In this document: positions 1 through 32,895 of the stretch, piece by piece | How the letters are laid out: every line of letters begins with the position of its first letter | How positions within the stretch are numbered: the first letter of the stretch is position 1 | The notes under the pieces: model-generated | Seen by the model: the letters and a program-made list of their open reading frames with translations, nothing else | What the model was told of the DNA's origin: nothing | The model's database searches: none | Made by a program: the position numbers and the translations under genes | DNA from: an uncultured archaeon | GTDB taxonomy: Archaea > Asgardarchaeota > Thorarchaeia > Thorarchaeales > Thorarchaeaceae | Length of the DNA: 32,895 nucleotides | Assembly (NCBI GenBank): GCA_964610875.1 | Contig: CAZSWP010000041.1 | Span: 1 to 32,895 of the forward strand | Direction of reading: 5' to 3'

Positions 1-129
1 CGGTTGAACTATCTGGAGTGTGCTAGGAGGTGACTTTTTCTACAGAGCCCAGAGTATTTGAATTGCCTCTATCTTTATTTGGTGGTTTGAATTATTAATT
101 AGACAACTAAATTAGCGAGAGTATCAAAA

Positions 130-495
130 ATGGTGGTAGAATTAGAGGACCGGAAGTATGTTTTGAAGAATTCTCTCCTCGCTATGAAAAAATCATTACT
201 AAGCTCATATGATATGAGGACTAATGTCATTGAGGAAAGATTCCTACTTGAAGCGTGGGGGGCACACCACCCAGATTACGTCGTGTTTTCAGATTATCGA
301 AGAAATGACGGATGGCGAAGAATAAGAGATGTTGCGGAAATCATTGATCGATGTCTGCGAGAACTAGATACATGTGATTACAGAACAGCTTCTAAGCTTT
401 ATTTGGATACTCTGAATTCAGTTGCTCTGCATACAAAACATGCACATCTTCTTGAAAAGCTAATTCTTGGCGAGCTAGAAGAAAAGAAAGAATAG
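130..495 (+). CDS. Hypothetical helical protein (121 aa)
   Basis: Clean ATG-started ORF after an AT-rich promoter-like region and followed by an inverted repeat; no family motif recognised. Confidence 0.75.
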   Translation: MVVELEDRKYVLKNSLLAMKKSLLSSYDMRTNVIEERFLLEAWGAHHPDYVVFSDYRRNDGWRRIRDVAEIIDRCLRELDTCDYRTASKLYLDTLNSVALHTKHAHLLEKLILGELEEKKE

Positions 496-531
496 GGAAA
501 CAGAAGGCTATTGCCTCCCGTTTGATTCCCT
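495..531. terminator. Inverted repeat between convergent genes
   Basis: AGGC-tatt-GCCT inner stem with flanking GGGAA...TTCCC, between convergent stops at 495 and 532. Confidence 0.4.
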
Positions 532-948
532 TTATACCATCCATTTGTAAGTGAGCATCTTGGCATCAATATGCTCGAATGCCAATTTTAGGTCCATACC
601 AACTTCTGGCATGCTCATCAGATTGGTTATATGTGCAGTTAATCGCAATCCAGATGGAAACTCACCAATTGCTACAACGTATGGTGCTTTGGATGTAAGA
701 CTCTCAGGAGCGAATTCAACAATTACATATGAATAGAGTTTCGCTTCACGTTCTGTGAATTCCTTTAGTTCACACTTACTCAGACATTTCTGACAATCTT
801 CACGAGGTGGAAGGTACTCTGTACCACATGAAGTGCAAACGCTCTTCATTAGTTTCTCCTGGTCCAACGCTTCCAGAAACTCTTGGAAGAATGGAGTGAC
901 TGCCTTATCAGTTGAATATCCTAAGTAGAATTCTTTTTCTTCAGCCAT
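532..948 (-). CDS. DUF35/ChsH2-like Zn-ribbon + OB-fold protein (thiolase partner)
   Basis: CTSC...PPREDCQKC zinc ribbon, then OB-fold (LYSYVIV...APYVVAIGEF...GLRLTAHI); directly after a thiolase. Start placed at ATG 948 (MAEEKE). Confidence 0.92.
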   Translation of the reverse strand: MAEEKEFYLGYSTDKAVTPFFQEFLEALDQEKLMKSVCTSCGTEYLPPREDCQKCLSKCELKEFTEREAKLYSYVIVEFAPESLTSKAPYVVAIGEFPSGLRLTAHITNLMSMPEVGMDLKLAFEHIDAKMLTYKWMV

Positions 949-950
949 AT

Positions 951-2117
951 TTACCATCCCCTTTCATATATGAAGACATTAACGAATTGTCCAGATTGAC
1001 CAACATTATGAGCTAGTCCATATTGGACATCATCAATCTGTCTTGATTGATTCTCTGCTTGTTGACGCATCTGAGTAAGTATCTCATAGGTCATCGATAC
1101 TCCTGTGGCACCAAGTGGATGACCTTTACTCTTAAGACCACCATCACAGTTAACAGGAATCTTACCATCATGGTAAACTTCCTTATTCTCTATGAGTTCG
1201 CGACCGGTTCCGGGTTCTGCAAACCCAAGGTCTTCGTAAGCGATTAGCTCTGCTATGGTGAAGCAGTCATGGACCTGAGCCATATCGATATCCTTTGGTT
1301 CCAAACCAGCCATCTTGTATGCAGCTTTGCCAGCAGATTTTGCACCAGGTATTGATGTCAGACTGTCACGGTCTTGTATCATCATTGCAGACGCTCCAGC
1401 ACCAATGCCTTTAATCCACATTGGTTCATCTGTGAATTCCTTAACGCGGTCCTCGGCAGCAATAATAACTGCAGCTGCACCATCAGTTATCAGACTACAG
1501 TCATAGAGATTCAAGGGACGACAAATCGGAATTGCATTATTTGCTTCCTCAAATGACACTTCTCTTGGAAGATGTGCCTTTGGATTCTGTGCTCCATAAT
1601 GATGAGATTTGACTGCGATTTTCGCAAGAACATCATGAGGCATGCTATATTCATGCATGTATCTCGAAGCCATTAATGCATAAAATGCGGGAAATGAGAT
1701 ACCATAAGGATACTCCCATCGCATGTCTCCTGCTTGTGACATGTATTCTGTAGCAGTTGCAGATGATACTCGGTTCATCTGCTCAACACCTAGCACAAGC
1801 ATGACATCATAAAGTCCAGCTGACACCATTCCCCAAGCCGCACGAAGGGATGCGGTCCCGGTAGTACATGCAGATTCAACTCTAAGATGAGGTTTATGAT
1901 GAAGGCCTATGTAATCAGCAATCAAGGCAGACCCAGCACCCTGACCAGTAAATTGTGAAGCAGCGTAAGAGAGAACGCTTGCATCAATCATATCCTGATG
2001 GATACCTTCATCATAGACTGGCTTGAAGGCTTCAGCGCATAGCTCTCGCATAGTTGCGTCTTTTCGTTTTCCAAACTTGCTGTGACCACCAGCCACAACA
2101 GCTACTCGTCTTGCCAT
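951..2117 (-). CDS. Acetyl-CoA acetyltransferase (archaeal/SCP2-type thiolase)
   Basis: ESACTTG catalytic Cys, DGAAA, HDCF and GHPLGATG motifs; paired with DUF35. Confidence 0.95.
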   Translation of the reverse strand: MARRVAVVAGGHSKFGKRKDATMRELCAEAFKPVYDEGIHQDMIDASVLSYAASQFTGQGAGSALIADYIGLHHKPHLRVESACTTGTASLRAAWGMVSAGLYDVMLVLGVEQMNRVSSATATEYMSQAGDMRWEYPYGISFPAFYALMASRYMHEYSMPHDVLAKIAVKSHHYGAQNPKAHLPREVSFEEANNAIPICRPLNLYDCSLITDGAAAVIIAAEDRVKEFTDEPMWIKGIGAGASAMMIQDRDSLTSIPGAKSAGKAAYKMAGLEPKDIDMAQVHDCFTIAELIAYEDLGFAEPGTGRELIENKEVYHDGKIPVNCDGGLKSKGHPLGATGVSMTYEILTQMRQQAENQSRQIDDVQYGLAHNVGQSGQFVNVFIYERGW

Positions 2118-2278
2118 TTCTGTTCCTCCCTGGGAACCAACTTGTGTCTTGTTAGCTCCTTCGGATTCATTTCAAGTTACGAAACAAACTCTTAGGGTTT
2201 CTTAAGGTTGACGGCTTAGCAAAAATAGCAGTATCAATATTAATCAGAGGGGATGTTCCTGAGAAAAATGGTGAAACT

Positions 2279-2593
2279 ATGGTCAAGCATCCAAGATACC
2301 AAGCTATGGACAATGCCCGTCAAAGTGAGATACCACGTGCTTTTGCTAAATACTGTGGAAAAGAATTCGAGATAAAGCGTATTGAGCCAGTCAGAGAGAA
2401 AGATCCAAAACCAGGACCAATTCCGCGTCCAACGTTTCAGATTCTCAATGCATCTGGGACTCTTGTTGCTCACTTCCATCCCAATGGGTACTCCGAATGT
2501 CATGATGAGTCATTCAGAAACATATATGAAAAAATGAAGGATGCTATTGAAAAAGCTGCACAACGAGCTCTTGAAGAATATGAAGGGCACTAA
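2279..2593 (+). CDS. Hypothetical protein (104 aa)
   Basis: ATG preceded by GGTGA RBS; protein-like composition; no family recognised. Confidence 0.75.
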   Translation: MVKHPRYQAMDNARQSEIPRAFAKYCGKEFEIKRIEPVREKDPKPGPIPRPTFQILNASGTLVAHFHPNGYSECHDESFRNIYEKMKDAIEKAAQRALEEYEGH

Positions 2594-2595
2594 GT

Positions 2596-2776
2596 TGTAT
2601 CAACGGTTTGGGCAAAGCAATACTCACGCATAGTCTGAAAGAATTTTTGAATGAAGAAGATATTCATGAAATTCGCATTGATGTGACTTTAGCAAATCCA
2701 GCCAAGCGCATCTAATGATTGGGCAGGTTTCAAAGAAACTAGGAGATACTCTGTCTTTAACTTGGTATTAGAATAA
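2596..2776 (+). pseudogene. C-terminal remnant of a GNAT acetyltransferase with a frameshift
   Basis: Translates as NGLGKAILTHSLKEFLNEEDIHEIRIDVTLANPAKRI; removing one A at 2714/2715 continues YDWAGFKETRRYSVFNLVLE*. This matches GNAT motifs A/B (GxGK...NPAxxxYxxxGF). No start codon or N-terminal half. Confidence 0.75.
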
Positions 2777-2824
2777 ATGACGGAAAAAAGAGATAGGGAC
2801 CCGCAACTGCGGGTCACAAATATT

Positions 2825-3637
2825 TCATTCTCCAGTAAACTTACCGCGACGCTTCTCAAAGACTGCTGAAATACCTTCAGCAAGGTCCTTTGTGCCAAAG
2901 CAGGCAACACCAGCTTTTGTTTCGAATTCAAGATTATCATCATAATCTTCTTCAAAAGCCATGTGTGTGGCTTCCTTTGCCCATTTCAATGCTACTGGAG
3001 CATTACCACCCAGCTTTGCACCATACCACATTGCTTGACTCAGTAGCTCATCCTTAGATACAACCTTACTAACAAGGCCCATCTGTAGAGCTTCGTCAGC
3101 AGTCACTTGACCACCTGTTAGAATCAATTCCATCGCTTTGCCTAATCCTATGATACGTGGAAGTCGCATGCATCCACCCCATGCAGGGATTAGTCCAAGA
3201 CTTACCTCAGGTGTTCCTATCTTAGATTCCGTATCACATATACGGATATCAGCAGCAAGAGCAATTTCTGTACCACCACCCAGGCAAAGACCATGAATAG
3301 CAGCGATTACTGGTTTACTTAACTTAGCAATTTTGTCAATTGCTTCTTGACCTTTCTCAAGTAATGGCTTTACTTCATCGCCCTTTCCAAGATAGCTCTG
3401 TGCCATCTTAAGATCAGCGCCAGTACAGTAGACTTTCTCGTGAGCAGAAGCAAGCACAACTGAACGAACTTCAGGGTCTTTTTCTGCTTCTTCGAGAGCA
3501 GCAACCAAATCTGTAATGAATTGATCATTGATACTGTTCAATGCATCTACACGATTGAACTTGATTACTGCTACGTTCTTCGCAGGTGAGAGGAACGAGC
3601 CCTCCTTTGAGTATAACATTGTCTCGAATTCTGGCAT
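2825..3637 (-). CDS. Enoyl-CoA hydratase/isomerase (crotonase)
   Basis: FNRVDALNSIN, YCTGADL, KPVIAAIHGLCLGGGTEIALAADIR, PEVSLGLIPAWGG; both catalytic Glu present. Confidence 0.96.
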   Translation of the reverse strand: MPEFETMLYSKEGSFLSPAKNVAVIKFNRVDALNSINDQFITDLVAALEEAEKDPEVRSVVLASAHEKVYCTGADLKMAQSYLGKGDEVKPLLEKGQEAIDKIAKLSKPVIAAIHGLCLGGGTEIALAADIRICDTESKIGTPEVSLGLIPAWGGCMRLPRIIGLGKAMELILTGGQVTADEALQMGLVSKVVSKDELLSQAMWYGAKLGGNAPVALKWAKEATHMAFEEDYDDNLEFETKAGVACFGTKDLAEGISAVFEKRRGKFTGE

Positions 3638-3721
3638 ATGTCAATCTCTCCATGAGACTATAACTATCCCGTTACAATCCCACCTTATAAACACCGTTCA
3701 TGAAATAAAATAAAAAGAGAG

Positions 3722-3742
3722 ATGCAGGGAATCACCCTGCAT
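3722..3742 (-). terminator. Hairpin plus U-tract after the 3-hydroxyacyl-CoA dehydrogenase gene
   Basis: ATGCAGGG-aatca-CCCTGCAT perfect 8-bp stem, followed on the minus strand by a pyrimidine/T tract. Confidence 0.65.
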
Positions 3743-3754
3743 GTATGTTATGGA

Positions 3755-4882
3755 CTATTCTAACATTTTAGGTAGTGAATAGCACTCACCATGTTCATCG
3801 TAGAGTTTCTGAATCTCTGCTTTCACTTTGTCCATGCCCATCTCATTTGCCATTTCAAATGGACCAGCAGGAAAACTTGCACCAAGTTTCATGGCTTGAT
3901 CAATGTCATCCTTCTCAGCGATACCTTCGTCAACAAGAATCATAGCTTCTCTAATCACAGGGATTTTTATTCTTGTCACTAGCCAATCCTGATCAACACC
4001 TTTTGGTGGCTCTGGTTCAACTTGAGTTCCACCATATTCGTAGAACCCTTTCTTGGATTTTGTGCCAATTGCGCCAGAATCAACCAAGTTCTTTAATGTT
4101 TCAGGAGGCTTGAAACAATCACCTAGTTCTCGATAGAGAGTACTCATTGCATTGTATGCAATATCTAATCCAACGAAATCACCCAGACTGAAGGGACCAG
4201 CTGGAAACTTTGCAATTGTTGTCATTGCGATGTCAATTTCTTCCTTGGTAGCAACATCCTTTTCATAGAGAATTATTGCTTCTCTAAGCACAGGCATGAG
4301 GATTCTATTAACGATGAATCCAGGACTGTTCTTAGCTTTAACAGGTATCTTCCCCTGTTTTTCTCCAACAGCAACTGCAGCATCAATGGTGTCCTGACTG
4401 GTTTTTTCACCAATCACGATTTCAATCAGCTTCATAGCTGCGACTGGTGAAAAGTAGTGCATACCAATGAAGTTCTCGGGATGCTTGGTAGCAGTTGCTA
4501 ATTCGTCGATGCTTAGTGAGGAAGTATTGGTCGCTAGAATCGCATGCTCAGGTGCATTCTCGGCAACTTCAGAGAATACTTTCTTCTTGATTTCCATATT
4601 CTCAAAGATAGCCTCAATGATAAGATCAGCTTCTTTCACAGCTTCACCAACATTTGTTGTACCACTGAGATTGGCCATCAGGTCCTGTGCTTCAGCCAGA
4701 GACAGCTTACCCTTGTCAACACCAGTCATCACATCATTACGGATACGTTCCATACCTGTATCGAGTGCTTCTTGGTTTACATCAACAAGGGTTACCTTGA
4801 ACCCTTTGCCAGCTGAAACATATGCGATACCAGATCCCATAAGACCCGCACCGATAATTGCAATCTTATTGATCGCCATCAA
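3755..4882 (-). CDS. 3-hydroxyacyl-CoA dehydrogenase with duplicated C-terminal domain
   Basis: GAGLMGSGIA Rossmann motif, EAIFE, ATNTSSL, GMHYFSP, PGFIVNR; second C-terminal domain repeats REA...IDxAM...FPAGPF. Confidence 0.96.
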   Translation of the reverse strand: MMAINKIAIIGAGLMGSGIAYVSAGKGFKVTLVDVNQEALDTGMERIRNDVMTGVDKGKLSLAEAQDLMANLSGTTNVGEAVKEADLIIEAIFENMEIKKKVFSEVAENAPEHAILATNTSSLSIDELATATKHPENFIGMHYFSPVAAMKLIEIVIGEKTSQDTIDAAVAVGEKQGKIPVKAKNSPGFIVNRILMPVLREAIILYEKDVATKEEIDIAMTTIAKFPAGPFSLGDFVGLDIAYNAMSTLYRELGDCFKPPETLKNLVDSGAIGTKSKKGFYEYGGTQVEPEPPKGVDQDWLVTRIKIPVIREAMILVDEGIAEKDDIDQAMKLGASFPAGPFEMANEMGMDKVKAEIQKLYDEHGECYSLPKMLE

Positions 4883-4891
4883 GTGTACCTC

Positions 4892-5251
4892 CTACATAGC
4901 TCCCATCATTGCAGCTAATATCAGGTTAGCCAATGGGTCACTCTCATGAGCATTTCCAATGACTACTAGACTACCATCTTTCATTGTTTGCTTGAAAGGA
5001 ACTTCACCGGTAAAGATGCCCAGAAGCACGTCAGAGTTTGCTTTGTAGATGACATCAGGAGATGGATAGACACCATCATGCAGATTCATCCCAGAGTGCG
5101 TTATCACGATATACTGGTCACCTTCCTCTGTATGTACCTGAAGGATTTTCCCATGATAAGGTCCAATCCACTCAGCGAGTAGTTTCTTCAGGTCATCTTT
5201 CTCACGGACTTTCGCCATTAGGAATTTGAAAAATTCTTGTAGTTGTGACAT
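4892..5251 (-). CDS. SCP2 sterol/lipid-binding domain protein
   Basis: PDVIYKANSDVLLGIFTGEVPFKQTMKDGSLVVIGN matches the SCP2 C-terminal pattern; start at ATG 5251 after GGAGG. Confidence 0.8.
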   Translation of the reverse strand: MSQLQEFFKFLMAKVREKDDLKKLLAEWIGPYHGKILQVHTEEGDQYIVITHSGMNLHDGVYPSPDVIYKANSDVLLGIFTGEVPFKQTMKDGSLVVIGNAHESDPLANLILAAMMGAM

Positions 5252-5256
5252 CTTTC

Positions 5257-5529
5257 TTATTCCTCCTTCTTCATCCAATCGTCAATTGCTTCCTCCAATA
5301 CATCATCGACAGTTGATGCCCAGAAGTTACCCTTTCGTTTCTTTACTTCTTTTAGGAAAGCCTCATATTTTGGATTCTCCATGAGTACAACAATTCTACC
5401 TTTCCGGTCATTGATGAATGATTGGAATATCATCTTCTTGCTGGACCAGTATTCATGTTCTATGTCTTCCTCTTTCAAAAAGGGATAAAAAGGCCATTCA
5501 CCAGTAGGATGTTTTCTAAACTTAGCCAT
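5257..5529 (-). CDS. Small protein with C-terminal ribbon-helix-helix-like segment
   Basis: RIVVLMENPKYEAFLKEVKKRKG...TVDDVLEEAIDDWM fits a strand-helix-helix pattern; TAATG coupling to the upstream gene. Confidence 0.6.
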   Translation of the reverse strand: MAKFRKHPTGEWPFYPFLKEEDIEHEYWSSKKMIFQSFINDRKGRIVVLMENPKYEAFLKEVKKRKGNFWASTVDDVLEEAIDDWMKKEE

Positions 5530-5786
5530 TAGTCAGACCTCCATTCTTTTACAGTTCCACCTTCAGCTTCCTTGAATCCGGGACGGAAAGGCCACTGCAC
5601 ACAAAAGCGCATTCCTTTTACTCCATCCTCTTCGCCTCGAGACCACCGGCCAGTATATACTCGGCCACCAGTGTTGTTAGCGAATTGCTCCATAACACAA
5701 ATAATAAGACCTTCAACACTCAGACCAGATTCCTCAGCGAGTTCTTTGAGGTTCTCCATAGTTTTGTCATCAAACTTCAAATCCAT
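5529..5786 (-). CDS. Small protein with N-terminal CopG/RHH-like segment
   Basis: MDLKFDDKTMENLKELAEESGLSVEGLIICVMEQF is an RHH-like pattern; GAGGAG RBS. Confidence 0.65.
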   Translation of the reverse strand: MDLKFDDKTMENLKELAEESGLSVEGLIICVMEQFANNTGGRVYTGRWSRGEEDGVKGMRFCVQWPFRPGFKEAEGGTVKEWRSD

Positions 5787-5789
5787 AAA

Positions 5790-6551
5790 TCACTCCTCCT
5801 CATCCCTGAAAGCAAGACGCCTGTAGGGTTTACCCCATCTTTCTTCATACATGAGTCCTTCAAGGGGAGCTCTGCTTGGACCGAGCGCTCTTGGTGAAAC
5901 TCTCTGACCAATACAGAATGCTGTAAGTGGAGTCCAGATTGGAGGTATTCCCAATCTGTCACGCACGAGTTCTGCATGCCTCGGATCAGAACAGACCAGA
6001 GCTTCGTATCCACATCCATATCCAAGTTCTGTTGCAGTTAACCACATATTTTGAATAGCCATTCCGCATACTACTGAACCAAATAGCTCATTTGGATACA
6101 GATATCCAGCGTCATGCCATGCTTCGCTTGCACAGACAATGATTACTGTGTCACTCTTTTCAGGATACCTGAATAGCTCACCATCTCTGAGCCGTGCATA
6201 TACTGCAGCTCGATATGGATCACTAATGAACCAATTTCTACCACTTGTCAGTTCAAATGGAGCTCCACCAAATGCGGTTTGAGCCATTTCCTGAGCAATG
6301 TCAGCTAGAAATTCCTTGGTTTCCTGATCATCTCGTATCACAACGAACCGCATCATTAGCATATTTTCTGGACTAGGCGCATGTCTTGCCGCCTCCAGTA
6401 TCATTTCGATGTGTTCGTCGGGGATTTTCTCGCCGGTAAACTCTCTAATAGAGCGCCTCTCTCGAATCCATTTCAAGGTCTGCATTTCACCAGACACTTG
6501 GGTTGTATCCTCGGCCTTACCGGCTGATTCAGACTTAGCATCAGCAGCCAA
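5790..6551 (-). CDS. Nitroreductase-family flavoprotein
   Basis: RRSIREF, LEAARHAPS..N...RFVVI, AIQNMWLTATELGYG; TTG start with GAGGT RBS. Confidence 0.92.
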   Translation of the reverse strand: MAADAKSESAGKAEDTTQVSGEMQTLKWIRERRSIREFTGEKIPDEHIEMILEAARHAPSPENMLMMRFVVIRDDQETKEFLADIAQEMAQTAFGGAPFELTSGRNWFISDPYRAAVYARLRDGELFRYPEKSDTVIIVCASEAWHDAGYLYPNELFGSVVCGMAIQNMWLTATELGYGCGYEALVCSDPRHAELVRDRLGIPPIWTPLTAFCIGQRVSPRALGPSRAPLEGLMYEERWGKPYRRLAFRDEEE

Positions 6552-6730
6552 TATTATTACCTCTCGAAATCATTTTCGTAGATAAATGGTATCACATGAA
6601 TGCTGACATAAATACTCTCCGAACAATTGTCGAAAATCGACATTTTGTAACCCAGCATTGAAAATTGCAGTTTGCGAAGAAAGAGTTGAGAAAAAGATGA
6701 TTGAGGATGTCAAACCTGTCTAGACATCAC

Positions 6731-7486
6731 TCACATCTCTGAAGGATACTCTATATCTTCCACTTGAGTCCATTCTTTTGGAGGTCCAGCCATAAGGAAT
6801 AATGCAGCAACCACAAACAGTTCGATTAATGCATTAAATGGAGAAAACGCAATAAAGGCGGGAACTACAATTAGAATGAATGCAACTACTTTCGCAACGA
6901 TGTCGTCGACTATTACATCCTCAAGCATAAAGACCATTATAGCAGTAAATACCATCAATAAACCAACCAAGCCATAACAAATGATTAATGTGATTAACAT
7001 ACCAGGAATTGTTCCGTACATGAAAACCCCAGTAACTTCATTATAGAACACAGGATTAGATTCATTCATAACAAGAAGTACTGCCGCAGCTAAGTACGGA
7101 ATTGCTATCACTATTGATAATATCAAACAGAGAATCGCTGTGTTTGCTTTGAAATTCTTGTATACTCCATAATATCCAACGCTTTGTATGAGTGTTCCAA
7201 TTGCTACACCCACAAAAGATGGAACTAGAGGTTCAGCATTATACAGCACTTGCCCTGAAGCAATAATATTGAGCAGGGGAAGAAAGCTGAAAACTGCTAC
7301 AATCGCTGATATTGCTCCAAAGAAAAGAGGTTTCTTGTCAAAATTCTCAACTTGCCTTTGAATTGCACCACTAGCACATTCCAAGTGAACAGGAACTCCC
7401 CTATAGTTAACAATTTCGTGACCTCGCAATTCCTTTCCACAAAGGACACATCTTGCTGCGCCTTTCTCTTTTATCTCACTATCCAT
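6731..7486 (-). CDS. Multi-pass membrane protein with N-terminal CxxC-x17-HxxC zinc finger
   Basis: CVLC...HLEC followed by about 5-6 hydrophobic segments. Confidence 0.8.
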   Translation of the reverse strand: MDSEIKEKGAARCVLCGKELRGHEIVNYRGVPVHLECASGAIQRQVENFDKKPLFFGAISAIVAVFSFLPLLNIIASGQVLYNAEPLVPSFVGVAIGTLIQSVGYYGVYKNFKANTAILCLILSIVIAIPYLAAAVLLVMNESNPVFYNEVTGVFMYGTIPGMLITLIICYGLVGLLMVFTAIMVFMLEDVIVDDIVAKVVAFILIVVPAFIAFSPFNALIELFVVAALFLMAGPPKEWTQVEDIEYPSEM

Positions 7487-7601
7487 TTCTAATCAACCAC
7501 GATTCTGAAATTCAGCATTATAAATTTCTATGATTGAATTGTTTTGAAATAAGAAAAGGTTTGTCCCACAATATCTCTACTTTCAATAGATTATGTTCTT
7601 A

Positions 7602-7931
7602 TTACGATGAAGATTCGATTTTATCTATCTCAGACCATTCTTTTGGTATTTCGGCTTTCAGGAACATGAATGCTACAAGCAGAAATTCTGGTAAGGGACT
7701 AAAGTGTGTAAAGGCAAAAAACATTGAAAATCTTACAAGAACAACCAACCATGTTGCAATATTCCTTTTCAGCATGACATCCTGAAGTAAGGACACTACA
7801 TATGCAATAAAGACCATCGCTATTGAAACAAAACCGTATGCAGCGAGAAGAGTGACACTCATCTGTGGGATTGTATTGACTAGAATGTGGCTATCGACCG
7901 AGTCACGGTATTGAGGGTCATATCCGTGTAG
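7602..7931 (-). pseudogene. 5'-truncated tandem paralog of the 6731-7486 membrane protein
   Basis: TIPQMSVTLLAAYGFVSIAMVF...FLKAEIPKEWSEIDKIE aligns with TIPGMLITLIICYGLVGLLMVF...FLMAGPPKEWTQVEDIE; similarity runs back to an in-frame TAA at 7934-7932; N-terminal half absent. Confidence 0.75.
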
Positions 7932-8144
7932 TTATTCTAATATTCAATTCTTTTTCATCTAACTACGCAAAAAATAGGTGAATTCAAACTATATCTGTAT
8001 CCATCTCAGTGTAATGTCGAGAGCTTACGCCAATATTGGGTGAGTATTAGCTCGACCATACAAGATGACATATTGAGGAATTAATGGTAGAGATGTGGAA
8101 CACACAATCACTCTCCCGGCGAATGTGAGTATCCACCTTTTTTT

Positions 8145-8164
8145 GGGGAGCTGGAAAGCTCCTC
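8145..8164. terminator. Hairpin downstream of the ACD-DRTGG operon
   Basis: GGAGCT-ggaa-AGCTCC stem about 10 nt past the stop at 8173, beside a T7 run on the plus strand. Confidence 0.5.
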
Positions 8165-8172
8165 ATATCTCA

Positions 8173-9207
8173 TCACAGGTCTAAACGAGAGAAATCAAGT
8201 GCATTTCCAACAATCTTCTCAATTATAGGCACCTTTCCAAGATTCTTAGAAGATACTGTTCCCAATAATGAGTCGACAATTTTGCTAGTGGTATAGGTAT
8301 CATAAGCAGTCATCATGATAGGAATACCAATCTCGCGTGCATGAGATAGTGTGCGTATCTCAGGTCCAACACCACCTGTAAGAATTAAGAGATTTGTATC
8401 AGTTTCCATGGCGGCTAGACAAATATCTGCACGGTCACCACTTGTGATGACTGCTTTATCCTTTGCACGACGGAACCACTTCAATGCATTCTCGGGACCC
8501 ATACTTCCTACCATAAATTGATCAATGGTCAAGTTCAGTTTGTCCTCACCAAGCACCATCTGTCCATCAAGTGATTCTAAGATTTCACCAATAGTTGGAC
8601 TAAATAACTCTCGGTTCGTGAAAATTGTACCTAAGAGGGTCATCCCATTCTCAGTGACAAAAGCCGTTACCTTTTCTTCTACAGTGTTTTTCAACATTGG
8701 AGGAACCATATTGAGTACAATGTATATCTTCTTGCCCTCTTCGGATTTGAAAAGACTCTGTTGTAACAATATATCATCAATGGCTGAAACATCTGGAAAG
8801 TTCACAAGACAGATTACATGTGCAGCAAACATATTCACTAGCTCTGGTGCGGATAGATTAACATGCATTAGATTCCAAGGTGCTTTAGGTCCTTCAATGA
8901 GAACAACATCTTTACCTTTACCAACCTCATTATAGGATTGAGCAAGTTGTTCCTGCAACTTCTTAGCGCCAATTTTGAGTAATTCGTCAAAACTTGAGCC
9001 AATACGATGTATTGGACATATCACTTCAGTTGGTGTATCCATATCAAGTACTTGCTTCATCACTGCAGCATCTTCATCATCTTGACGACCAACAGGCTTC
9101 AGATATCCGACTTTCATACCCTTTTCCTTGAGATGTTTTGCCAATGCAAGGACGACCATCGTTTTTCCAGTCAGTGTTTCGCCGCTTACTACAATATTTG
9201 CGACCAT
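8173..9207 (-). CDS. Phosphotransacetylase N-terminal-like protein (BioD-like P-loop + DRTGG domain)
   Basis: SGETLTGKT, GYLKPVG, VLIEG, ITSGDRADI...LILTGG; TAATG-coupled to ACD, a typical archaeal pairing. Confidence 0.92.
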   Translation of the reverse strand: MVANIVVSGETLTGKTMVVLALAKHLKEKGMKVGYLKPVGRQDDEDAAVMKQVLDMDTPTEVICPIHRIGSSFDELLKIGAKKLQEQLAQSYNEVGKGKDVVLIEGPKAPWNLMHVNLSAPELVNMFAAHVICLVNFPDVSAIDDILLQQSLFKSEEGKKIYIVLNMVPPMLKNTVEEKVTAFVTENGMTLLGTIFTNRELFSPTIGEILESLDGQMVLGEDKLNLTIDQFMVGSMGPENALKWFRRAKDKAVITSGDRADICLAAMETDTNLLILTGGVGPEIRTLSHAREIGIPIMMTAYDTYTTSKIVDSLLGTVSSKNLGKVPIIEKIVGNALDFSRLDL

Positions 9208-11330
9208 TAGTCCTTACCTCCAATTGTTATCTTCACATCAACAGCAGATACACCTTTTCCTTTCTCATAAGCAAATGCGGGATTGATATCAAGTTCCACA
9301 ATTTCATCAAACTCAGTCACAAGCTGACTAATACGTAGTATTGTATCCTCTATTGCAGTGATATCACTAGGACGTTCGCCTCGAACCCCCTTCAGGAGCG
9401 TTCCAATTTTCGTTTCCATGATCAGCTGTTTTGCGTCAGTTCTTGTCATGCGAGCCAGACGGAATGAGATGTCTTTGAGATAGTTGACAAAGATTCCTCC
9501 AGCCCCAAACATGATCAAGGGGCCGAATTGGACATCGCGAGAACAACCAATAATGAGTTCCTTGCCTTGCTCTGCCATTTCCTGGACATCAACTCCATAG
9601 ACAATTGCTTTTGGCATGTGTGTTCTCACATTATCTACAATATCGACAAATGCATTTTCGACTTCTTCAGGAGTTTTTAGACCAACCTTGATACCACCAA
9701 TATCGCTTTTATGGACAATATCAGGACTAGCAATCTTCATTACTATTGGAAAACCAAGTTCGTTTGCTAGTTCTTTTGCTTCTTCGGCAGTGGACGCCAA
9801 GCGAATTCTAGCAACAGGAATACCATAGGCTTCAGCTATCTCATGAGCTTCACTTCCAAGGAGTACTCTACGCCCATCTTCACGAACTTTGTTTATTACC
9901 TTCTTGACTACATCATGGTCTGCAGGAAACTTTGGTATGGGTTCATCTTTTAGTGAATCTCGATTAACAGTGTATTTGAAGAGTTCAGCGAGTGCGTGAA
10001 CTGCACGCTCGGGAAAATCAAATACAGGGATTCCACCATCAGTAAGTACAATACGTGGATACACCATTGAGTTGCCACCCATAAAAACAGCAATGAGCGG
10101 CTTGTTTGGATACTTCTTGTGAGCATCTACAATGACCTGTGCAGTTGCAGTTTCTTTAGTCATTGCTTGTGGTGTAAGTAGGACAATAACTGAATCAACA
10201 TTTTCATCTCTAAGAGAAGCTTCAATACATAACTGATAATCCTCAGGTTGAGCTGTTCCAAGAGCATCAATTGGATTGTATACGGCAGCTGCGGCTGGTA
10301 GATTCTCCTTCAAGTATTCAATGGTGTTAGATGATAGTTTTGCAATCTCAAGTCCTCCTGCCTCACAAGCATCAGTTGTGAGAATACCGGGACCTCCAGC
10401 ATTTGTAACAATAGCTACACGGTTCCCAGCAGGAAGATGCATGTCATCAAAAACGTTAGCTATATCGAAAAGCTCAGCCATACCTATTGCTCTACTGACT
10501 CCACTCTGCCGAAAAGCCACATCGTATGCGGTATCGCTTCCTGCAAGAGAACCTGTATGAGACGATGCTGCTCTAGCGCCAGCAGCACTTACTCCAGATT
10601 TGACAATAAAAATTGGTTTGTGAGGAATTACCTTCCTGCAGGCTTTCATAAATTTTCTTCCATCAACCACGGATTCAATATACAAGAGAAGGAAAGTAGA
10701 ATCGGGATCCTTTCCAAACGCCTCAATAAAATCAGCCTCATCCAATTGTGCTTTATTCCCAAGACTCACAAATTTTGAAAACCCAATTCTCTCCATGAGG
10801 CTCCAATCAAGAATTCCAGTCATCAAAGCACCAGATTGCGATGCAAAAGCAATTGTGCCTTTGGAAGGAGTACCTGCGGAAAAGGACGCATTGTAAGGAG
10901 CATGTGTGTTAATTATCCCAAGACAATTAGGACCTTGAATGACCATATCATACTGTTCAGCTAGCTCAATTAACTTCTTCTCAGCTTCCTGACCTTCATG
11001 TCCAATTTCTTTAAACCCAGCAGTTATTATTACTAGAGCGCGTACACCCTTCTCACCGCACTCCTCTACAGCTTTCAAGACAAAGCGAGCAGGTATGACA
11101 ATCACAGCAACATCAATATCACTAGCAATATCCTTCACTGACCGATAGACATGGTGATTAAGAATTTGACCACCTCGAGGATTGATCGGGTATATTCTAC
11201 CTTCAAAACCGCTATCAATCAGATTTCTCATCACGTCATTACCAAGTTTTCCCTTAGTCGATGATGCGCCAATCACTGCGACTGAGCGCGGGTTGAACAA
11301 AACATCAATTCCTTTCTGTCTATCTACCAT
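9207..11330 (-). CDS. Acetate--CoA ligase (ADP-forming), fused alpha/beta ACD
   Basis: PRSVAVIGAS, GPNCLG, SQSGAL, SLGNKA, SHTGSLAG (phospho-His), TNAGGPG, NPID, and a C-terminal ATP-grasp (VMKIASPDIVHKSDIGG...ELDINP). ATG 11330 preferred over GTG 11339. Confidence 0.96.
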   Translation of the reverse strand: MVDRQKGIDVLFNPRSVAVIGASSTKGKLGNDVMRNLIDSGFEGRIYPINPRGGQILNHHVYRSVKDIASDIDVAVIVIPARFVLKAVEECGEKGVRALVIITAGFKEIGHEGQEAEKKLIELAEQYDMVIQGPNCLGIINTHAPYNASFSAGTPSKGTIAFASQSGALMTGILDWSLMERIGFSKFVSLGNKAQLDEADFIEAFGKDPDSTFLLLYIESVVDGRKFMKACRKVIPHKPIFIVKSGVSAAGARAASSHTGSLAGSDTAYDVAFRQSGVSRAIGMAELFDIANVFDDMHLPAGNRVAIVTNAGGPGILTTDACEAGGLEIAKLSSNTIEYLKENLPAAAAVYNPIDALGTAQPEDYQLCIEASLRDENVDSVIVLLTPQAMTKETATAQVIVDAHKKYPNKPLIAVFMGGNSMVYPRIVLTDGGIPVFDFPERAVHALAELFKYTVNRDSLKDEPIPKFPADHDVVKKVINKVREDGRRVLLGSEAHEIAEAYGIPVARIRLASTAEEAKELANELGFPIVMKIASPDIVHKSDIGGIKVGLKTPEEVENAFVDIVDNVRTHMPKAIVYGVDVQEMAEQGKELIIGCSRDVQFGPLIMFGAGGIFVNYLKDISFRLARMTRTDAKQLIMETKIGTLLKGVRGERPSDITAIEDTILRISQLVTEFDEIVELDINPAFAYEKGKGVSAVDVKITIGGKD

Positions 11331-11472
11331 ACTGCACAACCCTGTTAGACCAATGGATTTTTTCCATCAGGTACTGATTATAACTCCTCTCTTAAAGGAT
11401 GTCGGCGATTTTCATTCCTTTCTACGGCAATCATGTAACACCAGTGCGATTGACTTGAGTTTGAACCCCAAG

Positions 11473-11485
11473 TGAGTATTACTCA
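11473..11485. promoter_or_regulatory. Palindromic operator candidate TGAGTA-T-TACTCA
   Basis: Perfect inverted repeat next to a TATA-like CTATAT (11489-11494), upstream of the RHH gene and in the intergenic region shared with divergent ACD. Confidence 0.5.
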
Positions 11486-11583
11486 ATGCTATATGTGTGT
11501 AAGACATAGATGACACCAGCGGAATACTCCAATGTTCTCATGGCAATACAAGCTATGAAGAGAAACAGATGGTGATTTGAAAA

Positions 11584-11724
11584 ATGAAACTCGTAACCTT
11601 GCATGTCCCTGAAACATACATCTCTGGTCTAGAGAAACTGGTAGAGAGCAATCTCTATCCAAATCGTTCTGAAGCAATAAGAATCGCAATCAGAGATCTT
11701 CTCAAGAGAGAGCTCTGGGGTTAA
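11584..11724 (+). CDS. CdrS/aCcr1-like ribbon-helix-helix transcription factor (46 aa; absent from the ORF track)
   Basis: MKLVTLHVPETYISGLEKLVESNLYPNRSEAIRIAIRDLLKRELWG* carries the YPNRSEAIR.A.RDLL signature; GGTGA RBS at 11571-11575. Confidence 0.93.
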   Translation: MKLVTLHVPETYISGLEKLVESNLYPNRSEAIRIAIRDLLKRELWG

Positions 11725-11889
11725 ACACACCTTAATACGCAGTTATGGGGAGCAGAGATAATCCTAGAAGTCTTCATCTGCCCCCTAAAGACTGCTGAGT
11801 TGATGGGAGGATTTCGGCGTCAAATCTGCAGGATAGAAACTACTGCTATTTGATTCAAACCAAGTTTTGTAAACTAATGAAATACCACT

Positions 11890-12864
11890 TCACTCAATTG
11901 GACCTAATGTATCGATCAACCATTGAACATATTTCTGCACTCCTAGTTCTAATGGAGTGCTAGGATTCCACCCATAGGATTTCAACAGACTGATATCAAT
12001 ATCAGTTAGCACGACATCGCCAGCCCATCCGCGGTCACTTCCAGTGAATTCAATGCTAGCATCGGGAATCTGACAAGACTCCAAGACTAACTCCGCGATT
12101 CTTGTCACAGTCAATCTTTCACCAGAACCAATATTGACTGGTAAGTAGCCTTTGGGCATTTTCCTTGCAAGAAGCGAGATGGCGTCAACAGCATCATCTA
12201 CATGCATGTACGCTTTCTCTTGTTTCCCATTACCTAAGACTTCTAATCTTGAGGGATCTCTTTTTACTTTCATGTAGAAGTCGTAGATTACGCCATGTGT
12301 AGAACGAGGACCAATTATGTTAGCAAATCGCAGACTTATTGCATCAATTCCATATAACTCTGCATAAGAGGAGAGATACATTTCGAAAGCACCCTTAGCA
12401 GCACCATAGTTGCTGATAGGACGAAAAGCTACTTTTTCGGGGGTTGGAAATACATCAGTTTCCCCATAAACAGTCCCACCTGAAGAGGCAAACATCATTC
12501 GTTTCAGCCCAGTTTTTCGCATAGCTTCTAAGAGACGCATGCTTCCTATCACGTTTATTTCAAAGTCCCAATATGGTCTATCCACACTAAGTCGAACATC
12601 AGGTTGTGCAGCAAAATGGAATACCGTGGTGACGCCGTTCAAAGCTTGAAGCAAGTCGTCTTCATTTAGGATAGACCCTTCAATGAAGTTAAGATGCTTA
12701 TTTGAACTGTGCTGTTTTAGATTTTCCAATGAGCCACCTGAGAGATCATCTAGAACTGTCACTTCGTAGTCGAGAATGAGTTTATCGACGAGATGACTTC
12801 CAATGAATCCGGCTCCTCCAGTTACTAAGACTCTTTCCATGTTCCACGCCTCTTTGTAGCTCAT
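11890..12864 (-). CDS. NAD-dependent epimerase/dehydratase (UDP-glucose 4-epimerase-like)
   Basis: VTGGAGFIGSHL, HFAA, ASSGGTVYG, YGAAK (YxxxK). True start may be ATG 12840. Confidence 0.94.
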   Translation of the reverse strand: MSYKEAWNMERVLVTGGAGFIGSHLVDKLILDYEVTVLDDLSGGSLENLKQHSSNKHLNFIEGSILNEDDLLQALNGVTTVFHFAAQPDVRLSVDRPYWDFEINVIGSMRLLEAMRKTGLKRMMFASSGGTVYGETDVFPTPEKVAFRPISNYGAAKGAFEMYLSSYAELYGIDAISLRFANIIGPRSTHGVIYDFYMKVKRDPSRLEVLGNGKQEKAYMHVDDAVDAISLLARKMPKGYLPVNIGSGERLTVTRIAELVLESCQIPDASIEFTGSDRGWAGDVVLTDIDISLLKSYGWNPSTPLELGVQKYVQWLIDTLGPIE

Positions 12865-12887
12865 CTTTGTTAATCGAATAAAGGTTG

Positions 12888-13457
12888 CTATGCATAAAAC
12901 TTAGTTTGTTTCAGAATTCTATCCAAGAGTTTAGTGACTGTTGGATTATCCTCTTCTTTATTCCATTGCCTGACAAACTCCTTGTGAATCAACATGTATT
13001 CGAGGGCAAAGTTACCCATTTGGAATAGCTCTTCGTCAGTGACAATGATGTCCTCTTCTAATCCAGGACAAATCTCTTTCATAGCACTAAGACCCCATGA
13101 AATACCTCCATCTTCCTCTCTTGAGAAAGTAAAAGGAAAAGACCTACATACAACAGGTCTCTCAGGATGAATCATACAGAGATTGTTCTTTAGAAAAATG
13201 CAGGAGCCATCCTTCATCTTTTTCAACGCAGGATAAGCCAAACCCTGTTCAGTCTTCACGGCAATGCTCTTTGAAAGACCGACTGGTGGTTCTTCATCCT
13301 CAGACAAGATATAGAAATCAAGAACGCGAGTCATCTCTTCAGAGCTTAGACCCAAGCTAGTTGCTATTCGGACAATATCACCCCCGGTGACTGTAACTAT
13401 CAAATCCTTAGTTCTACAACAAGCTCCACATTTGGTACATGAGAATCTGGCAGGCAT
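12888..13457 (-). CDS. YkgJ-family (CxxCxxCC) cysteine-cluster protein
   Basis: FSCTKCGACC...CIFL..NLCMIHPERPVVCRSFPF...CPG; start placed at MPARF. Confidence 0.9.
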   Translation of the reverse strand: MPARFSCTKCGACCRTKDLIVTVTGGDIVRIATSLGLSSEEMTRVLDFYILSEDEEPPVGLSKSIAVKTEQGLAYPALKKMKDGSCIFLKNNLCMIHPERPVVCRSFPFTFSREEDGGISWGLSAMKEICPGLEEDIIVTDEELFQMGNFALEYMLIHKEFVRQWNKEEDNPTVTKLLDRILKQTKFYA

Positions 13458-13496
13458 CCTTGAAAGCCTCAGAGATTGAAGGGATAGCTTGTTCAT

Positions 13497-14663
13497 TTAT
13501 CTAATGGTTTCAAGAAATGCAGCCATCTTCTGTATGCCTTCTTCAATCACCGGAAGAGAACTCGCAAAGGAGAAACGTAGATGATAGTCAAATGATTCCC
13601 CGAAAACTCTCCCAGGTGCAGTTGTGACACCTGCTTTTTTCAGCATGAGTTCAGCAAGGGTATTGCTTGACAGACCATAATCACTGAAATCAGGAAATAC
13701 ATAGAATGCACCCATCGGATTTATGCATTCAATACCAGATATCTCACATAACATCTCTTGAATTCGATCACGACGACGTTGATATTCTTGTTTCATCATC
13801 TCTATGAAACTCTGATCACCCATTAATGCCTCAACTCCCGCCTCCTGAACGAAAGAGGTAGCACATGATGTGGTATTCTGTTGTATTCTGACCATATTGT
13901 TAATTGTTTCAGCACTACAGATCCCGTATCCTAATCTCCAGCCTGTCATAGCGTAAGCTTTTGAGAAACCATTGATAACCATCGTGCGTTCCATTTCCGG
14001 GTCAACTTGTAGCATAGAAGTCTGTTTGAAGCCATCATAGACAAGTGATTCGTATATTTCATCACTGAATACAACAAAGTCTTCATCCTCAGCTAGATCA
14101 TAGATGAACTTGAGTTGATCCTTTGTTAAAATTCCGCCCGTAGGGTTATTTGGACTATTGATAACTAGCGCACTCACTTGCTTATTTGCCCTAGCTTTTA
14201 GTGCCTCTTCATCTAGAACATATCCCGGTAAGGTTGGAATATCAACAGGCTTTGCTCCAGCATTTCTAACAAGGACTCGGTATGTAGGCCATGCAGGTGA
14301 GAGTAGCATGACATCATCACCCCGGTCTATTGTTGCCAGAATCCCTTGAAAGAGGGCCATTTTTGCCCCGGGAGTAACTATCACGTTCTTCGAACCATCA
14401 ATTTCAATATCCCTCCGTCTATAGAGGTCTTCAATGGCATCAAGAAGATTTGGAATTCCACGTGCAGATGTGTATCTGGTTTTTCCATTGTGTAGTGCGG
14501 TGATAGCAGCCTCAACAACATTAGGAGGTGTAGGAAAATCAGGTTGACCAACCTCAAAATGATAGACCGTTCGCCCTTCAGCTTCAAGTCTGTTTGCGAG
14601 TTCAAATATTTTCAGCGTCCCGGACGCTGGTATGTGTTCCATGTGATGTGATGTCCAGTCCAT
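13497..14663 (-). CDS. PLP-dependent class I/II aminotransferase (aspartate aminotransferase-like)
   Basis: GQPDFPTP, NSPNNPTG, SDEIY, GFSKAYAMTGWRLGY. Confidence 0.96.
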   Translation of the reverse strand: MDWTSHHMEHIPASGTLKIFELANRLEAEGRTVYHFEVGQPDFPTPPNVVEAAITALHNGKTRYTSARGIPNLLDAIEDLYRRRDIEIDGSKNVIVTPGAKMALFQGILATIDRGDDVMLLSPAWPTYRVLVRNAGAKPVDIPTLPGYVLDEEALKARANKQVSALVINSPNNPTGGILTKDQLKFIYDLAEDEDFVVFSDEIYESLVYDGFKQTSMLQVDPEMERTMVINGFSKAYAMTGWRLGYGICSAETINNMVRIQQNTTSCATSFVQEAGVEALMGDQSFIEMMKQEYQRRRDRIQEMLCEISGIECINPMGAFYVFPDFSDYGLSSNTLAELMLKKAGVTTAPGRVFGESFDYHLRFSFASSLPVIEEGIQKMAAFLETIR

Positions 14664-14756
14664 CAGATTGCCACCACAAATTGGGCAATTTATTCGCGGC
14701 GCACCGCGGGTGTCCCGCCAAACGTAATACAGTTATATCCCTTTTGGATTGGTATA

Positions 14757-15578
14757 TTACACACTTCTACATCTTTCTTTTATTTTTTGTATCTGATGGT
14801 CTGTGCCATGAACAGAAATATGCTCGGGTAACACCACACCAAGACCAAGTTCAGCAGCTCTTTTCAAGTGGGGGATAGACACCGGGTCGATATCAAAAAG
14901 AGTTGCACAGTAAGCATCCACTGCTATTGGGTCTGTACCTATTACAACACCACCAATGTGGACATTCTTCCCAGTATCACGGTTGCCAAATACCACATTA
15001 GTCAAGTCCATTATTGTGACATCAGGTTTTATCAGAGATAGAATGTCCATTAAAACTGAATCTATATTGGAGTGATATACGCTCTTATCGGTTTCAGGCA
15101 ATAAACCAAAGAGATTCTTAGTTCCACCGCTTAATCCTGAAACATTGGACGATGTTTTCAAACTAGGCACATTTACCAAAAGATCATTACTAAGTAAGAT
15201 GTTAGGTATTTCATGAGATTTGAAGAAATGTCCAGCCATTTGCACTTTTATCCGTTCTACCTTTGATAGATTAACAAGCTGTACCTCTTCTACAAAATCA
15301 TCATAACCCATCATTTTGAAAGCATATTCAGTAGTACGTATAGGGCTATCACTTTCAACGACATCAATGGGAGCAATATTGCTAAAAGTCTGGATAATTG
15401 CACTCATCATCTCAGTAGATGTATTTCCTATGATATCAGGGTTATAGATTGCAGGTTTTAGAATAATACGTTTCATACTCTCTCGTATAGAGATAGGATT
15501 TGGCATCTTTGATATTGCCGTGCGTAATGCATCTAAAGGCGTGTGTTTCACTGCAACCGTGACCTCAGCGGATTCCAT
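14757..15578 (-). CDS. DUF362 domain protein
   Basis: IILKP, VVESDS, LVNVPSLKT, KNLFGLLP, PDVTIMD, TDPIAVDAY...HLKRAAELGLG. Confidence 0.85.
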   Translation of the reverse strand: MESAEVTVAVKHTPLDALRTAISKMPNPISIRESMKRIILKPAIYNPDIIGNTSTEMMSAIIQTFSNIAPIDVVESDSPIRTTEYAFKMMGYDDFVEEVQLVNLSKVERIKVQMAGHFFKSHEIPNILLSNDLLVNVPSLKTSSNVSGLSGGTKNLFGLLPETDKSVYHSNIDSVLMDILSLIKPDVTIMDLTNVVFGNRDTGKNVHIGGVVIGTDPIAVDAYCATLFDIDPVSIPHLKRAAELGLGVVLPEHISVHGTDHQIQKIKERCRSV

Positions 15579-15633
15579 AGCATCCCGTTTTCACTGCAAG
15601 GCTTAAGTGAATTGTGAATTCTACATATTCAGT

Positions 15634-16389
15634 ATGGAACTCAATTCTTCACAATTGGAACGATACTCACGAACGCTGAATTTGTATAATATTTCGAAAG
15701 AAGATATAATGCAAATCATGAAAAAGAGGATAGCAATGGTAGGGGCAGGAGGTATTGGAAGTCCAACACTACGTCTTCTAACATCAGTCGGTTTTGGCAA
15801 TATTAGGATTATTGATGGTGATGTTGTCGAACTCTCTAACATACAAAGACAAAATATCTACGACACTACTGATATTGGAAAACCTAAAGCACCCATAGCT
15901 GCAAAGAATTTGAGAAGACAGAACCCGGAAGTGAGTTTTGAGTCAATATCAGAGTGGATTGATGAAAAAAATGCAGAGAAGATTCTGTCGGATGTCGATA
16001 TTATCGTGGATGGACTCGACTCATTTGAATCACGAAGAATTGTAAATCAAATAAGCGTTAACAAAAGAATCCCCTATATTTTTGCAGGGGCTGTGGAGTA
16101 CTTTGCTAACCTTTCTACGTTCATTCCCGGAAAGACAGGATGCTTCTATTGCACCCTCGGGAATGCAAAAGATAATCCATCTCAAACAGCATCAGCAATA
16201 GGTGTATCACCGGCACTTCTTTCTATAGTTGCAGGAATTGCTGCGCATGAAGCGATATATCTCGCTATTGGTGCATCTCCAAAACTCACGGGAAAGCTAA
16301 TGACAATTGATTTGGATTCATTTAGCTTCGATCTTTTCGACATTGCACGAGCTGAAGATTGTCCTGTGTGTTCGAAATTGTGGGTTTAA
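15634..16389 (+). CDS. ThiF/MoeB/UbaA (E1-like) adenylyltransferase
   Basis: ERYSR, VGAGGIGS, DGDVVELSNIQRQ, GKPKA, VDGLDS, CxxC...CPVC zinc site; ATG 15634 preferred. Confidence 0.93.
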   Translation: MELNSSQLERYSRTLNLYNISKEDIMQIMKKRIAMVGAGGIGSPTLRLLTSVGFGNIRIIDGDVVELSNIQRQNIYDTTDIGKPKAPIAAKNLRRQNPEVSFESISEWIDEKNAEKILSDVDIIVDGLDSFESRRIVNQISVNKRIPYIFAGAVEYFANLSTFIPGKTGCFYCTLGNAKDNPSQTASAIGVSPALLSIVAGIAAHEAIYLAIGASPKLTGKLMTIDLDSFSFDLFDIARAEDCPVCSKLWV

Positions 16390-17426
16390 GCCCCAAAGAA
16401 TAATCGTCGTGCTCTTCGACGTCTTTCCTCTTCTGTTTCGTCTTGTTCAGGCGGAGGTGGTGGAGGAGGTGGTGTTTGCGATTCATCAGTTTCTTCTTCA
16501 GAAGATTCGGTATCATTATCTTCTTCGGATTCACGGGCTTCATCAGGTAATGAAGGAGGTTCATCCATCGGACTCCAAGCTTTAGGTTTTTCTTCAAGAT
16601 TGGCTTCATCTTCTTCCACAGGAGTGCTAGTTTCATCTGAGTGAATATCACTGACTTTATCCATTTCTTCTTCATAGTCTTTCCAAGTGAAGCTCTCATC
16701 ATCTTCATTAGGTGGAGGAGTAGGCTCAGCTATGGAGGGAGATGCTTCGAATTCCTTATCTTCATCTTCAGATACTGGTACATCTTCTGGCTCATCCTGA
16801 TCGGCTTCAACAACCAATGGTTCTGGTTCATCAAAATCAAAGTCAGTTCCAAAATCGCGAGGCTCACCCTCAAGGATATCATCAGCAGTCATTGAACCTT
16901 CCTTTGGAATCATAAAATCAAGTGATACTGGTTCTATTGATTCTTCTCCCATTGCCTTTGTTTCTGAGTCTTCTGTTTCTATTTCATCAGACACCTCTGT
17001 GTCGTATATAGTATCCTCTTCAGAAACTTCATCATGCATGATTGCAATATCCTCGGAGTTATCAATTCCATCTACATCAAGTTCAATTTCCGATGCCAAT
17101 TCTTCAGATACGGATTCATCTAGCTCCGATTCCTCCAATATATCATCATCTGTGGGTGACTCTATCAGATCATCTCTGAAAGCTTCATCTGCAACTCTTT
17201 CTCTTTCTACTTCAGAGGAGAAGCTAACACCCAATTTATGACTCAAACATTGTTCACAGCGTTTCGCAGCAGCGACTAATCCATCATGTAAGAATTCTTC
17301 AATCGGTTTCGCTTTACCTTCATTCCTCTTAGACCATCTCAGGAAGGAATCTACCATTCTGAGTGCATCACGTACACCCATCCAATAATCGTCAGATCTA
17401 CCATTTTCTGAAGTCACATGGGACAC
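16386..17426 (-). CDS. Acidic, largely disordered protein with polyproline tract
   Basis: Helical N-terminal ~70 aa (DDYWMGVRDALRMVDSF..., CEQC), long D/E-rich region, P8 tract, C-terminal EEERRRRARRLFFGA. Confidence 0.85.
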   Translation of the reverse strand: MSHVTSENGRSDDYWMGVRDALRMVDSFLRWSKRNEGKAKPIEEFLHDGLVAAAKRCEQCLSHKLGVSFSSEVERERVADEAFRDDLIESPTDDDILEESELDESVSEELASEIELDVDGIDNSEDIAIMHDEVSEEDTIYDTEVSDEIETEDSETKAMGEESIEPVSLDFMIPKEGSMTADDILEGEPRDFGTDFDFDEPEPLVVEADQDEPEDVPVSEDEDKEFEASPSIAEPTPPPNEDDESFTWKDYEEEMDKVSDIHSDETSTPVEEDEANLEEKPKAWSPMDEPPSLPDEARESEEDNDTESSEEETDESQTPPPPPPPPEQDETEEERRRRARRLFFGA

Positions 17427-17494
17427 CTGTTTTAATTTTGTATGATGATGAGAAAAGGATTTCCATCACATAGGTCATGTGCACTGTCGCGTCA

Positions 17495-17938
17495 TCACTC
17501 TTTTTCTGAGAGTATTTCTTCGACCATGTCGCCAAAGACGGACAATAATTCTTTCTTTTTGAAATCATCAAACTCTGACTCAACAATGAAAACCCTTGTT
17601 GGAATACCACTACCTAGATTCTCACGTATCTCGTTGCGATACACTCTTTCTAAATCAATATTGGGTTCCTTCATCACAATCAGGACAGCACTTGCACCCT
17701 TGTATGTCATAGTGAGTAAGACATCAAGAGCAGAACGTTTCGGGGACATGGTAACAGCTTTTACATCAGTATAATCAGTTTCTAATTCTGTGGATGTTAT
17801 TCTGATTCCATCAACCGCTACAACATCCTGATTGATTGTTGACAACACCTCTTCCAAGAGTTTGTCATCGGGTCCGACAATTGTGATCTTGAATAAGTAT
17901 CGTTTTCGTTTCGGGTCGGAGTTGCTTCTAGGATTCAT
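17495..17938 (-). CDS. Degenerate Rab/Ras-like small GTPase-fold protein (pseudo-GTPase)
   Basis: YLFKITIVG and TYKGASAVLIV resemble Rab YLFKxxLIG and YYRGAxGALLV; G1, G3 and G4 motifs are absent. GGAGG RBS. Confidence 0.65.
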   Translation of the reverse strand: MNPRSNSDPKRKRYLFKITIVGPDDKLLEEVLSTINQDVVAVDGIRITSTELETDYTDVKAVTMSPKRSALDVLLTMTYKGASAVLIVMKEPNIDLERVYRNEIRENLGSGIPTRVFIVESEFDDFKKKELLSVFGDMVEEILSEKE

Positions 17939-18080
17939 TGATTCAACCTCCTTTTACCAAAGATAGTGGTTTCTGCTCTAGTTTCACAATACTTCTAGAG
18001 CAGATATGTGTTATGTGCGATAAATAATATAGCCATAAACTCTTAAGACATCACTTATGGACTCGATTTGGTGAAGAGTA

Positions 18081-18428
18081 ATGCCATCAGTAGATGAAGT
18101 ATTCAAGGCTCTAAAACCCGTCATGGACCCAGAACACCCAATTTCCATAACAGATCCTAGAATGAACATCGTTACACGGGAGCAAATAGAGGTCAATAAT
18201 TCAAGTATTCAAGTCCAATTCAAGCCAACAGTGCCGTATTGCCCGATGGGAGGTTTGATTGGCATTATGATCAGACATCGATTGGAACAGGTATTTCCAG
18301 ACTCGGAACTAAGAGTTTCATTAGTTCCAGGTTCACACAGCCAAGAACTGGTAGTCAACGCAATGATAAATGATGATGAAAAATATCAGAGTGTTGTTAA
18401 CCAAATGAAAGAGAGAGGAATGATGTAG
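18081..18428 (+). CDS. DUF59/MIP18 (CIA2/FAM96-like) Fe-S cluster assembly protein
   Basis: DPEHPISI, FKPTVPYCPMGGLIG, PGSH...VNAMIND. Confidence 0.88.
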   Translation: MPSVDEVFKALKPVMDPEHPISITDPRMNIVTREQIEVNNSSIQVQFKPTVPYCPMGGLIGIMIRHRLEQVFPDSELRVSLVPGSHSQELVVNAMINDDEKYQSVVNQMKERGMM

Positions 18429-18463
18429 AACGTTTTCGGGATAACTGCGGAGAGGTCATTCTG

Positions 18464-18799
18464 TTGAAAAAACCCGAGGTGTTTTTTGTCCTAGGGTTCG
18501 TTTTGATAATTCTAGGTTCTATAATTCTCTTATTTCTAAGCGACGTTTCAGGATTTGTAGTTATTTTTCCATTCTTCTATTTTGGTGATGTTGAGGGGCC
18601 ATGGAGTTTCTATATCATGATAGTCTTCACTATTTTCTTTCTTATAATGATTCTAAACATTTATAGAATACGCAATTATAGCGAGGGGGATATATACAAG
18701 ATGTGTACTGAATGTAATAGAATTATACAGAGAGATTCAATGTATTGTCCATATTGCGGGTCTCTTCTTAAAACTCAAAGAGAATCCAAAGAATGGTAG
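18464..18799 (+). CDS. Small membrane protein with C-terminal zinc ribbon
   Basis: Hydrophobic helices followed by CTEC...CPYCG; TTG start with GAGGT RBS. Confidence 0.75.
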   Translation: MKKPEVFFVLGFVLIILGSIILLFLSDVSGFVVIFPFFYFGDVEGPWSFYIMIVFTIFFLIMILNIYRIRNYSEGDIYKMCTECNRIIQRDSMYCPYCGSLLKTQRESKEW

Positions 18800-18832
18800 A
18801 CCATTCATAGTGTGGTATGGGAGTCAGAGTCT

Positions 18833-19300
18833 ATGGGATATGAGATAAGAGCAGTAAAAATTGATGATGTTAAACAGGTTATAGATATTGAACAAAGCTG
18901 TTTCCCCATACCTTGGGAGAACGAATTCTTCTGGCGGATTGCACTCTTTGAGGGCAATGCTCATTTTGAGAATAGTGAAATTTTCATGGATGTCCTTTCT
19001 GAAGGAAATTTTAAAATCATTGGATATGTTGTATGCATTCTTTCAATGGAGAGAAAAGAAGGACATCTAGCAAACATAGCAATTCATCCTGCTTATAGAA
19101 GGAGAGGGTGGGGAACAAAGATTATGCAACATGTACTGAAACGGATGAAAGGCAATAAATTGACATTTTGTAAACTAGAAGTACGAGAATCAAATGAACC
19201 CGCCAAAATGTTCTACAAGAAGCTTGGCTTCAGAGAAGTTGGGAGAATCAAGGACTACTACAAGACTGAAGACGCCCTGATTCTTCACTACAACCTCTGA
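18833..19300 (+). CDS. rimI: RimI/Ard1-like GNAT protein N-acetyltransferase
   Basis: IEQSCFPIPW, GHLANIAIHPAYRRRGWG, LEVRESNEPAKMFYKKLGF...IKDYY..EDAL. Confidence 0.85.
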   Translation: MGYEIRAVKIDDVKQVIDIEQSCFPIPWENEFFWRIALFEGNAHFENSEIFMDVLSEGNFKIIGYVVCILSMERKEGHLANIAIHPAYRRRGWGTKIMQHVLKRMKGNKLTFCKLEVRESNEPAKMFYKKLGFREVGRIKDYYKTEDALILHYNL

Positions 19301-19305
19301 TTTTA

Positions 19306-22300
19306 TCATGCTACACGGTTTTCAATCAACTGTGGACCAATCACATCATGGTAAAGCTTTAGGTAGGAATCGTTTCTTGATATCAAGAAGAGAGACTCCT
19401 GTGCTTCCTCCTGTCCCCCTATCAGAATCTCAGAATCGTCAATCAATGCAAACATCTGAGGAGAGTGGGTTTCCCAAATCCTCCAATCTGTTAGAGTATC
19501 AAGAGATGGGTTTCTTTCCTCAGTATGGGGGATTACTAGCACCTTTCTAATTGGTTTCTTCAATTTTGAGAGTTTCTTCAAATCTAGACATTCCAGATTA
19601 AGGACAGATAGAATAACAGATTTTTCAGCTCTTTGAGCCATATCCATTATGTGAGCACATCCCTCTTCATTTCCTGAGAGATACCAAGTATCGGATGAAA
19701 CACTTGAAAGTAAGTCTTCACTGACTTCATTTATCGCTTTAATCATCTCAAGTGTTCCACAAGTAGTATCGCTAGCTTGCTCTAGGATACTATCGATCTT
19801 CTTTCTAACTTCAGAAGTCTTACCCCTCAGTTTCGTCGACCAACCTTTGAGCTCCTTCTCACGCTCTTGAGCAACAGAATTTATCAGGTCAGTTCTTGAT
19901 GTTCTTGTGGCAGACAATCTCTCGGAAATAGCGTTGAGACTTTTATTAGAGGACTCAATTATTTCAGCTGATTTCTCAGCAGAATCACTTCGCAAATTCT
20001 CAGCGAGCTCGTAAGAGGAACTGCTCAGCGATGCTTTGAGATCCAATCCAATTGATTCGAACTTACGTGTAGCATGTTGGTTTGAAAGAACAGCACTCTG
20101 TTGAGTTTGTTCTATTGTATCCGAATAAGACCTTGAGAATTGCTCACTGGTCTTATCTAACAATGTGCTAAATTCGTCTGAGAGTGTTTTTGCACCAGCC
20201 TGAAAGCCATCGATTTCTCTCTCAATCTCAGAAGATAATTCTGATGCTTCTAGTTTAGTTACTGTAATTACATCATGGAGAATCTTAGAAACCTTGGTGC
20301 TTAATGTATCCGGCATTTCGGACATTGCATCTAGGCTTTTGTTAAGAGAAGCTTCACTTCCTTCAATAAATGAAGTAGATTGACTTCGTATAGCACCCTC
20401 AACCTTTTTCAGAAATGCATTTGAGATTTCTTCAAACCTGTTTACACGAGTAGATCCAGATTCCTGAATCGAGCTTGCTGCATCTTCTGCGGCTTTGGTC
20501 AAGCCTTGCTGCATGACCAAAACCTCGTTATCCAGCTTGCTTCCATAGCTTTCAAGCGATGTTTCTATATTCTCTGCAGCAGACTCAATCCAAACATTAG
20601 CTGCTTCTAAAGCAACATCTGCCTCAGCCTTTCTCGTTTCGATTGCAGACATTACTTCATCGCGTGTACCAGTTCTTACTTCAACCATCTCAACTTCAGA
20701 TTCTGCTAATTGTTCTTGGTGTACTTCTACCTGTTTTTGTGCTTTCTTTACCGTCTTCGCAGCAAGCGCATCTAGTTGTTTACTGGTTTCAGCTGCCAAA
20801 CGCTGTTTACTCTCGGATTCTTCTGAGGCATATGTTTCAACAGTTGATTTCACGCCTGAAGCACTCTTCGAGAGTATTGATTCGGCTTCATCACGAATTG
20901 ATGATAGCCTTTCTGAAACAGTGTCACGGGATGCTTGTACAGAACCTTCAAACTCCTTGGAAACTTGTGTTAGATTCTCACCAATCTGTTTCAGAGTACC
21001 TGATTCAAGGTCTGTTAACGCAGAGATTGTTGCATTCAAAGCTTCCTCTATTCCCTCTAGTGTTTCATCAGTGGTTTTTGAAATCTCTGATTTCTTTTCA
21101 ACACTGAACTCTTCTAGAACTCGCTTTAGTGAAGCAGATGACTCCACAATAGAATCAATCTTCAATCCAATCTCGGAAGCATATTCTTGCTGAATCTTCA
21201 ATGAGTCACTATTCAGTTGTTCAGATTCAGCACGGAGAGCGTTTTTGAAGTCGCTATGCGCAGAGGTGATTAAATCTCTTGCCTCGACAGTCTGACTAGA
21301 TATCATTCCATTAAATGTGGCTTCAAGTCCTTCAGTAAATGTCATGAATTGACGTGTAATATCTTCAACATGCACATGAAAATCCTCTCTCATCTCTTGT
21401 GCGCGTGTGTCAACACGTTTCATCTGATCATCAATAGCACCATCAATCTCTTTCTGTACTCGTGAAATATATGAACTTAGAGAACTTACACTTTCACTTA
21501 ACCGTTCATTCAGTCTATTATTGAGTGACTCGTAGAGTTCCTTCGACTCTTTGACCTGCTGCTGAGAAACATCAATGTAATTCTTAATCACTTCAGCAAG
21601 CTTTGATTCCATTTGGGACTCATAATCTTGTACAAACTTCTTTATTGACAATAGTGATGCGTCATTCTTCGTCTGCATGTTTGATTTCACACTTGCAAAT
21701 GATGAATTCAATCTACTTCGCATGTTCTCTGTAAGTGTGTTGAATTCACCCACTTCTGTATCTAAGACACTTGTTATCTCATCCATGGCTAATCCAACTT
21801 TCTTGTCAATAGATTTTGCTGCTTTCTCACCCCACTTGTTTATGCTCTTCATCAACGAGTCATTTATTGCCTCCATTCGCTCTTGATCGGTAACAATTCT
21901 CTCTTGCAGTAGATTTGTAACTGCAGACCTAGCTTCAAGTAGAAAAGATTCAGTATCAGAGGACATACTTCGGGCAATAGTTCGCAAAGCAGAATACTGC
22001 TCACTCAGATTTGTATTAGTCTTTTCAAGATGGCTATCTATTGAATTTCGAACGACATCAATGAATGCATTTTGAGTACTACTCACTTGATCCAGTTGTG
22101 AATCAACAGATTTGGCGGAAGCTTGAACAAATTCTGTAACCTCAGTGGACCATGATTCAATTGATCCCGAAAATGCTTGGGCTATGTTCACAGCAGATTC
22201 TATTTTCTTCTTTGCTTGTTCAGACTGAGCCTGATTTGCAGACCGAGCATCTTTGATTATTTGTTCTAGATTACTCCGAGATGACACAAAAGCTTGACTC

Positions 22301-23196
22301 AGGTCTTTTTCAAGTTGAGTGGATCTTATTTTCAAATCTTCAGTTATGTTATTGACAACCTCAGAGATTGTATTGCAAGCCCCAAGTGCTTCCTCATTCA
22401 TAGTAGTCGATATGCTCTCAGCGCATCCATCAAATTTCGATTCTATGGTCACAAAGCTGTTTGAGATGGCAGAGGATTTTGAGTCGTGCAATGTTTTTGC
22501 TTTGTTACTAATCTGGGCGATTGAGCGGGAAACATCTTTCTTTTCTTTAGTAAACCACTTATCAAACTCACGAGCTATCTTCTTTATGTCTTTGCTTAGT
22601 TCTTTTTGACTGCTATCAAGTTCTTCTTGAAGCTCCATGAGCTTTGAACCAAGATCATCATCAAGTAGAGTGTCTAAACTCGCAAGAGCATCCTCTACAG
22701 TTTGTGTGTACCCGGTGAGAGCAGTGTTTGTGAGCTCTGTTACTTCTTCGGTTTTCTCCCTAATCGTTTCGGAGAAGTCAGATTCTAACTGCTCTAACTC
22801 ATCATTCAACGTTTCATCCCGAGTTCGTTGAGATTTCAACAAGTCTTCAATTGCCTTTTCAGCTTCTTGCGTGGTTAACTGAATTGCCTTATGTGTTTCT
22901 TCAGTCAAGGTGTTAATCTTCTCAATCATGGAAGCTAACGTATCACTAGTTGCTGTCAATGGAGGCACAGCACGGTACACCGGAACAATACCATCTATCT
23001 TCAAGACAAATCCTTTCTTTACAAGCCGCTCCAATGTGCTTTCTGTTTTCTTTAACTCCTCACCGGAAACTAGAGAAACTCCACCAGCCGTCATGTTTCC
23101 TCCATGAATGACTGGTAGAAGCACTGTGGCTTCGGCTTTCGTCAAACCCAGATTCTCCGTGAGAATCGGTACTACTTTAGTCGCGCTCTTACTCAT
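19306..23196 (-). CDS. TrmB-like protein: N-terminal wHTH, ~1100-aa helical repeat/coiled coil, C-terminal TrmB effector (PLD-like) domain
   Basis: LGLTKAEATVL...LERLVKKGFV...PVYRAVPP (TrmB HTH); C-terminal WYLSGNEE..AHIMDMAQRAEKSVIL...ALIDDSEILIG. Confidence 0.85.
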   Translation of the reverse strand: MSKSATKVVPILTENLGLTKAEATVLLPVIHGGNMTAGGVSLVSGEELKKTESTLERLVKKGFVLKIDGIVPVYRAVPPLTATSDTLASMIEKINTLTEETHKAIQLTTQEAEKAIEDLLKSQRTRDETLNDELEQLESDFSETIREKTEEVTELTNTALTGYTQTVEDALASLDTLLDDDLGSKLMELQEELDSSQKELSKDIKKIAREFDKWFTKEKKDVSRSIAQISNKAKTLHDSKSSAISNSFVTIESKFDGCAESISTTMNEEALGACNTISEVVNNITEDLKIRSTQLEKDLSQAFVSSRSNLEQIIKDARSANQAQSEQAKKKIESAVNIAQAFSGSIESWSTEVTEFVQASAKSVDSQLDQVSSTQNAFIDVVRNSIDSHLEKTNTNLSEQYSALRTIARSMSSDTESFLLEARSAVTNLLQERIVTDQERMEAINDSLMKSINKWGEKAAKSIDKKVGLAMDEITSVLDTEVGEFNTLTENMRSRLNSSFASVKSNMQTKNDASLLSIKKFVQDYESQMESKLAEVIKNYIDVSQQQVKESKELYESLNNRLNERLSESVSSLSSYISRVQKEIDGAIDDQMKRVDTRAQEMREDFHVHVEDITRQFMTFTEGLEATFNGMISSQTVEARDLITSAHSDFKNALRAESEQLNSDSLKIQQEYASEIGLKIDSIVESSASLKRVLEEFSVEKKSEISKTTDETLEGIEEALNATISALTDLESGTLKQIGENLTQVSKEFEGSVQASRDTVSERLSSIRDEAESILSKSASGVKSTVETYASEESESKQRLAAETSKQLDALAAKTVKKAQKQVEVHQEQLAESEVEMVEVRTGTRDEVMSAIETRKAEADVALEAANVWIESAAENIETSLESYGSKLDNEVLVMQQGLTKAAEDAASSIQESGSTRVNRFEEISNAFLKKVEGAIRSQSTSFIEGSEASLNKSLDAMSEMPDTLSTKVSKILHDVITVTKLEASELSSEIEREIDGFQAGAKTLSDEFSTLLDKTSEQFSRSYSDTIEQTQQSAVLSNQHATRKFESIGLDLKASLSSSSYELAENLRSDSAEKSAEIIESSNKSLNAISERLSATRTSRTDLINSVAQEREKELKGWSTKLRGKTSEVRKKIDSILEQASDTTCGTLEMIKAINEVSEDLLSSVSSDTWYLSGNEEGCAHIMDMAQRAEKSVILSVLNLECLDLKKLSKLKKPIRKVLVIPHTEERNPSLDTLTDWRIWETHSPQMFALIDDSEILIGGQEEAQESLFLISRNDSYLKLYHDVIGPQLIENRVA

Positions 23197-23222
23197 TTGA
23201 ATTACACCGCCCAGTTTGATTC

Positions 23223-24038
23223 TTATTCTTCATTATCCTCATCTTTCAATTGATTCATAGTTTCGAAAAATTCACGTAGTTTTCCTACATCAATCGGTGG
23301 TTTTCGTCCTTGCTTTATGATTTCAGCTTCGAATGTCGTACTATCTTTTGTAGTATCGACTAATATGTCATCGAAATTATCAGAGATTTTTTGTTCAATG
23401 GAATTTATTTTAGCAGCAGTCAATTTCTGGGAAACCTCTGCATGAACTACCCACCAATTGGCTGTGAGATCTTTTGCTTCTCCTTTCACATTGTAAATGT
23501 TTGAGAGAATTTCCGCGTATAACTTCAAAACTTCAAAATTTGTAATATCCATGTCTTTAGGATTGATAATTACAATTCCTCTGGAGAAATCGAAATGAAA
23601 TAGAAGGTCATTACCATAGACAATCATTTGATTGTCACCACTTACTCTATGGTAATTCTCCCACTGTTCTTTGAACTTTGAATTGAAGTGTCTGATTGAA
23701 CTGACCTTCAAGGTGGAAAGAAGGTCTTTAATCAGAAGTCTTCTATCTAGCATTCCTCTCCCCTTTCTATCCAAAATGAATCTACGTAACTGGTCAAGAT
23801 ACTGTGAATAGCAGAAAGCAGGCAGGTCATGAGGTTCAACGCCAAGCTCAATCAGGAGATTGAGGAAATTGCGATTCTTACAGGAGGGTCTTACCGTACA
23901 ACTCAATCTGTCTTCTTGACACTTGGTACACTTTGCCTGATGTAGTTCCATTAGCTCCTTCGCTAATTGATCATCAGCTGGTATATCTAACAGCTTAATT
24001 CTTCCAGCCAATTCAGTATTATGCTTAATCAAATTCAT
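23223..24038 (-). CDS. Hypothetical protein with N-terminal Cys cluster
   Basis: CxxC-x6-C-x5-C plus a later C; 26 nt upstream of the TrmB-like gene on the same strand. Confidence 0.8.
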   Translation of the reverse strand: MNLIKHNTELAGRIKLLDIPADDQLAKELMELHQAKCTKCQEDRLSCTVRPSCKNRNFLNLLIELGVEPHDLPAFCYSQYLDQLRRFILDRKGRGMLDRRLLIKDLLSTLKVSSIRHFNSKFKEQWENYHRVSGDNQMIVYGNDLLFHFDFSRGIVIINPKDMDITNFEVLKLYAEILSNIYNVKGEAKDLTANWWVVHAEVSQKLTAAKINSIEQKISDNFDDILVDTTKDSTTFEAEIIKQGRKPPIDVGKLREFFETMNQLKDEDNEE

Positions 24039-24199
24039 CTTGGTTCAACTCGTTACATAAGATGTGCAAAGGGATATAGATACACACACACGCCTTTTGA
24101 AGATAGGCCCCACTGCCGTCTATATGTATCTAAATACGATTTAAGGCATTGATAATGATAAACTTATGCAACACGAATGAATTTTTTTAGCTTGAGAGA

Positions 24200-25276
24200 T
24201 TAGGATTCTGATGCAATTTTCTTTAATTTCTGTCGCCAATCACGGATTTCTTTGTTAAGTCGTGCTATATCATTTTCGTTCAGCGTTGCAGTGGGAGGGT
24301 ATGATTTGAGTTCCCTTGCGCGTTTACCAAACTGGAACAGAACCGGAGTATGTCCTTGAATCATCGTTGTCAGTTTATCACGAACCTCTTCTAGTGCTTG
24401 TGCCATAGCTCTTGCATCAGTTTGCGGCTTCACGAGTGAGAGAAGATGATCCATGAGATCATCCACGGTGGAGGGCAACGCGGGATCAGTTGAAATAATC
24501 TCTTCAGCATCTTCCTCAGCTTTCTCAGGTCTCTTCTTTTTCTTGTCATCTGGTTCTTTTGCTGGCGCTAAGCCTTTCTCGATTACTTTCTGCATCATAT
24601 CTAGTGCCTGTTTCACATCTTCAATCGTTTTGTTATACTTGCGTTCAATGTCATCCAATTGTCTAACGATTATGCCTACAATCTCTTTTGTTTCCGTGAA
24701 TGAATCAGACATTTCTTTAACACTATCTTCCAAGGTGACTAGACTTGTTACTTTATCATCCATTTCATCTAGCTTCTTCTTCATTGTATCACTACTATCA
24801 GATTCTTGAACAGCTTTAACGGAGTCAAGGATATTATCAATCTGCTTTCCCAAATCTTCCATTTCTTTTGCTTTACTTAGACCTTCTACTTCACTCAACA
24901 AGTCATCGACTTTCTTGGATATTTCTTTAGTATCAACAGACTCTTTTACATCAGAGATTCCCGAGTCAATCCCTTTGACTTGATTCATCATGTCATCAAT
25001 TTTCTTACCAAATGCATCCATGTCTTTAGTTGTGAATTTTTCAACAGAGGAGTCAATTCCTTTCACAGATTTCATTAGCTCACCAATCTGACTAACGGGA
25101 GAAAGCTCATCATGAAGTGATTTCATTCCTTCTTCTAACTTTTCCACTCTTTCATGAATTTCAGGAATGTTAGATAATGTATCGAGAGATTTTTTGATCC
25201 CTTCAATCTCTTTTGTTAAATTATCCATCTTTTTCTCAAGATTTCCTATTGCTGCAGCATTGCTACCTTCTGACAT
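24200..25276 (-). CDS. Coiled-coil protein with C-terminal helical domain
   Basis: ~235 aa of heptads with recurring KK[IVL]D[DE] units, a charged linker, and a ~90-aa C-terminal domain. Confidence 0.85.
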   Translation of the reverse strand: MSEGSNAAAIGNLEKKMDNLTKEIEGIKKSLDTLSNIPEIHERVEKLEEGMKSLHDELSPVSQIGELMKSVKGIDSSVEKFTTKDMDAFGKKIDDMMNQVKGIDSGISDVKESVDTKEISKKVDDLLSEVEGLSKAKEMEDLGKQIDNILDSVKAVQESDSSDTMKKKLDEMDDKVTSLVTLEDSVKEMSDSFTETKEIVGIIVRQLDDIERKYNKTIEDVKQALDMMQKVIEKGLAPAKEPDDKKKKRPEKAEEDAEEIISTDPALPSTVDDLMDHLLSLVKPQTDARAMAQALEEVRDKLTTMIQGHTPVLFQFGKRARELKSYPPTATLNENDIARLNKEIRDWRQKLKKIASES

Positions 25277-25372
25277 GTGCTCCCCTGCTTTGTTAGGTAT
25301 TTGATTTATGCTTTGACTGCCAGCTATTTAGCCTTTCGGCGATGTTATTGATAGGAGAATTAGGATTGATTT

Positions 25373-26200
25373 CTAGATTTTTCTAGCCCGAACAAGCTCC
25401 AAATGCAGGTCTTCTAAAATTGGAATCAATTTATCACGCTGCTGTGAATTGGTACCTTTCCAATCTATAACAGCAGCAGTGATCTCTTCCTTTGAACGCT
25501 GTATCATCATTTTGATAATATCATGCGTAATTTCATCAAGTGCATATTTTGGTGCCATATGACCTATTCGGATATTCTTCTCTAGAACTAGACGATTGAA
25601 CTTACTTACATAATGAGTGCCACCAAAACCGATGTACGAGGTTTCTTGAATTGGTGCAGTTGCACAGGCCATTACAGCCGCTGCAACGCAACGACCACCC
25701 TCAAGATTCCCCCATTGTGTTTCATCACTACCTAATTCAACAAATAACAAGGGGGTATTGACAGAGGTAGGCCCATGATGTGTTGCTTCCATGGTGACAT
25801 CAAATTCTGAGAGACCTCTATCATTGCGTTCTTTGTATAACTGCCTTAGAGCAGTTGAAACTAGAGAAGCACATGAAATTGAAAGTCTACGAGGAGTGCC
25901 ACCATAAAGCGCTTCATCCATTAGATTTCCAGTGCTATGAACAAGTAGAGCAGGTTTGCCAGATTCGGCTCTGTGACGTGAACAATAGATTAACACTTCT
26001 GCATGGATTTCAGGCTCAATATGGTCGGTGTAAATCAAATCTTTCTTTGATGTGATTAGAAGAATATCATCTATTTCGTGTTTGAATATGTGATTGCCAT
26101 CAAACATAGCGGAGGTCTCTTTGAATTCATAGTCTTCAAGAAGTGCCTTCTTTATTGTTTGACTAGCTATGTCTTTTTCAGATGTTACTAATACTCTCAA
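25373..26200 (-). CDS. dtdA: Archaeal D-aminoacyl-tRNA deacylase (DTD2)
   Basis: SRHRAESGKPALLVHSTGN, EATHHGP, FVELGS, GFGGTHY, GHMAPKY, IDWKG. Confidence 0.95.
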   Translation of the reverse strand: MRVLVTSEKDIASQTIKKALLEDYEFKETSAMFDGNHIFKHEIDDILLITSKKDLIYTDHIEPEIHAEVLIYCSRHRAESGKPALLVHSTGNLMDEALYGGTPRRLSISCASLVSTALRQLYKERNDRGLSEFDVTMEATHHGPTSVNTPLLFVELGSDETQWGNLEGGRCVAAAVMACATAPIQETSYIGFGGTHYVSKFNRLVLEKNIRIGHMAPKYALDEITHDIIKMMIQRSKEEITAAVIDWKGTNSQQRDKLIPILEDLHLELVRARKI

Positions 26201-27453
26201 CTAGTTGCACCGACCGGTTCTACCTTGCATTTCTCTAGCAAGGGTTCTAGACCCAGGTCTTCAATCACAATCTTTACCTTTTCGTTGAAAGCTTTGTAAA
26301 TCTCTGACTCAATACGCTCTCGAAACTCTTCAACCTTGCTTATTTGTCGCTTTATATCATCACCAATTCGGAGCAGGTCGTTCGAGTGATACTCAAGATT
26401 TCGCTTTGCTTCTTCAAGTTCTTCTGCTAATCTCCTATTCTTAGCGTATATATCAGAGCCTGCAAATTCGGTCTTCTTCTTTTCTACGTTTTTAGCTTTC
26501 TTCTGAAGCTCTTTCAAAGAACCCTTGCGAATCTTTTCGATTTCCTCAATAGAACGTCGAGCAAGGCGATCTTTAAGTTTCAATGAATCACGTTCAATTG
26601 CCTCTTCGATTCCTGAGAGTCCTTCCAATAAATCAGGATAGCCATCTCTGTCTTCTGTAATTGCCAAATATGGGTCCTCGAAGTAGTCGGTCAATGCCTT
26701 CTGACCACTCGGACTTATCCGAACACCTGTATCTTGTTGTTGAAATTTCTTGACTGCTTTTCTCAGCGTATTCAATTCCATTGTCAAGAGTCTAGATAGA
26801 TGATCTTGTTCTTCATCCAGATTCAGAAGATCTGAAACATTGGAGGCTTCCTTAAATTCATGAAATACCTTCTTAGCTTCTTTGTATTCTTCTAATGCCT
26901 GTTGACGTTTTAGTTGAACTCCACGAATCTGTACTTCAAATTGCTCTTTTCCGTAGGTGAGTTCTCGCAAAGATTCGATTCGACCACCAATACGTTCAAG
27001 GTCTCGAACCCATTGGTACTCATAGAGAAGTTTTCCAATCTTCTTCAGTTCCTTCATGAGTTCTTTCATGTAATCGTCAAGCTGTTTTATGACATTCTTG
27101 TATTTTTTATCCATTCTTCTAATCCAGCGAGCACCTGCACCCCAGAGCTCTTGAATGAAGTATTGAATCTCTGCCTGCATGGCTTCTGTGCTCTCATAGG
27201 TAATGTCTGACTTAACATCAAAACCGGAAACGATTTCACTTATCTTATTTGCAAATCTGCTAGAGGTGTTGATTGCATCCGAGTCCTCTTCTTTACTTGC
27301 GTCCTTGAGCTGAATTGCTATCGCTTCTACATCCCTAAGAGACCTTTCAACAACCTTGTAACTCTTCTCAGCTTGTTTGATGAAATCCTTGCTACTTTTT
27401 GCAAGCTGGTTCTTGTACCATTTTTGGAGTTGTGGAATGGTCAGAGTTGTCAT
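26197..27453 (-). CDS. Helical coiled-coil hypothetical protein (418 aa)
   Basis: Long charged heptad stretches; 4-nt TTGA overlap with dtdA. Confidence 0.85.
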   Translation of the reverse strand: MTTLTIPQLQKWYKNQLAKSSKDFIKQAEKSYKVVERSLRDVEAIAIQLKDASKEEDSDAINTSSRFANKISEIVSGFDVKSDITYESTEAMQAEIQYFIQELWGAGARWIRRMDKKYKNVIKQLDDYMKELMKELKKIGKLLYEYQWVRDLERIGGRIESLRELTYGKEQFEVQIRGVQLKRQQALEEYKEAKKVFHEFKEASNVSDLLNLDEEQDHLSRLLTMELNTLRKAVKKFQQQDTGVRISPSGQKALTDYFEDPYLAITEDRDGYPDLLEGLSGIEEAIERDSLKLKDRLARRSIEEIEKIRKGSLKELQKKAKNVEKKKTEFAGSDIYAKNRRLAEELEEAKRNLEYHSNDLLRIGDDIKRQISKVEEFRERIESEIYKAFNEKVKIVIEDLGLEPLLEKCKVEPVGATS

Positions 27454-27613
27454 TTCTAAATGCTCCTGCTTACACTGAAACTCGTTTTGTGAAGCTTATA
27501 GACTTTATGAAACCCGTCAGAATGTACGAAGTTTTTTCCAAAAATCGCACATATCACAGTTTATATCACGACTTTCCACACAATAGAAACTGCATAGGAA
27601 ATGTGGTCAAGCG

Positions 27614-28417
27614 ATGTCTGAAGTCCTAAGGACTGGGAACCGGCATCCTCGCCTCGATGCAACATATTCAATTGAATGTGCATCATGAGGAAAGGGTCGC
27701 TACGGTCTCTATCTGAAGAGGCTCAGTTTGATTGACCGCTCAGGTGTGGACAGGTTACTGCTCAGGAATCCTGCCAAGTTCAAAGGCGGATTCTGGTTGT
27801 CCTATATCATGGATGATGAAGTACATCTCGTGGAGTCAACAGAACCTTACGAACGCATGGACATCATCAGGCATGAAGAAGTTGATGACACGCAGCGAAT
27901 TGTCTTACACACAAAACAAAAACAAGGGAATCCAATTCTTGAACTGGAACATCACTTATGGAGTAAGAATAAGCCTATTCTGCTTTGGAAACTCATTGTG
28001 AAGAATTCCAGCAAGAAGGTAATCAGAGACCTCAAAGGGTACGTAATCATGGATTGCGATATTGGAGGTCCGAGAAGCTTCAAAGATGACTTTGGTGCAT
28101 TTGATAAGAAATCCTCATCTTTGATGCTTTGGGATGATAATTCCTTATTTGTTAATATGAGCGCGAGACCAGAACCTAATGGATGGGAAATAGCACCTCC
28201 TCTCAAACTGAAGGTGATTAGAGACCATCGTGACCTTCAGAATAACGAAGAAGTCGGACCCCAGGACGTAGCTGGTGCCCTTCAATGGGATCTCGGAGAC
28301 CTTCAACCCGGCGAGAGTGCAAAAATTGAGCTAATTCTCACCGCAGCAGAAGACTCTGATTCAGCTAGAGCGCTCATCAAAGATGGTGTGGCGTTACTAG
28401 ACAAGAAGCTGCCATGA
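27614..28417 (+). CDS. Candidate selenoprotein (267 aa) with CxxU motif and a predicted beta-sandwich domain
   Basis: ATG 27614 is in frame with ORF 27728-28417: MSEVLRTGNRHPRLDATYSIECAS-TGA(27686-27688)-GKGRYGLYLKRLSLIDR...; one in-frame TGA; SECIS-like hairpin at the 3' end. Confidence 0.75.
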
Positions 28418-28449
28418 GGTAGTACTCTAAAAAAGTGAGGACTATTGAG
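28414..28449 (+). ncRNA. Eukaryote-type SECIS element candidate
   Basis: AUGA-GGUAGUACUC-UAAAAAAGU-GAGGACUAUU-GAG: AUGA/GA core, 10-position stem with one A.G mismatch, A-rich apical loop. Confidence 0.7.
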
Positions 28450-28483
28450 CAAAGGGATGCACCCTAACGCTTCAAAAAAGACT

Positions 28484-28517
28484 GGAAGAGATGAGGGATT
28501 AACCCTCTTCTCATTCC
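28484..28517 (-). terminator. Hairpin plus U-tract after the wHTH gene
   Basis: GGAA-GAGA-t-GAGGG-attaa-CCCTC-t-TCTC-a-TTCC, followed on the minus strand by T6 (28479-28474). Confidence 0.6.
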
Positions 28518-28524
28518 GATTGTT

Positions 28525-28971
28525 TCATTCACTTCTCAGATGTTCAACCAGCATTAGTCCACTCTCGGTGAAACAAGCTGGTTCACCTCTATTATTGGCA
28601 TCTCCACCAACCAGTAATCCTAAATCTACCAGCGAACGGAGATTCCATTTTACTGTACTATATGGAACACCTGTTCTTCTGGAAATGACATCGGCTAATG
28701 CGGTCAATGTCATATTATTGTGTTTCAGAACATCATAACTAGTGCAAAGTACGAGTTTCTGTGAGTCACTCATTCTAGCAGAAGCTATGTTGATGAAAAC
28801 TTCAACAAGACCACAAAAAGTAGTTCCAGGTGATGATGAATGTTCAGAAAATTGACAAACCTTACATCCACTGGAGAACATGTCCACCTCGAGGTCTAAT
28901 TTGACATTCACCTCTTGGATAGACGACCCGATATCGATGGGTGGCTGCTGATGAGTTAGATGTGTTAACAC
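28525..28971 (-). CDS. Winged-helix DNA-binding protein
   Basis: MSDSQKLVL...TLTALADVISRRTGVPYSTVKWNLRSLVDLGLL...FTESG; start uncertain. Confidence 0.75.
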   Translation of the reverse strand: MLTHLTHQQPPIDIGSSIQEVNVKLDLEVDMFSSGCKVCQFSEHSSSPGTTFCGLVEVFINIASARMSDSQKLVLCTSYDVLKHNNMTLTALADVISRRTGVPYSTVKWNLRSLVDLGLLVGGDANNRGEPACFTESGLMLVEHLRSE

Positions 28972-29065
28972 CCATTTCGTTTTTTCACCTCTTTTTCTTT
29001 AGGGTCAAGAAATTGTTTGCAGAATTATCACTTAAGCTTTGTTAGCTGCGTAGAAATAAGGTAAA

Positions 29066-29560
29066 TTAGTCTGGAACTTCTAACCCAAGTGCACCAAGTT
29101 TTCCAAATCCTTTACTAAACAGACTCATGTGATGCCGAATATCCTCTTCAATATCTGCGATTGATTGAAGCAAATGGGAAATACCCTCCAGACCATCTTC
29201 CTTGTATTCGTCAAGCATCTTAGCAAATGCATCACTCATACCGAGAATCGCATCCTGTATTCTTACATTTAGGTCCATCATTGATCTCACAGTATCAAGA
29301 GATTCTTCATTTGGCATATAGGGAAGAAAGTCTTCAAGGGCGACTCCTGCTTGGCGACACGCATCAACTCTACCAGGGATTACTTCTTCAATCATGTTAT
29401 TCATCCAACCAATGCGTTCGTTATGAGTAATATCCCTTAGACTTTCCATAGAGAGATATCCAGTCCACGGCATGAACTCAGTACTCTCATAGGAAATCCA
29501 ATCATCAAATGCATCCAGTACTTTTTGCCAAGCTACTTCGAGTTCGGACACCTTAACCAC
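29066..29560 (-). CDS. Hypothetical acidic helical protein
   Basis: Clean 164-aa ORF; no family recognised. Confidence 0.75.
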   Translation of the reverse strand: MVKVSELEVAWQKVLDAFDDWISYESTEFMPWTGYLSMESLRDITHNERIGWMNNMIEEVIPGRVDACRQAGVALEDFLPYMPNEESLDTVRSMMDLNVRIQDAILGMSDAFAKMLDEYKEDGLEGISHLLQSIADIEEDIRHHMSLFSKGFGKLGALGLEVPD

Positions 29561-29611
29561 ATCCCTGTTTCCATATCAGAGGTTATAAAGTAGCGTGGTT
29601 TCTAATGGAAA

Positions 29612-30304
29612 GTGATGACAACCAATCTACTGAACATCATTCTAGATCTTTTGAAGCATTCGAAGGAGAACGAGGGAATAAGAGACCCTGAACTACAAGT
29701 AATTCAAATTCTAGAGCAAATTGGAGCAATAGAGGAAAATGGGCTCTGGAAGCTTAGTAGTGATGTGAGGATAGAACTCGCAATACTTGCCATACAGAGT
29801 GGGGGGCGCATAGAATCAGTAGTCGACAATATGACATGGAAGGATTTTGAAGGTCTAGTTGGTCGTGTTTTAGGTGAGAATGGGTTTCACTATATTGAGA
29901 GTTTTCGAAGAAGAGGCAACGAAATAGAGAAGGGTATGGAAATTGATGTCATAGGTGTAAAAGGAAACCTCATTCTCTCAATAGATGCAAAGATGTGGGG
30001 AATAAGAAATGGCAAAACAACTGCTCTGAGAAATGCAGTAGATAATCAGATCGATAGAACGGAAAGACTCGCATCACAACTTCATCGTCTTTCTGAGAAA
30101 CTCACAGTGTTGAAAGAGGGAGAGTATTCCTTGATACCAGCTGTTGTCACTTGGTTGGTGGAGGATATTGAGTTATTTGATGGAGTGCCAATCATACCTG
30201 TTTTCAAGTTGAATTCCTTTCTGTTGGAGTTTGACCAGTTCCAATATATGCTGATATCTATCGTTGGAAAACTCGGTCCACAATACAGACAGAGTAGATT
30301 ATAA
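29612..30304 (+). CDS. PD-(D/E)XK restriction-endonuclease-like (Mrr/NERD-type) protein
   Basis: WKDFEGLVGRVLGENGF...EIDVIG.....LSIDAKMW. Confidence 0.85.
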   Translation: MMTTNLLNIILDLLKHSKENEGIRDPELQVIQILEQIGAIEENGLWKLSSDVRIELAILAIQSGGRIESVVDNMTWKDFEGLVGRVLGENGFHYIESFRRRGNEIEKGMEIDVIGVKGNLILSIDAKMWGIRNGKTTALRNAVDNQIDRTERLASQLHRLSEKLTVLKEGEYSLIPAVVTWLVEDIELFDGVPIIPVFKLNSFLLEFDQFQYMLISIVGKLGPQYRQSRL

Positions 30305-31324
30305 TCCAGTAGTAGTCAACACATTTGAAACAGTATCCATGAGTATTATGTCTATCAAGAGATTTTCCTCAGAACGCAACTCGGATTCCTTTTTCACGGA
30401 TAAATACGTTAATAGATTCGCAACTGTTGATTGTGCAAGTGAAACTACACGTTCCTCGGGGTTTTTCGCTGGTGTTTTCTCAAACCTTGATGCATCTTCA
30501 TGAAGTTGTTTTATGACTGGGCACAGGTAGTCACCCTCTACATCTGACGGATTCATGCATGCAGAACCCGCTCCACATGAAGGACCATCACCCTCAAAGT
30601 TGCCGTGTGCAACAACGATGATCTTCTTCAAATTCGGGTTCACCGACAACCATTTTTCAAAGAATTTGTCAAGCTGAATGCATTCTTCAATTTCTGGATT
30701 ATATGCAGATATATGCGCACCAAGAGTCTGGATAGCCATGGGTATTCCTCTTGGTGTGACTGGAGGTTGTACTCTAGAATCAGAACAAAGAAGGACTAAT
30801 GTATCATTATCAACTTCACGGGGTTGACTGGTTCTTCGAAGTAATTCATTCTCAGCAGCATAATCTCTTCCCAAACCGTGTGGAAACACATATGCTCGAC
30901 CAATGTCATATCTCACACGGAAAACGACAATGGGTAGTCCTCGAATGTCAGGATGATGTCCAATGTTCTCAAGAGATTGCCGTACTACTTCAATTGGTTC
31001 ATCCTCACCGAAAGGGAGGACAACAGCTCGTTTCTTTTCGAAATGGCGATTGTAAGCAGCAGGACCTGCAAAGAGAAAGGGTGACTGATCAGGTGTTGGT
31101 ACCACCTCATATGGGACACGGGTTGCATGGAAGGCATCACCTTGTCTAAAACCAAAGATTTCAAGATCTTGAGAGCTTCTTTCAATACTAGATATGATGA
31201 GATATTTTGGTGATTGACCCTGTGCAGCAATCTCCATCCGTTCAAGAAGAAGTGGGTCAGATTTCCTACTTTCGGCTAATTCCTCCGACAGCCGTGTGAG
31301 CTTGTTTATCATCGTCTTTCCCAA
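30299..31324 (-). CDS. Beta-carbonic-anhydrase-like protein with tandem domains
   Basis: C-terminal half has CSDSRV and H-x9-CGA; N-terminal half has AQGQSPKYLII with SIERS in place of CxDSR. Confidence 0.75.
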   Translation of the reverse strand: MGKTMINKLTRLSEELAESRKSDPLLLERMEIAAQGQSPKYLIISSIERSSQDLEIFGFRQGDAFHATRVPYEVVPTPDQSPFLFAGPAAYNRHFEKKRAVVLPFGEDEPIEVVRQSLENIGHHPDIRGLPIVVFRVRYDIGRAYVFPHGLGRDYAAENELLRRTSQPREVDNDTLVLLCSDSRVQPPVTPRGIPMAIQTLGAHISAYNPEIEECIQLDKFFEKWLSVNPNLKKIIVVAHGNFEGDGPSCGAGSACMNPSDVEGDYLCPVIKQLHEDASRFEKTPAKNPEERVVSLAQSTVANLLTYLSVKKESELRSEENLLIDIILMDTVSNVLTTTGL

Positions 31325-31434
31325 TGAGTAGGTAAAAATTAGATATACATTAAAATCTGACGTACTATGGAGTATAAGCTAAATGAGAAAAGATCGAATC
31401 CATTGATGTAATTCGAAGGTTCTTCTGTTATATA

Positions 31435-31788
31435 CTACATAGTTATTCTGCCTGAGAGTTGATATTTGTAAATCTCTTCAGCTACTACTGACCATGTAGG
31501 ATTACTGTTAATCACTTGCTTGCATGCTTCAATTCTGGCTCTTTCATGTCCTGACTTGGGAAGATATTCTTCGTAGAGATTCCTATATCTAATCTCTTCA
31601 CGAATTGTATAGATTGCTTCAGAGGTCTGAGCTACCAGTTTCTCTGCACCCTCACGGGACATGCCATATGTACTAACTAGCATCGAAACCATACGATCAA
31701 AGGGCTTGTCGTTCTCAGTCATACTATTATTTTGTGTAAATGTCGATATAAGACTATCTTCGTTCTGGTTTTGTCTGTTTTCTAACAT
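31435..31788 (-). CDS. Hypothetical protein
   Basis: 117-aa ORF co-oriented downstream of the GTPase; no family recognised. Confidence 0.65.
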   Translation of the reverse strand: MLENRQNQNEDSLISTFTQNNSMTENDKPFDRMVSMLVSTYGMSREGAEKLVAQTSEAIYTIREEIRYRNLYEEYLPKSGHERARIEACKQVINSNPTWSVVAEEIYKYQLSGRITM

Positions 31789-31836
31789 GAGTATAAGTGT
31801 GATATGTTCAGTCTCAGATATTCCGGGATATTGCTT

Positions 31837-32373
31837 TCAATTATTTTGTTTCATCACGTCATGTAGTTCAATATTGCATACAATTTCGCTGATTAGTGAT
31901 TCCAGTTGTTTGAAATTCTCACCCGTTTTCGAGCTGATGATTACATAACGTAAATCATGCTTATCTACAAACTCCTTGATGTCTTGTTCAGAAACTGAAT
32001 TCCCTACATCTATTTTATTTCCAACAAGGATTTTGTTACCGCTTGGAATAGTTTCAACCATCTTCATCCATTCGTCGAGATTTGTGAATGATATATAGGA
32101 TGAACAATCAAAAACAAGGAGGGCAATTTTAGAACCGGTGATGAGAGAACCTTGAAAGAACCGAAACTGCTCCTGTCCACCAAAATCAAACAGAGTTGCT
32201 TTTACAGGACTACATCCCTCATGAGGACAAAAGGTCCATGTATCAACATCAAAACCAACTGTCATGGATTCTTCGATGAATGCACCAGTTGAGAGGCGAG
32301 AGATTATAGTTGTCTTGCCAACACCACCTGCACCAATAACTGCAAGTTTCACTAATCTCTTGGAATCGTCCAA
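31837..32373 (-). CDS. Rab/Ras-like small GTPase
   Basis: G1 GAGGVGKT, G2 TVG, G3 DFGGQEQFR, G4 NKID, G5 SSK; TTG start with GAGG RBS. Confidence 0.95.
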   Translation of the reverse strand: MDDSKRLVKLAVIGAGGVGKTTIISRLSTGAFIEESMTVGFDVDTWTFCPHEGCSPVKATLFDFGGQEQFRFFQGSLITGSKIALLVFDCSSYISFTNLDEWMKMVETIPSGNKILVGNKIDVGNSVSEQDIKEFVDKHDLRYVIISSKTGENFKQLESLISEIVCNIELHDVMKQNN

Positions 32374-32895
32374 TGTCTAGCATCCTCTAGGGGAGGCGCG
32401 ACAACAATAATTCAGCAATTGTAACATATGAATATATAGAGGATGTATTTGCGGATTTATTATTATATAACAACCACATTCATGGTCTTGCAAATGCATT
32501 AGTCCAACATTACAAAACGGATTTCATAATGTAAAAGAAAAATGTTATTTGAATATTAGACGTAATCTTTACGGAGATTTGATTGAAGAGTGTGAGATGT
32601 AAGATACTCTCTTTCACAATAATCAGTTTTCTGATATTTCTGCCCATCATTTCCTTTGTCGATGTTCATTCTATCGGTGGTAGACATTCCACAGGATCAC
32701 CAGATTCAACAGCACTCTTCGATTGTAGTTTCACAATAATCACTTTTAATGGTCATGCGGATGTTGAGTAAGTGCAAGCGTTAGTTGATGCCGGTAAAAA
32801 GTTCATGCACATTGAACATTGGTGGAATGCAACCCTGAATAACCGTTCATTGTAAGTTGGACAAATCTGGACACCAAAGCTTTGTCCTCCCAGAC

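What the first reader, a model, noticed from the sequence alone, without database searches (positions are those of the whole stretch)
27614..28449. Hidden candidate selenoprotein: CxxU motif on a non-thioredoxin, beta-sandwich-like protein
Seen: the ORF called from a weak TTG at 27728 continues 38 codons upstream in frame to ATG 27614, just downstream of an AT-rich region with TTTATA near 27560. The only interruption is a TGA at 27686-27688, in the context TGT-GCA-TCA-TGA-GGA (C-A-S-U-G). Established: CxxU is a classic selenoprotein redox motif, and Loki- and Thorarchaeota encode Sec machinery with 3'-UTR SECIS elements. The archaeal selenoproteins I know are SelD, hydrogenase, heterodisulfide reductase and formate/formylmethanofuran dehydrogenase subunits, HesB-like and peroxiredoxin-like proteins. 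Inference: the rest of this protein (LWKLIVKNSS...DLKGYVIMDCDIGG...DDFGAFD...LQWDLGDLQPGESAKIELIL) looks like a galactose-mutarotase/glycosidase-N-terminal-like beta-sandwich and resembles none of those, so it may define an undescribed selenoprotein family that gene callers truncate.
Basis: partly seen in the sequence, partly recalled or inferred. Interest (0 to 1): 0.93.

Follow-up and report, generated by a model that had tools for sequence, protein, structure and literature searches.

The report
Overlooked Asgard selenoprotein, sugar-enzyme-like fold
The gene is almost certainly a real selenocysteine-containing protein of a family missing from published archaeal selenoprotein lists: gene callers cut off its first 38 codons at a UGA that is conserved in about 60 related genomes and is served by a eukaryote-like SECIS RNA signal that contains the gene's own stop codon.

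Summary
ATG 27614 opens a 267-codon frame. Its only internal stop is TGA 27686-88, in the context C-A-S-U-G.

- **Orthologues:** in 36 distinct Thorarchaeia orthologues, codon 25 is TGA in 35 and TGT (Cys) in one. Cys22 is invariant. Both sides of the TGA show coding-type third-position variation. Only 8 of 36 have an ATG at the start the gene callers use.
- **Other Asgard families:** more distant families carry xxxU, or CxxC at the same alignment column.
- **SECIS:** the stop codon TGA 28415-17 lies inside the AUGA core of a eukaryote-like SECIS (28414-28448). It has a 10-bp helix II, an A-rich loop and a 3' GA. In orthologues all eight Watson-Crick pairs of helix II covary.
- **Same design elsewhere in this genome:** SelD and two VhuU-like selenoprotein genes have the same arrangement.
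- **Sec machinery:** the genome has tRNA-Sec(TCA), PSTK, SepSecS and SelB clustered together, plus SelD.
- **Fold:** AlphaFold gives pLDDT 93. The protein is a stand-alone beta-supersandwich like the N-domains of GH15/GH94/GH116 enzymes (Z 23.6). There is no Pfam or NCBIfam match.
- **Novelty:** a 2026 review lists 11 archaeal selenoprotein families, and this is not one of them.

The biochemical function is unknown. This scan had already flagged the same family on other genomes.

The parts
27560..27566 (+). TATA-box-like TTTATAT, 54 nt upstream of ATG 27614
   Evidence: Read directly. TTTA[AT]A lies 49-56 nt upstream of the long-ORF start (mostly -51/-52) in 22 of the 37 orthologue loci listed, and several others have near-variants such as CTTATAT or GCTTTTAA at that place. 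That spacing fits the long ORF, not the truncated call.
27603..27608 (+). Shine-Dalgarno-like GTGGTC just upstream of the start codon (GTGATC in most orthologues)
   Evidence: Conserved 5' leader ...AGCATAGGTA..GTGATCGGTC-ATG in the orthologues. Calling it a ribosome-binding site is inference from complementarity to the archaeal 16S 3' end (own knowledge).
27614..28417 (+). Full selenoprotein CDS: 267 codons including Sec25, plus the TGA stop. It replaces the truncated call 27728-28417.
   Evidence: The AF2 model of the full length has pLDDT 93.2 with the N-terminal 38 residues built as two strands of the sandwich.
27677..27679 (+). Cys22 codon (TGT) of the CxxU motif
   Evidence: Cys in 36 of 36 Thorarchaeia orthologues. 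It is replaced by F/L/W/I in most members of another Asgard family.
27686..27688 (+). In-frame TGA = selenocysteine codon 25
   Evidence: TGA in 35 of 36 orthologues and TGT in 1. This is an invariant Cys/Sec column in the cross-family alignment A5.
28405..28409 (+). 5' strand of SECIS helix I (GAAGC, inside the last codons of the CDS)
   Evidence: It pairs with 28469-28473 in the single-sequence fold. In orthologues a 9-bp helix I between the last codons and the 3' UTR has 4 pairs with compensatory changes. The window's version is shorter and shifted.
28414..28448 (+). SECIS core: AUGA (28414-17, containing stop codon 28415-17), helix II 28418-27 / 28437-46, apical loop UAAAAAAGU 28428-36, 3' GA 28447-48
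   Evidence: It was the top hit of covariance model R1, which was built without the window's sequence (15.8 bits, E 0.32 in 66.8 kb).
28454..28464 (+). Extra conserved hairpin GGG-AUGCA-CCC on the 3' side, between the core and helix I
   Evidence: GGG/CCC is essentially invariant in 8 orthologues, so there is no covariation to test. It is also present in the Cys orthologue. Its role is unknown.
28469..28473 (+). 3' strand of SECIS helix I (GCUUC)

Best explanation
Window 27614-28417 encodes a 267-residue selenoprotein. Transcription starts downstream of the TATA box at 27560, and translation starts at ATG 27614. UGA at codon 25 is decoded as selenocysteine by the genome's tRNA-Sec(UCA) and archaeal SelB. 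Decoding is directed by a eukaryote-like SECIS element that begins at the end of the gene: its AUGA core is made of the last base of codon 267 plus the UGA stop codon. That terminal UGA is too close to, and in fact inside, the SECIS to be recoded, so it terminates translation. These recoding steps are shown by comparative evidence, not by experiment. The protein is a stand-alone beta-supersandwich of the kind that forms the N-terminal domain of GH15, GH94 and GH116 carbohydrate enzymes. Sec25 sits in the turn of the first beta-hairpin (strands 13-22 and 29-40), three residues after an invariant Cys. My inference, at roughly 35-40%, is that the selenol is a redox-active or catalytic nucleophile. 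Its partner would be Cys22 in Thorarchaeia, or a conserved C-terminal Cys in the Loki-type forms that lack Cys22. The substrate is unknown.
For: (1) Conservation. Thorarchaeia orthologues are 41-49% identical to the window protein. Among 36 distinct ones, codon 25 is TGA in 35 and TGT in 1. Cys22, Gly8, Pro12, Arg13, Leu14 and Asp15 are invariant, while their third codon positions vary freely. Mean entropy at codon positions 1/2/3 is 0.69/0.38/1.41 for codons 2-24, 0.56/0.44/0.89 for codons 26-33 and 0.63/0.31/1.30 for codons 34-60.
(2) No alternative start. Codon 34, the start used by gene callers, is ATG in only 8 of 36 orthologues. In the window it is CTG.
(3) Sec/Cys pairing. CxxC occurs at the same column in three complete-genome homologues of another Asgard family, in P0028/P0033/P0042 and in one Thorarchaeia orthologue. 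The column is one of only four invariant columns in A5.
(4) SECIS. AUGA, a 9-10 bp helix, an A-rich loop and GA are present in all orthologues. In A7 (24 sequences, window excluded), 90.9% of cells pair against 26-56% in slid registers, 0 of 500 shuffles reach the observed covariation score, and all 8 Watson-Crick pairs show compensatory changes. The pair next to the core is mostly non-Watson-Crick, as in the SECIS quartet.
(5) Same design in bona fide selenoprotein genes of this genome. A strict pattern scan gave 19 hits in the 3.75-Mb genome. They included this site and the sites just downstream of two VhuU-like genes, both with the stop TGA inside AUGA. The second-best hit of model R1 is the SECIS of the Sec-containing SelD gene, again with CGA-TGA as core and stop.
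(6) Machinery. tRNA-Sec scores 58 bits and has anticodon TCA. SepSecS scores 473 bits. A PSTK-like gene is present, SelB scores 276 bits, all four are adjacent on contig C12, and SelD is present.
(7) Structure. The full-length model has pLDDT 93.2 and pTM 0.91, with the N-terminal extension built as strands 13-22 and 29-40. Residues 1-267 align to the supersandwich domains of 1ug9 and 1lf6 with Z 23.6 and 23.0, rmsd 2.5 A over 226 residues.
Against: There is no direct evidence of selenium in the protein, and no RNA or protein data; no RNA-seq holder was listed. The window's own SECIS scores only 15.8 bits (E 0.32) against the orthologue model, because its apical loop (UAAAAAAGU) differs from the GUAAAGC...GCA consensus and its helix I is short. 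Rfam's SECIS families do not hit the window at gathering score. The functional part (redox selenol) rests only on the motif and on analogy.
Confidence: 0.9

Rival explanations
1. The TGA is a genuine stop. A conserved 24-codon upstream ORF (leader peptide) precedes a separate main ORF that starts further downstream, as annotated.
For: All public gene calls of the family start downstream of the TGA. A Met codon follows 9 codons after the TGA in some orthologues.
Against: Codon 34 is ATG in only 8 of 36 orthologues, with ATC/ATA/CTC/GTT/CTG elsewhere. Codons 26-33, which would be non-coding under this model, show protein-level conservation: G26, G28, G31 and F32 are near-invariant. Cys replaces the stop in several homologues, giving one uninterrupted ORF. 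The AF2 model needs residues 13-40 as two strands of the sandwich. A SECIS is present.
Confidence: 0.03
2. TGA is reassigned genome-wide (to Trp, Gly or Cys), or is read through without selenocysteine.
For: One database protein (P0020) shows W at this position.
Against: That W is a TGA read under another code by a gene caller on a 620-bp contig. All 36 orthologues also terminate at TGA. The genome carries a complete Sec pathway and known selenoprotein genes with single in-frame TGAs. The natural substitute at this column is Cys, the hallmark of Sec.
Confidence: 0.02
3. The TGA is a sequencing or assembly error, or the gene is a decaying pseudogene.
For: The genome is a metagenome-assembled genome with 124 contigs and 5.8% contamination.
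Against: The same TGA occurs in about 60 species-level genomes and in many metagenome contigs. Two Logan assemblies agree base for base. The purifying-selection pattern holds on both sides of the TGA.
Confidence: 0.01
4. Functional rival: the Sec/Cys hairpin is a ligand for a metal or cofactor, as Sec ligates Ni in [NiFeSe] hydrogenase or Mo/W in formate dehydrogenase, or as in a zinc-knuckle-like CxxC. On this view it is not a thiol/selenol redox centre.
For: CxxC/CxxU sits on a beta-hairpin turn. Some Cys homologues have CxxCxxC. A conserved acidic DxDxGG loop (D147, D149, G152) could add ligands.
Against: In most Loki-type members Sec is the only Cys/Sec in the hairpin ([FLIW]xxU), which is too few ligands for a classical knuckle. 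No second knuckle is conserved.
Confidence: 0.25

Closest known systems
Asgard selenoprotein genes with eukaryote-like SECIS (VhuU, VhuD, HdrA, SelD, Prx-like; Mariotti 2016 PMC4989117; Huang 2024 PMC11227280)
   Same: They share the recoding system. All have a 3' SECIS with an AUGA_GA core, a 9-10 bp helix II and an A-rich (G[U/G]AAA-type) apical loop placed right after the CDS. The stop codon UGA doubling as part of AUGA was noted for Loki VhuU.1 (PMC4989117). Here it is seen in this genome's SelD and VhuU-like genes.
   Different: The protein belongs to none of those families. It has no Pfam or NCBIfam hit and its fold is a supersandwich. The SECIS carries an extra conserved GGG-loop-CCC hairpin between the core and helix I.
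N-terminal beta-supersandwich domain of GH15 glucoamylase/glucodextranase (1lf6, 1ug9), GH94 phosphorylases and GH116 (galactose-mutarotase-like fold)
   Same: The whole 267-residue model superposes on these domains: Z 23.6 and 23.0, rmsd 2.5 A over 226 residues, model range 1-267. Foldseek gives E 3e-9.
   Different: Sequence identity is only 7-19%. No Pfam supersandwich family is hit. The protein is stand-alone, with no (alpha/alpha)6 catalytic domain. A Sec or CxxC in the first hairpin is not a known feature of those domains (own knowledge).
CxxU/UxxC thiol-oxidoreductase-like selenoproteins (thioredoxin fold: SelW/T/H, Prx-like, DsbA-like, AhpF-N-like)
   Same: They share a CxxU motif with Cys-containing homologues (CxxC), as is typical for redox selenoproteins.
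   Different: This protein does not have a thioredoxin fold. The motif's Cys is dispensable in most Loki-type members.

Membership tests
Selenoprotein gene (UGA decoded as Sec) | In-frame UGA conserved at the same codon across orthologues | tested here: met
   35 of 36 distinct Thorarchaeia orthologues. About 60 full-length genome matches with one internal TGA. TGA is also present in four other Asgard families.
Selenoprotein gene (UGA decoded as Sec) | Cys-containing homologues aligned at the Sec column | tested here: met
   TGT in L033. CxxC in L098-L100 and in P0028/P0033/P0042. The column is invariant in A5.
Selenoprotein gene (UGA decoded as Sec) | Protein-coding conservation on both sides of the UGA in one frame | tested here: met
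   Third-position entropy exceeds positions 1 and 2 in codons 2-24, 26-33 and 34-60.
Selenoprotein gene (UGA decoded as Sec) | Sec machinery in the genome (tRNA-Sec, PSTK, SepSecS, SelB, SelD) | tested here: met
   (PSTK-like, below the curated cut-off but adjacent to tRNA-Sec).
Selenoprotein gene (UGA decoded as Sec) | Selenium shown in the protein (75Se labelling or mass spectrometry) | not testable with these tools
   No proteomic or labelling data are available.
Asgard eukaryote-like SECIS | AUGA ... GA core flanking helix II | tested here: met
   Window 28414-17 and 28447-48. [AG]UGA and GA are present in all orthologues aligned, and U6, G7, A8, G40, A41 are invariant in A7.
Asgard eukaryote-like SECIS | Helix II of about 9-11 bp supported by covariation | tested here: met
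   8 of 8 Watson-Crick pairs show compensatory changes. 90.9% of cells pair against 26-56% in slid registers.
Asgard eukaryote-like SECIS | Unpaired A-rich start of the apical loop | tested here: met
   UAAAAAAGU in the window and GUAAAG in most orthologues. This matches the G[U/G]AAA reported for Thorarchaeia frhA (PMC11227280).
Asgard eukaryote-like SECIS | Supports Sec insertion in vivo | not testable with these tools
   Needs a reporter assay.
GH15/GH94/GH116 N-terminal supersandwich (galactose-mutarotase-like) | Fold superposes on the domain | tested here: met
   Z 23.6, rmsd 2.5 A, 226 residues aligned.
GH15/GH94/GH116 N-terminal supersandwich (galactose-mutarotase-like) | Sequence membership in a Pfam supersandwich family (for example PF06165, PF21958) | tested here: not met
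   No Pfam family at E <= 1. The language-model search gave only a 0.83 lead.
GH15/GH94/GH116 N-terminal supersandwich (galactose-mutarotase-like) | Fused to an (alpha/alpha)6 catalytic domain | tested here: not met
   The ORF ends at residue 267, and homologues are 223-336 aa.
The 11 published archaeal selenoprotein families (PMC13188914) | Sequence similarity to SelD, FrhA/VhuA/VhuU, FrhD/VhuD, HdrA, FdhA, FwdB, HesB-like, Prx-like, AhpF-N-like or DsbA-like | tested here: not met
   No Pfam or NCBIfam domain of any of these families. All sequence relatives are Asgard hypothetical proteins.

The most novel reading that the evidence does not exclude
This is a twelfth, Asgard-specific archaeal selenoprotein family. 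It would be the first selenoprotein built on a carbohydrate-enzyme-type beta-supersandwich instead of a thioredoxin-like or metalloenzyme scaffold. It is present in more than half of 400 Asgard genomes sampled. The Sec/Cys residue is one of only four invariant positions, which implies a catalytic selenol carrying out chemistry not yet described for this fold. Natural Cys versions exist in complete Lokiarchaeia-type genomes that could be studied directly.
Probability: 0.8. Interest if true: 0.8.

Novelty: new member of a known kind. Interest (0 to 1): 0.78.

Why it matters
Published surveys of Asgard selenoproteomes searched only for known families: Huang 2024 found 7 families, and a 2026 review counts 11 archaeal families. 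They therefore missed this one, although it is nearly universal in Thorarchaeia (77 of 85 genomes) and common in other Asgard lineages (228 of 400 genomes).

- **Annotation:** it corrects a systematic error, because every public gene call is truncated at the N-terminus.
- **SECIS data:** it adds about 60 covarying SECIS sequences, with an unusual extra hairpin, to the debate on how the eukaryotic SECIS arose.
- **Chemistry:** it shows Sec on a fold with no selenoprotein precedent.

The natural Cys forms make the biochemistry testable without a Sec-expression system.

Tried and rejected
- **Family libraries:** Pfam and NCBIfam gave no family for the read-through protein or for the Cys homologues.
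- **Rfam:** no family hit the window at gathering score. I do not count this against the SECIS, because the short and divergent Asgard SECIS may simply not be captured.
- **Whole-genome search with R1:** The genome search found nothing in the own genome. Only 150 of 1526 first-look candidates were scored, so the blank is uninformative.
- **R1 and VhuU:** with filters off, R1 did not retrieve the two VhuU-like SECIS elements. They were found only by my pattern scan.
- **Protein atlas:** I sent only the window's own called ORF, P0002.
- **Paralogues:** tblastn found no paralogue in the own genome.
- **Expression:** no RNA holder was listed, so there is no evidence on expression.
- **Cys orthologue and the SECIS:** I first read the Cys orthologue L033 as having lost its SECIS. 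That was a parsing error. It still ends CGA-TGA and keeps a weakened hairpin, about 7 of 9 positions paired. I do not claim SECIS loss.
- **Residue distances:** I could not measure distances between Sec25 and the conserved D147/D149 loop, because model coordinates are not exposed.
- **SECIS outside Thorarchaeia:** I did not resolve the SECIS of the f23, f30 and f20 homologues. The f22 (Loki-type) 3' UTRs show clear AUGA-helix-GA elements 10-30 nt after the stop (read by eye).

Full report
**Observation.** The window has ATG at 27614 and a frame that stays open to TGA 28415-17, apart from a single TGA at 27686-88 (codon 25) in the context C-A-S-U-G. The mechanical ORF list starts the gene only at TTG 27728, 38 codons downstream. 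TTTATAT lies at 27560-66. The CDS ends at 28417, not at 28449 as in the finding.

**Homologues and the upstream extension.**
- The read-through protein has no Pfam or NCBIfam family.
- Database searches returned only Asgard hypothetical proteins of 223-238 aa, all called from a point downstream of the TGA.
- I fetched the DNA of nine such loci. In every one that reaches far enough upstream, the frame continues across a TGA at the same column to an ATG (two short contigs are cut off inside the extension). The peptide is conserved: M-x-E-x-L-x-T-G-x-R-x-P-R-L-D ... C-x-x-U-G.
- One database protein with W at this position is a TGA read as Trp by a gene caller.

**Thorarchaeia-wide tally.**
- A profile search of 400 genomes of the phylum found the family in 228. 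In the window's own family it was found in 77 of 85 genomes. About 60 full-length matches each contain one internal TGA.
- Record titles identify these genomes as Thorarchaeota.
- In 36 distinct orthologues, codon 25 is TGA 35 times and TGT once. Cys22 is invariant.
- Codon 34, the callers' start, is ATG in only 8 of 36.
- Mean entropy at codon positions 1/2/3 is 0.69/0.38/1.41 upstream of the TGA, 0.56/0.44/0.89 for codons 26-33, and 0.63/0.31/1.30 downstream. Both sides are therefore under purifying selection as one reading frame.
- In most orthologues a TATA-like box lies about 49-56 nt upstream of the long-ORF start, and most also have a GTGATC motif directly before it.

**Other Asgard families.**
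- Homologues in four other families of the phylum also carry an in-frame TGA near the N-terminus. It is CxxU in three of them and mostly [F/L/I/W]xxU in the large AT-rich family f22.
- In f22, 24 of 28 sampled genomes have the TGA and 4 have a decayed N-terminus.
- Three single-contig genomes of a further family have CxxC instead. Metagenomic homologues P0028, P0033 and P0042 also have CxxC.
- In the cross-family alignment, the Sec/Cys column is one of only four invariant columns.

**SECIS.**
- All orthologues end in [A/G]-TGA. The last codon is nearly always CGA, CCA or GCA.
- The base before the stop plus the stop codon form the AUGA core. A 9-10 bp helix follows, then an apical loop that starts GUAAAG (UAAAAAAGU in the window), then the 3' arm and an invariant GA-G.
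- On eight diverse loci, RNAalifold and pair counting gave 90% pairing against 36-52% in slid registers, with 8 of 9 helix II pairs compensatory. A helix I forms between the last codons and the 3' UTR.
- On 24 orthologues, with the window excluded, all eight Watson-Crick pairs covary. The pair next to the core is mostly non-canonical, as in the eukaryotic SECIS quartet.
- Covariance model R1, built from these 24 sequences, ranks window 28410-28454 first in 66.8 kb (15.8 bits, E 0.32). It ranks the SECIS of this genome's Sec-containing SelD second, and there too CGA-TGA is both stop and core.
- A strict pattern scan gave 19 hits in the 3.75-Mb genome. Three of them are this site and the sites just after two VhuU-like selenoprotein ORFs, which have the same stop-in-core design.
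- Mariotti et al. described this overlap for Loki VhuU.1 and argued that a UGA this close to the SECIS cannot be recoded (PMC4989117). Huang et al. report AUGA_GA cores and G[U/G]AAA loops for Thorarchaeia (PMC11227280).
- The single-sequence fold of the window element gives helix I (28405-09 with 28469-73), helix II, and an extra hairpin at 28454-64.

**Sec machinery.** tRNA-Sec (58 bits, anticodon TCA), a PSTK-like gene, SepSecS (473 bits) and SelB (276 bits) lie side by side on contig C12. SelD is present both as a Sec form and as a non-Sec form.

**Protein.**
- AlphaFold2 with a 29-sequence alignment gives pLDDT 93.2 and pTM 0.91.
- Residues 13-22 and 29-40 form a beta-hairpin with Sec25 in its turn.
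- The whole chain superposes on the N-terminal supersandwich domains of GH15 glucodextranase and glucoamylase, GH94 phosphorylases and GH116 (Z up to 23.6, rmsd 2.5 A, 226 residues).
- There is no catalytic (alpha/alpha)6 domain.
- Function is not established. I favour a redox-active or nucleophilic selenol, with metal ligation as the main rival.

**Novelty.**
- Huang 2024 searched only known families and found seven.
- A May 2026 review counts 11 archaeal families, none of them this one.
- Sun 2021 and Mariotti 2016 list only known families.
- Further literature searches found nothing on this family.
- This scan had already flagged the same family on other genomes. My tests here were done independently on this window and its relatives.

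**Verdict.** This is a genuine, systematically mis-annotated selenoprotein gene of an undescribed Asgard family. The recoding mechanism is of the known Asgard type, and the biochemical role is open.

Noticed in passing
window 28454-28464; same position in L001-L009 and L022-L087: A GGG-(A/G)(A/U)GC(A/G)-CCC hairpin lies between the SECIS GA and helix I. It is conserved in all Thorarchaeia orthologues, including the Cys one. This genome's VhuU-like SECIS elements also have a hairpin directly after the GA (CGACC...GGUCG). This may be a lineage-specific three-way-junction SECIS.
   Followed up: partly
window 27686-27700 (codons 25-29): The bases just after the UGA are unusually conserved at the nucleotide level. 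Codon 28 (GGT) has zero variation at all three positions in 36 orthologues, and codon 26 is nearly always GGN. This may be a sequence context that favours Sec insertion over termination.
   Followed up: no
L052-L061, L098-L100 (C-termini): Loki-type and related homologues carry a C-terminal tail of about 40 residues that ends in a conserved Cys 1-3 residues from the end (...EGC...DEC...EWCK). Thorarchaeia forms lack the tail but always have Cys22. It may act as an alternative resolving Cys for the Sec.
   Followed up: no
L054, L055, L060, L061, L105-L124 (5' ends): In the AT-rich family f22 a strong GGAGGT is followed, after an in-frame stop, directly by K-I-V-L-K-V with no ATG, GTG or TTG. 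The start is probably a non-canonical ATT/ATA codon. Four genomes of one genus (L062, L063, L110, L113) have a decayed N-terminus, and at least three of them (L062, L063, L113) keep a SECIS-like 3' element.
   Followed up: partly
L098-L100, upstream of the CxxC homologues: In the three complete genomes with the Cys form, the gene sits immediately downstream of, and on the same strand as, a gene whose C-terminus looks like a small Ras/Rab-type GTPase. In Thorarchaeia the conserved neighbours are instead a divergent ~410-aa protein with no Pfam hit, a D-aminoacyl-tRNA deacylase, an HTH protein and a 161-aa protein.
   Followed up: no
G000 contig C12:21063-25267: The Sec machinery forms one cluster in the window's genome: PSTK-like, tRNA-Sec, SepSecS, SelB.
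   Followed up: yes
window 26197-27453 (-): The divergently transcribed 418-aa neighbour has only weak coiled-coil-type Pfam hints (BAR, PhoU, E > 0.03). It is syntenic with the selenoprotein gene in Thorarchaeia. Its function is unknown.
   Followed up: no

Follow-up and report, generated by a model that had tools for sequence, protein, structure and literature searches.

Within the window (the whole stretch of 32,895 nucleotides analysed here, contig CAZSWP010000041.1 of assembly GCA_964610875.1, from an uncultured archaeon of the Thorarchaeaceae, Asgardarchaeota) lies a reading frame with UGA as its 25th codon and a second UGA as its stop, and a hairpin begins at that stop codon. Is the hairpin a SECIS, through which the first UGA could be read as selenocysteine (Sec), and how would the second UGA then still end the protein? 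We examined the gene, the hairpin, its orthologs and the other selenoprotein genes of the genome with these questions in view.

The host gene and the Sec machinery

Translation with TGA read as U gives a protein of 267 residues with C-A-S-U at residues 22-25, and about 60 orthologs of the same family align with it from residue 1 straight over the single TGA. A six-frame search found homologs in 134 of 301 sampled Asgard genomes, with at least three families in which the UGA is conserved. No Pfam or NCBIfam family was found for the protein, a PDB sequence search named none, and a match to aIF2-gamma was weak (E 0.002). An AlphaFold model made from the ortholog alignment (pLDDT 89.6) is all-beta with a C-terminal helix. 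In Foldseek it resembles the N-terminal beta-supersandwich domains of GH94 phosphorylases, glucodextranase and aldose-epimerase-like proteins (E down to 1e-9, TM about 0.6); the fold as modelled is not that of thioredoxin. Seven Asgard selenoprotein families are named in the text of Huang 2024 (PMC11227280): SelD, FrhA, HdrA, FrhD, Prx-like, AhpF-N and DsbA-like. The host protein falls outside these seven and may be new; our literature search found no description of it.

The assembly (3.75 Mb, 124 contigs, about 95% complete) encodes a Sec machinery, clustered within about 4 kb on another contig (C12:21063-25267; Table 1).

Table 1. Features of the host gene, its SECIS and the Sec machinery of the genome. 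Positions are those of the window except where contig C12 is named.
Feature	Position	Strand	Basis or remark
Selenoprotein gene, 267 codons + stop, CASU motif	27614..28417	+	Translation with TGA=U; ortholog alignment
In-frame UGA, codon 25, predicted to be read as selenocysteine; ~726 nt upstream of SECIS	27686..27688	+	Ortholog alignment
Helix I, 5' strand GAAGC, inside last codons	28405..28409	+	Pairs with 28469-28473 in MFE
AUGA of SECIS core	28414..28417	+	28415-28417 doubles as stop codon of ORF 27614-28417
Upper stem (helix II), 5' arm, GGUAGUACUC	28418..28427	+	RNAfold MFE, ortholog covariation
Apical loop UAAAAAAGU, 9 nt, unpaired A's on 5' side	28428..28436	+	
Upper stem, 3' arm, GAGGACUAUU	28437..28446	+	MFE, covariation
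GA of core, predicted partner of GA in AUGA	28447..28448	+	
Accessory hairpin, AGGG/CCCU stem, pentaloop AUGCA	28453..28465	+	MFE; ortholog covariation
Helix I, 3' strand GCUUC	28469..28473	+	MFE; homologous helix covaries in orthologs
PSTK-like gene	C12 21063-21743		
tRNA-Sec	C12 21813-21899		58 bits
SepSecS	C12 22618-23877		
EFSec/SelB	C12 24404-25267		

A hairpin that begins at the stop codon

A preliminary description of this DNA had drawn a SECIS hairpin around the gene's own stop codon. On inspection of the sequence its coordinates and pairs proved exact, from A28414 and the UGA at 28415-28417 through both arms and the loop to the closing GA. The window stem has seven Watson-Crick pairs, two G.U pairs and one A.G mismatch. 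One of its pairs is G28418.U28446, in which G28418 is the counterpart of a 1-nt spacer in the orthologs.

RNAfold recovers the AUGA-stem-loop-GA hairpin in the MFE structure of 28395-28480. The single-sequence signal is modest: 28395-28480 has a z of -1.79, its fold being equalled by 15 of 200 shuffles; the hairpin alone, with its closing G.U, gives -6.2 kcal/mol (z -2.4), and stem plus loop only -5.5 kcal/mol. It is because the hairpin is conserved across orthologs that we place it beyond chance, the lone sequence being weak. By analogy with established SECIS and K-turn architecture, AUGA and GA would meet as tandem sheared G.A pairs in a kink-turn quartet.

After an A-run, a long imperfect hairpin (GGAAGAGAUGAGGG-AUUAA-CCCUCUUCUCAUUCC) lies at 28484-28516, between two convergent genes. 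An A-run and a GAGAGG-type hairpin occupy the equivalent position in several orthologs, and the element may be a terminator or 3'-end element. A sub-threshold match to the Rfam 'skipping-rope' family (19 bits, cut-off 36.7) was taken as chance.

Conservation and covariation in orthologs

The ortholog set comprised 51 complete loci, one per Thorarchaeota species; covariation was read from a 30-sequence alignment (A1). The stop is UGA in all 51 loci, and the base before it is A in 47 of them and G in four. The in-frame UGA lies in a CxxU motif in 50 of the 51, the remaining one having Cys. The view that the SECIS accompanies the gene with in-frame CxxTGA is thus borne out, both being present in 50 of 51 orthologs.

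Downstream of the stop the orthologs share one order of parts: a spacer nucleotide, a stem of 8-10 bp, a loop that opens with (G)UAAAG, the complementary arm, another single spacer, and GAG. The U, G and A of AUGA are invariant columns and the loop A's invariant or nearly so (alignments A1 and A2). Of the aligned G-A-G 3' of the stem, the A and the second G never vary, and the first G is conserved to at least 90%. The loop consensus is (G)UAAAGC, with lengths from 9 to 13 nt. Of 30 loci, 29 have CGA, CAA or CCA before the stop, and one has CGG, which makes the core GUGA; a purine thus always precedes UGA, although the encoded residue may be R, Q or P.

Covariation in orthologs had been proposed as a check on the hairpin, and it came out clearly. 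Compensatory, double-sided changes occur at nine of the ten upper-stem pairs in A1, flanked by the fixed AUGA, AAA and GA. Upper-stem cells are paired in 87.8% of cases, against about 37-44% when the partners are slid by 1-3 columns, and the covariation score was reached by none of 500 shuffles. Such a pattern points to an RNA helix kept by selection between fixed motifs, as in a SECIS.

Known selenoprotein genes of the same genome

We compared the element with the 3' ends of established selenoprotein genes in the genome, as the preliminary description had suggested. The selD gene (contig C1) has UGA at the Sec position; its last codons are cgaUGA, and behind them come a SECIS-like hairpin and UGAG. 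Contig C28 holds, at about 8215-8402 (-) and 44655-44798 (-), two VhuU-type genes that are split and some 50 codons long, with the motif YDCULSCGAH including Sec. Both end in ggaUGA fused to a SECIS, and a CCUCGCAAGGG hairpin follows each. Behind one of them the stop is followed by AGGUUCAGC-GUAAAGACAUUG-GCUGAACC-G-GA, with an equivalent element behind the other copy. Among Thorarchaeota, 30 of 30 VhuU loci end in GGA or GAA plus UGA in this layout of AUGA and stop, and their SECIS stem covaries at seven of nine pairs (92.7% paired, 30 loci). The layout is thus common to the window gene, selD and VhuU: in register, in motifs and in size the window element agrees with the SECIS of established selenoprotein genes.

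This likeness is one of layout and motifs rather than of model score. With a covariance model (R2) of the 30 Thorarchaeota VhuU SECIS, in which G+C-rich sequence peculiar to VhuU predominates, the window element was not recovered at E<=10, and two orthologs of the window family reached just 8-9 bits. Near the VhuU genes of C28 are two MvhD/FlpD domains: in the one beside the first copy (about 8946-9314) this genome has Cys (CNWC), and that near the other copy (47322-47690) is a domain match without in-frame stop.

Cysteine-type and distant homologs

The preliminary description expected the hairpin to be lost where Cys replaces Sec. This was seen in a distant homolog (L091, family f24), which has C-I-N-C in place of CxxU and shows no type I pattern within -30 to +600 nt of its stop. 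The single Cys ortholog within the family (L024/L122) has a hairpin that is weakened but retained: in L024 AUGA, AAAG and GAG persist, helix I has disappeared, and the stem contains two mismatches, of which one is beside the core. This state fits a recent change from Sec to Cys with a decaying element, in a single case. Since L024 retains the motifs, only one Cys form, the distant homolog, is shown to have lost the hairpin.

Two groups of distant homologs have UGA in other contexts. Those of family f9 (L084-L098) read ..FN(E/Q)(I/V)LAT-U-N..GY(L/I)MGFSIKE and are mostly without Cys; those of f16 read ..RMLCSK-U-ITEADL. The f9 3' ends carry a near-invariant Loki-type SECIS (AUGA-U-UCAAAUAA ... 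UUAUUUGA-U-GA), 10-30 nt after a UAA stop. The lower helix (UAAAUCC / GGAUUU) has that UAA in its 5' strand, and a covarying accessory hairpin lies behind the SECIS. The f16 genes (L049, L050) have their AUGA 14 nt inside the coding sequence (..aAUGAuuccaccucuUAA..) and their UAA stop within the A-rich apical loop, an overlap of coding sequence and SECIS in a different register from that of the window. A SECIS is present in the Sec homologs of f9 and f16 and none was found in the CxxC homolog L091; the SECIS thus travels with the UGA.

Comparison with described SECIS types

The features that Huang 2024 (PMC11227280) gives for type I Asgard SECIS are found in the window element. The core, 5'-GA ... 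[G/A]A-3' and usually AUGA_GA, lies at 28414-17 and 28447-48. For the upper stem (7-15 bp with at most two mismatches in type I) there are nine positions, 28419-27 / 28437-45, with one A.G mismatch. The apical loop (8-20 nt in type I, with unpaired A's on the 5' side) is UAAAAAAGU, of 9 nt. The free energy is -5.5 to -6.2 kcal/mol, below the type I limit of -5 kcal/mol. Type I elements are placed from -30 to +600 nt relative to the 3' end of a UGA-containing gene where the genome encodes Sec machinery; the window element overlaps the stop of such a gene, and the machinery is the cluster on C12.

Its closest likeness is to the frhA/VhuU SECIS of Thorarchaeia, which in the text of that paper have the same core, the same ranges of stem and loop, and the same position at the 3' end. 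The GUAAAG loop of the window-family orthologs matches the G[U/G]AAA reported there for Thorarchaeia frhA. The window's own loop departs from the GUAAAGC consensus, and unlike the cases described in that text its element sits on a protein family that is not listed.

The layout had also been called one reported in Lokiarchaeota, and rightly: the lokiSECIS described in the text of Mariotti 2016 (PMC4989117) has AUGA immediately before a stem of about 9 bp, an A-rich loop, GA after the stem, and a position near or overlapping the stop. As described there, lokiSECIS differs in having a fixed 9-bp stem, an 11-nt loop and a conserved terminal G, the window loop being of 9 nt. The accessory hairpin and enclosing lower helix treated below are present here and absent from that text.

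Assignment to the eukaryotic form-I SECIS stood in part. The element has the Asgard eukaryote-like type I layout, but it lies outside the Rfam eukaryotic SECIS family. With eukaryotic form 1 (Rfam SECIS_1) it shares the AUGA...AA...GA kink-turn layout, the 3' region and the distant upstream UGA; it differs in a shorter upper stem and in adjoining the stop rather than lying deep in a long 3' UTR, and the literature reports no SBP2 in Asgard archaea. No Rfam SECIS model matched at gathering score, nor at E<=10 on 28330-28540, which agrees with the published failure of standard tools on Loki SECIS elements.

Like the SECIS of Methanococcales and Methanopyrus, the element belongs to an archaeal selenoprotein mRNA, lies in its 3' UTR and would serve a PSTK/SepSecS/EFSec pathway. 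The distinction drawn earlier from the methanococcal GAA/A type holds, the pattern being absent from the element, which has neither the GAA_A bulge nor the G+C-rich 3-bp upper stem. A scan of 28387-29017 for GAA_A gave one chance site only, at 28835-28861 in two stem/loop registers; it folds at -0.4 kcal/mol, is A+T-rich, and lies 400 nt off, inside the opposite-strand gene.

We conclude that window 28405-28473 (+) is very probably the functional SECIS of gene 27614-28417, with a core of the Asgard type I, eukaryote-like kind.

Accessory hairpin and lower helix

Helix I had been described as weak. In the window it has only 5 bp, but in the family it is real, with compensatory changes, and it encloses an extra hairpin. 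The window MFE structure is a three-way junction in which helix I encloses both the SECIS hairpin and an accessory hairpin. Over 30 orthologs, double-sided changes occur at four of the five accessory-hairpin pairs and at five of the nine pairs of helix I. The last codons of the orthologs pair with a pyrimidine-rich stretch downstream, with compensatory combinations such as CGGCAAGAAG with CUUCUUGCCG and CGACAGGAAA with UUUCCUGUCG. Helix I duplexes average -11.5 kcal/mol for cognate strands, -7.4 for non-cognate and -5.4 for shuffled ones.

Accessory hairpins with pentaloops such as CGCAA, UGCUC and UGCGC also lie behind the VhuU, selD and f9 SECIS. The VhuU accessory hairpin is 97.5% paired over 30 loci; that of f9 has double changes at four of four pairs, and its enclosing helix I is 86.8% paired. 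The module can be described as an accessory stem of 3-5 bp with a GC-containing pentaloop (CGCAA, UGCGC, AUGCA), starting 3-6 nt after the GA of the core, and a lower helix whose 5' strand is in the last codons or includes the stop. With compensatory changes it stands behind three gene families (window gene, VhuU and selD) in at least two Asgard classes. In one Thorarchaeota clade or genus (L009, L011, L012, L015-L017, L020) there is no helix I, and the accessory hairpin is extended (GCCGGGU-UGCA-ACCCGCGGC), so that the family is not uniform in its junction. In the texts of Mariotti 2016 (PMC4989117) and Huang 2024 (PMC11227280) the lower stem is a simple one, and beside it only the core, the upper stem and the loop are described. 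The three-way junction may be new.

Genome-wide searches

A loose SECIS descriptor was unspecific, with 207 hits in the genome and 94 in shuffled sequence, and missed selD and VhuU. A whole-genome search with a core model (R1), in which 150 of 1400 candidates were scored, gave no match, the window element being among those not matched. A GUGA...GA pattern over the TGA stop of a nitroreductase-like gene in the window (5753-5793, -) was rejected as a false positive: its "stem" is the start (ATG) of the next gene, and its upstream in-frame TGA is not in coding-like sequence. SECIS-like patterns of the [A/G]UGA-stop kind were also seen on C94 at about 4699-4730 (-), where an ORF of 157 codons is preceded by TGA and 151 open codons, and on C38 at about 26460-26500 (-), with an ORF of 318 codons.

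Alternative explanations

That the hairpin arose by chance in A+T-rich intergenic DNA might be argued from the z of -1.79 and from the loose descriptor, which hits shuffled sequence too and gave a false positive in the window, yet chance is contradicted by covariation and invariant motifs across 30-51 species, and we give it very little weight. Less credible still, almost to the point of dismissal, is that ATGA is a stop/start overlap for translational coupling, with an incidental hairpin. ATGA is indeed the classic 4-nt gene overlap; however, an ATG at 28414 opens M-R-stop only, on which ground we rejected such an overlap. Moreover, the gene that follows runs towards this one on the minus strand, GTGA replaces ATGA in four orthologs that have an equivalent hairpin, and stem covariation would be left unexplained. 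A conserved kink-turn hairpin with a role outside Sec (an L7Ae-bound regulatory or stability element, a C/D-like RNA, or a signal for the transcript 3' end) would account for AUGA...GA, a generic K-turn signature, and for the position at a transcript 3' end between convergent genes. It would not account for the in-frame UGA that accompanies the element in all but one of the 51 orthologs, for the AUGA-stop layout in selD and VhuU, known selenoprotein genes, or for the failure to find the element within -30 to +600 nt of the stop of the CxxC homolog. Nor is there a U-tract directly after the stem, or C'/D' boxes or guide-length spacers. We regard this reading as improbable, and a SECIS as the preferred one.

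How much of the SECIS is needed is a separate matter. The functional unit may be the whole three-way junction, accessory hairpin and helix I both being required, for example for a second protein contact. In favour of such a unit, covariation of the accessory hairpin and its enclosing helix recurs in three independent sets (window family, VhuU, f9). Against it are the Thorarchaeota clade that does without helix I, the shortness of that helix in the window (5 bp), and the Asgard and eukaryotic models, which as set out in the published texts need just core, upper stem and loop. On this evidence we think a strict requirement for the whole junction rather unlikely.

Termination, recoding and implications

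The overlap of stop and AUGA has been published: AUGA doubles as the stop codon of Loki VhuU.1 in the text of Mariotti 2016 (PMC4989117), and such overlap is frequent in Lokiarchaeia according to that of Huang 2024 (PMC11227280). The window SECIS therefore joins an established Asgard type, and the overlap itself is not new. The preliminary description proposed that embedding shields the terminal UGA from Sec decoding, which is plausible and would be a matter of geometry at the ribosome, as outlined next. The published explanation for termination at the terminal UGA is a minimal distance between UGA and SECIS. Distant Sec homologs stop at UAA outside the core, so embedding is not required; it is a Thorarchaeota solution.

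In the mechanism we propose, a ribosome at the UGA of codon 25 would stand ~726 nt upstream of a SECIS that is still folded. The folded SECIS would recruit the Sec-specific elongation factor with Sec-tRNA(Sec), directly or through a K-turn binder, and the UGA of codon 25 would then be decoded as Sec. The UGA inside AUGA would act as a real terminator. With the ribosome at this terminal UGA, the SECIS would be in or at the mRNA channel and could not fold, and the release factor would probably win because the SECIS is unfolded there.

A broader proposal is that the Asgard SECIS is a conserved three-way junction, not a simple hairpin, which could offer a second recognition site for a SECIS-binding factor, and that the host gene marks a widespread, unlisted Asgard selenoprotein family (beta-supersandwich, N-terminal Sec). 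We put this forward tentatively, as a possibility somewhat short of even.

For the gene itself, the SECIS provides independent evidence by which what looked like an ORF with a weak TTG start is recognised as a real selenoprotein gene. It supports the Sec reading and can therefore be used to re-annotate genes of the host family, which extends the known Asgard selenoproteome past redox-fold proteins. The rule is strict, in that the UGA of the AUGA core is the stop in every Thorarchaeota ortholog and VhuU gene examined. Together with f9, where UAA is in the lower helix, and f16, where it is in the loop, the window type forms a natural series for how near to a SECIS a UGA may lie and be read as stop or as Sec. 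The series is also relevant to the contribution of the accessory hairpin, and hence to the origin of the eukaryotic system.
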